Below, one piece after another: positions 1 through 37,720 of a DNA stretch of 37,720 nt. Made by a program: the position numbers and the translations under genes. Source of the stretch: a virus; IMG/VR virus record IMGVR_UViG_3300018411_000048, one strand, 5' to 3'. A model generated the notes under the pieces. The model was given only the letters and a program-made list of their open reading frames with translations. It did not search any database and was not told where the DNA came from. Position 1 is the stretch's first letter. Each line of letters starts with the position of its first letter.

Positions 1-123
1 CGTATACTCAATAAGTTTCATTTTGGAACCGCAAGAGCATGTTGGTCTAAGTGACATTGGAGCTTTTCTTTTATTCATATTAAACCCTCGCTTTCTCAAC
101 CTTTCAATGGTTATATTGCGTTA
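1..123. repeat. Terminal direct repeat, identical to 37598..37720. Best read as a circular-assembly overlap; unit genome is 37,597 bp.
   Basis: The two copies match base for base. The repeat cuts through ORF 37487..37675, so it is not a natural gene boundary. Confidence 0.95.
109..123 (-). promoter_or_regulatory. Gene-junction motif TAACGCAATATAACC (minus sense), copy 1. The same copy appears again at 37706..37720 in the terminal repeat.
   Basis: Its TAA is the stop codon of 121..372. The next start codon lies 30 nt downstream in minus sense. Confidence 0.6.
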
Positions 124-372
124 TATTTTTTCTTTTCCTGTAGACTTATAACAAGACGGGCATTTATCTTCTTCGATAAGATCCACTAGATATTTCAAAA
201 TATTTTTAAAATCTTGCTTTGTTGTTGCGTTATTGGTTTCTGCGTTCGCTTCCCATCTTGCTATATATTTTAGAGCATTTCCCATATTAAAATTAAGTTT
301 CCAATCTTCTATAACATCTATAACCTCATATTTTCCATGATTATAATGTTTCGGGTGTATTACATTTTCCAT
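121..372 (-). CDS. Small phage protein, DUF3310-like
   Basis: 83 aa. The N-terminal HPKHYN..GKYEVIDVIEDW..NFNMGNALKYIARW matches my recollection of the DUF3310 signature. Tightly packed in the operon. Confidence 0.6.
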   Translation of the reverse strand: MENVIHPKHYNHGKYEVIDVIEDWKLNFNMGNALKYIARWEANAETNNATTKQDFKNILKYLVDLIEEDKCPSCYKSTGKEKI

Positions 373-690
373 TTATTTACCTCCCATTAATTTGATTTTC
401 CTGCACATAGCAACTACCTGTATAGCTTCCTGTGATAGCCTTAAAGCTGTGTTGCCTAAGCTTTCAGCCCATATATCAATGTTATCATCTTGCTTTACGC
501 AAGCCCATATTTCTTCTAGTTGCTTATTTATTATCCTTAATTCGTCCTCGCATTCCTCAACTTCTTCTTTAAGCACTGCATAGGCTTCATGTTCATTTTT
601 AAAGCTACCGTATACTGCTAATGCCTTGCTAAGCTCTAAACTTGCTAAATCGCTTAGCTTCAATCTTAAACTTTCTCTGTGTTCCTGCAT
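373..690 (-). CDS. Hypothetical protein; possibly MazG-like NTP-pyrophosphohydrolase fold (tentative)
   Basis: 105 aa. The acidic helix motif HEAYAVLKEEVEECEDEL resembles all-alpha NTP-PPase proteins. Its ATG overlaps the upstream AbrB-like frame. Confidence 0.45.
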   Translation of the reverse strand: MQEHRESLRLKLSDLASLELSKALAVYGSFKNEHEAYAVLKEEVEECEDELRIINKQLEEIWACVKQDDNIDIWAESLGNTALRLSQEAIQVVAMCRKIKLMGGK

Positions 691-700
691 TCTTTTTCCC

Positions 701-841
701 CTTTTCTATTATGATTGTTTTACCTTGCTTTCTTATGTTAACTGTGTCCCCTTCTTAGATTCCTAACTCCTTGCAAAAGGAATCTGGAAGGGAAACGGTC
801 AAATACTTGTCTATCTCGTTTACCCTTCTTTGATATTTCAC
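701..841 (-). pseudogene. AbrB/SpoVT (MazE-like) paralog interrupted by an in-frame TAA at 755..757
   Basis: GTG at 841 follows the RBS GAAGGAGG. It reads VKYQRRVNEIDKYLTVSLPDSFCKELGI*EGDTVNIRKQGKTIIIEKG. The intact paralog 1473..1643 has GTA (Val) where this copy has TAA. Confidence 0.6.
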
Positions 842-863
842 TTTTAAACCTCCTTCGTTTTCT

Positions 864-878
864 GGTTATATTGCGTTA
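864..878 (-). promoter_or_regulatory. Gene-junction motif TAACGCAATATAACC, copy 3
   Basis: Directly follows the stop codon of 879..1280. The GTG of the AbrB-like frame is 22 nt downstream. Confidence 0.6.
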
Positions 879-1280
879 TTAGTGTTTTATTTTAATGCCA
901 TTTTCATTCAATACTTCTAATAGATATTCAAGCTGCTTTGCTCCTAAACCTCGCATATTTTTTAACTCTCTAATAGTTTTCTCTGATAATTCCCCTACTG
1001 TAGTTATGTTGTGTCGGCTCAATATATTAAAAGTAGCAGTAGGTAATTCTAATGTTCTTATATGGTCCGCTAATATGCCGTTGTCAGCCTCTCCAAGTTC
1101 TTTTACCAAAGCAGGTATATCATATTTATAAATTCTTTGTTGTTGCATAAAGTAAGCCGCAGCCGATACATTAGCAAATGGCCCATCTTTATCAAGTGCT
1201 TTTTTAATAAGCCCTTCGTGTATTTCAACCACATCATCACAATAACTTAATATATCTGATATCTTTATATAACCTTTCAT
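879..1280 (-). CDS. RNA polymerase alpha-subunit C-terminal-domain (alpha-CTD, HhH)-like protein
   Basis: 133 aa. The C-terminal LELPTATFNILSRHNITTVGELSEKTIRELKNMRGLGAKQLEYLLEVLNENGI follows the alpha-CTD pattern (LeLSvR..N.L....I.tv.dL......L....n.G.KsL.Ei...L...Gl). Confidence 0.65.
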   Translation of the reverse strand: MKGYIKISDILSYCDDVVEIHEGLIKKALDKDGPFANVSAAAYFMQQQRIYKYDIPALVKELGEADNGILADHIRTLELPTATFNILSRHNITTVGELSEKTIRELKNMRGLGAKQLEYLLEVLNENGIKIKH

Positions 1281-1495
1281 CTTTTAACCCTCCTTGAAAT
1301 AAAATCAAAAACATAATTCAATCTTAGCTTGTATGCAATTTGCAAAATAGAATACTTTAGCATTCGCCTTGCCTTGTAACGCTGAAACTCTAAAGTATCT
1401 TTGCCAAAGTAGTAAGGTAGAACAAACAATTTATATTCTTTTGCAAAATCTTTATACATTTCCTCGTCTGTTTCAATCTCTCTTAATTCCTTCAT
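1277..1495 (-). CDS. Hypothetical protein
   Basis: 72-aa ORF. Its ATG overlaps the 3' end of the AbrB-like gene by 23 nt. Confidence 0.55.
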   Translation of the reverse strand: MKELREIETDEEMYKDFAKEYKLFVLPYYFGKDTLEFQRYKARRMLKYSILQIAYKLRLNYVFDFISRRVKR

Positions 1496-1643
1496 ACTTT
1501 GCCCCTTTCTTAACTATTATCTTGTTATCGTCTTTGCTAATATATACTGTATCTCCCTCTACAATCCCTAGCTCCCGACAATAAGAGTCGGGTAGGGATA
1601 TAGTAAGATATTTATCTATTACGTTTACTCGTCTTTGGTGCAT
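1473..1643 (-). CDS. AbrB/SpoVT-domain (MazE-like) small DNA-binding protein; below the ORF-track size cutoff
   Basis: Hand translation: MHQRRVNVIDKYLTISLPDSYCRELGIVEGDTVYISKDDNKIIVKKGAKYEGIKRD. RBS AAGGAGGAAG lies 4 nt upstream of the ATG at 1643. Confidence 0.7.
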   Translation of the reverse strand: MHQRRVNVIDKYLTISLPDSYCRELGIVEGDTVYISKDDNKIIVKKGAKYEGIKRD

Positions 1644-1658
1644 AACTTCCTCCTTTCC

Positions 1659-1826
1659 TTATTCTCTGCCAGATGTTTCCTTTTTATTTTTATACAATTT
1701 GCATTTTGGTGTAGACATTGGCACACCAGAAAACATTTTTCTATTCTTTAGACATTTTCCTTTTTTCTTAGTTTCGTATTTTTCAAAATAAATACATGAG
1801 CCGCATTTGTGTGCATAATTAGTCAT
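1659..1826 (-). CDS. Cys-rich small protein (zinc-ribbon-like), 55 aa; not in the ORF track
   Basis: Hand translation: MTNYAHKCGSCIYFEKYETKKKGKCLKNRKMFSGVPMSTPKCKLYKNKKETSGRE. RBS AAAGGAGGAAG precedes the ATG at 1826. Confidence 0.6.
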   Translation of the reverse strand: MTNYAHKCGSCIYFEKYETKKKGKCLKNRKMFSGVPMSTPKCKLYKNKKETSGRE

Positions 1827-1847
1827 AACTTCCTCCTTTCGCTATAT

Positions 1848-1862
1848 GGTTATATTGCGTTA
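1848..1862 (-). promoter_or_regulatory. Gene-junction motif TAACGCAATATAACC, copy 4
   Basis: Its TAA is the stop codon of 1860..2240. The next ATG is 21 nt downstream. Confidence 0.6.
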
Positions 1863-2240
1863 CTCTTCTTCTTCATATTCATCCATTTCGCTTTCCACAT
1901 AATGTTGCCCCATGTAAATACATACTCCAAAAGTTTCAAAATCCTTTTCTGTAAGAACATGTTCTCTATATCCTTTGCCATCTTGAGCATCCCAATATCC
2001 TAAAGAATAAATTTTAAAAGGTCTTGGCATTGGCATCCAAGCAACTACAGGGTTTTCCGCAAGCTCTTCTTTTTTCATTCCTTCAAGTCTGAAAAATTTT
2101 TCGTTAGCTCCGCCCCACCACATTTCAAGAACGCACCCATTTTTTAATGTTGCTATGACTACTTGATGATTATAAAGAATTCCATCTTTGCAATATTTCT
2201 CTGGCAATTTCTCAGTTACTGGTATCCAATTCATCTCCAT
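1860..2240 (-). CDS. DUF551-like phage protein
   Basis: 126 aa. The N-terminal MNWIPVTEKLPE... is the typical DUF551 opening as I recall it. Confidence 0.55.
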   Translation of the reverse strand: MEMNWIPVTEKLPEKYCKDGILYNHQVVIATLKNGCVLEMWWGGANEKFFRLEGMKKEELAENPVVAWMPMPRPFKIYSLGYWDAQDGKGYREHVLTEKDFETFGVCIYMGQHYVESEMDEYEEEE

Positions 2241-2272
2241 TACTCTCCCTCTACCTTCTCAACTAGTGAACT

Positions 2273-2306
2273 ACCCACCACTTACGCTTCACTTAGAAGT
2301 GGGGGG
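2273..2306 (-). other. GC-rich hairpin in the SSB/DUF551 intergenic region, with no U-tract
   Basis: Minus sense: CCCCCCCACUU-13 nt-AAGUGGUGGG, 9 of 10 positions paired. It stands out in an AT-rich genome. Confidence 0.4.
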
Positions 2307-2323
2307 GCTTCTTGGCAAACTTA

Positions 2324-2665
2324 TTAAAATGGCACATCATCATCTTCTAACTCTCTGAACCCTAAATCTGTTTCATCTTTTGTTTTCTGCTCTTTGTTAG
2401 CAAATTCAACCTCAAATATAGTAACATTAGTGTAATATTTACCGTCTTTACCTTTGTCTTGGAATATTTGACCGCTTAATATGTTAATTGTATCATTTTG
2501 ACTTACCCCCATGTTGTGGGCTTTACCTACAAGTATCGCATTCCATGTACAGTTTGTATAATTGCCCTCTTTATCCTTCTTAGAATCTCCTAACCTTATC
2601 TTGCTAAAATTGCCCTTGTCCTCAATCTCCCACACCTTGTGGAATTTGCTATCTTTTATTTGCAT
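2324..2665 (-). CDS. ssb: Single-stranded DNA-binding protein
   Basis: The acidic C-terminal tip ...LEDDDVPF matches the SSB DDD(I/L/V)PF tail. Body has OB-fold-like length. The start is taken at MQIKD, which follows RBS AAGGAGG. Confidence 0.75.
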   Translation of the reverse strand: MQIKDSKFHKVWEIEDKGNFSKIRLGDSKKDKEGNYTNCTWNAILVGKAHNMGVSQNDTINILSGQIFQDKGKDGKYYTNVTIFEVEFANKEQKTKDETDLGFRELEDDDVPF

Positions 2666-2678
2666 TTGTTCTTCCTCC

Positions 2679-3014
2679 TTATTTTTTGTACTTTTCAATA
2701 AATTCTAAAATAGCTTTGTTTACTATGTCCTGTGCTTTGTATTCTCTGTATTCCTCAGTAAAATCATTTAAAGCTTCTCTAACATTTTCGTATAATCGGT
2801 AACTTCTAGACTGGGTATCTCCAATAAAATCTCTACAATCAATTTTAAGTCGCTTCGAATCTGAATCAACTTTTGCGGAAAGCTTTGCTGTGCCTTCTTC
2901 CAGCTCCTGCAATAGCTTCTTATACCAATAATTTTTAGTATACTGATACCTTTTATCTTTGTTTGCCTTGTTCCACTTACTCAAATATTCTTTACGCTCT
3001 TCGTATGTTTGCAT
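2679..3014 (-). CDS. Hypothetical protein
   Basis: 111-aa ORF in the operon, abutting the neighbouring genes. Confidence 0.6.
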   Translation of the reverse strand: MQTYEERKEYLSKWNKANKDKRYQYTKNYWYKKLLQELEEGTAKLSAKVDSDSKRLKIDCRDFIGDTQSRSYRLYENVREALNDFTEEYREYKAQDIVNKAILEFIEKYKK

Positions 3015-3379
3015 TATTCTTCAACCTCCATCACTCTTATTATTATTTGTTCGCCCTCATCGTGAAATCTTTGAATCAAGCCCTGGACGTACTTCCTGCT
3101 GTCCTCGTGTATCAAATACCCTTTCATTCCGTCAACTATGAGCTTTGACAAATAACCATGATTATCTATGTCTAACCTACTATCGTAACTTATATCGATT
3201 ATCACAGGCACATCAAATATTCTCTTAGGCAGTTGCTCTACCAAACATTGATGTACTAAGTTGTGCCATTTATCTGCTTTCTTTTTTCTAATTGCCCAGT
3301 GTCCTCCTGCGTAAAGCTTATTAAGCCCTTCATTTCCAGTTACCTTATACGGGATTCTAAATTCTGCTATCTGCTCCAC
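3014..3379 (-). CDS. RusA-like Holliday-junction resolvase (tentative)
   Basis: 121 aa. The DIDNHGYLSKLIVDGM segment resembles the RusA D.DN..K...D motif. It sits in a recombination/replication context. Confidence 0.5.
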   Translation of the reverse strand: MEQIAEFRIPYKVTGNEGLNKLYAGGHWAIRKKKADKWHNLVHQCLVEQLPKRIFDVPVIIDISYDSRLDIDNHGYLSKLIVDGMKGYLIHEDSRKYVQGLIQRFHDEGEQIIIRVMEVEE

Positions 3380-3803
3380 CTCCTACATATTGCCCATAAC
3401 TGAGGCCTTTTCTTCTTGCCTCGGCTTCAACTTCCCAAAGTTTTTTAGGTTCGCTTTTCTTTTTGACCTCCCTTTCAAGTTTCGGGTTCAAAACCCTGTG
3501 ATATCTTGATTGCACTGTAAACTTACCTATGTTCATTATCTCAGCTATATCAGCCCAGCTATGTCCAGATTGTTTAAGAGATAGCAATATATTGTCTTTT
3601 TCCTCATTCCATTGACATATTATGTTGCCTCGCTTTTCAATTTTCCCCTCTGCTTTTAATTTCGCAGAAAATTTCTGGATAGTCCACTGACTTAAACCTA
3701 TTTTCCTACTTATCATTTCCAAAGACAGACCCTCATTGTATAGCCTTATAAAATCCTGCTCTTGTCGCTCAGTAATTTCAGTAGGCTTTTTCCCTCTAAT
3801 CAA
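3357..3803 (-). CDS. DNA-binding protein: N-terminal HTH plus a Myb/SANT-like domain
   Basis: 148 aa. HTH segment: LSLEMISRKIGLSQWTIQKF. Myb-like repeat: WNEEKDNILLSLKQSGHSWADIAEIMN.GKFTVQSRYHRVL. Confidence 0.55.
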   Translation of the reverse strand: MIRGKKPTEITERQEQDFIRLYNEGLSLEMISRKIGLSQWTIQKFSAKLKAEGKIEKRGNIICQWNEEKDNILLSLKQSGHSWADIAEIMNIGKFTVQSRYHRVLNPKLEREVKKKSEPKKLWEVEAEARRKGLSYGQYVGGGADSRI

Positions 3804-3806
3804 AAT

Positions 3807-4085
3807 CTACACCTCCAGCTCCAACTTAATCTGATTTTTCAAAACCTCATCTTCTGATAAATCAAAACCTTTAATTACTTCGTTATCTGCGGGGACATAT
3901 CCTTTCTTTTCTATTTCGATTCTAATTAACTCTAAGTTAATCATGAATCTTTTGAGTTTAAGACCCGCCTCTGCAAAACTTAACTCGCTCGCTTTTCTAG
4001 TTCCTTCCTTCACCTCTTCCAGCCACCCTTTCGCCCTCCTATAGTTAGAAAGTTCTTCGTTGTACTGCCTTTTTAATTCTAGCAC
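3807..4085 (-). CDS. Hypothetical coiled-coil protein
   Basis: 92-aa ORF. Confidence 0.5.
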   Translation of the reverse strand: MLELKRQYNEELSNYRRAKGWLEEVKEGTRKASELSFAEAGLKLKRFMINLELIRIEIEKKGYVPADNEVIKGFDLSEDEVLKNQIKLELEV

Positions 4086-4206
4086 GTCTTAAAGCCTCCT
4101 TTTCCACCCTGCAAGCCACGATTAAGCTTAACAGGGATATTCCTATAGCAAAAGATAAAACAACCTTTAAAACGTAAAATGCGTTGTCAAAACTGTATAG
4201 CTCCAT
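4048..4206 (-). CDS. Possible small single-pass membrane protein, 52 aa; not in the ORF track
   Basis: Hand translation: MELYSFDNAFYVLKVVLSFAIGISLLSLIVACRVEKEALRRARIKKAVQRRTF. Its ATG overlaps the upstream stop (TAATG). It overlaps 3807..4085 by 38 nt. Confidence 0.35.
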
Positions 4207-4430
4207 TATATCACCGCCTTAATCTGATAATACCCGCCTAATCTTCTCTTGATGTAAATTACCTCCCAAGGGCAAATGATGTCTATCTTGCTATCATAAC
4301 AAGTGAGCTTGTCCTCGCCTGGTAGCTTGTCAACTACCAAAATGTTATACTTTTCTGTTTCGTGGTCCATAGCTTCTGCGATGTCCTCTAGCGTGCTGTT
4401 AAAATAGTAATAATTATACTTCTTTTCCAT
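4206..4430 (-). CDS. Hypothetical acidic protein; first gene after the array-A promoter region
   Basis: 74 aa. RBS CAGGGAGGTAATGTAA-ATG is nearly identical to the leader of 11217..11411. Confidence 0.6.
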   Translation of the reverse strand: MEKKYNYYYFNSTLEDIAEAMDHETEKYNILVVDKLPGEDKLTCYDSKIDIICPWEVIYIKRRLGGYYQIKAVI

Positions 4431-4487
4431 TTACATTACCTCCCTGTTTTGTTGTTAAGTCTATTGTATATCAAAGATTATATTAAA

Positions 4488-4509
4488 TAGTTACAAAATA
4501 GTTACAAAA
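4488..4509 (-). promoter_or_regulatory. Tandem TTTTGTAACTA x2 operator/promoter element
   Basis: The 26-mer aaatagttacaaaatagttacaaaat is shared exactly with 11473..11498. A TATAAT box follows in minus sense. Confidence 0.55.
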
Positions 4510-4594
4510 TTATAATAAAAAAAGCTTAAATTGTATCAAATATTAAACAATTGTAATGGTTTTGTAATAAAAGTACCTATTTTACCCTTAAAAC

Positions 4595-4907
4595 GTCATC
4601 CCAAAAGCAAGTGTCATCCCTATAGGGTTGACAGCCACAAGCTACTTATACCAATGATTAGAGCAGGTTTTTCAGTAGTGTCATCCCTAATCTGTGAAGG
4701 GGGTGTCTAAAATAACTATTTATTTTTTCTTTTTTGAGGAAAATTTAAAAACCTCTGGGTACCCTTAAAAGTGGGATGACAGGGATGACAGGGATGACAG
4801 TAGTATAATTATATATAAAGAATATAGTAATATTAATACTTACATAGATTTATTGTTAACAAAAAAACGTCATCCCTTAACATCAACTAGGGATGACAGG
4901 GATGACA
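4595..4907. repeat. Iteron array A (GGGATGAC/GTCATCCC cores) with an AT-rich centre; candidate replication origin
   Basis: Cores at 4595, 4613, 4625 (degenerate), 4680, 4773/4782/4791 (triple tandem), 4869 and 4890/4899. The array lies directly 3' of the initiator-type gene 4915..6789. Confidence 0.7.
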
Positions 4908-4914
4908 CTTTTAG

Positions 4915-6789
4915 TTAAAATGGACATTCTTCTAAAGGAACTTCTCTGAATTTTTCTTCACATATTGATTCTAAATTTATCTTGTAACAGGTCGCCCTTG
5001 CTCCGTTAATCCTTACGCCAGAATGAACGTTCTTTCCTCCGCTGCTAGGTATCAGATAGCCTTTATCTTTCCACTTATTAATTACTGCCTCTAAAGAGAA
5101 GCCACTACTGCTCAGAGCTTCCTTGATAGAAGTATTGATTATATATATTATATTTTCATCTGATTTATCTATTTTCCCGTATACTTGCTTTATCGGCTGC
5201 ATATCAGCACTCTCACCGCTAAAATATTGCCTGTTAATAGCTATCCAATCAACTAAGTAGCTGAAAGCCCTCTCACTAACATCGACGTCTGTATCATCCT
5301 TTAAATAACTAGATACATCAGATATTTTCAAAGGCTCGTCATTAAATATGTGTCTTGAAGCTATCCTATCTGCTAATAATATAAGTCCTAAACTCATAGC
5401 CTGCTTCTCTGTTGTTTTGCTATTCTTTATTAATTCGTTAAATATGCAAATATATTCTTCTTGTATAGTAGTTAGATCTATAGATTCCAGAAACTTTCTC
5501 CCAGCTAAACCATAATTCTCTTTTACAAAATTAACGACATCATTACCATTTTCTATAAGCTTATGACTACATTCTATCTCTATTACCCTGTTCTTGGTCC
5601 CGCCACCACTGTTATTAGTAGTGCAAGGCTCTTCTCCTGTAAATAGGAAATTACAGTGCCAACGTTTCAACTCTCTATTGACGTGTCCATCCATTCTGCC
5701 CCTGTCTACTCCTTCAGTGATGGCCATAATTAAGTTGTCATAGTTGGACCATCTACTTTTTATTATCTGAAGCTCATCACCTGCGAAGGGTAGATTGTGC
5801 AAGAAGCTTGCAGTAGTCATCATAGAGTTTTGAGTCATGTTCATCGTTCTGACTAGTTTCCCCATGCTAGGATTTCCCCATACGCTCATAGAAGCCATAA
5901 GAGCAACCGTTTTTCCTGCCCCTGTGCCTCCCCATAAGTGAAAAACAAAAGGTAAGGAATTAGTTAGCTCTATAAGAGGACTTGAAAAACTTGCAGCTAA
6001 TTGCATCCTAAAAAGCTTATTTTTCCTTAAATTATTAAAATAATCTACCCAATTTTCCAAAGTTCCACTCGTATCTATCGCTTCAAATAAATGTTTGTTT
6101 TCCTTTTCACCGTCAAACACAAAAGTATCAGTAAAAGGAATAAATTCGCCCTTGTGCCAACCCACTCTACTAATAGAGTTTTCTGGCTCTATCTTGTATA
6201 TATTACAGGCTAAAAATTCACTTAAAAATATAACCAATTCCCTTGCGTTTTCACTAGTTACCATTATGCCGCTGTTTCTTAATTTTGTTATGCTTCTACT
6301 ATTAGATACCGTTTCTGCTTCTACTACTAGACTCTTAGGTCTAAATCTATCTATAAAAGTTATCTTGTTCTTTTCTTCTCCACTGTCTATGTTAATATAT
6401 CTCGATTCTATAAACACAACCTGGGGGCATATCTGCTCGAATGTCAATGTAGCTTCATTGAATTTGCTTATTCCAAAATTAGGCTCCATCCTGTAACCTC
6501 TTGGAATTGTAAGGGCCGGTAAACCTAAGAAGTTAATTGTCTGTTCATCGTTGACACCTTCAGCATTCTTAATGTAATTACTTCTAGCCTCTTGAAATCT
6601 TTTCTTAAATTCCCTTGCGGCTCCTGCTATCTGTGCCTTTATTTCTAAATCTTTCAAATGCCTAAAGGCTTCCATTTCTCCATTTTTCCAAATTTCTCTG
6701 TATAAAGCATCAGATGAAAAATGTATCTTGTTTTCTGGAATCTTTAAAGACTTGTCATCTAAATCAAGTATTTTTTCTAAAAGTCCCAA
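4915..6789 (-). CDS. Replication initiator-type P-loop primase/helicase (DUF927 or phage/plasmid primase C-terminal-like)
   Basis: 624 aa. Walker A is HLWGGTGAGKTVAL. It follows a CHC2 zinc-finger gene and precedes the iteron array. Confidence 0.65.
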   Translation of the reverse strand: MGLLEKILDLDDKSLKIPENKIHFSSDALYREIWKNGEMEAFRHLKDLEIKAQIAGAAREFKKRFQEARSNYIKNAEGVNDEQTINFLGLPALTIPRGYRMEPNFGISKFNEATLTFEQICPQVVFIESRYINIDSGEEKNKITFIDRFRPKSLVVEAETVSNSRSITKLRNSGIMVTSENARELVIFLSEFLACNIYKIEPENSISRVGWHKGEFIPFTDTFVFDGEKENKHLFEAIDTSGTLENWVDYFNNLRKNKLFRMQLAASFSSPLIELTNSLPFVFHLWGGTGAGKTVALMASMSVWGNPSMGKLVRTMNMTQNSMMTTASFLHNLPFAGDELQIIKSRWSNYDNLIMAITEGVDRGRMDGHVNRELKRWHCNFLFTGEEPCTTNNSGGGTKNRVIEIECSHKLIENGNDVVNFVKENYGLAGRKFLESIDLTTIQEEYICIFNELIKNSKTTEKQAMSLGLILLADRIASRHIFNDEPLKISDVSSYLKDDTDVDVSERAFSYLVDWIAINRQYFSGESADMQPIKQVYGKIDKSDENIIYIINTSIKEALSSSGFSLEAVINKWKDKGYLIPSSGGKNVHSGVRINGARATCYKINLESICEEKFREVPLEECPF

Positions 6790-7250
6790 TTTTCTTCGCT
6801 CCTCCCTAGTAATTCAACATAACCGTCCTTCTTTGCTTCCAATTCCTTTATGTCTAGCTCTAAAGCTTTAATATCTACCATATCACTTTTTTTGAAATTA
6901 TGCAGTATATTAATCTCTCTATCTAAATCTTTAATTAATCTTTTATAATTAATCTTTTTAACTGATTTATTGCTATATTCATATTGTATATTTCCTATAT
7001 CGCATAGCTTTTTTATAACTTCAACAAATTCTAAATTTTCATACATCATTACAAAATCTATTACATTTATACTTTTTCCCATGCAGGACCAACATCTTAT
7101 CAAATCATCTTTTATAGTCATGCTAGGGTTCCTGTCATTGTGAAAAGGACATTTGTATTTAAACCTACTTCCTTCTATACCGTAATAGTTCATTAAATCA
7201 GTAGGAGCAACCTTGCTAATAATCTCTTGTTTTAATGCTACAAAATCCAT
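6777..7250 (-). CDS. CHC2 (DnaG-type) zinc-finger protein
   Basis: 157 aa. Contains CPFHNDRNPSM...CWSC, the CHC2 primase zinc-finger signature. Confidence 0.7.
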   Translation of the reverse strand: MDFVALKQEIISKVAPTDLMNYYGIEGSRFKYKCPFHNDRNPSMTIKDDLIRCWSCMGKSINVIDFVMMYENLEFVEVIKKLCDIGNIQYEYSNKSVKKINYKRLIKDLDREINILHNFKKSDMVDIKALELDIKELEAKKDGYVELLGRSEENWDF

Positions 7251-7259
7251 AAATACCCC

Positions 7260-8621
7260 CTATATGTTATCATTGCCTTTATATATTTTGTATCTGCTAT
7301 ACCACATAGTTGTGAAAATACCTTCGCTGTCTACTATATCATATACTACAGGACTTGTTTTTCCTTCGAACTGTCTTTCTATTCTCCCTACAGATTGTAT
7401 AACCGTTGCTTTATCTTTTTTAGGAGTTGCAAGCACTAAACAATCAAGGCATGGAATGTCTAATCCTTCCTTGGCTAATCCATAACTGGCGAACAATATC
7501 CTTTCCTTTCCGTCCCTCATGGCTTGGATTATATCTTCTCTTTCTTGCTTCTGTGCTTTGGAAATCATTTTTCCATGTATCATAGCACCCTCGCCAACTA
7601 ATTCCTTTAAGCTTTCTAGCTGGTCCAACCTGTCAGATAAGACTAGTACGCTTTTATCCTTAGGAATGTCTTTTATTATATCAGATATATATATATTTCT
7701 TTCCTTGTTGTGTCCTAAATAATTTAAAGCCTTAGCAAATACAATGCTTCCATCATCCTTGTAACAGTAGCTTGGTAGCTTTATATTGTAGTTTTCCTTT
7801 CTAACTGTAGCCTTGCAGGTTTTAACAACAGACTTGTCTATTTCGATTAAAATATCACCTAACACTGAAAACATAGCAATTTCAGTGCCTTTCATATTCC
7901 TGTATGGTGTAGCTGTTAACCCTATCTTATATCTAGCATTTAAGCTATTAGCAATCTTATAAAACATTCCTAATTTTGTTATGCTTCCTGTCAACCTGTG
8001 GCACTCGTCAACAATTACAAGGTCAAACATATCTTCATATTCTTCCAAATCTTTATTGGATAAAGTTTGCACTAATGCGAATGTTATATCTTCTCCTATT
8101 TCAACCTTACCAGCCACTATTTTCCCTAAATCTGCACCCCTTAAATTATCTTTTGCTCTATTATATGATTGTTTTAATAAGTCTATTGTATGAGTAAGCC
8201 ATAAAGTCTTAACTCCCAACCTTGCTATTAATTCAAGTGCAGTTTGCGTTTTTCCGCTACCTGCTGGCATAACTATAATCCCATTAGAATCCTTAAATAT
8301 AACTTCATCTACTACTTGTTGTTGATAATCATATAATCTTATAGTAGAATTATACTTAACAGGGAATCTTATTTCTCTCAAATCCCTTACTTCTGGATTA
8401 AAACGCTTTATTAGTTTGCCAAGCATCCCAGCAGGCACAAATAGAGCGTCTTTTTCTTGCCTAAATAGCTTTAATTCCTTTGGTGTATTCCAATTAGAAA
8501 ACCCCATTTTTTCATTTTGATAATACTGCGGGTTTTCAATAGTCAGCATCCTAGCAATTTCATTTGCTTCCTGTAGGCTGTAACTGGTAATCCCTATTTC
8601 GTGCCTAACCCATAAAATCAT
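7260..8621 (-). CDS. Superfamily-2 DEAD/DEAH-box helicase
   Basis: 453 aa. Walker A is MPAGSGKT, motif II is VDECH, and a helicase C-terminal region follows. Confidence 0.8.
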   Translation of the reverse strand: MILWVRHEIGITSYSLQEANEIARMLTIENPQYYQNEKMGFSNWNTPKELKLFRQEKDALFVPAGMLGKLIKRFNPEVRDLREIRFPVKYNSTIRLYDYQQQVVDEVIFKDSNGIIVMPAGSGKTQTALELIARLGVKTLWLTHTIDLLKQSYNRAKDNLRGADLGKIVAGKVEIGEDITFALVQTLSNKDLEEYEDMFDLVIVDECHRLTGSITKLGMFYKIANSLNARYKIGLTATPYRNMKGTEIAMFSVLGDILIEIDKSVVKTCKATVRKENYNIKLPSYCYKDDGSIVFAKALNYLGHNKERNIYISDIIKDIPKDKSVLVLSDRLDQLESLKELVGEGAMIHGKMISKAQKQEREDIIQAMRDGKERILFASYGLAKEGLDIPCLDCLVLATPKKDKATVIQSVGRIERQFEGKTSPVVYDIVDSEGIFTTMWYSRYKIYKGNDNI

Positions 8622-8791
8622 TATTTCCCCTCCTTGTAATTTTCTTTAATCCATTTAAATACTTCTTCCTTATCAAATCTTATAGTGCCTGTAACAAGTC
8701 TGATAGAAGGCATCCCCATATCTCTGTAACGGTCAATAGTTCTAAGAGAAACCCCTATAACTTCTGCTAATTGCTTTCTACTTAACAACAT
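8621..8791 (-). CDS. Small MerR/excisionase-type HTH protein, 56 aa; not in the ORF track
   Basis: Hand translation: MLLSRKQLAEVIGVSLRTIDRYRDMGMPSIRLVTGTIRFDKEEVFKWIKENYKEGK. RBS AAAGGAGGTG. TAATG overlap with the helicase start. Confidence 0.65.
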   Translation of the reverse strand: MLLSRKQLAEVIGVSLRTIDRYRDMGMPSIRLVTGTIRFDKEEVFKWIKENYKEGK

Positions 8792-8813
8792 GTTTTCACC
8801 TCCTTTAATAAGT

Positions 8814-8842
8814 ATTATACGCTAAATGACGCTCAATGTCTA
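8814..8842 (-). promoter_or_regulatory. SigA-type promoter: TAGACA-17 nt-TATAAT
   Basis: The -35 box is at 8837..8842 and the -10 box at 8814..8819 (minus sense). It lies just downstream of a terminator. Confidence 0.55.
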
Positions 8843-8866
8843 CATATTACTTTTTTATTTACCCAT

Positions 8867-8894
8867 AAGAAAAAGGGAGATATTTTAATCTCCC
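8867..8894 (-). terminator. Rho-independent terminator
   Basis: GGGAGAU-UAAAAU-AUCUCCC followed by UUUUUCUU. Confidence 0.7.
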
Positions 8895-8905
8895 ATAACC
8901 TGTGC

Positions 8906-9139
8906 TTATAGCCCCTCAATTATATATTTCATTCTTTCCGCTTCTTCCTTTGCGAACTTTCTCCCGTATTCTGTTAGTGATTCAACTTCTATATATCCCA
9001 ACTTCAAGTTTTTCATAAAGTGGCTTACGCTTCCATAAACTGCATCACCGCAACCCTCAGCCGTTGCCACTGACTCAATATATCCGCTATCTGTTAGGTA
9101 TAAATCCCAGTTCCCTCTGTTTTCTGTTAATTGTATCAT
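8906..9139 (-). CDS. Hypothetical protein
   Basis: 77 aa. RBS AAGGAGGAAAAAG-ATG. Confidence 0.6.
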   Translation of the reverse strand: MIQLTENRGNWDLYLTDSGYIESVATAEGCGDAVYGSVSHFMKNLKLGYIEVESLTEYGRKFAKEEAERMKYIIEGL

Positions 9140-9398
9140 CTTTTTCCTCCTTGTATTTTAAAGCGATCTTCTTTGATAACTCATTCCCTTTTTCGCATAT
9201 CTTTTCAGTTGCTAATTCTACTATTCTTTCTGCCCTTTCCTCTGATATTCTTGATTCCCTCATAGCTTCTTTCAGGCAAATCATAGCCATTTGGAAAGCT
9301 ATATTAAAACGTTTCTCAGCTTCTTTCATAATAACAGGTTCTAAGTCTTTCGCTATCAAATCCACTCTTTGCAACTTCCTTCTGTCTGCTCTATTCAT
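9087..9398 (-). CDS. Hypothetical protein
   Basis: 103 aa. RBS GAGGGAGGTAAC. Its 3' end overlaps the next gene by 53 nt. Confidence 0.55.
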   Translation of the reverse strand: MNRADRRKLQRVDLIAKDLEPVIMKEAEKRFNIAFQMAMICLKEAMRESRISEERAERIVELATEKICEKGNELSKKIALKYKEEKDDTINRKQRELGFIPNR

Positions 9399-9499
9399 GT
9401 TTTGTTACCTCCCTCAAATCAATATTTTTAGATTTAAGGGTAGTTTAATAATTTTTAAGGCATTTATACCTTTAAACTATAAACCACCCTACATTATGC

Positions 9500-10402
9500 T
9501 TATTTCTTTATAAAATACTGTATATCATATTCTTTCATGTACGATTCTAATGCTTTTATTTTATTGTCAGTAGTTTTAACTTTAATGTAATATATATCTT
9601 CTTTTTCTTCCTTTGAATCTTCAACAGGTACAAACTTTTGAACATCCTCAACAACCTTAGATATTGTTTCCGCTGCTTTTTGATTTGCCTTTTCTTCCTC
9701 TTGTCTCTTGATTCTTTCAATTGCTTCTTTTTCTCTTTCTGCTGCTCGTTTAGCAGATTCTTCTATTTTTATCTTAGCTGCTGCTACCTCTAAGTGTAAA
9801 AAGTTGTTAAAATCTAGCTCTACTGATAAGTTGTTTTTAATGTTGTGCATTTCGCATATAGTCTTTATTGTTTCAACCTTGTTTTCATAATCAGACTTTT
9901 GCTTAAAAAGCTCCACAAATTGCTGCTCTAAATCTTCCTTTATTGCTTTAATGCTTTCAGTTTTATTGAGATACTTCTCTTTAAATTCTATTTTATTGGT
10001 GTATTCTGCTTCAAGTCCTGCATCTTGCTTCATTTCTGATATTAAGGTTAATACTTCTTGTTTTTTAGCTTCTTTCCTTTTTTCTTCAAAGCCCTCATAC
10101 TGCAATTTTAACGGCTTGTAAACTTCATCTACTTTAGATACTAAAGCTTTACATTTTGCTTCAAATTCTTTTATAGGTTTTTCCATTTCCTTTTTATGTT
10201 TCTTTCTAAAATCTTCCACATTCTTCGATAATTTGTTCAAATCTGCTAATGTGTCTTTTGCAAAGGCTAAATCAGCTTCCTGTATTACCCAACCTTTCAT
10301 GTCACCTATAAGACCTTCAAGATACTGTTCTGCTTGCTTATAATTAAAATCAATCTGTGCTTCCACCTTATTAGTTATTACCATTTCTGTGTTATTTGTC
10401 AT
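9500..10402 (-). CDS. DUF1351-like recombination-module protein
   Basis: 300 aa, coiled-coil rich. Its position next to the annealase gene is typical of DUF1351 in Firmicutes phages (recollection). Confidence 0.5.
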   Translation of the reverse strand: MTNNTEMVITNKVEAQIDFNYKQAEQYLEGLIGDMKGWVIQEADLAFAKDTLADLNKLSKNVEDFRKKHKKEMEKPIKEFEAKCKALVSKVDEVYKPLKLQYEGFEEKRKEAKKQEVLTLISEMKQDAGLEAEYTNKIEFKEKYLNKTESIKAIKEDLEQQFVELFKQKSDYENKVETIKTICEMHNIKNNLSVELDFNNFLHLEVAAAKIKIEESAKRAAEREKEAIERIKRQEEEKANQKAAETISKVVEDVQKFVPVEDSKEEKEDIYYIKVKTTDNKIKALESYMKEYDIQYFIKK

Positions 10403-10423
10403 TTTGTTTCCTCCTAGTTTTTT

Positions 10424-10582
10424 TTATTTGACGACTCTACCACGATTATATTTTCTAGTGTGATCTATGCTTTTCTTGTAATTGTTGTAAAAATAATTAT
10501 CTACTTGCGTTTTCACCTCCCACTTCTTTTGACGTTGCTTTTCTAGTAATTTTCTTGTAAATTCTTCCTTACTCAGCTTCAT
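10424..10582 (-). CDS. Small basic protein, 52 aa; not in the ORF track
   Basis: Hand translation: MKLSKEEFTRKLLEKQRQKKWEVKTQVDNYFYNNYKKSIDHTRKYNRGRVVK. ATGA overlap with the ERF stop codon. Confidence 0.5.
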   Translation of the reverse strand: MKLSKEEFTRKLLEKQRQKKWEVKTQVDNYFYNNYKKSIDHTRKYNRGRVVK

Positions 10583-11184
10583 TTCTTATCTTCCAATTTC
10601 TCATAACCTGCAACCGCTTCATCATATTCTTTTTTTGTTAAATCTGCCACGCTTATTTTGTTATATTTCTTTGCTATGTGAGTCTTAACATCTGCTGTTG
10701 TGTAGCCTTTTTTGCCTGCTATAGTATAAAGCCTTTTAACCTGTGCTTCTGATAATCCTGTGCTTTCTTTCTCTGCATGCTGCTTTGCTCCATGTGTGTT
10801 AGTTGAATCTGAATCTTTAGTATCATCTATTGCAAACATTCCATTAAGTGCGTATTTTCTAGCGTAACTTGATGAAGCCCCTGTTACCTGCGAACCGTCC
10901 ATTCCTTTTTTATTCTCCTCTTCTCTCGCAAATCCTTCTACTTCGTGTTTTTCGCCTGTTTCAGTGTCTATTACTGTTACAGTAGCCTTTATATAGTAAC
11001 GCTCACCTATTAGCTTCAAATCATCTGTAATAGTCATTAAAAGACCTTCTTCTTTCAGCAATGGCTTAACTGCTTCAACTATATCTTCGCAACTTCTGTA
11101 TTTGTACTTTCCAAAACTGTTAAACTGTCCCTTTGGAGCTTTAAGTTCCGATTGTACATTTAAAAGCTTTTTAAATAAATTCAT
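10579..11184 (-). CDS. ERF-family single-strand annealing protein
   Basis: KYKYRSCEDIVEAVKPLL and GASSSYARKYALNGMF match ERF motifs as I recall them. The start is taken at MNLFKK, which follows RBS GGGAGG. Confidence 0.7.
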   Translation of the reverse strand: MNLFKKLLNVQSELKAPKGQFNSFGKYKYRSCEDIVEAVKPLLKEEGLLMTITDDLKLIGERYYIKATVTVIDTETGEKHEVEGFAREEENKKGMDGSQVTGASSSYARKYALNGMFAIDDTKDSDSTNTHGAKQHAEKESTGLSEAQVKRLYTIAGKKGYTTADVKTHIAKKYNKISVADLTKKEYDEAVAGYEKLEDKK

Positions 11185-11216
11185 TTGCTTACCTCCCTGC
11201 AATTTTTAAAAATAAA

Positions 11217-11411
11217 TTACTTTAAATTTTGTAGTGCAGAATCAATTACTTTGAATTCTGAAATGTAAAACCCATAATGTCCATGGGTTTTATCTCCTTT
11301 AATATTTTCAATTACCTTTTCTGCCTTTTCTTTTTCAAGAAAAGTTCCTAAAATAACTTCGTATGCATCGTCGTACTGTCCACCGTATGCTACTGCTTGA
11401 TATACTTTCAT
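11217..11411 (-). CDS. Hypothetical protein; first gene of the long early transcription unit
   Basis: 64 aa counted from MKVYQAV. RBS CAGGGAGGTAGTGAA-ATG. Confidence 0.55.
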   Translation of the reverse strand: MKVYQAVAYGGQYDDAYEVILGTFLEKEKAEKVIENIKGDKTHGHYGFYISEFKVIDSALQNLK

Positions 11412-11475
11412 TTCACTACCTCCCTGTTTTTGTTTTACTTGCTTAAATATAGTATAAAGCTTTATCACAGATAAA

Positions 11476-11497
11476 TAGTTACAAAATAGTTACAAAA
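11476..11497 (-). promoter_or_regulatory. Tandem TTTTGTAACTA x2 operator/promoter element at the head of the early unit
   Basis: Exact tandem 11-mers. A TATACT box follows at 11451..11456 (minus sense). Confidence 0.55.
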
Positions 11498-11504
11498 TAT
11501 AAAC

Positions 11505-11533
11505 TTGCAATTATTTCTTTTATATAGTATTAT
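11505..11533 (+). promoter_or_regulatory. Plus-strand promoter TTGCAA-17 nt-TATTAT for the tRNA
   Basis: Hexamers at 11505..11510 and 11528..11533. The tRNA begins 21 nt downstream. Confidence 0.5.
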
Positions 11534-11553
11534 TAGATTATAGATTTCCCTCT

Positions 11554-11629
11554 ATTGGTGTAGCTCAGTTGATAGAGCATCGGTCTCCAAAACCGAGTGT
11601 CGCAGGTTCGAATCCTGCCACCTTTGCCA
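11554..11629 (+). tRNA. trnW: tRNA-Trp (anticodon CCA)-like, with atypical acceptor stem and D-loop
   Basis: 76-nt cloverleaf. D stem is GCUC/GAGC, anticodon stem UCGGU/ACCGA, anticodon loop CUCCAAA, T arm GCAGG-UUCGAAU-CCUGC, and the CCA end is encoded. Two problems: U2-U71 and U3-U70 are mismatched, and the D-loop reads GA where GG18-19 is expected. Confidence 0.6.
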
Positions 11630-11659
11630 AATATTTGCTAATTTGTTGCCTCCCAGCAA

Positions 11660-11696
11660 TAAAAAAGAGCCTACTATATGTAGACTCTTTTTTTTA
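11660..11696. terminator. Bidirectional rho-independent terminator between the tRNA and the end of the lysis unit
   Basis: AAAAAA-AGAGCCUAC-UAUAU-GUAGACUCU-UUUUUUU. One internal mismatch, with an A-tract and a U-tract on either side. Confidence 0.7.
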
Positions 11697-11876
11697 CCCT
11701 TTATTCTGTTCATTTTCTTTAAAAGGAAGCCCCACCATTACGCCCAATAAAGCACCTAATAAGATTTCATTAAACTCTTTAGTTTCCCAAAACCCCCATG
11801 CAATAAAAAGTACTAAGGCTGCTAATACTATTAGCTGATAAATAACCCCATATCTAAAGTTTTCCGTTTGTTTCAT
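11694..11876 (-). CDS. Small two-TM membrane protein; holin candidate
   Basis: 60 aa with two hydrophobic segments. It lies immediately downstream of the endolysin. Confidence 0.5.
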   Translation of the reverse strand: MKQTENFRYGVIYQLIVLAALVLFIAWGFWETKEFNEILLGALLGVMVGLPFKENEQNKG

Positions 11877-11877
11877 T

Positions 11878-13221
11878 TTACTCCCCCTTTATCGCAATAT
11901 AGTTGTTAACTGCTCTATTGCTTGCAACTTTAACCTTGTTTCCTACCTTCATACAGGAGCTACCCCCGCCATCTAAGCTAATAGCAAAGTCAAGTTTTAA
12001 GTTGTTAACAGATTGTATTATTCGGTCATGACTAGATTCTGGTCTTATACAGATATATAGCAAATCTTCATTTTTCTTGTATCCTATAAAGGTTTTATTT
12101 GCGACTCTTAACACATCGGCATATTGCCCATTGAACCCTTCTGAATCTGGATTGTAACCGTATGGTGCAACTATTCCAAGCCCACCAATTGCCCACTCTA
12201 TTCCTTCATTAAATATTTCCGATATTAGCCTTATACGTTTTATCTTAACTTCTCCCAAAATTGTCATGTATACAACAGATTGAGGAAATCCTCTCCATGC
12301 GTGAGAAGCTTGGTCCGATAATATTTTGCCCTCTGATACTAAAATACCATTTGGCTTACCTTCCCAAAAAAACGTACCATTAACTGCTGTTTTGTCTGGA
12401 ATGTTTACTATTGCTTGATTTCTTATAACAACTTTTAAATCTCTAGGTTTAATTTTTAATATGTGAGTAGTTCCTATAACTCCATAACTGTGTAAAGGCT
12501 CTTTATTTCCGTTTACAGGCTCTTTTGTTTCTTCCTCTATTTCTTTATCGTTGCTATCCTCAACACCCTTTAAATCGGATAATAATACCTTGTGCATATT
12601 CGCCATAATAGAAAATACTGCCCAAGCTGGCATGTTATCATCAATCTTCTTGGACCAACCTTCGTAATCATTTACTATTTTATTATCATTTAAATATTTG
12701 AGATTTTCTAATTTCCGATTTGGTATTTCCACTTTATCACCTCTTCTCAAATAGCTATCGTACTGCGTTCTAAAGTTATTCATATTTATAACAGGGCATG
12801 GGCTTGTTTGATTAGGAAACTCGTTGTGTCCTCTTATTCTTTTAATTGTAGTAATGTTCATTTGCAAATACTCTATTAGCTGAAAAGCTGATTCAAGTTG
12901 GGCTTGCGTTGGCTTCTCTACTGCAAAATCTCCCACTAGGCATATACCTATCACATAGCTGTTGTTACCACCTACGTTAGCCCTAGTAGTGTTTATATCT
13001 CCACAATACTCAACTGTTCCATCTTTTAATATAACATAGTGATATCCTATGCCTGCCCAACCATTAGTATTTACATGATGATTAGCAAAGCTTGCACTAT
13101 TGCCCGAACGTGTAGCCGAATAATGAACTGCTATATCTGTTATATTGCTTAAATTTCTGGTAGAAAAACGCTTTGTTTTATGCCTTGTTATTTTGTTTCT
13201 AACATCTACTATTTTTCTCAT
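11878..13221 (-). CDS. Endolysin: N-acetylmuramoyl-L-alanine amidase (PGRP/Amidase_2-like) N-terminus plus a large C-terminal domain
   Basis: 447 aa. AVHYSATRSG...GYHYVI...GICLVGDF is amidase_2-like. It sits in the lysis position after XhlA/XkdX-like genes. Confidence 0.7.
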   Translation of the reverse strand: MRKIVDVRNKITRHKTKRFSTRNLSNITDIAVHYSATRSGNSASFANHHVNTNGWAGIGYHYVILKDGTVEYCGDINTTRANVGGNNSYVIGICLVGDFAVEKPTQAQLESAFQLIEYLQMNITTIKRIRGHNEFPNQTSPCPVINMNNFRTQYDSYLRRGDKVEIPNRKLENLKYLNDNKIVNDYEGWSKKIDDNMPAWAVFSIMANMHKVLLSDLKGVEDSNDKEIEEETKEPVNGNKEPLHSYGVIGTTHILKIKPRDLKVVIRNQAIVNIPDKTAVNGTFFWEGKPNGILVSEGKILSDQASHAWRGFPQSVVYMTILGEVKIKRIRLISEIFNEGIEWAIGGLGIVAPYGYNPDSEGFNGQYADVLRVANKTFIGYKKNEDLLYICIRPESSHDRIIQSVNNLKLDFAISLDGGGSSCMKVGNKVKVASNRAVNNYIAIKGE

Positions 13222-13538
13222 TAATTACCCCCAAACTGAGCGGCCAACCACACTACGACCCCTCCAGTTATTCCAGCTTTTGCTATAAAAAGCCCGAAAT
13301 CATAGACTATTTTTTCAAACGGGTCTTCTCTTTGATATACTGCAACCTCTATCCTTGATACTGCTTCCTTAATCTCACTCATTAAGTTGTAAAGTGTCTT
13401 TGTATCTCTCTCCTGTGCTGACATTTGCCTTTCTAGTTGATTGACTCTTACCCCTAAGCCGTTCATATCTCCCCTAAGTTGAGTCATGTTCTCTTTTCCT
13501 GCCTCTTGATATGGGCAATCTCTGCAATCTTCCCCCAT
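13221..13538 (-). CDS. XhlA-like lysis-associated membrane protein
   Basis: Coiled-coil segment followed by a C-terminal TM (GLFIAKAGITGGVVVWLAAQFGG). The start is taken at MGEDC, which follows RBS AAAGGAGG. Confidence 0.5.
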   Translation of the reverse strand: MGEDCRDCPYQEAGKENMTQLRGDMNGLGVRVNQLERQMSAQERDTKTLYNLMSEIKEAVSRIEVAVYQREDPFEKIVYDFGLFIAKAGITGGVVVWLAAQFGGN

Positions 13539-13599
13539 AGGTGTCCTCCTTTTGAAAAAGGAAGAGTTTCCCCTTCCCTGCATGATTCGCATTATGAAA

Positions 13600-13773
13600 C
13601 TATTGTGTTATTGACTTATCTGCTAAAAGTTGAGTAAGTTCACTGTATTCATTTTGAGTAACTCGATTATTTAATAGAAAAGCATCCAACTTAAACTGCA
13701 TATCATCTTTTTCAGCTTGTGTTTTGTAGTTTGCGTTTCCTATTACCCTTTTACATAATAAATAAGTTTGCAT
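13600..13773 (-). CDS. XkdX-like small protein, 57 aa; not in the ORF track
   Basis: Hand translation: MQTYLLCKRVIGNANYKTQAEKDDMQFKLDAFLLNNRVTQNEYSELTQLLADKSITQ. It lies between the tail-fibre and lysis genes, as in PBSX-like elements. Confidence 0.5.
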   Translation of the reverse strand: MQTYLLCKRVIGNANYKTQAEKDDMQFKLDAFLLNNRVTQNEYSELTQLLADKSITQ

Positions 13774-13774
13774 A

Positions 13775-14035
13775 TTACATTCCTCCTAATTCAATCATAG
13801 TTAATCTAAATTCTAAATCCAAAAGATAATCTTCCATGTTTATAGTAGGCTCTGGTGGTGGCTCTAGTGGCAAATATTTTTCAGTGCTCCAAACACCATT
13901 CTCGTACTTTCGCCACAAATAGTCTTCATCACACTTTTCTATTTCAATTAAATTAGAATCATTTACTTCTGCATTAAGCTGAGAAACCCCTATACATATA
14001 TTTGAATCATCAATTGTAGCATAATTTTTCATCAT
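13775..14035 (-). CDS. Hypothetical protein; tail-fibre accessory position
   Basis: 86-aa ORF. Confidence 0.55.
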   Translation of the reverse strand: MMKNYATIDDSNICIGVSQLNAEVNDSNLIEIEKCDEDYLWRKYENGVWSTEKYLPLEPPPEPTINMEDYLLDLEFRLTMIELGGM

Positions 14036-14044
14036 TATCCCCTC

Positions 14045-14863
14045 CTAAACAAATTCGATTACTTCCCAAAGCACATAATGTGATCCTGTATAATTTGAGT
14101 TTATTATTATACTACTTGAACTAGCAAATTCTGCTGATATGGTAGTTCTTGAAGCATCTCGGCTCGGACCAACTTTTAGCATTAAATTTATAGTTGACTT
14201 ATCAATATTAATAGCTGATATCGCTTGAGTTATAGTTGTTGAATTTAGTACATTACTTCCCCTTTGAATACTTTTTATCATACTGTCACCATCTTTCATT
14301 AACCTTGTCCAATCACTCCAAGCATTATTGAAATATCTTCTTATATACATATTGTTATCCGAATTGTAAGATGTTGCTATCTGAACTCTATTACTGTTTA
14401 CTGCTTTTGTGCTATAAAAAAGTGTTTGAATATGCCAATAATATGAGCTACTTGGGCTATTTGCATGATTTGATAAAATATATGATTCTAGTGTTGTATT
14501 TGGGTCAGAGTTAGAGCCTATAGCAATGGCATTTACAAAATCTTCAGCATGTTTATTATCTAGTAAATCAGCATCAAGCCCACTACCCGCCCCATCTACC
14601 GTTTTAATTTTTGTTAGTATAGAATTTGCTGAAACCAGCTGGTCTAAATCGTTTTCTGAAACTTTTTGTGCCAATTGCGAATCAATATCTTCTACTACTG
14701 CCCTTGTTTCCTCTAGTGCTTCATATGTTCCTTTTCTCAACCAATTCTCCCATTTTGCGGGAGGCTTATCACCTGCTATATATCCTACATCTTTCTTAGC
14801 TTCGGGTGGCTCTATCACATCACCCGACCATCTAGGTATAATCTTAGTCCAAATTATAGGCAT
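14045..14863 (-). CDS. Tail fibre / receptor-binding protein
   Basis: 272 aa. GAGSGLDADLLDNKHAEDF is a common phage tail-fibre motif. It lies downstream of the baseplate genes. Confidence 0.65.
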   Translation of the reverse strand: MPIIWTKIIPRWSGDVIEPPEAKKDVGYIAGDKPPAKWENWLRKGTYEALEETRAVVEDIDSQLAQKVSENDLDQLVSANSILTKIKTVDGAGSGLDADLLDNKHAEDFVNAIAIGSNSDPNTTLESYILSNHANSPSSSYYWHIQTLFYSTKAVNSNRVQIATSYNSDNNMYIRRYFNNAWSDWTRLMKDGDSMIKSIQRGSNVLNSTTITQAISAINIDKSTINLMLKVGPSRDASRTTISAEFASSSSIIINSNYTGSHYVLWEVIEFV

Positions 14864-14878
14864 ATATCCACTTCCTTT

Positions 14879-15499
14879 CTATATTGGGAAATTAGGGTCA
14901 TTATCGGGCTGGTATAAATCCCCTAAAGTTCCCCCATTAACCATGTTTTCATCTGCATAACCTGTATCTAAATCAAATCCTAAAGAATCTCCTACATACT
15001 CAAAAGTTCCAAAAAACTCAACAAACTTGACTCCTATTCCTGCTGCTGTTAATCTTGCTACTATTCTTCCTAATTGCCCTATAGTCATTCCGATTTCTGC
15101 AAGTGTAGTAAGTGGTATTTGTATAAGCGTTATAGTCTGAGGCTCACCCGCAATGCCTTCTTCAATAACAATTTCGCTAGGGTCTACGTTTAATGCTAAA
15201 GATAAAACCTCAATCATATTATTGTATGTTCCTGTAGCCTTATTCCTTGCAATTCTGGAAGCTATTAACACTCTGTATATATCGTCGCTTACCTCACCTC
15301 TAAATTGCATTAAGTCCTGCCCTATATTGTCAAGTGCTACTCCTTCGGCTTGTTCTAAGTCCTGCCAATCTTCTATTCTCCTATACATTATCTGTATGTC
15401 GTCTAGTTCTTCACTAACAATCTGCATAAGCTTAAATATGTTAGTACTTTTGTAGTTCTGTGTTAGCCTTTTTTTAATATCTTCTAGTATATTAGACAA
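14879..15499 (-). CDS. Baseplate/tail protein (XkdU / DUF2313-like position)
   Basis: 206 aa. Follows the baseplate J-like gene. Confidence 0.5.
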   Translation of the reverse strand: MSNILEDIKKRLTQNYKSTNIFKLMQIVSEELDDIQIMYRRIEDWQDLEQAEGVALDNIGQDLMQFRGEVSDDIYRVLIASRIARNKATGTYNNMIEVLSLALNVDPSEIVIEEGIAGEPQTITLIQIPLTTLAEIGMTIGQLGRIVARLTAAGIGVKFVEFFGTFEYVGDSLGFDLDTGYADENMVNGGTLGDLYQPDNDPNFPI

Positions 15500-16649
15500 T
15501 GTTAATCACCAACTTTAAATCGTCTGTCTGTGCTACTTCATCAAATGCTATTATTCTGTTTTGCTTAACAAAAGTTATATTGTCGCTCGATATCTCTAAA
15601 TCAACATCAACTACCCCAGGAACGTTAAATATTACATCTATAAGCTTGGCATATATAACATTTTGCCCCATGCTTAATCCATTCAATAAATTGCCTTGCG
15701 TATCTGTGCCTCCTACGTATTGCACTATTTTATCCTTGATTAAATCTTGACCGTTAACAGGGAACGCTCCGCTTGTTGTTATATTTATATTTGCGTAAAC
15801 AGGTATTTCGCTAGCATAATCAAAATTCATTAAATAAGATTGACCATTATCCGCTGTTGCAGTACCCGATTCGCTTCCAAAAGTCTTTACACCCCATGCT
15901 TTATAATTAAGTATTGTCTGTGCAACATCATTAGCAAGTCCCCCAAGCACAATAGCCCTAAATCCAATCACGTCATTATTAACATTCTTGACTTCCTCAA
16001 TATTTGCACCTCTTACCCCTGTAGTTCTTAGTAGTGCAGCAATCAAGGCGTCAATTGTGCTTGCTCCAGCAGCTGCAAAACTCAAAAAATATCTAGTTCT
16101 AAGCTCTGCATCGGTTTCAACATTTCGCCCACCCTCTGCATCTGTTGTATTCACTGCACTTGATAGCCCTGCCAAAGGATTTATAATCTGATTAATATTT
16201 CCAGCAGGTATATTACTTTGAGTTCCACCAACTAAAGCACGTATAGGCAAATCAACAAAGCTTCCTATTATTTCGCCACTCTGTAACGTTTCATATAGTA
16301 TCTCTGTTTCTGTACCTATTAAAAACCCAGTTGGAATAATAGTTCCTGCATCTCCTGTGAATCTCTGTGTAGCAGTAGCCTTTTCAGCTCCACGCCTTGT
16401 AACTCCGCCTTTTCTTACTGCATAATCTAAACTATTACCCTCAGATGTATCAACAAAGCTAGAAAAATAAACCTTTTCGGCTACTTGCCAAAGTACTGCG
16501 ATAGACCAAGATAGTACTTGGATAAAAATACCTAGAGGACTTCTATCAGTAAGGTTAATATTCTCACCAAACAAGTTCCTAGCTCTAGTCTGCATATCCT
16601 CGACTATCTCAGAATACTGCTTTCTTTTAAATCCGTTAGCATCTAACAC
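15492..16649 (-). CDS. Baseplate J-like protein
   Basis: 385 aa. Size and position fit (between a gp25/XkdS-like gene and an XkdU-like gene). Confidence 0.6.
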   Translation of the reverse strand: MLDANGFKRKQYSEIVEDMQTRARNLFGENINLTDRSPLGIFIQVLSWSIAVLWQVAEKVYFSSFVDTSEGNSLDYAVRKGGVTRRGAEKATATQRFTGDAGTIIPTGFLIGTETEILYETLQSGEIIGSFVDLPIRALVGGTQSNIPAGNINQIINPLAGLSSAVNTTDAEGGRNVETDAELRTRYFLSFAAAGASTIDALIAALLRTTGVRGANIEEVKNVNNDVIGFRAIVLGGLANDVAQTILNYKAWGVKTFGSESGTATADNGQSYLMNFDYASEIPVYANINITTSGAFPVNGQDLIKDKIVQYVGGTDTQGNLLNGLSMGQNVIYAKLIDVIFNVPGVVDVDLEISSDNITFVKQNRIIAFDEVAQTDDLKLVINIV

Positions 16650-16996
16650 TATATCACCACCTCTCCTGTTATTATCTCAGAATCTGCTGTTGCTGTAAAG
16701 TGTATCGCTACGCTACGATTAGCATCGTCTACCTCAATAGTAACAGTATCTACGGACGTTACAGCAGGTTCTTGTAGTATTGCCTCTGTTATAGCTCCCT
16801 TAATCTCGTCTATAGAATAGCCTTTTTTCTTAATAACGCTGTAATCTAGCCCATGAGATGGTTTTAGGAAAAACTCGCCTAGATTAGTTGTCAAGCACCT
16901 CTCAATGTTCTGCACTATCTCGTCTTTTCCATCTATAAGCTCAATGTTCCCACTTCCATCTATAACTATATCATCGTTAACAATTTTAAAAGTCAT
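16649..16996 (-). CDS. Baseplate wedge protein (XkdS / DUF2634, gp25-like position)
   Basis: 115 aa. GSGNIELIDGKDEIVQNIERCLTTNLGEFFL resembles this family as I recall it. Confidence 0.5.
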   Translation of the reverse strand: MTFKIVNDDIVIDGSGNIELIDGKDEIVQNIERCLTTNLGEFFLKPSHGLDYSVIKKKGYSIDEIKGAITEAILQEPAVTSVDTVTIEVDDANRSVAIHFTATADSEIITGEVVI

Positions 16997-17256
16997 GCTA
17001 TCACCCCAATCAGTACTCCTGTTGATAGGTCCTTGTCTATAAATACTACTAGTACAGTACTTCCAACCTTGCTTGAGTAATCAGTTCCTTCAAAAGTCCT
17101 TATACCCTCAATTAGAGTATACGGACGTCCGTTCTTAGTGCCTTGTGGTGTTACAGATACTTTTGTTCCTTGCACGCTATTCAAAGTGCAAAGCTTAGCA
17201 GTTTCAATGTTTGATACTTCACTTTGTACTATCTTTTGTATCAATATATCTTGCAT
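16993..17256 (-). CDS. Small baseplate-module protein (XkdR-like position)
   Basis: 87-aa ORF with overlapping stop/start on both sides. Confidence 0.45.
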   Translation of the reverse strand: MQDILIQKIVQSEVSNIETAKLCTLNSVQGTKVSVTPQGTKNGRPYTLIEGIRTFEGTDYSSKVGSTVLVVFIDKDLSTGVLIGVIA

Positions 17257-18041
17257 TATATCTCCAACACCTCCAACTCACTTATGAAATCGCTTGTGTG
17301 CTTGCCCTTAACTACCTTTACATTACCGTTTAAGCTCCTGGATTGTACTTGAAGTAATGAATCTGTGCTTAGCCTATGATTTAATAAGCAGCGTATTTTC
17401 CAGCCTATTTTTTTATCTATCTGAATTTTCTCTGGTGTTCCTATAAGCCCTGTATCTGCGTTGAGTAAAAAACCTGTACTAACATTAAAATCCTCTGATA
17501 CCATAAAAGCTACACCATTTTTAATATAAAACTTGCTTTTAGTATCTGATGCTATGCGTTTTAGAGCTTGATTAAGGCTAGTATTGAAGGATATGCCGTT
17601 GGCATACGTTATATTCGATTTTAAGGCTAGTTTGCCAACCTCAAGACCAAACATACCAAGCAGGTCATTAACTACTGCCTGGGATGTTATATTTGCTACA
17701 TAACTTTTTACAACGGTAGCATTTAACCAAGATTCTATTCCATCTCCTACAAGTAGTTTTAATTCATTATCCGTATCATATCTGTTGACTTCAAAGTCTC
17801 CAACGGTACCAACAACTATAGAGCCTATGTCATGGCCATATCCTGCATTAAGGATTACTGGGACACCTTTTTTTATTAGTGCCTTGGTGTCCTCAGTAGT
17901 GTTCCATATGCTTATTTCGTGGATATTTGGTTCTGGGTTATTGTCGAATTCAACCGTAAAGTCAATATCAATCTGCCTGCCATCATACTCCTTAGAGCCT
18001 ATGATTAATTTAGTAACTCGGTTATAAAGCATCCAAATCAC
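17256..18041 (-). CDS. Baseplate hub / late-control-D-like protein (XkdQ-like position)
   Basis: 261 aa. Call is by synteny only. Confidence 0.45.
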   Translation of the reverse strand: MIWMLYNRVTKLIIGSKEYDGRQIDIDFTVEFDNNPEPNIHEISIWNTTEDTKALIKKGVPVILNAGYGHDIGSIVVGTVGDFEVNRYDTDNELKLLVGDGIESWLNATVVKSYVANITSQAVVNDLLGMFGLEVGKLALKSNITYANGISFNTSLNQALKRIASDTKSKFYIKNGVAFMVSEDFNVSTGFLLNADTGLIGTPEKIQIDKKIGWKIRCLLNHRLSTDSLLQVQSRSLNGNVKVVKGKHTSDFISELEVLEI

Positions 18042-18339
18042 CTACCAGATACAAAAATACTGTTGCCCCTAGCTCGTCATATCCTGCCCTAGTCTGCTCG
18101 TCTGCAATATCTATAGGTAATATACCTCTAGGACATTGCAAATGTGGAAAAGCCGAGAATAATTCCCTACCATACAGTATCTTTTCGCCTGTTAATATAA
18201 CAGTTTCGCCTATACTTAAATCAATGGTAAAAAAATCATATTCAGCGTTATATCTTACTTCCATAGTGTAAGTAGCGCCATCTAGCTGCATGTCGAATTT
18301 GTACGGACAAAGGTCTTTATTAATATCAATAATTGTCAT
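18022..18339 (-). CDS. Tail-module hypothetical protein
   Basis: 105-aa ORF. Confidence 0.5.
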   Translation of the reverse strand: MTIIDINKDLCPYKFDMQLDGATYTMEVRYNAEYDFFTIDLSIGETVILTGEKILYGRELFSAFPHLQCPRGILPIDIADEQTRAGYDELGATVFLYLVGDLDAL

Positions 18340-18872
18340 ATTGTAGCACCTCCAGCTGTCCCACTTACAAACCTACCACCAACGTATTTTCCTGCGACTT
18401 GCACAGTTCGAGCATTATCAGCAGGCTTTGGTTTTGGTACTTGCCTACCTTGATTAGTAACCTTCTTAGTTTGAGTTTGTACACTTTTAGGATTTTTGTT
18501 ACTTGCTGGGTCTGGCTTTTTTATTTCTACTATTTGAGCTGTTGCAATTCTAATTTCTTTTAATGTAATTGTAAACTCAAAACCGTTTCTAATATTAACA
18601 GTGTGTGCAGTATCAAACTTTTCTATGACTACATTTGTAAAAATGTTTCTACCTGTGTATTTTAACAGTGTTCCAGCCTTTGAATGCTTCCTTAGCTGTT
18701 GCAATTTCTGAAATGCGTCATCACCTGTTACTGCTCCGTTGATATTTAAGATTGTGCTATTTTGCTTTACGTTATCAACTATTGTTCCACCTTCGACGGG
18801 TTTCTCTGTTACATCATTAGAAAAAGAGGGTGTTTCTGATATTACAAGTATTTCAACATCTCCTAATTTCAT
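18336..18872 (-). CDS. Tail/baseplate protein immediately distal to the tape measure
   Basis: 178 aa. ATG abuts the tape-measure stop codon. Confidence 0.5.
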   Translation of the reverse strand: MKLGDVEILVISETPSFSNDVTEKPVEGGTIVDNVKQNSTILNINGAVTGDDAFQKLQQLRKHSKAGTLLKYTGRNIFTNVVIEKFDTAHTVNIRNGFEFTITLKEIRIATAQIVEIKKPDPASNKNPKSVQTQTKKVTNQGRQVPKPKPADNARTVQVAGKYVGGRFVSGTAGGATI

Positions 18873-20021
18873 CTATACCCCTCCTAATCTAAGCATTAGC
18901 TTTTTATTTTGTATCTCAAGAGCTTTTTCGACTTCTTTTCTTATGCTGAGCGCTGTTTCTCTTCCGCCACTGCCACCTTTAACAGTTATGTTAATGCTAG
19001 GAGCATATGACGTGCTAGAGCTTGATGTGGTGCTAGTGAATTCTCCGTCTGTAACTTTAGCCATGCCTTGCCCTGTTGCCTTTAGATTGTTAGTTTCGCT
19101 CTGCATCCCTAAGTCTAAGCCTTGCCCGATATAGCCACCGTATGAAAACATCAGCTTTGATGGCGAATTAATCTGGAAAAAGTTCTTTAAAGTGTTAGCT
19201 ATCCCACTGCCTATGTTCTTAGCTGTTTCCATCGCACTGTCTAACATTGATAGCATACCATCAACTAAACCTCTAATCATGTTAGCTCCTATTTCCCATA
19301 AATTAATGCCACTAACAAAGCTAATCATGTTGTTAAATGTTGTCTGTACGTTGTGCCATGCTTCGGATACATAGGTTTTAATTGAGTCGCCATAGGTTTT
19401 CCAAACGTATATCAATCCACCTATTACGGCACCTACTGCAATGATTGGAGCTACTGTTGCAAGTATTGGAGCTATTAATGCCCATTGTGCGATAGCTGCT
19501 GCTGTTGTTGCTGTAGTCCACGCTATAATAGCTGGGGTGATTACTGCTGCTATTGCTACTCCTATAGATATTGCCACTGGTGTAAGTGCATCTATGTTTT
19601 CTTTCATCCAATCAAATGCATTTCCAACTGTTTCAACAAATCCTATAAGGTTTTCTATACCATTTGCTACATTTTCAGCCCATTTTTCAATCTGCCCACT
19701 ATCAAGTAAGTTCTGTCCTAATTCTAGTATGTTTTCCAAACTGTCTTTAAAAGCATTAAAAATAGGTTCTCCAACCGTCCTGCCTATTGCTCCTATCATA
19801 TCCTTAGCGTTAGATACCATGCCGTTGAATGTTTTACTCTGTGCCTCCATAGAGCCCTTGTATCTATCTTCCATTATTGCAAATAATGCTGTATTTAAGT
19901 TCTCATAGCTTGTTATCTGCCCTTTGTTGTTCTGGAATATTATACCCATTGCATCTGCTTGTTCTTGAAGCATGTTTTTAGTGATTCCAAACTCTTTAAG
20001 TCTTTCTAATTCCCCTGTCTG
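18873..20021 (-). CDS. Tail tape-measure protein, exon 2 (382 aa)
   Basis: Begins QTGELERLKEFGITK..., followed by a hydrophobic Ala/Ile-rich central region typical of tape-measure proteins. The ATG in the ORF track (20024..20022) is read here as the last 3 nt of the intron. Confidence 0.75.
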   Translation of the reverse strand, partial: QTGELERLKEFGITKNMLQEQADAMGIIFQNNKGQITSYENLNTALFAIMEDRYKGSMEAQSKTFNGMVSNAKDMIGAIGRTVGEPIFNAFKDSLENILELGQNLLDSGQIEKWAENVANGIENLIGFVETVGNAFDWMKENIDALTPVAISIGVAIAAVITPAIIAWTTATTAAAIAQWALIAPILATVAPIIAVGAVIGGLIYVWKTYGDSIKTYVSEAWHNVQTTFNNMISFVSGINLWEIGANMIRGLVDGMLSMLDSAMETAKNIGSGIANTLKNFFQINSPSKLMFSYGGYIGQGLDLGMQSETNNLKATGQGMAKVTDGEFTSTTSSSSTSYAPSINITVKGGSGGRETALSIRKEVEKALEIQNKKLMLRLGGV

Positions 20022-20269
20022 CATTTTGTTATCCTAGTGGCTTTTTATCCTCTAGCTCTTATAGTTTCCTATAAGCTCGGCGTACATTTTCAACGATTAA
20101 CGTTGTCGAGCACTCTTGGAGGGATTATATTCTGCTTTGCAGGTTCACCCTCTACGCTCTACGGTGAGCCACATCTATTACAATGTGCTTTACCTCGGTA
20201 TTAGCATATCAATATTGACTTAGCTTTCACCGATTTTACTCGATTTATAGACGCCCAAATTTTTAGTCC
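20022..20269 (-). ncRNA. Group I intron, ORF-less, 248 nt, subgroup IA-like, interrupting the tape-measure gene
   Basis: P1: exon AGACGCU pairs with intron GGCGUCU (nt 15-21), including the U.G wobble at the 5' splice site. The intron ends in G. Exon ligation is in frame (..AVADA|QTGELERLKEFGI..). A full P3-P9 model can be drawn; see findings. Confidence 0.75.
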
Positions 20270-20758
20270 AGCGTCTGCAACTGCCTCTACTGCCTGCATG
20301 ATATCTTTACCCATAGTAGCAGCCATATCTCCGATTATTGGCAATGTGCTTTGTGCTTCTAGTCCGTAAGTTGTCAATCTTGTAGTAGCTTCCACTATTC
20401 CAGGGACTTCAAAAGGGGTACTCGCTGCGAACTTAGTCGCCCATGCTAGTGCTTCATTTGCCTTCTCAGTGTCTTTCATGACAATATTAAGCGTGTTTCT
20501 GTACTGCTCCATCTCTGCGTTGCCTTGTACGAAGAAATCAAATCCAGCTTTTACACTAAGCCCTGCAAACACTCCAGCCATTAAGCCTTTTAAACCTCTA
20601 AGAGAGCCACCTAGCTTCTTAGATTGTCCCTCTAAGTCGCTAACTCCTTTTCCTGCTTGCCTTGCTTCTTGCTCCATCTTATCAAATGCAGTATTGGCAT
20701 CTTTAATTTTTTTAATTTCACTATCAAAAGTTAGTCTAAATCCTAATTCTCTAAGCAT
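20270..20758 (-). CDS. Tail tape-measure protein, exon 1 (163 aa)
   Basis: MLRELGFRL...GKDIMQAVEAVADA. The ORF track runs on for 22 more codons of intron sequence to a TAA. Confidence 0.75.
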
Positions 20759-20931
20759 TATTTACCTCCCTTCGTATTCGAGAGTTTTATATATTTGTTT
20801 AAAGCGTGATTTACTTCCATAAGAGTGTCTATATCCATCTCACAAGCCTCTGAATAGCTTATAACCTTTTCGACTATAGGCCTCCAAAATATCCACTCAT
20901 TATCCACTTTTTCTTGGTATTCAAAGCTAGA
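20758..20931 (-). CDS. Frameshift extension of the tail assembly chaperone (gpGT-like); +1 frame relative to 20927..21187
   Basis: A 57-codon open frame (SSFEYQEKVDNEWIFW...DIDTLMEVNHALNKYIKLSNTKGGK) exactly fills the chaperone-to-tape-measure gap. It has no RBS or plausible start of its own and ends in a TAATG overlap with the tape-measure start. Confidence 0.55.
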   Translation of the reverse strand, partial: SSFEYQEKVDNEWIFWRPIVEKVISYSEACEMDIDTLMEVNHALNKYIKLSNTKGGK

Positions 20932-21187
20932 TTTTGGACTTGGCTGTAAGAAATTTGTTAGCTTCTGTCATAACCTTCTCGCAGTGCGCTACCCCTTCTG
21001 TTTCAAAATCTTCAAGTGTTAATCTAGGGTTTACCACAACATGCTCTAAAAGATAATCGTATGACTCTACTATACCAAATTCTCCACGTTTTAGCTTGTT
21101 CATGAAATCGTAATATGTTCTAATCGGTAACTTTTGGAAAGTATACTCTTTACCGTCTATTTTAACTTTTTTCTGTTCTAATGCCAT
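20927..21187 (-). CDS. Tail assembly chaperone (gpG-like)
   Basis: 86 aa. Lies between the tube and tape-measure genes. Confidence 0.6.
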   Translation of the reverse strand: MALEQKKVKIDGKEYTFQKLPIRTYYDFMNKLKRGEFGIVESYDYLLEHVVVNPRLTLEDFETEGVAHCEKVMTEANKFLTAKSKI

Positions 21188-21207
21188 TTATATTCCTCCT
21201 TAATTTT

Positions 21208-21229
21208 AAAAAAGAGAGCCGAAGCTCCC
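21208..21229 (-). terminator. Hairpin with UUCG tetraloop and U6 directly after the tube gene; probably a partial terminator or attenuator
   Basis: GGGAGC-UUCG-GCUCUC-UUUUUU. The stem overlaps the TAG stop codon of 21229..21621. Confidence 0.6.
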
Positions 21230-21621
21230 TATTGAATTGTTAAATCATCACATAAAATAGTGAACTCTGCTACTGTTACCTCTTTTCCCTTTTCTGGAAA
21301 TATTGGCTTAGATACATAGCCTTGTGATGCTGAGCAGTTAACACCATTTTCATTGAAATCTGTTACCGTAATTGAAAACGGTTTTTTCTGATTCGCAAGT
21401 CCATTTAAAAAGCTTATTGAAGGACTTGAAATTGCAAGTGGAATAGTAATAGTTCCTGTTTCATCTGCTGATACTGCATTTGTAACAGTACCATCTGCCC
21501 CAACATAAGGGACTATGTTATCCTCGTTACGTTCTGCTGATACCTTAGTACCTTCTCCGAATCCTGTTATATAAGTACCGTCTACCACAACGGTAACTTT
21601 ACTTTGGTCATATAATGCCAT
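21229..21621 (-). CDS. Tail tube protein
   Basis: 130 aa. Follows the sheath-like gene and precedes the chaperone. Confidence 0.55.
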   Translation of the reverse strand: MALYDQSKVTVVVDGTYITGFGEGTKVSAERNEDNIVPYVGADGTVTNAVSADETGTITIPLAISSPSISFLNGLANQKKPFSITVTDFNENGVNCSASQGYVSKPIFPEKGKEVTVAEFTILCDDLTIQ

Positions 21622-21654
21622 ATTTCCAAACCTCCTTTTCGGGTTTTTTACAAT

Positions 21655-22641
21655 TTATATAGAAAGGTATCCTGTGAGAGTGCCCTGTCTTATAGCCCCT
21701 GCAAGTCTAGCTTCCCATCTTACATAATCATATTTACGGTTTGCTCTGTCAGCAGCAGGAACTTCCTCTACAGGCAAATAAGTGATTGTAAATTCTGGAA
21801 TACCTGCATCGTCGATTGCTACTATATTTTGTCTTGCTGCAAGTTTCAATCTGTTTGAAGCTACGTCAACAAGTAGTGCTACCCCTGCGTTAGTATAAGG
21901 TATTTTAGGGCTATTAAGTTTTAATTGTGCAAGGTCCTCTTCCATTCTGATTTTAATCCAGAATTCGCCTAAGATAACGTCAATCTTTTCTCCGCCTGCC
22001 ATATCTCCGCCATCTATTACTACGTTACCAAACTTCTCTACTGCAACGTTGATATGATTAGTTTTAAATGTAGCGTACTCAGTAGCGTTGATAAGGCTTG
22101 AAGTGATACCGCTTATAGCTTTACCGTCTAAGTCAGTTCCGCCTATCTCTTGCACTAGCATATAAGCAAGTGATTTTTCCATGATGTATTCTGTTGGATG
22201 ATATGCTATTGCTGTTTGGTTTGAAGCGTTTGTGATAGTTTTATTAGTGCTAGTAACCGCATATACCTTTTCTTGTGTGTCAGTCCATGCTGACAATGCT
22301 GCTATAGCTGCATCTGATGTGTCAGTACATACAAGCCCAAAGAAGTTGTTATTAGTTGTTATAATGCTGTTAAGCTCTGTTACAAGTTCACCAGGTATAG
22401 CTGTTAATTTACCTGCTATTGCTATCTGTTCAACTCTTTGTGATAGTAAAGCCTGTGCCATGATATACGTTTCTGACCCTACTCCGAAAGTAGTTCCAAT
22501 ATCTCCCAAATCGTCATTACTGTAAAGCGTGTATGGACTATTAGCTTCATTGCTTAGCAGTAGTATAAGCCCAAATCCTCGTTGTGCTACTGCTGTAGTA
22601 AGCCTAGTTATGTTAACTGTAAAATCCTTTTTAAATCCCAT
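21655..22641 (-). CDS. Tail sheath-like protein
   Basis: 328 aa. The call rests on position upstream of the tube gene and on the presence of a gp25/J-type baseplate. It is short for a sheath, so the call is tentative. Confidence 0.5.
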   Translation of the reverse strand: MGFKKDFTVNITRLTTAVAQRGFGLILLLSNEANSPYTLYSNDDLGDIGTTFGVGSETYIMAQALLSQRVEQIAIAGKLTAIPGELVTELNSIITTNNNFFGLVCTDTSDAAIAALSAWTDTQEKVYAVTSTNKTITNASNQTAIAYHPTEYIMEKSLAYMLVQEIGGTDLDGKAISGITSSLINATEYATFKTNHINVAVEKFGNVVIDGGDMAGGEKIDVILGEFWIKIRMEEDLAQLKLNSPKIPYTNAGVALLVDVASNRLKLAARQNIVAIDDAGIPEFTITYLPVEEVPAADRANRKYDYVRWEARLAGAIRQGTLTGYLSI

Positions 22642-22642
22642 T

Positions 22643-23125
22643 TTATACCTCCTTTATTGTATATGTTTCTATAGCAGGGATAATCCTATCTATTTGTTTT
22701 TTAAATCTTATCCTAACATCAAATCCTGCTCTTCTCTCGTATGCGTCTACCTCTAAAATGTCTCTAGTTTCAACATTCATTGTGTCAACTACTACTAAGT
22801 TTTCATCTTCTAATGTCTGTAGTCCTGCAAACTTAAAAAACTCATAGGCCTTAGACGCTATATTGTAAGCTTCTGCCATATTCAAGCTATAAGCTGTAAA
22901 ACTTATCATCATGTTATCATTATACTCTAATGTCTGTTTTATGTCGTTTACTGAGTCCGACTCTATGATGTTCCCGTACTCGTTATCTTCCTTCATAGAC
23001 ACCGTTGTTACTGTGTAGCCTATAAATGGATACGGAGGTCTATTAGTAGTTTGAGGGTTAATGATTACAGGCTGATTGATGTAATTATAAAGTGCTGCTA
23101 TAACCTTGTTACGTTCTGCTATCAA
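22643..23125 (-). CDS. Head-tail joining / tail terminator-position protein
   Basis: 160 aa. Synteny only. Confidence 0.45.
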   Translation of the reverse strand: MIAERNKVIAALYNYINQPVIINPQTTNRPPYPFIGYTVTTVSMKEDNEYGNIIESDSVNDIKQTLEYNDNMMISFTAYSLNMAEAYNIASKAYEFFKFAGLQTLEDENLVVVDTMNVETRDILEVDAYERRAGFDVRIRFKKQIDRIIPAIETYTIKEV

Positions 23126-23126
23126 G

Positions 23127-23480
23127 TTAACCCTCCTTTCTAACTATGAAATATACCCTTAAATCAGTATCGAAGTCGCTTCTATCAATCTGTTTCGCTA
23201 CCGTATATATATTGTCTTTAAACTTAATTTTATCATTGTTTTTAAATTCTTCATAGCAATACAATTTTCTGTCCTCAGATGAATACACTCCATTTTCCTC
23301 GTATTGCAAGTCTTTAGATGTCAATTGCAATACTGCACCTTCAAACTCTTGTTCTGTTTCAGCACCATCTACCCAAATACCGCCTTGGTTATAATCGAAA
23401 TATCCGTCAGTCTCTATTATTTTGTATACTGCTACCTTGCTATACTTTTTCACCAATCTTTTGAAATTGTATAAGCTCAA
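23127..23480 (-). CDS. Head-tail joining protein
   Basis: 117 aa. Synteny only. Confidence 0.45.
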   Translation of the reverse strand: MSLYNFKRLVKKYSKVAVYKIIETDGYFDYNQGGIWVDGAETEQEFEGAVLQLTSKDLQYEENGVYSSEDRKLYCYEEFKNNDKIKFKDNIYTVAKQIDRSDFDTDLRVYFIVRKEG

Positions 23481-23484
23481 CTTA

Positions 23485-23925
23485 TCACCTTCTTATCCTG
23501 TAAGTGATACTATCTCTTAATCTAGCTGTATCTATAAGAACCTTTGAACTTCCTTTTCTGTCTATAGTAGCTTGCTTTAAAGGAGGACTGTCAAGGTCTG
23601 TCAAATACTGTTGTATCTTACTTACGGCGAACTGTCCTATTGCGTTTAAAGCGTTGTCTAAGCTCATTTCTTGATGTATAACTCTAGACATAAGCCTATC
23701 GCATAAATCAGCTATATCACGATTATACTTGTCAAATCCTGCTCTTAAAAAGCTACGTTCGGGTATATTCATCTTATTGCTTCCAAACTCGTGAACATTT
23801 GCAATTAATAAGACTTCTCCGCCTGCATTTGACAATACACCCACCTCAATTACTGAGCGTTCAATGCTATCTAGTAGCCTTAGAAACTCGTCTACATTAC
23901 TAGTATCACGTACTCTAGTAGCCAT
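23485..23925 (-). CDS. HK97 gp10-like head-tail joining protein
   Basis: 146 aa. VHEFGS..IPERSFLR resembles the gp10 family motif as I recall it. Confidence 0.5.
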   Translation of the reverse strand: MATRVRDTSNVDEFLRLLDSIERSVIEVGVLSNAGGEVLLIANVHEFGSNKMNIPERSFLRAGFDKYNRDIADLCDRLMSRVIHQEMSLDNALNAIGQFAVSKIQQYLTDLDSPPLKQATIDRKGSSKVLIDTARLRDSITYRIRR

Positions 23926-23926
23926 A

Positions 23927-24154
23927 TTAAAGCACCTTCAAGCGCTTATAAGGACTCAACATATCCCTAACCCTAAAAGCTGTGTCAGAGCTAAAAGATT
24001 GACTCATATCACCGATTGACTCCGAATTAATACCTGCTTTTTGAAATAAATCAGTTATATTATCTAAAACTAAGGCAAAATCGTCCGTATCTGTTAAATT
24101 GGGATTGTTGCAATACCTTATGCACCAAAGAAGCAACTTCTCTCTATCTGTCAT
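23927..24154 (-). CDS. Head-tail connector (gp6-like) protein
   Basis: 75 aa. Synteny only. Confidence 0.45.
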   Translation of the reverse strand: MTDREKLLLWCIRYCNNPNLTDTDDFALVLDNITDLFQKAGINSESIGDMSQSFSSDTAFRVRDMLSPYKRLKVL

Positions 24155-24702
24155 GCTAGCTCACCCTCAGTCCATATTTCATTAAGCTGTATTACGTTTG
24201 CAGCTGCTGAACCATTTACAAATTGTAGGATATAAGTTGTATTAGGTTTTAATTGCCAATATGTGTCCCCACCTGCTCCAGCTGTTCCACTTCTTGATTG
24301 CCCTAAATTTTCAGCACCAGGTAGCCATGCTTGTGCCACTTGAGTTCCTGCTACTGTTACAGTAGCTCCTCCAGACATTACTATTTCGCTAATAGGTGCA
24401 TCTGCTCTATTCTGGCAATATGGAGTTATAGCTGTTCCTCCTGTAGCTGTAGCACCTTCAAAAAATTTAAAATCTACTTTGTCGGCTGATGCTGCAATAA
24501 CGCTAGGATAAGCTCTTATAGCTTTATCGCCTGTTTTAAATGATATGTTATAAGTTTGTCCTGCGGCTACTGTAAATTTGTGAAAGGCTTGAAATAATTG
24601 CCCATATTCTACGCATTTATTTCTATGACTCGTTGATATTATTGCGTCTATATTGTCTTGTACTGCCAAATCTGGAAAACCATGTCTTACATAACTAGAC
24701 AT
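24151..24702 (-). CDS. Structural-module protein of unknown role; Gly/Ala/Thr-rich
   Basis: 183-aa ORF downstream of the capsid gene. Confidence 0.5.
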   Translation of the reverse strand: MSSYVRHGFPDLAVQDNIDAIISTSHRNKCVEYGQLFQAFHKFTVAAGQTYNISFKTGDKAIRAYPSVIAASADKVDFKFFEGATATGGTAITPYCQNRADAPISEIVMSGGATVTVAGTQVAQAWLPGAENLGQSRSGTAGAGGDTYWQLKPNTTYILQFVNGSAAANVIQLNEIWTEGELA

Positions 24703-24710
24703 ATTCTCAC

Positions 24711-24905
24711 CTACCTCAACAATTCAATAAGAGTAGACTTGTTATCTCTATCACTATATTCTATGTCTTTTTTATCAAGTATCTCTTTTAGCTCTGCTCT
24801 TGTAAGCTCTTCGTAATCAATAGTTTCAACTGTTTCCATTTCGGAAACTGTTTCTTTTTTAAGAGCTTGCTCTCTTCTGTATCTGTTAAAAGCTGATAAA
24901 CCCAC
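24711..24905 (-). CDS. Small protein with a SAP/Rho-N-like HeH motif
   Basis: 64 aa. LTRAELKEILDKKDIEYSDRDNKSTLIELL. GTG start follows RBS AAAGGAGG. Confidence 0.5.
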   Translation of the reverse strand: MGLSAFNRYRREQALKKETVSEMETVETIDYEELTRAELKEILDKKDIEYSDRDNKSTLIELLR

Positions 24906-24924
24906 TTTAAAACCTCCTTTATAG

Positions 24925-24949
24925 AAAAAAGGAAGGGATAATTCCCTCC
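24925..24949 (-). terminator. Rho-independent terminator after the major capsid gene
   Basis: GGAGGGA-AUUA-UCCCUUC followed by UUUUUU. The outer stem pair is a G.U wobble. Confidence 0.6.
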
Positions 24950-24962
24950 CTCTTAGGCTATA

Positions 24963-25913
24963 TTATATCTTATGTTTGAATTGAACAATCCTGATATTCT
25001 TGTTAGAATACACGCGTGTCCAGTTTGTAGCATTTTCACACTCTGCATTAGTAGGGAAATCTCCAACTACCGCAGCTTCATTCCATTTTACTCCTCTAGG
25101 GTGTAGTATAAAGTGTCTTCTGTTAATTAGATATTCTTCTCCTGCTAAGCTGTCTCTATCAGTTTCTGTCGGAACTGGCGGAGAACCTTCTCCGTATCCG
25201 ATAGCTCCTTCTCCAAACAGATAAGTTGTGTATACCCCTGTATCCACAGGAACTCCGTCATCTACAATAACTCTTTTACCAAGGTAAGTAGGTATATTAT
25301 AAACTCCCTCAGAATTTGGAATAAACTCTATAAGATTCTGTTTTCTCATTGTAGCATAAACTAAAGAATGTACCATTACTGCTGTCAATTTAGATTCTGC
25401 ATCTCCTAACTTATGAGCTGCATCTATAAAAGTCGAACCTGTAAATGTATCTGCTCCAACTACTGCTGATATATCATGTACGTTCCCAGACATTGAAGAA
25501 GAAGCAAACACACCTTTAAGAGTTGAAATTAAAAGAGCTTGCCATCTTCTAGCCCAATAATCAGCTACAAGATTACCTATCTGTGCCATAGGGTCATCGC
25601 CACTTAATGCTTTTGCAAGGTCATTAACACCCCAAGCCTTACCTCTTGCGTGTAGTCTTGCAATATCCTTTGAAGCTGCAATATTTTGCGGTGTTAGTGC
25701 TCCTGCATCAGATAAAACCTCATCTGCTCCAGTCAAATCAGTCCAGAACGGCATCTGTAAAAGAGTTCCACCTGTTCTAGCTAGTGTGTCTAATGCTGCG
25801 TCTGGTCTTATGATTCCAGATTGAAATAATGCTGATAGTTCTGCTGTTTTTTCTACCACGTATGGATTGAAAACATCAGGCACAATTACGTTTTGGATTT
25901 TAGTTGCTGCCAT
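24963..25913 (-). CDS. Major capsid protein
   Basis: 316 aa. It lies directly after the scaffold gene, carries a strong RBS, and has a terminator downstream. Confidence 0.75.
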   Translation of the reverse strand: MAATKIQNVIVPDVFNPYVVEKTAELSALFQSGIIRPDAALDTLARTGGTLLQMPFWTDLTGADEVLSDAGALTPQNIAASKDIARLHARGKAWGVNDLAKALSGDDPMAQIGNLVADYWARRWQALLISTLKGVFASSSMSGNVHDISAVVGADTFTGSTFIDAAHKLGDAESKLTAVMVHSLVYATMRKQNLIEFIPNSEGVYNIPTYLGKRVIVDDGVPVDTGVYTTYLFGEGAIGYGEGSPPVPTETDRDSLAGEEYLINRRHFILHPRGVKWNEAAVVGDFPTNAECENATNWTRVYSNKNIRIVQFKHKI

Positions 25914-25924
25914 TTATATTCCTC

Positions 25925-26536
25925 CTATTTACGAGCCGCTGCTCTTAATTGCTGTGCAAGGGCTGGATTATCTTGCATAATCTTGCCTTGTTCAGTTAAA
26001 TTAAATGTTTCTTTACTCCACGGATTATAAGTTCCCACAGAGTCTCCTTTTTGGGGCGTCTTACCTTTCAATCTACTGTCAATCTCTCTTTGTATAGCTT
26101 CCTGCCACTCAGTTTGAAAAGAGTCAATATTCTTTAAAGTAGTTTCTGCATCTTGTGCCACTACATATTTCGTAAATTTCACGGGTAGTTTTCTTTCATC
26201 TAGTATCTTGCTAGCTTCAAGCTCTAACCTAGCTCTTTCAAACTCTTTTCTCTCAGCTTCAAACTTTTCTTTTTCCATCTGAAATAACTTTTCGGCCTTT
26301 TCTTTTTCAGATAACTTAGCTAATTCCTCAGCTTGTTTCTTCTCGGCTTCAATTTTCTCTGTCATTTCTTCTCTGAGCTTTTCTTCACGCTTCTTAATTG
26401 CTTCCGTTACCCTTCTATCTGTCTCTGATTGTAAACGCTTGTTAAATTCTTCTTCGGTAAAAGTCTTAACTTCTTCTGTCGTTTTTTCCTCTTGCTCTGT
26501 ATCTTCTGAGAATAATTGTAAATTCATGTCTAGCAT
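25925..26536 (-). CDS. Scaffolding protein (DUF4355-like)
   Basis: 203 aa. N-terminal MNLQLFSE followed by a long charged coiled coil. Confidence 0.7.
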   Translation of the reverse strand: MLDMNLQLFSEDTEQEEKTTEEVKTFTEEEFNKRLQSETDRRVTEAIKKREEKLREEMTEKIEAEKKQAEELAKLSEKEKAEKLFQMEKEKFEAERKEFERARLELEASKILDERKLPVKFTKYVVAQDAETTLKNIDSFQTEWQEAIQREIDSRLKGKTPQKGDSVGTYNPWSKETFNLTEQGKIMQDNPALAQQLRAAARK

Positions 26537-26593
26537 AATTGACCTCCTACCCTTGTAGTTACAACGTCCCTACAAGTGTGATATTTTGTATAC

Positions 26594-26623
26594 ATTATAC
26601 CACAAAATTCAAACATTTAACAA
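26594..26623 (-). promoter_or_regulatory. Promoter for the scaffold/capsid unit: TTGTTA-18 nt-TGgTATAAT (extended -10)
   Basis: Hexamers at 26618..26623 and 26594..26599, with the TG at 26601..26602. The leader contains a CUUGUAG/CUACAAG hairpin at 26552..26576. That hairpin carries TTGTAACTA. Confidence 0.55.
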
Positions 26624-26659
26624 TGTTTTTTAATTATAGTTCGTTTTTGTTTTAAGCAT

Positions 26660-26682
26660 AAAAAAAGAGGGTGCCATCCCTC
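26660..26682 (-). terminator. Rho-independent terminator closing the accessory island
   Basis: GAGGG-AUGGCA-CCCUC followed by UUUUUUU. Confidence 0.65.
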
Positions 26683-26717
26683 CCTTTTCTCAATTATAAC
26701 TTATGCAATACTTAAAG

Positions 26718-26739
26718 TAATTACAAAATAGTTACAAAT
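26718..26739 (-). promoter_or_regulatory. Degenerate tandem (A/T)TTTGTAA(C/T)TA x2 element
   Basis: taattacaaaatagttacaaat. It is the counterpart of 4488..4509 but is followed only by a terminator, not by a gene. Confidence 0.45.
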
Positions 26740-26868
26740 ATACAAAGTTATCCACAAGTGTACGGATTTCTGACAGTGGCTAAATTGTTTGTAAAACAAG
26801 AATATTGTAATCGTTCTGTAGTATAAGAGCAGTTTTTGTAACACAATTGTAACATAAGGGCAAAAAGT

Positions 26869-27188
26869 GTCATACCTCAAGGGTGCGTCATACCACGTGG
26901 TATGACAACTGAGTGCATTGAAACTACTAGGGTTTAAGGCACTTTTTTGTAGTGTCATACCAAAATGTGCAAAGGGGGTGCATAAATTTATATTTATTTT
27001 TTCTTTTTTGAGCGAAATTCATTTTACTCTGACCACCCTCTACATCGGTATGACAGGTATGACGGTATGACAGTATATATATAATATTATTTATATTTAG
27101 TTATATCAATACTTCTAGGGTTTTCTCTACTAGAAAAAAGTGTCATACCAAAATTTTGCTGAGGTATGACAGGTATGACAGTATGATA
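26869..27188. repeat. Iteron array B (GGTATGAC/GTCATACC cores); orphan paralog of array A
   Basis: Cores at 26869, 26887, 26899, 26954, 27047/27056/27064, 27142 and 27163/27172, plus a degenerate GTATGATA at 27181. Spacing and orientation match array A to within 1 nt. Confidence 0.75.
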
Positions 27189-27207
27189 ACAATTATCAAT
27201 AAAAGCA

Positions 27208-27233
27208 TAAAGAAAAGAGAGCCTAAGCTCTCT
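27208..27233 (-). terminator. Rho-independent terminator after 27232..27621
   Basis: AGAGAGC-UUAG-GCUCUCU followed by UUUCUUUAU. The stem overlaps the TAG stop codon. Confidence 0.6.
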
Positions 27234-27621
27234 ATTCTTCTTCTGCTACTTCTAGCTCTACTACAAAGTATCCCATTTCTTCATAGTCCGTGTCCTGTGG
27301 CTCCCAAGTAACTACTAGTTTAGTTTCAGCTGCTACTAAAACTTCCTTTTCTCCTTCGCATCCTGTTGCCCCAAGTATTTCAAGTTCTTCTTCGTTGCTG
27401 TAGTCTACATGGTGTACTGGCACGTTGTAAGCTTTTAACAGGTAAACGTATTGTCCTTTTGTTTCTGGTGTAAACTCTCCGCCTATGCTCCAGCTTTCTG
27501 CTTTGCCTAAGTTGTCATATATGCTATCTTCTGTAAAATCTAGCTCGTAATTGCTAGTTATAACTCTAGTTATTTCTTTCTCTGTACCTGTTATGTTTCT
27601 TGCTATATCATTCTTAGTCAT
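27232..27621 (-). CDS. Strongly acidic accessory protein of unknown function
   Basis: 129 aa, ending ...VVELEVAEEE. It has its own consensus promoter and its own terminator. Confidence 0.6.
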   Translation of the reverse strand: MTKNDIARNITGTEKEITRVITSNYELDFTEDSIYDNLGKAESWSIGGEFTPETKGQYVYLLKAYNVPVHHVDYSNEEELEILGATGCEGEKEVLVAAETKLVVTWEPQDTDYEEMGYFVVELEVAEEE

Positions 27622-27661
27622 TTTATTTTCCCCCTTAAATTTGTTAACCTTCTATAATTAT

Positions 27662-27690
27662 ATTATACACCTATTTAGTTACAAAGTCAA
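27662..27690 (-). promoter_or_regulatory. Consensus SigA promoter TTGACT-17 nt-TATAAT (P27)
   Basis: Hexamers at 27685..27690 and 27662..27667. The spacer contains TTGTAACTA (27676..27684). The 22-mer at 27650..27671 is identical to 28272..28293. Confidence 0.7.
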
Positions 27691-27697
27691 TAGCTTT

Positions 27698-27886
27698 TTA
27701 TAAGTTTTTTAATCTTTTTTCTAAATACTTTATACTTATTAGCCAAGTATTGCCCGATTTCCTTAAATACTCAACAGGTATTTGTTTTCTTACTACATAA
27801 ACTTTTAAAGTATTGTAATTTATTCCTAAAATGTCTGCTGCTTCTCTTAGCGTAATAGCAATGCCAAACTTTTTAATTTCTTCCAT
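27698..27886 (-). CDS. Excisionase/MerR-type HTH DNA-binding protein
   Basis: 62 aa. ITLREAADILGINYNTLKVYVVRKQIP is a typical HTH_17-like segment. Confidence 0.6.
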   Translation of the reverse strand: MEEIKKFGIAITLREAADILGINYNTLKVYVVRKQIPVEYLRKSGNTWLISIKYLEKRLKNL

Positions 27887-27898
27887 TAAAAATCCCTC

Positions 27899-28243
27899 CT
27901 AAAACATATCAATGTAAGTATCTTTAACAGCTATACCGTCTATTGTCATAGTGTAGTATAGTCTTGTTTTACCATAATTGCTCCAAAATTTAAAGTTAGT
28001 TCTTTCAACTAGCCCAGGGCCTTGAAGTTTGTTGTTTGTTGATAAATTGTTCCCGTTATATCTCTGTCTTACTTCTTTCTCGTTAGTTATCATTCTCTGT
28101 GCTTTTTCTGCATTTAGTTCAGAAGACATTTCAACTAGAAATTGAATATTAAGTCCAAGCTGCATTTGATAGTTGATTTCTGGATATTGCTTCTTCATTT
28201 CCTTAGTCATTTTGTGAGCTTCTTTCATTATATTCTTAGTCAT
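27899..28243 (-). CDS. Hypothetical accessory protein
   Basis: 114 aa. RBS AAAGGGAGGC. First gene after promoter P28. Confidence 0.55.
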   Translation of the reverse strand: MTKNIMKEAHKMTKEMKKQYPEINYQMQLGLNIQFLVEMSSELNAEKAQRMITNEKEVRQRYNGNNLSTNNKLQGPGLVERTNFKFWSNYGKTRLYYTMTIDGIAVKDTYIDMF

Positions 28244-28283
28244 TGTTGTTGCCTCCCTTTGTTTTTTATCTTTCTATAATTAT

Positions 28284-28312
28284 ATTATACACCCTTTTAG
28301 ATACAATGTCAA
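28284..28312 (-). promoter_or_regulatory. Consensus SigA promoter TTGACA-17 nt-TATAAT (P28)
   Basis: Hexamers at 28307..28312 and 28284..28289. It is a duplicate of P27. Confidence 0.7.
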
Positions 28313-28349
28313 CACCTTTTTAGATATTTTTTTATATTTTTTTTACAAT

Positions 28350-28379
28350 AAAAAAGCAAGTACATTTGAAAGTACCTGC
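28350..28379 (-). terminator. Rho-independent terminator after the minor head gene
   Basis: GCAGGUAC-UUUCAAAU-GUACUUGC followed by UUUUUUAUU. Confidence 0.65.
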
Positions 28380-29284
28380 TATCTTATATCGTATGACAAT
28401 ACACATCTACAGTTAATATCCTCTGATGCTATACCGCTTAATTTAGGAGCAAATGTGGTATTTCCGCTAGGGAAAGTAAATAAATCATCGTACGGAATTA
28501 CTATATTGCTTAAAGCGTTGTGGCTGGAGCGTACTCTTTCATCTCTTGATGTTAGCCATTTTTTAGTAACATCAGCTTCTTTTGCTACCTCGTCCATGAT
28601 GTCTTTGTGTGCCTGCTGCATAACCCTTCCCGATTCTGTTCTAACTATTCTGGTAGGATTAATAACATCACCTTCTAAGCTATCTTTTAACCTCTTAGCC
28701 ATAGTTTTGTAAGTATCCCCTTGATAGAGTCCTTCTCTAACTGTACGCTCTACATTGTAAATTACATCTGCTCTGTGCTTATTCATCCTAGTAGCCCAGT
28801 TAAGACCTGCCATCTCTTCGTTAATAACTTTTGCAACGTCTAATTTCTTGACTATGCCATCAAAGTTGAGCCTAACACTCGGCAATGTATCTGTAGCACG
28901 TTTAACTGCGTTTATAGCACCGTTTGTATTGTAGCTGTATATTTCCCTTAAAGAACTGTTGATTTGCCTTCTATTCGCTAAATATAAGGTTGTAAGTGTA
29001 GCAGCTATTGTTTTCTCTAGCCTGCTTATTCTGTCATACTTGTTCATCTGTTCTAGAGTTAACTTTCCTTCTTCGTCTGAATACTTCTCGTATAGCATAG
29101 ATATTTCTTTTCTAAGCTCATTTAGAGCATCTCTGTAGCCTAACTGTATTCTTCTTTCATACTTCTTTATAAGCCTATTAGTCTGCTCTTCTAAGTTTAA
29201 AAAGTCTTTGTCAATCGTCCTCACCACCTTCAACAAAGAAACCACAAGCCTCTTCGTTCTCGCATTCCGAATTATGCAAAGCAC
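28379..29284 (-). CDS. Head morphogenesis / minor head protein (SPP1 gp7, Mu F-like)
   Basis: About 300 aa. It follows the portal gene and ends ...NCRCVLSYDIR, which is typical of the family as I recall it. The start codon is uncertain: GTG at 29284 has no RBS, and GTG/TTG alternatives lie near 29215. Confidence 0.65.
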   Translation of the reverse strand: MLCIIRNARTKRLVVSLLKVVRTIDKDFLNLEEQTNRLIKKYERRIQLGYRDALNELRKEISMLYEKYSDEEGKLTLEQMNKYDRISRLEKTIAATLTTLYLANRRQINSSLREIYSYNTNGAINAVKRATDTLPSVRLNFDGIVKKLDVAKVINEEMAGLNWATRMNKHRADVIYNVERTVREGLYQGDTYKTMAKRLKDSLEGDVINPTRIVRTESGRVMQQAHKDIMDEVAKEADVTKKWLTSRDERVRSSHNALSNIVIPYDDLFTFPSGNTTFAPKLSGIASEDINCRCVLSYDIR

Positions 29285-29351
29285 AAATTAAAAAATGTTC
29301 GTCTTCTTCACTGATTTCAATACAATGATAACATTCTCTACATATCTTCAT
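29211..29351 (-). CDS. Possible Cys-rich acidic small protein, 46 aa, at the portal/minor-head junction
   Basis: Hand translation: MKICRECYHCIEISEEDEHFLICALHNSECENEEACGFFVEGGEDD. Its ATG overlaps the portal 3' end. Confidence 0.35.
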   Translation of the reverse strand: MKICRECYHCIEISEEDEHFLICALHNSECENEEACGFFVEGGEDD

Positions 29352-30639
29352 CGTCCTGCACCGCATCTAAGTCAACATAAGTAGCCTTATCAGCTTCTAG
29401 TCTTGCTAATTCTTCACTTACATCTGAAACCTGTGGAATGTTTTGCAGTACGGTCATTTCAGATACAAGGCCTTTGAGCATAACAGCAACCTCTATAGCT
29501 TCTTTTTCGTTAATCGGCTTGTTTCTAGTAAACGTTATTTGAATATCTCTGTAATCGTAATTCTTAGCACTCTTAGTATTTAAAAAGTTACATATTATTT
29601 CAAATCTTCTTTGTAGTCCTAATTTAAAATTAGCTTCCTTTTCTGCTCCTAGTTGCTCCATACCTAAAAGTTTATAAGCAAGAGCAACGCCAGAGCTATT
29701 GCCGCTAAACTCCTTATCCGTTAAATCAGCGACCATGGAAAACTTGTGTATATCTTGCTTAAGCCTATCTTTAACGTTTTCAGCTTCTGCATCGTTACTA
29801 GGCTTGATTAAAAACCCGGCTTGACCGTTTTCATCTAATAATAATATCTTCTTATCTCGCATATCTAATATATCTTCTGTGTTAGTGCCACTCATACCTA
29901 TGAGATACATATAAGCATCTGAAAAATAATCTAAATCATTAACCTTGTTAGAGCAGGCTCTATCATAAGCATCTATAAGAGTTATAACCTTCTCGAAGTC
30001 TCCTAGCTCTGAATCGTTATTTCTGTACTCGATTACAGGGACAATTTTGAAATAGTGCGATACCCTGTCAATCTCTTTAAATCCGTTAGAATATTCGTAT
30101 GTTATAACTTCATCTGTTGTGTACACCTCAGCATATTGTATATCATTTCCGGATATTAAATCCTCTACAGTGTAGAAACGTATGAAAAACTTAGGCTCAG
30201 GGTTGATAGCTGTATCATATACCATTACGCCCTCATCTGCTTCAATCTTTGCAAGTCTTAGATTACTGCTTTCATCTGCATATACAAGCTCGTAACACTT
30301 ACCTTTTATTCCCATACCTGTTGCTAATCTCCTGTTGTGCTGATGTTCGTCTGAATAATTAAGTATGTCCTGTATATCCTCCATCAAATCTTCGTCTAAA
30401 GAAGAATATGCAATAGGCTTTCCAAACGTGTATCCCTTAGCCATATCAACAATGTAGCCGGGATAATTAGCCACAAGCTTATTGTTCGGCTTTCCATCTT
30501 CCATAGTTCTTTGCAGTATGTCGGATTCACCTTCGTAATATCTTTGCAACTTCCTGTATCTAGGTATATTTAGTGCTTTCTGATTATCTAATAGCTTCTG
30601 TATTACTTCTTTTGTTGCTTCTAAGTTAGTTTGTATCAT
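29338..30639 (-). CDS. Portal protein (SPP1 gp6-like)
   Basis: 433 aa. Immediately downstream of TerL. Confidence 0.75.
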   Translation of the reverse strand: MIQTNLEATKEVIQKLLDNQKALNIPRYRKLQRYYEGESDILQRTMEDGKPNNKLVANYPGYIVDMAKGYTFGKPIAYSSLDEDLMEDIQDILNYSDEHQHNRRLATGMGIKGKCYELVYADESSNLRLAKIEADEGVMVYDTAINPEPKFFIRFYTVEDLISGNDIQYAEVYTTDEVITYEYSNGFKEIDRVSHYFKIVPVIEYRNNDSELGDFEKVITLIDAYDRACSNKVNDLDYFSDAYMYLIGMSGTNTEDILDMRDKKILLLDENGQAGFLIKPSNDAEAENVKDRLKQDIHKFSMVADLTDKEFSGNSSGVALAYKLLGMEQLGAEKEANFKLGLQRRFEIICNFLNTKSAKNYDYRDIQITFTRNKPINEKEAIEVAVMLKGLVSEMTVLQNIPQVSDVSEELARLEADKATYVDLDAVQDDEDM

Positions 30640-30652
30640 TCCTTAACCTCCT

Positions 30653-31993
30653 TTATAGTCCCAATATTGATTTATCAAGCGTTTTAAGCCTTCCAACTGT
30701 GCCATGTTTAAAAAACATAGCAACGTTATCTATACAGTCATCATGTTTGTTGTACTTCTTATCTTTGTTGTAACTATACATTTCTGCTATAAATTGATTA
30801 TATTCTTCTCCTGCATCATCTCGAATGTAGAAATGTTCTATCATTCTTCCCGATTGTCCTAATATCTTTTCATGCTTGTTTTCAGAGCTGTGAAACTTCT
30901 GAACTATAATATTCCTAGTTGTTTTTCTTCTTATTTCACTTTCGTAATAAAGGCCCTCATGATTCTTTTCTATTTTAACCATCTGCGGCTGATACTTGTT
31001 AAGCATTGTAATCATTCTTGGAATAACCTTTTTTGCGTCCCCATCATCTTTGATAGCATCTATAAGATAGTGATGTTCTTCGTCGTACGTTGCATATATC
31101 CCCAATGTAGCTGAATCACTCCCACTACTTGCAGTATCTACTATAGCCGTTATTCTACTAGCTTGATTAAGGTCTAGCTTTTTCAGACTGAAATAATTCT
31201 TTCTAGTAAGCAATGCTCCTTTAGGTTGAATGAACTTAGCTTCTCCAAGTTGAGCGTATTTGTCAGAATCGGTTTCCCTAAGCTTTTCTATACTTGCTCT
31301 TTGTTCTAAAGTAAGAAATGGATTATCATGATGTGTAGATAATACAACCAATACGGTAACAGTGTTAGTAATAGTTTCTCCTTTATGCTCAAAAGAAGTA
31401 GATATTTCCTTTTCAAATACCTTAGGTCTTTTAGTTCCTGCGAAATATTCAAATACTTTAGTTGGCTCTTTCATTATAAACTCATGATTAACAAAGCAAT
31501 CTGGCATAACAGGGTTCATTAGTATAGTTAATTTTCTATCTTTAGGATTACCGCCTCTTAGCTGATGTTGTAACGCTACGAAATCAGAATAAGTAAGCCA
31601 TTCACCTTCCTCAACTATTATTTCAGTGATACCATTAAGCCTTTTAACGTTGAGTTTCTGCTGCTCTGATGTGTAGCCTCTGAATAGCACCTCATTACCG
31701 TTGTATTCATTCTTAATGTATGCGGTCCTGCTTCTTTGATTGTATAAGTTCTCCTGTTCGAAGTCGCTTATCCTATCTCTTAATCCACTATAGAAGCCAT
31801 CTGCCATACCCGTTTCAAGATTTTCTATTACAAGCAACTTATAATCTTCCTTAGCTACTAGATTACTTGCCAACCTTATTTGTTCGTTGTAAGACTTACC
31901 CGAAAATCTACCACCTACCTGTATTATAATCGGATAATCGTTTTCTATTACATAATCAAAGTATAACGGTGTAACTCTAATTTCCTTTTCCAA
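30653..31993 (-). CDS. terL: Terminase large subunit
   Basis: 446 aa. Walker A-like QVGGRFSGKS, followed by a nuclease-domain-sized C-terminus. Lies between TerS and the portal gene. Confidence 0.8.
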   Translation of the reverse strand: MEKEIRVTPLYFDYVIENDYPIIIQVGGRFSGKSYNEQIRLASNLVAKEDYKLLVIENLETGMADGFYSGLRDRISDFEQENLYNQRSRTAYIKNEYNGNEVLFRGYTSEQQKLNVKRLNGITEIIVEEGEWLTYSDFVALQHQLRGGNPKDRKLTILMNPVMPDCFVNHEFIMKEPTKVFEYFAGTKRPKVFEKEISTSFEHKGETITNTVTVLVVLSTHHDNPFLTLEQRASIEKLRETDSDKYAQLGEAKFIQPKGALLTRKNYFSLKKLDLNQASRITAIVDTASSGSDSATLGIYATYDEEHHYLIDAIKDDGDAKKVIPRMITMLNKYQPQMVKIEKNHEGLYYESEIRRKTTRNIIVQKFHSSENKHEKILGQSGRMIEHFYIRDDAGEEYNQFIAEMYSYNKDKKYNKHDDCIDNVAMFFKHGTVGRLKTLDKSILGL

Positions 31994-32002
31994 CTAGATC
32001 AC

Positions 32003-32434
32003 CTACTTAGTTATTTTAATAGTAGGCATCTTCACCTCGCCACTATGTTCTATATCTTGCTTATCTCTCCAGTTTCTTGGCTGTCTATTCTTCAACCAAG
32101 CCATAGCTGCTCCTGTATCTGGTGCTATCTTTTCTATAACAGGTACTATTACAGGCTCGCCCTGGAACTGAAAAACCTTTACCGTTTCTTGTTCATAACC
32201 TGTTGCTCTTTTATGCAATGAATTAGCCACTTCCATGTCTGCGACTATCTTCCCCCTTTTAAGGGACTCTAAAAACTTTGGTTCGTTTTGTTTCCAATTA
32301 TTAATAGTTGACTCTTGCACCTCAAAGAAATCTGCAAGCTCTTTATCTGTAGCACCTAGCTTGCATAATTTCTCTACTTGTATACAGTATTCTTCTTTAA
32401 ATTTCGTAGGTCTACCACCCTTGTTTTTACTCAT
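32003..32434 (-). CDS. terS: Terminase small subunit
   Basis: HTH segment GGRPTKFKEEYCIQVEKLCKLGATDKELADFFEVQESTINNWK. The start is taken at MSKNKGG, which follows RBS AGGGAGG. Confidence 0.7.
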   Translation of the reverse strand: MSKNKGGRPTKFKEEYCIQVEKLCKLGATDKELADFFEVQESTINNWKQNEPKFLESLKRGKIVADMEVANSLHKRATGYEQETVKVFQFQGEPVIVPVIEKIAPDTGAAMAWLKNRQPRNWRDKQDIEHSGEVKMPTIKITK

Positions 32435-32504
32435 AATATCCTCCCTTCTAAACATTACATATCGTATACATTATACCATATTTGATTAAAAAATACTTGA
32501 CAAT

Positions 32505-32528
32505 AAGAAAAGAGGGTGTTACCCCTCT
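32505..32528 (-). terminator. Rho-independent terminator upstream of the packaging unit
   Basis: AGAGGG-GUAACA-CCCUCU followed by UUUCUUAUU. An extended -10 (TGgTATAAT) follows at 32470..32478. Confidence 0.6.
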
Positions 32529-32543
32529 GATTCTTCATTATAG

Positions 32544-32738
32544 TTACACATAAAAATCCTTGCCAAGCACTCTAACAACTCTTTTATAAGTGCAATTATT
32601 CTTATTCGCTATGTCGTGCAAATCCATTCCAGTTTCATAATCGGCAAATATAGCCCTTTCCAGCGCTCTTACTTTATCTGCATCAGCTTTCAGCCTCTTA
32701 GCCATTCTTTCAATTGCTTCCTTGTCATTTACTGCCAT
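32544..32738 (-). CDS. Small putative DNA-binding protein
   Basis: 64-aa ORF with RBS AAAGGGGG. Confidence 0.5.
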   Translation of the reverse strand: MAVNDKEAIERMAKRLKADADKVRALERAIFADYETGMDLHDIANKNNCTYKRVVRVLGKDFYV

Positions 32739-32751
32739 TTCAAAACCCCCT

Positions 32752-32928
32752 TTATTTTTCTGCTATATGGTCTATTGCTTCCTTAAGTTCTTCAATGTAT
32801 TCCTTGTAGTCATAGCCCTCTAGTTGACAAATACTTATGTCCATCATTATATCAGCTAGTAGCCTATGAATCATTTGTTTACGAGCTAGTACATTCATTT
32901 GCTTTGCTGTTTCTTTATTTGCTATCAC
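32752..32928 (-). CDS. Small helical protein, 58 aa; not in the ORF track
   Basis: Hand translation from the GTG: VIANKETAKQMNVLARKQMIHRLLADIMMDISICQLEGYDYKEYIEELKEAIDHIAEK. RBS AGGGGGAA. Confidence 0.45.
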   Translation of the reverse strand: MIANKETAKQMNVLARKQMIHRLLADIMMDISICQLEGYDYKEYIEELKEAIDHIAEK

Positions 32929-32942
32929 CAAACTTATTCCCC

Positions 32943-33578
32943 CTACCCCTGTATAAGCTTTCTTTTTCTCCTGTAATAATCTTGTAACATCTTCTTTCTG
33001 TCTTGATAATCTGGTATTGCAAGTACAAAGCCTGTATCTATTCTTTGAAGCTCTAAAATGTCGCTTAATTGCTGTGCCGTCAAATGCTCTCTAAGTGATT
33101 CATTTTCTGGAATACCATGTTCTTGTTTGTATTGCTTAGCCGTCATTCCTAATACTATCTTGTTTAACATATTCATTTCATTTGAATAATGATAGTGTTG
33201 TGGGTTTTCATGGCTTGCCTGTATGTTATCGGTTAATGCAGGAAATTCAAGTTTCGCCAACGCTCTTGAAGTAAGCAATCTTTCCATTTCGTTAAACTTG
33301 GCAATATATAATTCCTTAAATCTTACTGCTTCTGCTCCAGTGAATCCCATAGCTACCATAGTAAAACCATCTCTAGTAAGGTTATAACATGGGTATTGCT
33401 TGCCCCTGTCTTTATAAGTTGACTCCTTAAAATTAAGGAGCCAAAAATCTTTACTGCACTTTCCCTCTAATTCTCTAATAGCCTGCAACACATTATCCCT
33501 TCTTTTACGGAAAACATCTGCCACTATATGGCTTTGTGCATAAATCTTGCCATTCTTACTTTCCACTAAATTATTCAT
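32943..33578 (-). CDS. Rha-family phage regulatory protein
   Basis: 211 aa. SHIVADVFRKRRDNVLQAIREL...YNLTRDGFTMVAMGFTGAEAVRFKELYIAKFNEME matches the Phage_pRha pattern. Confidence 0.7.
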   Translation of the reverse strand: MNNLVESKNGKIYAQSHIVADVFRKRRDNVLQAIRELEGKCSKDFWLLNFKESTYKDRGKQYPCYNLTRDGFTMVAMGFTGAEAVRFKELYIAKFNEMERLLTSRALAKLEFPALTDNIQASHENPQHYHYSNEMNMLNKIVLGMTAKQYKQEHGIPENESLREHLTAQQLSDILELQRIDTGFVLAIPDYQDRKKMLQDYYRRKRKLIQG

Positions 33579-33601
33579 AATATAACTCCTTTCTTGGGCG
33601 G

Positions 33602-33895
33602 TTAACCTTTTAACTTGAATGTTCCGCCAATAGCTTCATCTCTCATATCAAGCAACTTTTTTATAAAATCTGCTTTTCTTTCAACGTTATCTGGTGTGTT
33701 CTTCATAAACAAAACTATTAACATACACTGAGATTCATTTAAAATATAAACCTCTCTTGGTCTGCCACTTGCTATTTTAATCTTTTCAACTGCAAGTTCT
33801 CCAAAATCCTCAATATCTTTGCCATAGTTCCTAATAACATTAACAATAATTCTGTGTTCTATTCCTAAGCTTTCCGCTAACTCATAACTATTCAT
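33602..33895 (-). CDS. Short Rha-N-terminal-like HTH protein
   Basis: 97 aa. SYELAESLGIEHRIIVNVIRNY...LNESQCMLIVLFMKN. Confidence 0.5.
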   Translation of the reverse strand: MNSYELAESLGIEHRIIVNVIRNYGKDIEDFGELAVEKIKIASGRPREVYILNESQCMLIVLFMKNTPDNVERKADFIKKLLDMRDEAIGGTFKLKG

Positions 33896-33915
33896 TAACT
33901 CACCTCCTAATTAAT

Positions 33916-33944
33916 ATTATACAGTATAATGCAACAAACTGCAA
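33916..33944 (-). promoter_or_regulatory. Promoter TTGCAG-17 nt-TATAAT, with three upstream ATTGCA repeats
   Basis: Hexamers at 33939..33944 and 33916..33921. Confidence 0.55.
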
Positions 33945-33968
33945 TAAAATAATTCAATAAATTGCAAT

Positions 33969-33996
33969 AAAAAAAGAGAAGAAATTAATCTTCTCT
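33969..33996 (-). terminator. Rho-independent terminator overlapping the 3' end of 33985..34662
   Basis: AGAGAAG-AUUAAUUU-CUUCUCU followed by UUUUUUAUU. Confidence 0.6.
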
Positions 33997-34662
33997 CTCT
34001 TGCTCTATATACTTTTTAACCTCTGCGTAGACTTCTTTGTCATCATCAGTTAAATCTGTTCTCATTTCTATATAATAAGCTATTTTGCTTTCTAGCTCTT
34101 GCACCTGCTTTAATTCGTCTATAGTTAAGAAGTTTCTTATATTGTCTTTTTCTTTAAGTCCTCTTTGCTCCTTAGCCTTTTTAACTGTCATACCTAAAAC
34201 CTTTTTATAAACTAGCTTAGAGTAATTGCTATAAGCGAACCTCTTGAAATTACCTTCTTCTTTCACTTTATCTTTGATAGTGTCCGTTAATTCTTTTCTA
34301 ACTGACTTTCCTATATATCTAGTTTCTAACCTAGCTTTAAGCTCTTGCTCCATAAAATTAAAAGCTTTAATATATTTGAGTTTCCACTCTAAAGCAGTTT
34401 TATTGTTAAACCCCATAGCTAAAAGAGAGAATCCATCTCGATTCATTAAATATTCTTTTCTTGATTCGCCTTTTTTATCCTTGTACTCAGACAAAACAAA
34501 CCACTTTAACGAACGCACTTCTACGTTGGTTGAAATTATGTTTTCAATAGCACGTATTACATCTGAATGCCTTTTCTTGAAGCTAACAGCAATATCCCTA
34601 CTACTACAAACGGGTGAAGCATTGTTAACATCATTAGTGCTTAGTCTTACTAGTTCATTCAT
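33985..34662 (-). CDS. Rha-family phage regulatory protein with a C-terminal extension
   Basis: 225 aa. SSRDIAVSFKKRHSDVIRAIENI...YLMNRDGFSLLAMGFNNKTALEWKLKYIKAFNFME. Confidence 0.7.
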   Translation of the reverse strand: MNELVRLSTNDVNNASPVCSSRDIAVSFKKRHSDVIRAIENIISTNVEVRSLKWFVLSEYKDKKGESRKEYLMNRDGFSLLAMGFNNKTALEWKLKYIKAFNFMEQELKARLETRYIGKSVRKELTDTIKDKVKEEGNFKRFAYSNYSKLVYKKVLGMTVKKAKEQRGLKEKDNIRNFLTIDELKQVQELESKIAYYIEMRTDLTDDDKEVYAEVKKYIEQERED

Positions 34663-34727
34663 ATTATCACCTCATATTTTTATTGGGATACTTACCAACG
34701 AGGTGTGCCAGCGTTCTCCCTACCTAT

Positions 34728-34736
34728 ATTATATCA
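34728..34736 (-). promoter_or_regulatory. Extended -10 (TGaTATAAT) upstream of the Rha gene
   Basis: Immediately downstream of terminator 34747..34771. The -35 region is poor. Confidence 0.4.
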
Positions 34737-34746
34737 CAATTACAAT

Positions 34747-34771
34747 AAAAAAAGAAGGTCATTTGACCCTC
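34747..34771 (-). terminator. Rho-independent terminator ending the long early/middle unit
   Basis: GAGGGUC-AAAU-GACCUUC followed by UUUUUUUAUU. Confidence 0.65.
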
Positions 34772-34845
34772 CCTTTATTGATATTAATATAGCTTTCCCC
34801 TGTTCTTCCAAGCGTGAACCTGCCTATATTATCAATTATTTTCAC
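34759..34845 (-). pseudogene. Internal-deletion remnant (28 codons) of a paralog of 36650..36922
   Basis: VKIIDNIGRFTLGRTGESYININKGRVK compared with MRVIDNIGKFTLARTQ...(about 60 aa)...KYINVNKGAR. Only the N- and C-terminal ends are retained. Confidence 0.6.
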
Positions 34846-34857
34846 ATTTACCCCCTT

Positions 34858-35385
34858 TTAATAATAAAAGTCGTGTACTGAGTCGCTTCCCCATTTAATC
34901 TTATTCCTACTAGCCCAACTGTTAAGTCCCCTAACATTGAAATATAAAACCTTATCCGACATTATCCACTTACCTGCAAGAGCATCATCAACCGCCTTAA
35001 TGCTTATATCTGTAACCTTTACCGTATTTATACGATTATCTCTAACTATGCAAAACTGATTTTTCTGGTATATTACTTTTCTTATAGTATTCGGAAATAC
35101 CGAACTGTTGACCCTATTAAGTATCACATTTGCAACTCTTAGCTTATCTTCATAACTCGCACCTGTGACCTCTGCTTCTACTGCTCTATATAACAACTGC
35201 CTATCTTGATTACTAACACCGTAGGAGCTATTTAAAGCTCCTGCAAGCGTTAATAATATTATTGCAATAGTAATTATCCTTTTGATGTAATCACGCCCCT
35301 TAAAATTAATATTTCCCGCAACTTTTATGCTCTGGACAGTAACCGTATTCCTTACCCTTGCAATCAAGTTGACTAAATATATCAC
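34858..35385 (-). CDS. SleB/CwlJ-type cell-wall hydrolase with an N-terminal signal/TM segment
   Basis: LLYRAVEAEVTGASYEDKLRVANVILNRVNSSVFPNTIRKVIYQKNQF matches the Hydrolase_2 pattern. The start is uncertain. The GTG at 35385 overlaps thyX by 80 nt, and no ATG, GTG or TTG start lies in frame after the thyX stop. Confidence 0.65.
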   Translation of the reverse strand: MIYLVNLIARVRNTVTVQSIKVAGNINFKGRDYIKRIITIAIILLTLAGALNSSYGVSNQDRQLLYRAVEAEVTGASYEDKLRVANVILNRVNSSVFPNTIRKVIYQKNQFCIVRDNRINTVKVTDISIKAVDDALAGKWIMSDKVLYFNVRGLNSWASRNKIKWGSDSVHDFYY

Positions 35386-35938
35386 CTATAAGCCCTTCTT
35401 CTTTTGATAATATTTCAGTAATGGCATGACTCATTATTCTTATTTCCTCCGAAGCTCTGACACAATTTCTAAGCATTAAAAACTCATACATAGCTTGTAT
35501 ATTAGCCGACATTATCAAGTCAGTAGTAGACATAAGCGGTAGAAATAACTTTGCTGTGTCCTCCTGTCCGTTTTCCTGTTCTATCTTCTGCCACTTAGTA
35601 TATATATCCATTATTGTGTCAAAATCATCTGACATTAAATCTAAAAGTCCATCCTCTACCCATGCAGGCATAAACATTTTAGTATCGGTAAAATCACAGT
35701 ATCTAGTAGATTTAACCGTTAAATTAATGTGCGGATGCCTTGATAATTGCCTTAATGCATCTTGGCTTACATCCTTAACCTCTATACTGATATTACTGTG
35801 CCTTGTAATGCTCCTGTGTCCAGCTTTCCATACTCTATAAGCTAGTTTCGTTTCGTCTTGTGTCTTGGTCTGATATGGCATCACCGCAGCTTTCTTAATT
35901 GATTCCTCTCCAGATATTTCTATTATTTTAATTTCCAT
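35306..35938 (-). CDS. thyX: FAD-dependent thymidylate synthase ThyX-like
   Basis: 210 aa. AGHRSITRHSNISIEVKDVSQDALRQLSRHPHINLTVKSTRY parallels the ThyX ..H.S..EH...F.I.GVSR....QL.RHR..S...S.RY signature. Here RHR reads RHP. Confidence 0.65.
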   Translation of the reverse strand: MEIKIIEISGEESIKKAAVMPYQTKTQDETKLAYRVWKAGHRSITRHSNISIEVKDVSQDALRQLSRHPHINLTVKSTRYCDFTDTKMFMPAWVEDGLLDLMSDDFDTIMDIYTKWQKIEQENGQEDTAKLFLPLMSTTDLIMSANIQAMYEFLMLRNCVRASEEIRIMSHAITEILSKEEGLIGDIFSQLDCKGKEYGYCPEHKSCGKY

Positions 35939-36093
35939 TATTTGTCCTCCTCGGCTTTAGTCATTTTCTCAAATTCTTCCCTATTGAAAAGCCTCATTCT
36001 GGCACAAGCTAACATATTGGACCCATAGCATATGTTATGCTTAACACATTTTTTGCATGTATTTTTATAAAACTTATCCTTATCTATTCGCAA
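35938..36093 (-). CDS. Cys-rich small protein, 51 aa, TTG start; not in the ORF track
   Basis: Hand translation: (M)RIDKDKFYKNTCKKCVKHNICYGSNMLACARMRLFNREEFEKMTKAEEDK. RBS AAGGAGG lies 6 nt upstream. TAATG overlap with the thyX start. Confidence 0.45.
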   Translation of the reverse strand: MRIDKDKFYKNTCKKCVKHNICYGSNMLACARMRLFNREEFEKMTKAEEDK

Positions 36094-36094
36094 A

Positions 36095-36394
36095 TTAATC
36101 CTCCTTCATATTCTCTAGTATATAAGCTAGATTACACGCCACATGGTCTATATGCCTTAATCCACTTTCTGCATCTTTACTCTCGTTGTCCTTGATATAC
36201 TCCATCATGTGACGCATCATTGCATTTTGCCATCTTTCTATGTCGACTTGCTTCCAGTTGTCTTTATCCTTGTACTTCTCTATCCCGTACTCTCTTACCC
36301 TTACCACCGCCTCATTTATAGCAGGTAACATAAGCATCATTTTTAATTTTCCTTCGTCATGCTTAACCTTGTATATATCAGTGCAATATTCCAT
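36095..36394 (-). CDS. DUF5664-like (dATP/dGTP diphosphohydrolase N-terminal-like) protein
   Basis: 99 aa. EYGIEKYKDKDNWKQV...RHMMEY...ESGLRHIDHVACNLAYIL resembles this phage family as I recall it. Confidence 0.5.
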   Translation of the reverse strand: MEYCTDIYKVKHDEGKLKMMLMLPAINEAVVRVREYGIEKYKDKDNWKQVDIERWQNAMMRHMMEYIKDNESKDAESGLRHIDHVACNLAYILENMKED

Positions 36395-36395
36395 A

Positions 36396-36650
36396 TTAGC
36401 CCCCTATTTTTTCTTTTAATCTTGTAAGTGCCAGCTCTATACTTGCAAGGTCATTAAGCATTGCGTGTTCATATCTGCTGATATACTTCTCAAAGTATGC
36501 AGGTATCTGCCCGTAGTGGTATATGAAATCCTTCTTGTAATCTTCCTCCATACCGCTTACATGCTTCATTTCTTCCACCATAAAGCTTAAAAACTTATTG
36601 AAATCCTTAGCCGACTTATCTTTATTCGCAACCAATGAATATAAATCCAT
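36396..36650 (-). CDS. Hypothetical protein
   Basis: 84-aa ORF. Confidence 0.55.
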   Translation of the reverse strand: MDLYSLVANKDKSAKDFNKFLSFMVEEMKHVSGMEEDYKKDFIYHYGQIPAYFEKYISRYEHAMLNDLASIELALTRLKEKIGG

Positions 36651-36922
36651 TACCTAGCCCCCTTATTTACGTTAATATACTTTTCTTTCCTACACTCCAT
36701 TAAGCCTTTATATTCTTCCGAGCATAGCAATCTTCTGGCAGCTTCCTTAAAATATCTGCTTCTAGGTAACAGACCTTTGCCTATTAGCTCTAGAAAAGTC
36801 CTAGCTCCATTTTCAGTTTTAAAGTGGCTATGGTGCTTATAATCTTCCTCAGTATTGATAACTATATAATTATGCTGAGTTCTTGCAAGTGTGAACTTTC
36901 CTATATTGTCTATTACTCGCAT
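36650..36922 (-). CDS. Hypothetical protein; full-length paralog of the remnant at 34759..34845
   Basis: 90-aa ORF with RBS CAGGAGGG. Confidence 0.55.
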   Translation of the reverse strand: MRVIDNIGKFTLARTQHNYIVINTEEDYKHHSHFKTENGARTFLELIGKGLLPRSRYFKEAARRLLCSEEYKGLMECRKEKYINVNKGAR

Positions 36923-37452
36923 AGAACCCTCCTGTTATTCTCAGGTATGTTAGTAGCTTCTTCAATGGTCCAGCCTTTTCTGATTCTTTCTCTGTAAGTG
37001 TACCAGCTGACATTGTAACCCATAGATTCATATTTACTTTGTTTCGACATTCTGCCACGCCTTTGTTTGGGTAGAGTAGCCGCCTTTTCCATTCCCCAAC
37101 CAAGTTGCAACCTAACTCTAAAAAGTTGTTTGTCTATACCATTTTTCTCAGCTATATCCTGCCATTTCTTGCGTTCTGGGTCCATTTTTCTCACAGGAGC
37201 AGTTGCTGCTCTTTCCTCGCTCCAGCCCTTGTGGACTCTAGTATTAAAAGTAGAAGCAGGTATTCCATTCCTTACCCCTTCTGCTCTTTTCCTGTCCCTG
37301 TACTCCTTGAAAGATTTATCTGTCCCAGCCTTAGAGCTTAGAGTAATAGCAGTCTGTATACTCCAACCCATGTCATAGAACCTTTCATCTGCCAACTCCC
37401 TAGATATGCCGTTCTTTTCTGCCTGTTTATAATGCCTCTCTTCTAAAAACAT
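36913..37452 (-). CDS. Four-repeat GW-motif protein; putative multi-HTH DNA-binding protein
   Basis: 179 aa counted from MFLEERHY, which follows RBS GGGAGGG. It has four repeats of about 40 aa of the form ..NGI....F..R...GW..E.A.T.P. The longer ORF-track start at 37608 overlaps the upstream gene and has no RBS. Confidence 0.55.
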   Translation of the reverse strand: MFLEERHYKQAEKNGISRELADERFYDMGWSIQTAITLSSKAGTDKSFKEYRDRKRAEGVRNGIPASTFNTRVHKGWSEERAATAPVRKMDPERKKWQDIAEKNGIDKQLFRVRLQLGWGMEKAATLPKQRRGRMSKQSKYESMGYNVSWYTYRERIRKGWTIEEATNIPENNRRVLCE

Positions 37453-37473
37453 AAAGCCCTCCCTCTGCCATAT

Positions 37474-37488
37474 GGTTATATTGCGTTT
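37474..37488 (-). promoter_or_regulatory. Gene-junction motif, copy 2 (TAAACGCAATATAACC variant)
   Basis: The stop codon of 37487..37675 overlaps the motif. The next ATG is 21 nt downstream. Confidence 0.6.
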
Positions 37489-37675
37489 AAGCATATCCAC
37501 CTTTCCAAGACCTGTCTGCTTCGATATACTCCATCTTGGGTGTAATGCTACATTCTGGATTATCACATTTCCAATACATGAAATTATCATAATATCCCGT
37601 ATACTCAATAAGTTTCATTTTGGAACCGCAAGAGCATGTTGGTCTAAGTGACATTGGAGCTTTTCTTTTATTCAT
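37487..37675 (-). CDS. Zinc-ribbon small protein
   Basis: 62 aa: MNKRKAPMSLRPTCSCGSKMKLIEYTGYYDNFMYWKCDNPEC..., with CxC...CxxxxC. Its 5' part is duplicated at 1..78 by the terminal overlap. Confidence 0.6.
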   Translation of the reverse strand: MNKRKAPMSLRPTCSCGSKMKLIEYTGYYDNFMYWKCDNPECSITPKMEYIEADRSWKGGYA

Positions 37676-37720
37676 ATTAAACCCTCGCTTTCTCAACCTT
37701 TCAATGGTTATATTGCGTTA
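37598..37720. repeat. Second copy of the 123-bp terminal overlap
   Basis: Identical to 1..123. Confidence 0.95.

What the first reader, a model, noticed from the sequence alone, without database searches (positions are those of the whole stretch)
20022..20269. ORF-less 248-nt group I intron splitting the tail tape-measure gene
The tape-measure gene appears as two ORFs, 20201..20758 and 18873..20024, with a gap between them. The sequence shows five things in minus sense. (a) Exon-1 nucleotides AGACGCU (20276..20270) pair with intron nt 15-21, GGCGUCU (20255..20249). The pairing ends in the U.G wobble that defines a group I 5' splice site (P1). (b) The next upstream intron bases, UUUG, can pair with the first exon-2 bases, CAGA (P10). 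(c) The intron ends in G at 20022; the ATG listed for the second ORF is simply the intron's last three bases. (d) Joining 20270 to 21021-side exon 2 at 20021 is in frame and gives ...MQAVEAVADA|QTGELERLKEFGITK.... From memory this resembles the contiguous sequence of TP901-type tape-measure proteins, but I have not checked it. (e) A canonical core can be drawn in the correct order, using intron numbering. P3 is 27-31 UCGAG with 160-164 CUCGA, and J3/4 is UAAAA. P4 is 37-41 UCGGU with 71-75 ACCGA, with A-rich J4/5 (GAA) and J5/4 (AAU). P5 is 45-47/65-67 plus an apical hairpin. P6 is 83-87 CACAU with 96-100 AUGUG. P7 is G111, G113-U116 with 187-191 ACGCC, with A112 bulged. The hairpin 118-151 fits a P7.1-type insertion, which would suggest subgroup IA. 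P8 is 165-169 CAACG with 175-179 CGUUG, and J8/7 is AAAAUGU. P9 is 195-201/206-212, capped by a GAAA tetraloop. There is no homing-endonuclease ORF. To my knowledge, introns in tape-measure genes are uncommon compared with those in DNA-metabolism, lysin or terminase genes.
Basis: partly seen in the sequence, partly recalled or inferred. Interest (0 to 1): 0.65.

Follow-up and report, generated by a model that had tools for sequence, protein, structure and literature searches.

The report
Group I intron in tape-measure gene
A 248-base self-splicing-type RNA (a group I intron with no gene of its own) interrupts this phage's tail tape-measure gene, which is a real but ordinary feature because related introns, some in tape-measure genes, are already known in phages of Gram-positive bacteria.

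Summary
Window 20022..20269 (minus strand) is an ORF-less 248-nt group I intron. It splits a 545-aa tape-measure gene (exon 1 20270..20758, exon 2 18873..20021).

- **Splice junction.** Removing exactly these 248 nt restores ...AVEAVADA|QTGELERLKEFGITK.... That motif is contiguous and highly conserved in uninterrupted homologues. One is a syntenic intron-less relative with a 547-aa protein at 73% identity.
- **Structure.** On an alignment of nine related phage introns, 95.7% of pair cells form standard pairs and 31 of 51 pairs show compensatory changes. This includes the P3/P7 pseudoknot. No shuffle out of 500 reached these values.
- **Rfam.** RF00028 matches below its threshold (35.9 bits against 50, E 1.3e-7) and only in a short-region scan. 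A related intron scores 39.9 bits.
- **Same-site relative.** Clostridium butyricum phage CB452P1 has a related intron at the identical codon boundary of its homologous gene. That intron carries an HNH-type endonuclease ORF in the P5 loop, so the window copy is probably a derivative that lost the endonuclease.

Group I introns in tape-measure genes, some without endonuclease genes, were reported in Bacillus cereus-group prophages in 2008. This is therefore a new member of a known kind. Splicing itself has not been tested.

The parts
20270..20758 (-). Exon 1 of the tape-measure gene (codons 1-163). It ends ...GCA GAC GCU, and its last 7 nt, AGACGCU (20276..20270), form the 5' strand of P1.
   Evidence: ORF list, sequence, sub-cutoff match to Pfam TMP_3 at 36.7 bits against a cutoff of 41, alignment to full-length homologues.
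20022..20269 (-). ORF-less 248-nt group I intron. It has an IGS, no P2, P3-P9, a P7.1/P7.1a extension, a P9.1 hairpin and a terminal G at 20022.
   Evidence: RF00028 at 35.9 bits, E 1.3e-7. Fold z = -3.69. Helix positions. Covariation with 95.7% of cells paired, 31/51 pairs compensatory, 0/500 shuffles. Homologous introns in other phages.
20249..20255 (-). Internal guide sequence GGCGUCU (intron nt 15-21). It pairs with exon-1 AGACGCU to form P1, with U.G at the splice site.
   Evidence: Sequence. The same IGS core, GGCGUC, occurs at the same site in phage CB452P1.
20256..20259 (-). Intron nt 11-14 UUUG, the candidate P10 partner of the first exon-2 bases CAGA (20021..20018).
   Evidence: Sequence only. 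This is 4 bp including one wobble, so it is weak on its own.
20239..20243 (-). P3 5' strand UCGAG (nt 27-31). It pairs with nt 160-164 (20106..20110).
   Evidence: All 5 pairs covary and 100% of cells are paired (helix 1).
20195..20233 (-). P4-P5 domain (nt 37-75). P4 is UCGGU/ACCGA and P5 is AGC/GCU, with an apical hairpin. The apical loop is where relatives carry an ORF or a 21-nt insertion. The UAA that stops exon-1 read-through lies at nt 67-69.
   Evidence: helices 2, 3. Indel relative to L024 and ORF position in CB452P1.
20170..20187 (-). P6 hairpin CACAU/AUGUG (nt 83-100).
   Evidence: Relatives have different sequences that still form hairpins here. The automatic alignment of this helix is poor, with 73% of cells paired.
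20154..20159 (-). P7 5' strand (G111, bulged A112, G113-U116). It pairs with nt 187-191 (20079..20083). Inferred guanosine-binding helix.
   Evidence: 100% of cells paired and 2 of 5 pairs compensatory (helix 6). The assignment as G-binding site is inferred from general group I knowledge.
20119..20152 (-). P7.1/P7.1a extended hairpin (nt 118-151) between P7 and P3'.
   Evidence: In P7.1, 4 of 5 pairs are compensatory and 100% of cells are paired. In the inner stem, 3 of 4 pairs are compensatory (helices 7, 8).
20091..20105 (-). P8 hairpin CAACG/CGUUG (nt 165-179), followed by J8/7 AAAAUGU.
   Evidence: 4 of 5 pairs compensatory and 97.8% of cells paired (helix 9).
20058..20075 (-). P9 hairpin (nt 195-212) with a GAAA tetraloop.
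   Evidence: helices 10, 11.
20022..20055 (-). P9.1 hairpin CUAGAGG/CCACUAG (nt 215-236) plus the conserved 3' tail GAUAACAAAAUG ending in the terminal G.
   Evidence: 3 of 7 pairs compensatory and 98.4% of cells paired (helix 12). The 29-nt 3' module is identical in 8 IMG/VR contigs that carry a different intron.
18873..20021 (-). Exon 2 of the tape-measure gene (codons 164-545 plus the stop). It begins CAG ACA GGG (QTG...).

Best explanation

**Inferred mechanism.** The late transcript folds into the P3-P9 core. Exon-1 AGACGCU pairs with the internal guide GGCGUCU to form P1. A free guanosine bound in P7 attacks after the U of the U.G pair at 20270. The terminal G (20022) then takes the guanosine site, and the exons are joined, helped by a short P10. 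The result is one mRNA for a 545-aa tape-measure protein that reads ...AVEAVADA-QTGELERLKEFG....

**Inferred origin.** The intron sits in the most conserved motif of the protein, as homing introns typically do. It is most likely a derivative of a mobile intron that has lost its endonuclease. The mobile form still exists at the same codon boundary in Clostridium butyricum phage CB452P1.

**Shown here:** the boundaries, the reading frame, the contiguous homologues, the family relationship and the covariation-supported structure.

**Inferred, not shown:** catalysis, the guanosine site, splicing in vivo and the loss of the endonuclease gene.
For: - **Frame.** Splicing in silico gives an in-frame 545-aa ORF.
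- **Junction.** It is contiguous and invariant (Q164-T165-G166-E167...) in TP-84, S4-3, P0001, P0002, P0006, P0008, P0009 and P0033.
- **Intron-less relative.** L023 is syntenic and has the uninterrupted site GTTGCCGATGCA|CAAACCGGA.
- **Rfam.** Intron_gpI is the best match, with E 1.3e-7. A family member scores 39.9 bits, also below threshold.
- **Stability.** The fold is more stable than all 200 shuffles.
- **Relatives.** 97 phage records hold related sequence. Many hits lie between split gene halves and next to annotated homing or HNH endonuclease ORFs.
- **Covariation.** 95.7% of cells are paired, 31/51 pairs are compensatory, 0/500 shuffles reach this, and slid controls give 33-43%. The pseudoknotted P3/P7 assignment is needed to reach these values (79.0% when written without it).
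- **Same site in CB452P1.** VDA|GVGEFERLKEFG, IGS GGCGUC, no P2, and a 212-aa ORF in the P5 loop that matches PHROG 'HNH endonuclease' families at E 4.6e-62.
- **Close relatives with the intron.** L024 and L025 keep it at 246/248 identity, while the exons are 89-91% identical.
Against: - The RF00028 score is below the curated gathering score (35.9 against 50). The match disappears in whole-window scans, both at gathering threshold and in E-value mode.
- There are no transcript or splicing data.
- P10 is only 4 bp with a wobble.
- The exon-1 frame stays open for 22 codons into the intron, through P3, P4 and P5. Translating ribosomes could therefore interfere with folding.
- Three of the nine aligned sequences are constructs from which I removed the ORF by hand, and the tested structure was derived from the window sequence itself.
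- P6 is poorly supported in the automatic alignment.
Confidence: 0.93

Rival explanations
1. The intron is a decayed relic. It has the group I fold but no longer splices, or splices only poorly. The tape-measure gene in this metagenome-type genome would then be inactive, or would depend on a host or phage factor for splicing.
For: There is no endonuclease ORF, which marks a late stage of the homing cycle. There is no P2. The Rfam score is below threshold. No splicing data exist.
Against: - All core helices are intact in the window copy, apart from one A.A mismatch in the peripheral P9.1 hairpin.
- Across relatives the helices are kept by compensatory changes.
- The intron is 99.2% identical in a relative whose exons have diverged by about 10%. 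That is the opposite of neutral decay.
- Both exons keep open frames and conserved residues.
- A tape-measure protein is needed to build a tail (general knowledge).
Confidence: 0.05
2. There is no splicing, and the gene is naturally split. Two separate proteins of 185 aa and 383 aa would be made, the second from the AGGA...AUG at the end of the element. The 248 nt would be a structured intergenic spacer.
For: - Gene callers predict exactly these two ORFs here and in relatives.
- The 3' tail AGGAUAACAAAAUG resembles a ribosome-binding site plus a start codon in frame with exon 2.
- Related loci are annotated as two genes.
Against: - The break falls inside an invariant motif that is contiguous in every uninterrupted homologue.
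- The spacer is homologous to introns in unrelated genes (terminase, recD helicase, other tape-measure genes), so it is not specific to this gene.
- The group I core covaries.
- The only other relative broken at this point, CB452P1, is broken by a related intron that carries an endonuclease ORF.
Confidence: 0.02

Closest known systems
Group I introns TMP-IVS1/2/3 in tape-measure genes of Bacillus cereus-group prophages (Tourasse & Kolsto 2008, PMC2504315)
   Same: These are group I introns of subgroup IA in the tape-measure gene of Bacillota phages. Some lack a complete homing endonuclease gene. They insert in conserved stretches, and P1/IGS is adapted to each site. A member of the window's intron family lies in the tape-measure gene of B. 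thuringiensis phage BMBtp13, next to an HNH nuclease ORF.
   Different: The host protein is different: over 1200 aa in those prophages, against a 545-aa TMP_3-type protein of a myovirus-like phage here. The insertion site also differs (ADA|QTGELERLKEFG). I could not compare the sequences directly with the published IVS elements.
Intron in the tape-measure gene of Clostridium butyricum phage CB452P1 (OP172752.1; not annotated as an intron in that record)
   Same: It occupies the identical codon boundary in a homologous protein. It has the same IGS core (GGCGUC), no P2, the same core helices and the same 3' tail. Identity is 68-78% over the shared ribozyme.
   Different: CB452P1's intron is 936 nt and carries a 212-aa ORF in the P5 loop that matches PHROG HNH-endonuclease families. 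It also has an enlarged P9. The window intron is 248 nt with no ORF.
ORF-less introns of Sextaecvirus-like phages (Staphylococcus phage vB_SpsS-DH5, Arcanobacterium phage TPWB06)
   Same: They are 77-78% identical over 90% of the intron. They are also ORF-less and also in a tape-measure gene. RF00028 scores TPWB06 at 39.9 bits, also below threshold.
   Different: The tape-measure family and the site are different (..IVNLG|NNMAAQEDE..). They have a P2 hairpin with a GAAA loop that the window intron lacks.
Classical phage subgroup IA introns (T4 td/nrdB, Twort orf142, SPO1 DNA polymerase); comparison from general knowledge only
   Same: The inferred self-splicing chemistry is the same. All have an extra P7.1-type element between P7 and P3', insert in conserved protein-coding sequence, and have an in-frame stop soon after the 5' splice site.
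   Different: Those are in DNA-metabolism or unknown genes and were shown to splice experimentally. I made no sequence comparison with them here.

Membership tests
Group I intron (Rfam RF00028 Intron_gpI) | Covariance-model score at or above the curated gathering score (50 bits) | tested here: not met
   The score is 35.9 bits with E 1.3e-7 in a 501-nt scan. Nothing is listed in the whole-window scans. A clear family member, TPWB06, scores 39.9 bits, and eight related loci give nothing when scanned together. The model is therefore insensitive to this phage lineage. The failure lowers confidence only slightly.
Group I intron | Conserved core helices in the order P3-P4-P5-P6-P7-P3'-P8-P7', with the P3/P7 pseudoknot, supported by covariation | tested here: met
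   One search gives 95.7% of cells paired, 31/51 pairs with compensatory change, and 0/500 shuffles. P3 has 5/5 pairs covarying, P7 2/5 and P8 4/5. Writing the structure without the pseudoknot drops pairing to 79.0%.
Group I intron | 5' splice site after a U that forms a U.G wobble with the internal guide sequence (P1) | tested here: met
   Exon AGACGCU pairs with intron GGCGUCU. In CB452P1, UGACGCU pairs with GGCGUCG at the same site. In TPWB06, UGGGU pairs with GCCCA.
Group I intron | Intron ends in G (omega G), and exon joining restores the host reading frame | tested here: met
   The G is at 20022. The spliced ORF is in frame. The junction has no gap against uninterrupted homologues. The boundaries cannot be slid without changing the product.
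Group I intron | Guanosine-dependent self-splicing | not testable with these tools
   This needs an in vitro transcript with GTP, or RNA from infected cells.
Subgroup IA | Extra helices (P7.1 with P7.1a or P7.2) between P7 and P3' | tested here: inconclusive
   An extended hairpin at nt 118-151, with an inner stem at 128-138, lies at that position and covaries (helices 7, 8). I did not compare it with a formal IA1/IA2 definition or with reference structures. One continuous hairpin looks more like P7.1/P7.1a, but that rests on my recollection of the classification.
Mobile (homing) group I intron | Encodes a homing endonuclease | tested here: not met
   There is no ORF in the 248 nt. No HNH or GIY-YIG domain was found in the 20 other window ORFs scanned against Pfam. 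The same-site relative in CB452P1 does carry an HNH-type ORF.
Tape-measure protein (Pfam TMP_3, PF20155) | Pfam match, and position after the tail-chaperone genes and before the distal-tail and baseplate genes | tested here: met
   Exon 1 matches PF20155 at 36.7 bits, E 4.7e-9, below the cutoff of 41. Full-length homologues carry PF20155. The gene order sheath, tube, two small ORFs, TMP, Dit-like is the same in L023.

The most novel reading that the evidence does not exclude
The conserved 3' tail of this intron family, AGGAUAACAAA(A/G/U)UG, may be more than a ribozyme element. It reads as a Shine-Dalgarno sequence plus a start codon (AUG, GUG or UUG). In the three tape-measure cases whose splice sites I read (the window, TPWB06 and CB452P1) it is in frame with exon 2. 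Unspliced transcripts could then yield the C-terminal 383-aa part of the tape-measure protein on its own. Splicing efficiency would set the ratio of full-length protein to C-terminal fragment.

A second, related reading concerns mobility. The intron is 99.2% identical between phages whose flanking genes differ by about 10%. This could mean that an ORF-less intron is still moving between phages, for example through an endonuclease supplied in trans.
Probability: 0.07. Interest if true: 0.55.

Novelty: new member of a known kind. Interest (0 to 1): 0.27.

Why it matters
- **Annotation.** Gene callers report two ORFs here and in several GenBank phages: 'hypothetical protein' plus 'tape measure protein' in TPWB06, two 'hypothetical protein' ORFs in CB452P1, and 'TMP repeat containing protein' entries in CBP1. 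The real product is probably one protein. Tail-length predictions made from the tape-measure length would otherwise be wrong.
- **Detection.** A widespread lineage of phage group I introns falls below Rfam's RF00028 threshold, so routine scans miss it.
- **Intron life cycle.** There are three states at one site: an intron with an endonuclease gene in CB452P1, ORF-less introns in the window and L024, and an empty site in L023. Together they give a small but clean natural example of the gain, degeneration and loss cycle of homing introns, in a structural gene.

None of this is new in kind.

Tried and rejected
- **Rfam on large inputs.** Whole-window scans at gathering threshold and in E-value mode do not list the intron. 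Eight related loci scanned together also give nothing. Only short-region scans do. I treated this as a property of the filters and the model, not as evidence against the intron.
- **Search for close relatives by protein.** The search for related loci with the spliced protein found nothing in genome contigs or viral contigs. The relatives came instead from the protein database and the look-up of encoding contigs.
- **First covariation count.** I wrote P3 and P7 with one bracket type, which mis-paired them and gave 79.0%. I redid it with P7 as a pseudoknot.
- **21-nt insertion in L024.** I tested whether the extra 21 nt in the P5 loop of L024 is a recognisable remnant of the CB452P1 endonuclease ORF. 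The alignment shows only scattered short matches, so I make no such claim.
- **Second intron copy.** An nhmmer search with the family profile finds only this one in the window.
- **Free-standing endonuclease.** None was found among the 20 window ORFs scanned.
- **TPWB06 and CBP1 insertion sites.** TPWB06 gives no tblastn match around the junction, and its exon sequences place the intron in a different motif. For CBP1, tblastn matches only the C-terminal part of the window protein, so its site was not located. BMBtp13 gave no tblastn match either.
- **Rejected mechanisms.** An intein, a programmed frameshift and a group II intron are all ruled out. The exons are in the same frame, the insert has stops in all frames, and the fold is group I.

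Full report
**What is there.** On the minus strand the tape-measure region is read as two ORFs: 20201..20758 (185 aa) and 18873..20024 (383 aa). The first matches Pfam TMP_3 at 36.7 bits, just under the cutoff of 41.
- Exon 1 ends GCAGACGCU.
- The next 248 nt begin GGACUAAAAAUUUGGGCGUCU and end GAUAACAAAAUG.
- Exon 2 begins CAGACAGGG.

Removing 20022..20269 gives an in-frame 1638-nt ORF that encodes 545 aa and reads ...MQAVEAVADA|QTGELERLKEFGITK.... The exon-1 frame runs 22 codons into the insert and stops at a UAA at intron nt 67-69.

**Is it a group I intron?** Four lines of evidence agree.

*Rfam.* In a 501-nt scan the best family is Intron_gpI (RF00028) at 35.9 bits and E 1.3e-7. This is below the curated 50-bit threshold. 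The match is not listed when the whole window is scanned, either at gathering threshold or in E-value mode. A clear relative scores 39.9 bits, and eight related loci scanned together return nothing. The model and its filters are simply weak on this lineage.

*Thermodynamics.* The 248 nt fold at -65.8 kcal/mol with z = -3.69, better than all 200 shuffles. The MFE structure contains P3, P4/P5, P6, P7.1, P8 and P9.

*Relatives.* A sensitive blastn search finds related sequence in 97 phage records from Staphylococcus, Bacillus, Clostridium, Clostridioides, Enterocloster and others. The best hits are 68-78% identical over about 90% of the element. In the records I inspected, the related sequence lies between two halves of a gene, often next to an ORF annotated as an endonuclease:
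- recD-like helicase in Bacillus phage PJN02, with a 'mobile intron protein' and an endonuclease
- terminase large subunit in Staphylococcus phage S-CoN_Ph10, with a homing endonuclease
- tape-measure genes in Arcanobacterium phage TPWB06, B. thuringiensis phage BMBtp13 (with an HNH nuclease) and Caldibacillus phage CBP1

*Covariation.* I aligned nine sequences:
- the window
- five ORF-less relatives
- three relatives from which I cut out the ORF

With P7 written as a pseudoknot relative to P3, the counts are as follows.

| Measure | Value |
|---|---|
| Cells forming standard pairs | 95.7% |
| Pairs with compensatory changes | 31 of 51 |
| Shuffles reaching the observed values | 0 of 500 |
| Pairing when 3' partners are slid 1-3 columns | 33-43% |
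| P3 | all 5 pairs covary (six different sequence versions) |
| P7 | 2 of 5 pairs covary |
| P7.1 | 4 of 5 pairs covary |
| P8 | 4 of 5 pairs covary |

My first attempt used one bracket type, which mis-paired P3 with P7 and gave only 79.0%. That difference is itself a check that the pseudoknotted group I topology is the one that fits.

Three caveats apply. Three sequences are hand-made ORF deletions. The structure was derived from the window sequence. P6 is badly aligned by MAFFT, although each sequence has a hairpin there.

**Is the splice junction right?** Yes. Geobacillus phage TP-84 and Bacillus phage S4-3 read AVEAIADAQTGELERLKEFGITK and AIEAFADAQTGELERLKEFGITK without interruption. A search of the large protein collection returned three kinds of relative:
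- Two full-length proteins of 547 aa at 72-73% identity (P0001, P0002).
- Two 383-aa proteins at 93-95% identity that begin MQTGEL... (P0003, P0004). These are exon-2 ORFs of intron-carrying relatives.
- Many more distant tape-measure proteins.

In the alignment, Q164, T165, G166 and E167 and most of ERLKEFGITK are invariant, and there is no gap at the junction.

P0001's contig (L023) has the same gene order and an uninterrupted site, GTTGCCGATGCA|CAAACCGGA. That order is sheath, tube, two small ORFs, tape measure, Dit-like and baseplate. The boundaries cannot be shifted by even one base without changing the product.

**Same site, different state.** Clostridium butyricum phage CB452P1 has a homologous tape-measure gene broken at exactly the same codon boundary...ATEAMVDA|GVGEFERLKEFGLSK. 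Its insert is 936 nt.
- It has the same guide core (GGCGUC, pairing with exon UGACGCU) and, like the window, no P2.
- It has the same core and 3' tail.
- It carries a 212-aa ORF in the P5 loop that runs into the P4 3' strand.
- That ORF has no Pfam hit but matches PHROG families annotated as HNH endonuclease at E 4.6e-62.

The site therefore exists in three states: empty in L023, occupied by an endonuclease-carrying intron in CB452P1, and occupied by an ORF-less intron in the window, L024 and L025. This is the pattern expected from the homing cycle described for bacterial group I introns (PMC2504315, PMC3984707). That the window intron descends from an ORF-carrying one is an inference. The 21-nt indel in the same P5 loop of L024 is consistent with it but is not a recognisable ORF remnant.

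**How it most likely works.** From established group I chemistry, the steps would be:
1. P1 forms between AGACGCU and GGCGUCU.
2. Guanosine bound in P7 attacks after the U at 20270. P7 here is G111 and G113-U116 paired with A187-C191, with A112 bulged.
3. The terminal G at 20022 replaces the guanosine.
4. The exons are ligated, aided by a weak P10 (UUUG with CAGA).

None of these steps was tested. A translating ribosome would run through P3-P5 before meeting the UAA, so splicing may depend on timing relative to translation. This issue is discussed for phage introns in PMC3984707.

**Comparison with what is known.** Group I introns in tape-measure genes are published. Tourasse and Kolsto (2008, PMC2504315) found them at three sites in B. 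cereus-group prophages. They belong to subgroups IA1 and IA2, some lack a complete endonuclease gene, and they sit in conserved stretches with P1 adapted to each site.

What is specific here:
- a different tape-measure family (545 aa, TMP_3 type, myovirus-like tail)
- a new insertion site in the ADAQTGELERLKEFG motif
- absence of P2
- the three-state comparison described above

The subgroup call remains untested against formal definitions. IA is suggested by the extra hairpin between P7 and P3', which is one continuous P7.1/P7.1a-like stem.

**Context.** The window ends overlap by exactly 123 nt, so it is a circular assembly of a complete ~37.6-kb genome. All genes are on the minus strand. They include terminase, portal, major head, sheath, tube, baseplate, amidase, ERF, primase and helicase. 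The major head protein is closest to that of a Terrisporobacter phage at 67%, and G+C is 35.7%. The host is therefore probably a low-GC member of the Clostridia, but this is not established.

**Verdict.** It is a new member of a known kind, useful mainly for correct annotation. Interest is low to moderate.

Noticed in passing
window 20022..20269 compared with L024 1880..2148: The intron differs from that of a close relative by 2 substitutions in 248 nt plus one 21-nt indel in the P5 loop. Exon 1 is 90.6% identical, exon 2 is 89.2% and the neighbouring genes are about 88%. The intron is therefore far more conserved than its host gene. The cause could be strong constraint or recent lateral movement of an ORF-less intron.
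   Followed up: partly
window 20022..20036 (minus strand); also L001 4200..4214 and L018 1700..1714: The family's conserved 3' tail, AGGAUAACAAA(A/G/U)UG, looks like a Shine-Dalgarno sequence plus a start codon (AUG, GUG or UUG). In the tape-measure cases it is in frame with exon 2. This is why gene callers start the downstream ORF inside the intron. Whether it is ever used for translation is unknown.
   Followed up: no
L004-L011 (IMG/VR contigs, e.g. L004 4430..4758): Eight viral contigs share the window intron's last 29 nt exactly. They carry a different, ORF-containing intron in an unrelated gene whose exon 2 begins DYQSEVDVITEDAREKKW. The P9.1/3'-tail module appears to be shared across otherwise divergent introns.
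   Followed up: partly
window 1..123 and 37598..37720: There is an exact 123-nt terminal overlap, so the window is a circularly closed assembly of a complete ~37.6-kb phage genome.
   Followed up: yes
window 11554..11629 (+): A tRNA-Trp (anticodon CCA) lies on the plus strand, opposite to every protein-coding gene of the genome. It sits between the ERF recombinase and amidase genes.
   Followed up: no
window 879..1280 (-): A 133-aa ORF carries a domain resembling the C-terminal domain of the bacterial RNA polymerase alpha subunit (Pfam PF03118, E 1.1e-11). This is unusual for a small phage.
   Followed up: no
window 20758..21187 (-): Two small ORFs of 86 aa and 49 aa lie just upstream of the tape-measure gene, in the position of the tail-assembly chaperone pair that is usually joined by a programmed frameshift. 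I saw no canonical slippery heptamer at the junction.
   Followed up: no
window 34858..35938 (-): A ThyX-type thymidylate synthase ORF (35306..35938) overlaps by about 80 nt the listed start of a cell-wall hydrolase ORF (34858..35385, GTG start). The true start of the hydrolase is probably further downstream.
   Followed up: no
L021 (Caldibacillus phage CBP1) 1501..1593 and L019 (Bacillus phage BMBtp13) 1501..1639: Other GenBank phages have tape-measure genes annotated as two or three separate CDS, with sequence related to this intron family between them. These are probably unannotated introns as well.
   Followed up: partly

Follow-up and report, generated by a model that had tools for sequence, protein, structure and literature searches.

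Bacteriophage SPP1 is, to our knowledge, the only phage for which a two-origin layout has been documented in detail. Its siphophage genome contains two copies of one origin architecture, each consisting of repeats and an AT-rich unwinding element. Of these, oriL lies within gene 38, while oriR is a late-region element whose slot, flanked by the Mu-F-like gene 7 and the scaffold gene 11, also contains three accessory genes and is bracketed by transcription signals (PMC6316719, sections 3.5 and 3.7; PMC3485210). In the SPP1 record, the repeat boxes common to oriL and oriR are found at about 4780-5000, after the gene 7 terminator and before genes 8-10 and gene 11. The boxes shared by both origins are bound by the initiator G38P, which is DnaD-like and is accompanied by the loader G39P and the DnaB-type helicase G40P, in agreement with the DnaD-like and DnaB-like annotation of genes 38-40. 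Fork stalling followed by restart through recombination has been proposed (PMC3485210), the role of oriR being a model even for SPP1.

A different type of initiator, a helicase with a C-terminal winged helix, is found in SaPI Rep and SCCmec Cch. The SaPI origin is located directly 3' of rep, and its six to twelve iterons, distributed over the two flanks of an AT-rich region, are recognised by the C-terminal winged helix of the helicase (PMC9371898, PMC7581432). SaPI and SCCmec elements have been described with one origin, and the iterons of these systems are 5-6 bp long. In the satellite phage P4, a primase-helicase with a C-terminal DNA-binding domain works on two iteron-bearing cis regions, ori and crr, several kb apart; the P4 alpha protein is from another helicase family, and crr is needed in cis and has the same iteron as ori. 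Extra origin iterons can also titrate an initiator, as for Per in lactic-acid-bacterium phages and the incA plasmid loci of P1, but in Per the origin has been cloned on a plasmid and does not occur naturally as an additional copy in a phage genome, and incA-type loci do not contain an unwinding element.

The window analysed here is the whole stretch of 37,720 nucleotides of IMG/VR record IMGVR_UViG_3300018411_000048. Its ends overlap by 123 bp, indicating a complete circular genome, with a circle of 37,597 bp. It is that of a phage of an uncultured Clostridia or Tissierella-like host, in contrast to the satellite or cassette nature of the SaPI and SCCmec elements. The minus strand carries all genes of the window, and the GC skew is uniformly negative along it, with no turning point, and is therefore uninformative. 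The features relevant to the two arrays described below, A and B, are given in Table 1. The putative initiator has scores of 5.5e-33 for PF06048 and 2.2e-20 for PF18662, and comparison with the PDB yields SaPI Rep (8tch, E = 1e-26) and SCCmec Cch (5dgk, E = 4.5e-17). It contributes the only HTH_56-type C-terminal domain in the complete genome. The head module is SPP1-like, with SPP1_portal, Phage_Mu_F, DUF4355 scaffold and Gp13-like capsid matches.

Table 1. Positions of arrays A and B and of associated genes and signals in the window.
Feature	Position	Strand	Remarks
RusA-like resolvase	3014-3379		encoded by the same phage
Array A, predicted primary origin	4595-4906	.	nine GGGATGAC/GTCATCCC iterons and one degenerate GGGTTGAC at 4625
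Putative initiator / self-loading helicase	4915-6789	-	DUF927 AAA+ core and C-terminal HTH_56 (Cch-type winged helix)
DnaG-type CHC2 zinc-ribbon (primase-like) protein	6777-7250	-	directly upstream of the helicase gene
ERF-type single-strand annealing protein	10579-11202	-	family match
Head scaffolding protein (DUF4355)	25925-26536	-	downstream edge of the slot
Promoter-like site	26594-26623	-	TTGTTA, 18-nt spacer, TATAAT, upstream TG (extended -10)
Intrinsic terminator	26660-26682	-	GGGAGGGAUGGCACCCUCUUU, then U-run; downstream of array B and its TAGTTACAAAA box
Tandem TAGTTACAAAA-type box	26718-26739	+	one mismatch per copy; beside array B
Array B	26869-27179	.	ten perfect GGTATGAC/GTCATACC iterons
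Intrinsic terminator	27216-27233	-	after the 129-aa gene; shields array B from upstream late transcription
Three small accessory (moron-like) genes	27232-28243	-	in the slot, ahead of array B
129-aa accessory gene	27232-27621	-	
62-aa HTH_17 protein gene	27698-27886	-	
114-aa accessory gene	27899-28243	-	
Mu-F-like minor head protein (SPP1 gp7 equivalent)	28379-29284	-	upstream edge of the slot

Arrays A and B have ten cores each. The pattern GGKATGAC is matched 20 times in the window where 1.0 match is expected; none of 100 shuffles reaches 20, and a single stray, at 34187, lies outside the two arrays. Core offsets are 0/18/30/85/178/187/196/274/295/304 in A and 0/18/30/85/178/187/195/273/294/303 in B, i.e., the arrays are collinear to within 1 nt, with equal orientation at all positions, and the sole shift in spacing is within the triple of B, where 8 nt are present in place of 9 nt. 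Read on the minus strand, in the gene direction, array B begins with a direct pair (27179 to 27163) and an inverted single copy (27142-27149), followed by an AT-rich stretch (about 27072-27141) and a direct triple (27071 to 27047); next come an A/T block (26991-27012), an inverted single copy (26954-26961), a palindromic pair (26887-26906) and a last inverted single copy (26869-26876). Order and spacing are the same in array A, where the AT-rich stretch is at about 4799-4868. In both arrays, two sets of iterons flank the AT-rich region, with the copies oppositely oriented on each side, and array B has kept the full two-sided layout, including the stretch of about 70 bp. The 22-nt block tatttattttttcttttttgag is found at offset 122 in A (4717-4738) and in B (26991-27012), preceded in both by aagggggtg.

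Global alignment of the whole arrays gives an identity of 0.655, versus 0.437 +/- 0.027 for shuffled B, and outside the iterons identity is 54%. All ten B cores differ from the A cores at one and the same base, position 6 of the 8-mer, while the GTCAT part is kept; the change from A to B is G-to-T, or C to A on the gene strand. This one-base shift, uniform over all ten cores, is the unusual feature of the window. The initial annotation had described the core starts, offsets and orientations, the degenerate core GGGTTGAC at 4625, the T-rich block and the nucleotides before it, the diverged spacers between perfectly kept cores and the concerted base difference (10 of 10); all of these are reproduced here, and the phasing is borne out by the alignment of A with B. 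With its full origin architecture, array B is a true paralogue of A. The presence of ten perfect cores out of ten, in a sequence whose spacers share only about 54% identity with any known origin, argues that cores and spacing are under selection, either here or in a recent donor. Judged on its repeats and their arrangement, array B can be considered a real, selected, origin-type array.

Array A is located, as had been claimed, just 3' of the initiator-type gene on the minus strand, beginning 9 nt past its stop codon. It resembles the SaPI origin in having a central AT-rich region flanked by iterons in opposite orientations, and in lying next to a gene for a homologous helicase with the recognising winged helix (PMC9371898, PMC7581432), although the iterons are 8-9 bp in the window. 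Array A is predicted to be the cognate origin of the adjacent DUF927/HTH_56 helicase, the homologue of SaPI Rep and Cch. A position directly 3' of the initiator gene is found for A and for the origins of most relatives examined, but not for B, which is separated from A by about 22 kb in one direction and about 15 kb in the other on the circular genome. This distant second copy is what the window adds to the one-origin SaPI and SCCmec systems.

Array B occupies the slot between the Mu-F-like and scaffold genes, a hotspot of gene turnover, and comes after the three small accessory genes. With a terminator before it, and a terminator and the promoter-like site after it, array B lies in a transcription-free island; from the promoter-like site, transcription of the scaffold and capsid genes would resume. 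Both the position between the minor-head and scaffold genes and the bracketing terminators had been recognised in the initial annotation; the terminators are in the sense strand, reading from 27233 to 27216 and from 26682 to 26660. A DnaA-box sequence, TTATCCACA, had also been reported on the flank of B and is present at 26748-26756. By chance, 0.5 copies are expected, and the box is absent from nine related arrays even when one mismatch is allowed. The 9-mer falls in a 24-nt insertion specific to B, and its presence there is probably due to chance.

Several other candidate elements in the neighbourhood were discarded. An 85-aa open reading frame (26701-26958, minus strand) appears spurious, having no family match, an ATG inside an iteron and no counterpart in A. 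For a small RNA reading from 26850 to 26660, stability is confined to the terminator hairpin (z = -0.54), and Rfam gives no match. The 129-aa gene was considered as a partner of the origin, but its homologues adjoin lysis genes in Tissierella-type prophages, which makes it a mobile accessory gene. In the replication module, 8621-8791 encodes another HTH_17-like protein (56 aa), but it has no detectable similarity to the 62-aa protein and was discarded as its paralogue.

Iteron arrays are common next to related helicases. Eighty IMG/VR loci were sampled via an alignment of C-terminal domains, and the dominant 7-mer within 600 bp 3' of the gene was scored. It is present in at least seven copies at 75 of the 80 loci and in at least five copies at 79; the close relatives, retrieved separately, also have an iteron array 3' of the helicase gene. 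The iteron groups among primary origins are GTCTAAC, GTCTTAC, GCTTAC, GCTAAC, GTCCCAC, GTTATCT and GTCATCC, and when the relatives are compared by sequence, iterons co-vary with the helicase lineage. Closest to the window are loci L064 and L065, with helicases 91% identical and GTCATCCC iterons, together with two GTCAGCCC. They are followed by L188, with a helicase 88% identical overall and 80% identical in its C-terminal 190 residues, where six GTCATACG and three GTCATCCC iterons are combined in the primary origin. At 67-71% helicase identity, L066, L189 and the phage here called R have GTCTAAC iterons, and more distant relatives, with lower identity, have GTCTTAC, GCTTAC, GCTAAC, GTCCCAC, GTTATCT or CCGTGACAG. 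Most groups have the pattern GTCnnAC; array B (GTCATAC) and most of the L188 iterons fit it, whereas array A (GTCATCC) has a mismatch to it at position 6. A recurrent iteron variant with one mismatch is found in 10 of the 75 primary origins.

No primary origin with GTCATACC was found beside any helicase among the matches listed from viral and metagenome collections. Likewise, no listed match in scans of these collections for GGKATGACAGGKATGAC, GGTATGACAGGTATGAC and the GTCAT triple adjoined a relative of the helicase, most matches being unrelated elements or coding repeats of 9 nt. With array B as query, neither close nor remote nucleotide similarity was found among GenBank phages. In four cultured phages whose DUF927 helicases are distant and whose head modules are of other types, the primary array is the only one present.

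Second arrays of origin type are present in the Mu-F-to-scaffold slot of three related uncultured phages. In R (IMGVR_UViG_3300031485_000008), whose scaffold-to-capsid block is 82% identical to that of the window at the nucleotide level, ten GTCTAAC iterons lie between the Mu-F and 129-aa genes (L057, 9204-9493), and the primary origin, after the helicase gene (L316, 668-975), likewise has GTCTAAC; a search of the R slot for GGNATGAC alone gave no match. The phage to which L066 belongs has ten GTCTAAC iterons in an otherwise gene-free gap between Mu-F and scaffold (L401, 11077-11393), with offsets 0/10/32/119/128/137/232/285/298/316. They are collinear within 1-2 nt with its primary origin (L066, 11889-12207), where the offsets are 0/10/32/119/128/137/233/287/.../318. 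This is a phased duplication as in the window, but with identical iterons in both arrays. The third slot array, of L195, is 95% identical to that of R. No such array is found in the same slot of L196 and L402, which has other repeats instead, indicating that the array is not indispensable to the head module. An alignment scan of IMG/VR with the Mu-F protein, made for a survey of the slot, returned relative R only.

In both relatives for which the primary origin is known (R and the L066 phage), the second array shares its iteron, GTCTAAC, with the primary origin of the same genome. This suggests that slot arrays normally belong to the resident initiator, and argues against treating B as an orphan by default, as had been done at first. 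When only spacers are compared, the second array has an identity to its own primary origin of 0.65 in the L066 phage and 0.67 in R, and each second array clusters with the primary lineage of its own genome. Array B, in contrast, is nearly equidistant from all known origins (0.50-0.59; 0.54-0.59 for the GTCAT group) and branches outside the cluster formed by A, L064 and L188. A recent duplication, named in the initial annotation as an outcome that would count against it, is thus not what is observed: the spacer identity of 0.54 and this branching show that B did not arise from A by recent copying in situ. The second arrays are found at three different micro-positions in the slot, that of B being after the 129-aa gene and that of R before it. 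Together with the clustering by own lineage, this suggests that second copies arose, or were homogenised, repeatedly.

The homology between A and B extends past the iterons, through TTACAA-type boxes that end in a tandem TAGTTACAAAA. Exact tandem copies are found at 4488-4509, beside A, and at 11476-11497. Each tandem site is located just upstream of the start of an operon, that at 11476-11497 being the third, and in R, L195 and the L066 phage, too, the slot arrays are followed by TTACAA-type and TAGTTACAAAA boxes. The tandem TAGTTACAAAA looks like a regulatory motif separate from the iterons.

Like SPP1, the window has two copies of one origin architecture, made of repeats and an AT-rich element, in one genome. 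Array B occupies the slot of oriR, located in the late region between the Mu-F-like and scaffold genes, which in both phages contains three accessory genes and is bracketed by transcription signals (PMC6316719). The initial annotation knew of no description of a phage with two phased origin copies of diverged specificity, but SPP1 provides the precedent for a second copy (PMC6316719). The head modules are also alike (portal, Mu-F, scaffold, Gp13-like capsid), and both phages encode a single-strand annealing protein and a Holliday-junction resolvase. The initiators, in contrast, are unrelated, a DUF927/HTH_56 self-loading helicase in the window and the G38P, G39P and G40P proteins in SPP1, so that the resemblance is one of analogy, not homology. 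Differences in layout are that oriL is inside gene 38, whereas A is 3' of the helicase gene, and that oriR is ahead of the accessory genes, whereas B comes after them. The two SPP1 origins share boxes bound by the same initiator, as the two arrays of R and of the L066 phage share GTCTAAC, while the ten B cores are all one base off those of A. In comparison with crr of P4, the window-type second array is missing from some relatives and has an iteron that differs by one base. A control or decoy locus of the incA or Per type would not have an unwinding element, and array B has the complete origin layout. The locus fits best as a variant of the dual-origin layout known from SPP1, carried by a SaPI-Rep-like replicon.

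On balance, we favour the view that array B serves as a secondary origin, copied into the late region: it would be a functional analogue of SPP1 oriR and would be bound by the resident helicase. This requires the helicase to accept two iterons. In L188, where the helicase is 88% identical, GTCATACG and GTCATCCC occur together in the primary origin, which suggests that A or C at position 6 may be tolerated, and the one-mismatch variants of 10 of the 75 primary origins point in the same direction. For the resident helicase, such a tolerance would be somewhat more likely than not. Against a role like that of oriR is the fact that the arrays of R and of the L066 phage are identical in iteron, while those of the window differ uniformly; the uniformity of the iteron within each array suggests that the differing base is read by the protein. 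The spacers of B and A (0.54) are also more diverged than those of the second and primary arrays of the relatives (0.65-0.67). This deeper divergence from A, with the different micro-position, means that B may come from another GTCAT-type phage.

A mechanism can be proposed for a secondary origin of this kind. At the primary origin, the winged helix of the 4915-6789 helicase would read the iterons, phased at 9 bp in array A, and the two iteron sets around the AT-rich stretch would allow two hexamers to assemble and melt the DNA. The resident helicase most likely binds B as well as A. Bound array B might then either fire as a second origin or form a stable initiator-DNA block. Such a block could stall forks arriving from A and lead to recombination-dependent synthesis of concatemers via the ERF and RusA-like proteins, as in the SPP1 model (PMC3485210): after cleavage of the stalled fork, recombination would restart it, and the resulting concatemers would be available for headful packaging. 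By analogy, the ERF-type protein and RusA-like resolvase would constitute the toolkit for an SPP1-style restart after fork stalling. The uniform one-base difference may tune the affinity, or may be left from an earlier partner initiator.

A possible but rather doubtful alternative is that B is a mismatched or orphan origin, acquired by module exchange from a relative whose initiator reads GTCATACC and not used by the resident helicase. It would then either act in trans only, being fired by the initiator of a co-infecting relative or titrating it as a decoy, or be awaiting re-matching. The base difference is uniform, in 10 of 10 cores, and because iterons co-vary with the helicase lineage, single positions can matter; the branching of B outside the A/L064/L188 cluster, nearly equidistant from known origins (0.50-0.59), and a micro-position that differs from those of R, L195 and the L066 phage are also as expected for an origin of foreign descent. 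However, no helicase with a GTCATACC primary origin is among the matches listed, the slot array of relatives normally matches the resident initiator, and L188 holds A and C variants together in one working-type origin. A phage 100% identical was moreover found in samples from several sources, showing that B is stably carried.

A more specific proposal, which we consider unlikely, is that B is a specificity-shifted origin, unused by the resident helicase and matching the initiator of a competitor of the GTCATAC type partly seen in L188. If so, B would, in a mixed infection, hijack the initiator of the competitor to replicate its own genome, or soak this initiator up. The phage would then have a natural decoy origin, or a device for cross-firing, in its own genome, and would come from a group that repeatedly plants a copy of the origin in this slot.

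That array B is an inert relic, an origin fragment gained or duplicated recently and now without function, is highly improbable. The same slot is without an array in L196 and L402 and is a hotspot of gene turnover, as a relic would lead one to expect, but an unselected copy would lose its cores at the same rate as its spacers, and B has ten perfect cores of ten and spacing within 1 nt next to spacers of about 54% identity, and is insulated by terminators on both sides.

Least probable is that B serves another DNA-binding protein, either a transcription regulator or the 62-aa HTH_17 protein (correctly noted near B in the initial annotation and suggested there as a partner), in the control of late transcription: the HTH_17 gene is 500 bp from B, B lies between a terminator and a late promoter and the TAGTTACAAAA boxes next to both arrays have a regulatory appearance, but the L401 array has no called gene beside it in the slot, the L195 array has no HTH_17 homologue, in R the homologue is on the opposite side of the 129-aa gene, the slot arrays of relatives carry exactly the iteron of the initiator, and an operator would not need a full origin geometry with an AT-rich stretch.

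If array B is a secondary origin, the SPP1-type layout recurs, in the same slot, in a group of uncultured phages with an unrelated, SaPI-Rep-like self-loading helicase. The three micro-positions, and the clustering of each copy with its own primary origin, suggest repeated selection for a second origin copy beside the head genes. The long, apparently empty gaps between the Mu-F and scaffold genes of such phages are worth checking for origin arrays. These phages would provide independent systems for the fork-stalling model of the switch to concatemer synthesis, and the phage of the window would be a natural experiment on iteron recognition, with equal geometry, one initiator and one uniform base difference.

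A tandem TAGTTACAAAA box occurs three times in the window, each time directly upstream of an operon start; two of the copies are perfect, and the third has one mismatch in each unit (positions are collected in the table). The same tandem box adjoins the arrays that two relatives, L401 and L057, carry between the Mu-F-like minor head gene and the scaffold gene, an interval referred to here as the slot. The box probably serves some regulator as an operator or promoter element; a possible candidate is the 148-aa protein, which contains two sigma-region-4-like helix-turn-helix motifs.

Different repeat families are present in the slots of the relatives L196, L402 and L057, consisting of direct repeats of the GTGAACAGCA type and, beside an AT-rich stretch, pairs of GTGTTACCCC. 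These may constitute an origin, or a binding array for a different protein.

Positions of the described features in the window and in other contigs
Feature	Contig	Position	Strand
Terminal direct overlap	window	1-123 = 37598-37720	
Tandem box, perfect	window	4488-4509	
Tandem box, perfect	window	11476-11497	
Tandem box, mismatched	window	26718-26739	
Tandem box	L401	~11450-11560	
Tandem box	L057	~9560-9600	
148-aa protein	window	3357-3803	
tRNA-Trp (CCA) gene	window	11554-11629	+
Terminator	window	~11660-11690	
pRha-domain genes	window	32943-34662	-
Other slot repeats	L196	~1180-1500	
Other slot repeats	L402	~11400-11750	
Other slot repeats	L057	~9620-9900	
TnpB-type gene	L064	6999-8321	
TnpB-type gene	L065	5378-6700	
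Split portal gene	L195	2187-4486	
Split portal gene	L402	7618-9917	
Region with 129-aa gene homologue	L396	10001-11311	
Region with 129-aa gene homologue	L398	10001-11832	
Mixed primary origin	L188	3005-3335	
Core cluster	L044	3890-4070	
Core cluster	L016	1060-1245	
Core cluster	L133	1980-2300	

The direct overlap of 123 bp between its two ends shows the window to be a complete genome, circular or circularly permuted, of 37,597 bp. The ORFs that were scanned included no integrase. Five further contigs (three from ENA, one from JGI and one from Logan) contain the same phage with 100% identity. The tRNA-Trp gene, on the strand opposite to all protein genes, is placed in the gap that separates the lysis genes from the early genes and is followed by a bidirectional-looking terminator. 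Three consecutive pRha-domain (antirepressor-like) genes, with products of 225, 97 and 211 aa, are located upstream of the terminase genes.

In L064 and L065, the closest helicase relatives, the genes after the origin include a small RHH gene and an IS605 OrfB/TnpB-type gene with a Cas12f-like TNB domain; the window contains neither. The SPP1-type portal gene of L195 and L402 is broken into parts of 330 and 115 aa by an insert bearing a 212-aa ORF, which suggests an intron or homing-endonuclease insertion. The 129-aa slot gene has homologues, 78-79% identical, in L396 and L398, one of which is from Tissierella praeacuta and the other a 121-kb metagenome contig. Both homologues adjoin lysis genes and HNH genes where a prophage-like region ends, which identifies the 129-aa gene as mobile and hints at the host group.

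The primary origin of L188, a relative whose helicase is 88% identical, combines six GTCATACG with three GTCATCCC iterons; it may have been produced by recombination or represent an intermediate stage in evolution. Clusters of GGTATGAC or GGGATGAC cores, of mixed orientation and in 9-bp phase, are found in L044, L016 and L133, which are unrelated viral and metagenome contigs ranging from 25% GC to clearly GC-rich; an 819-aa ORF adjoins the L044 cluster. GTCAT-type iterons may be in use by other initiators as well.
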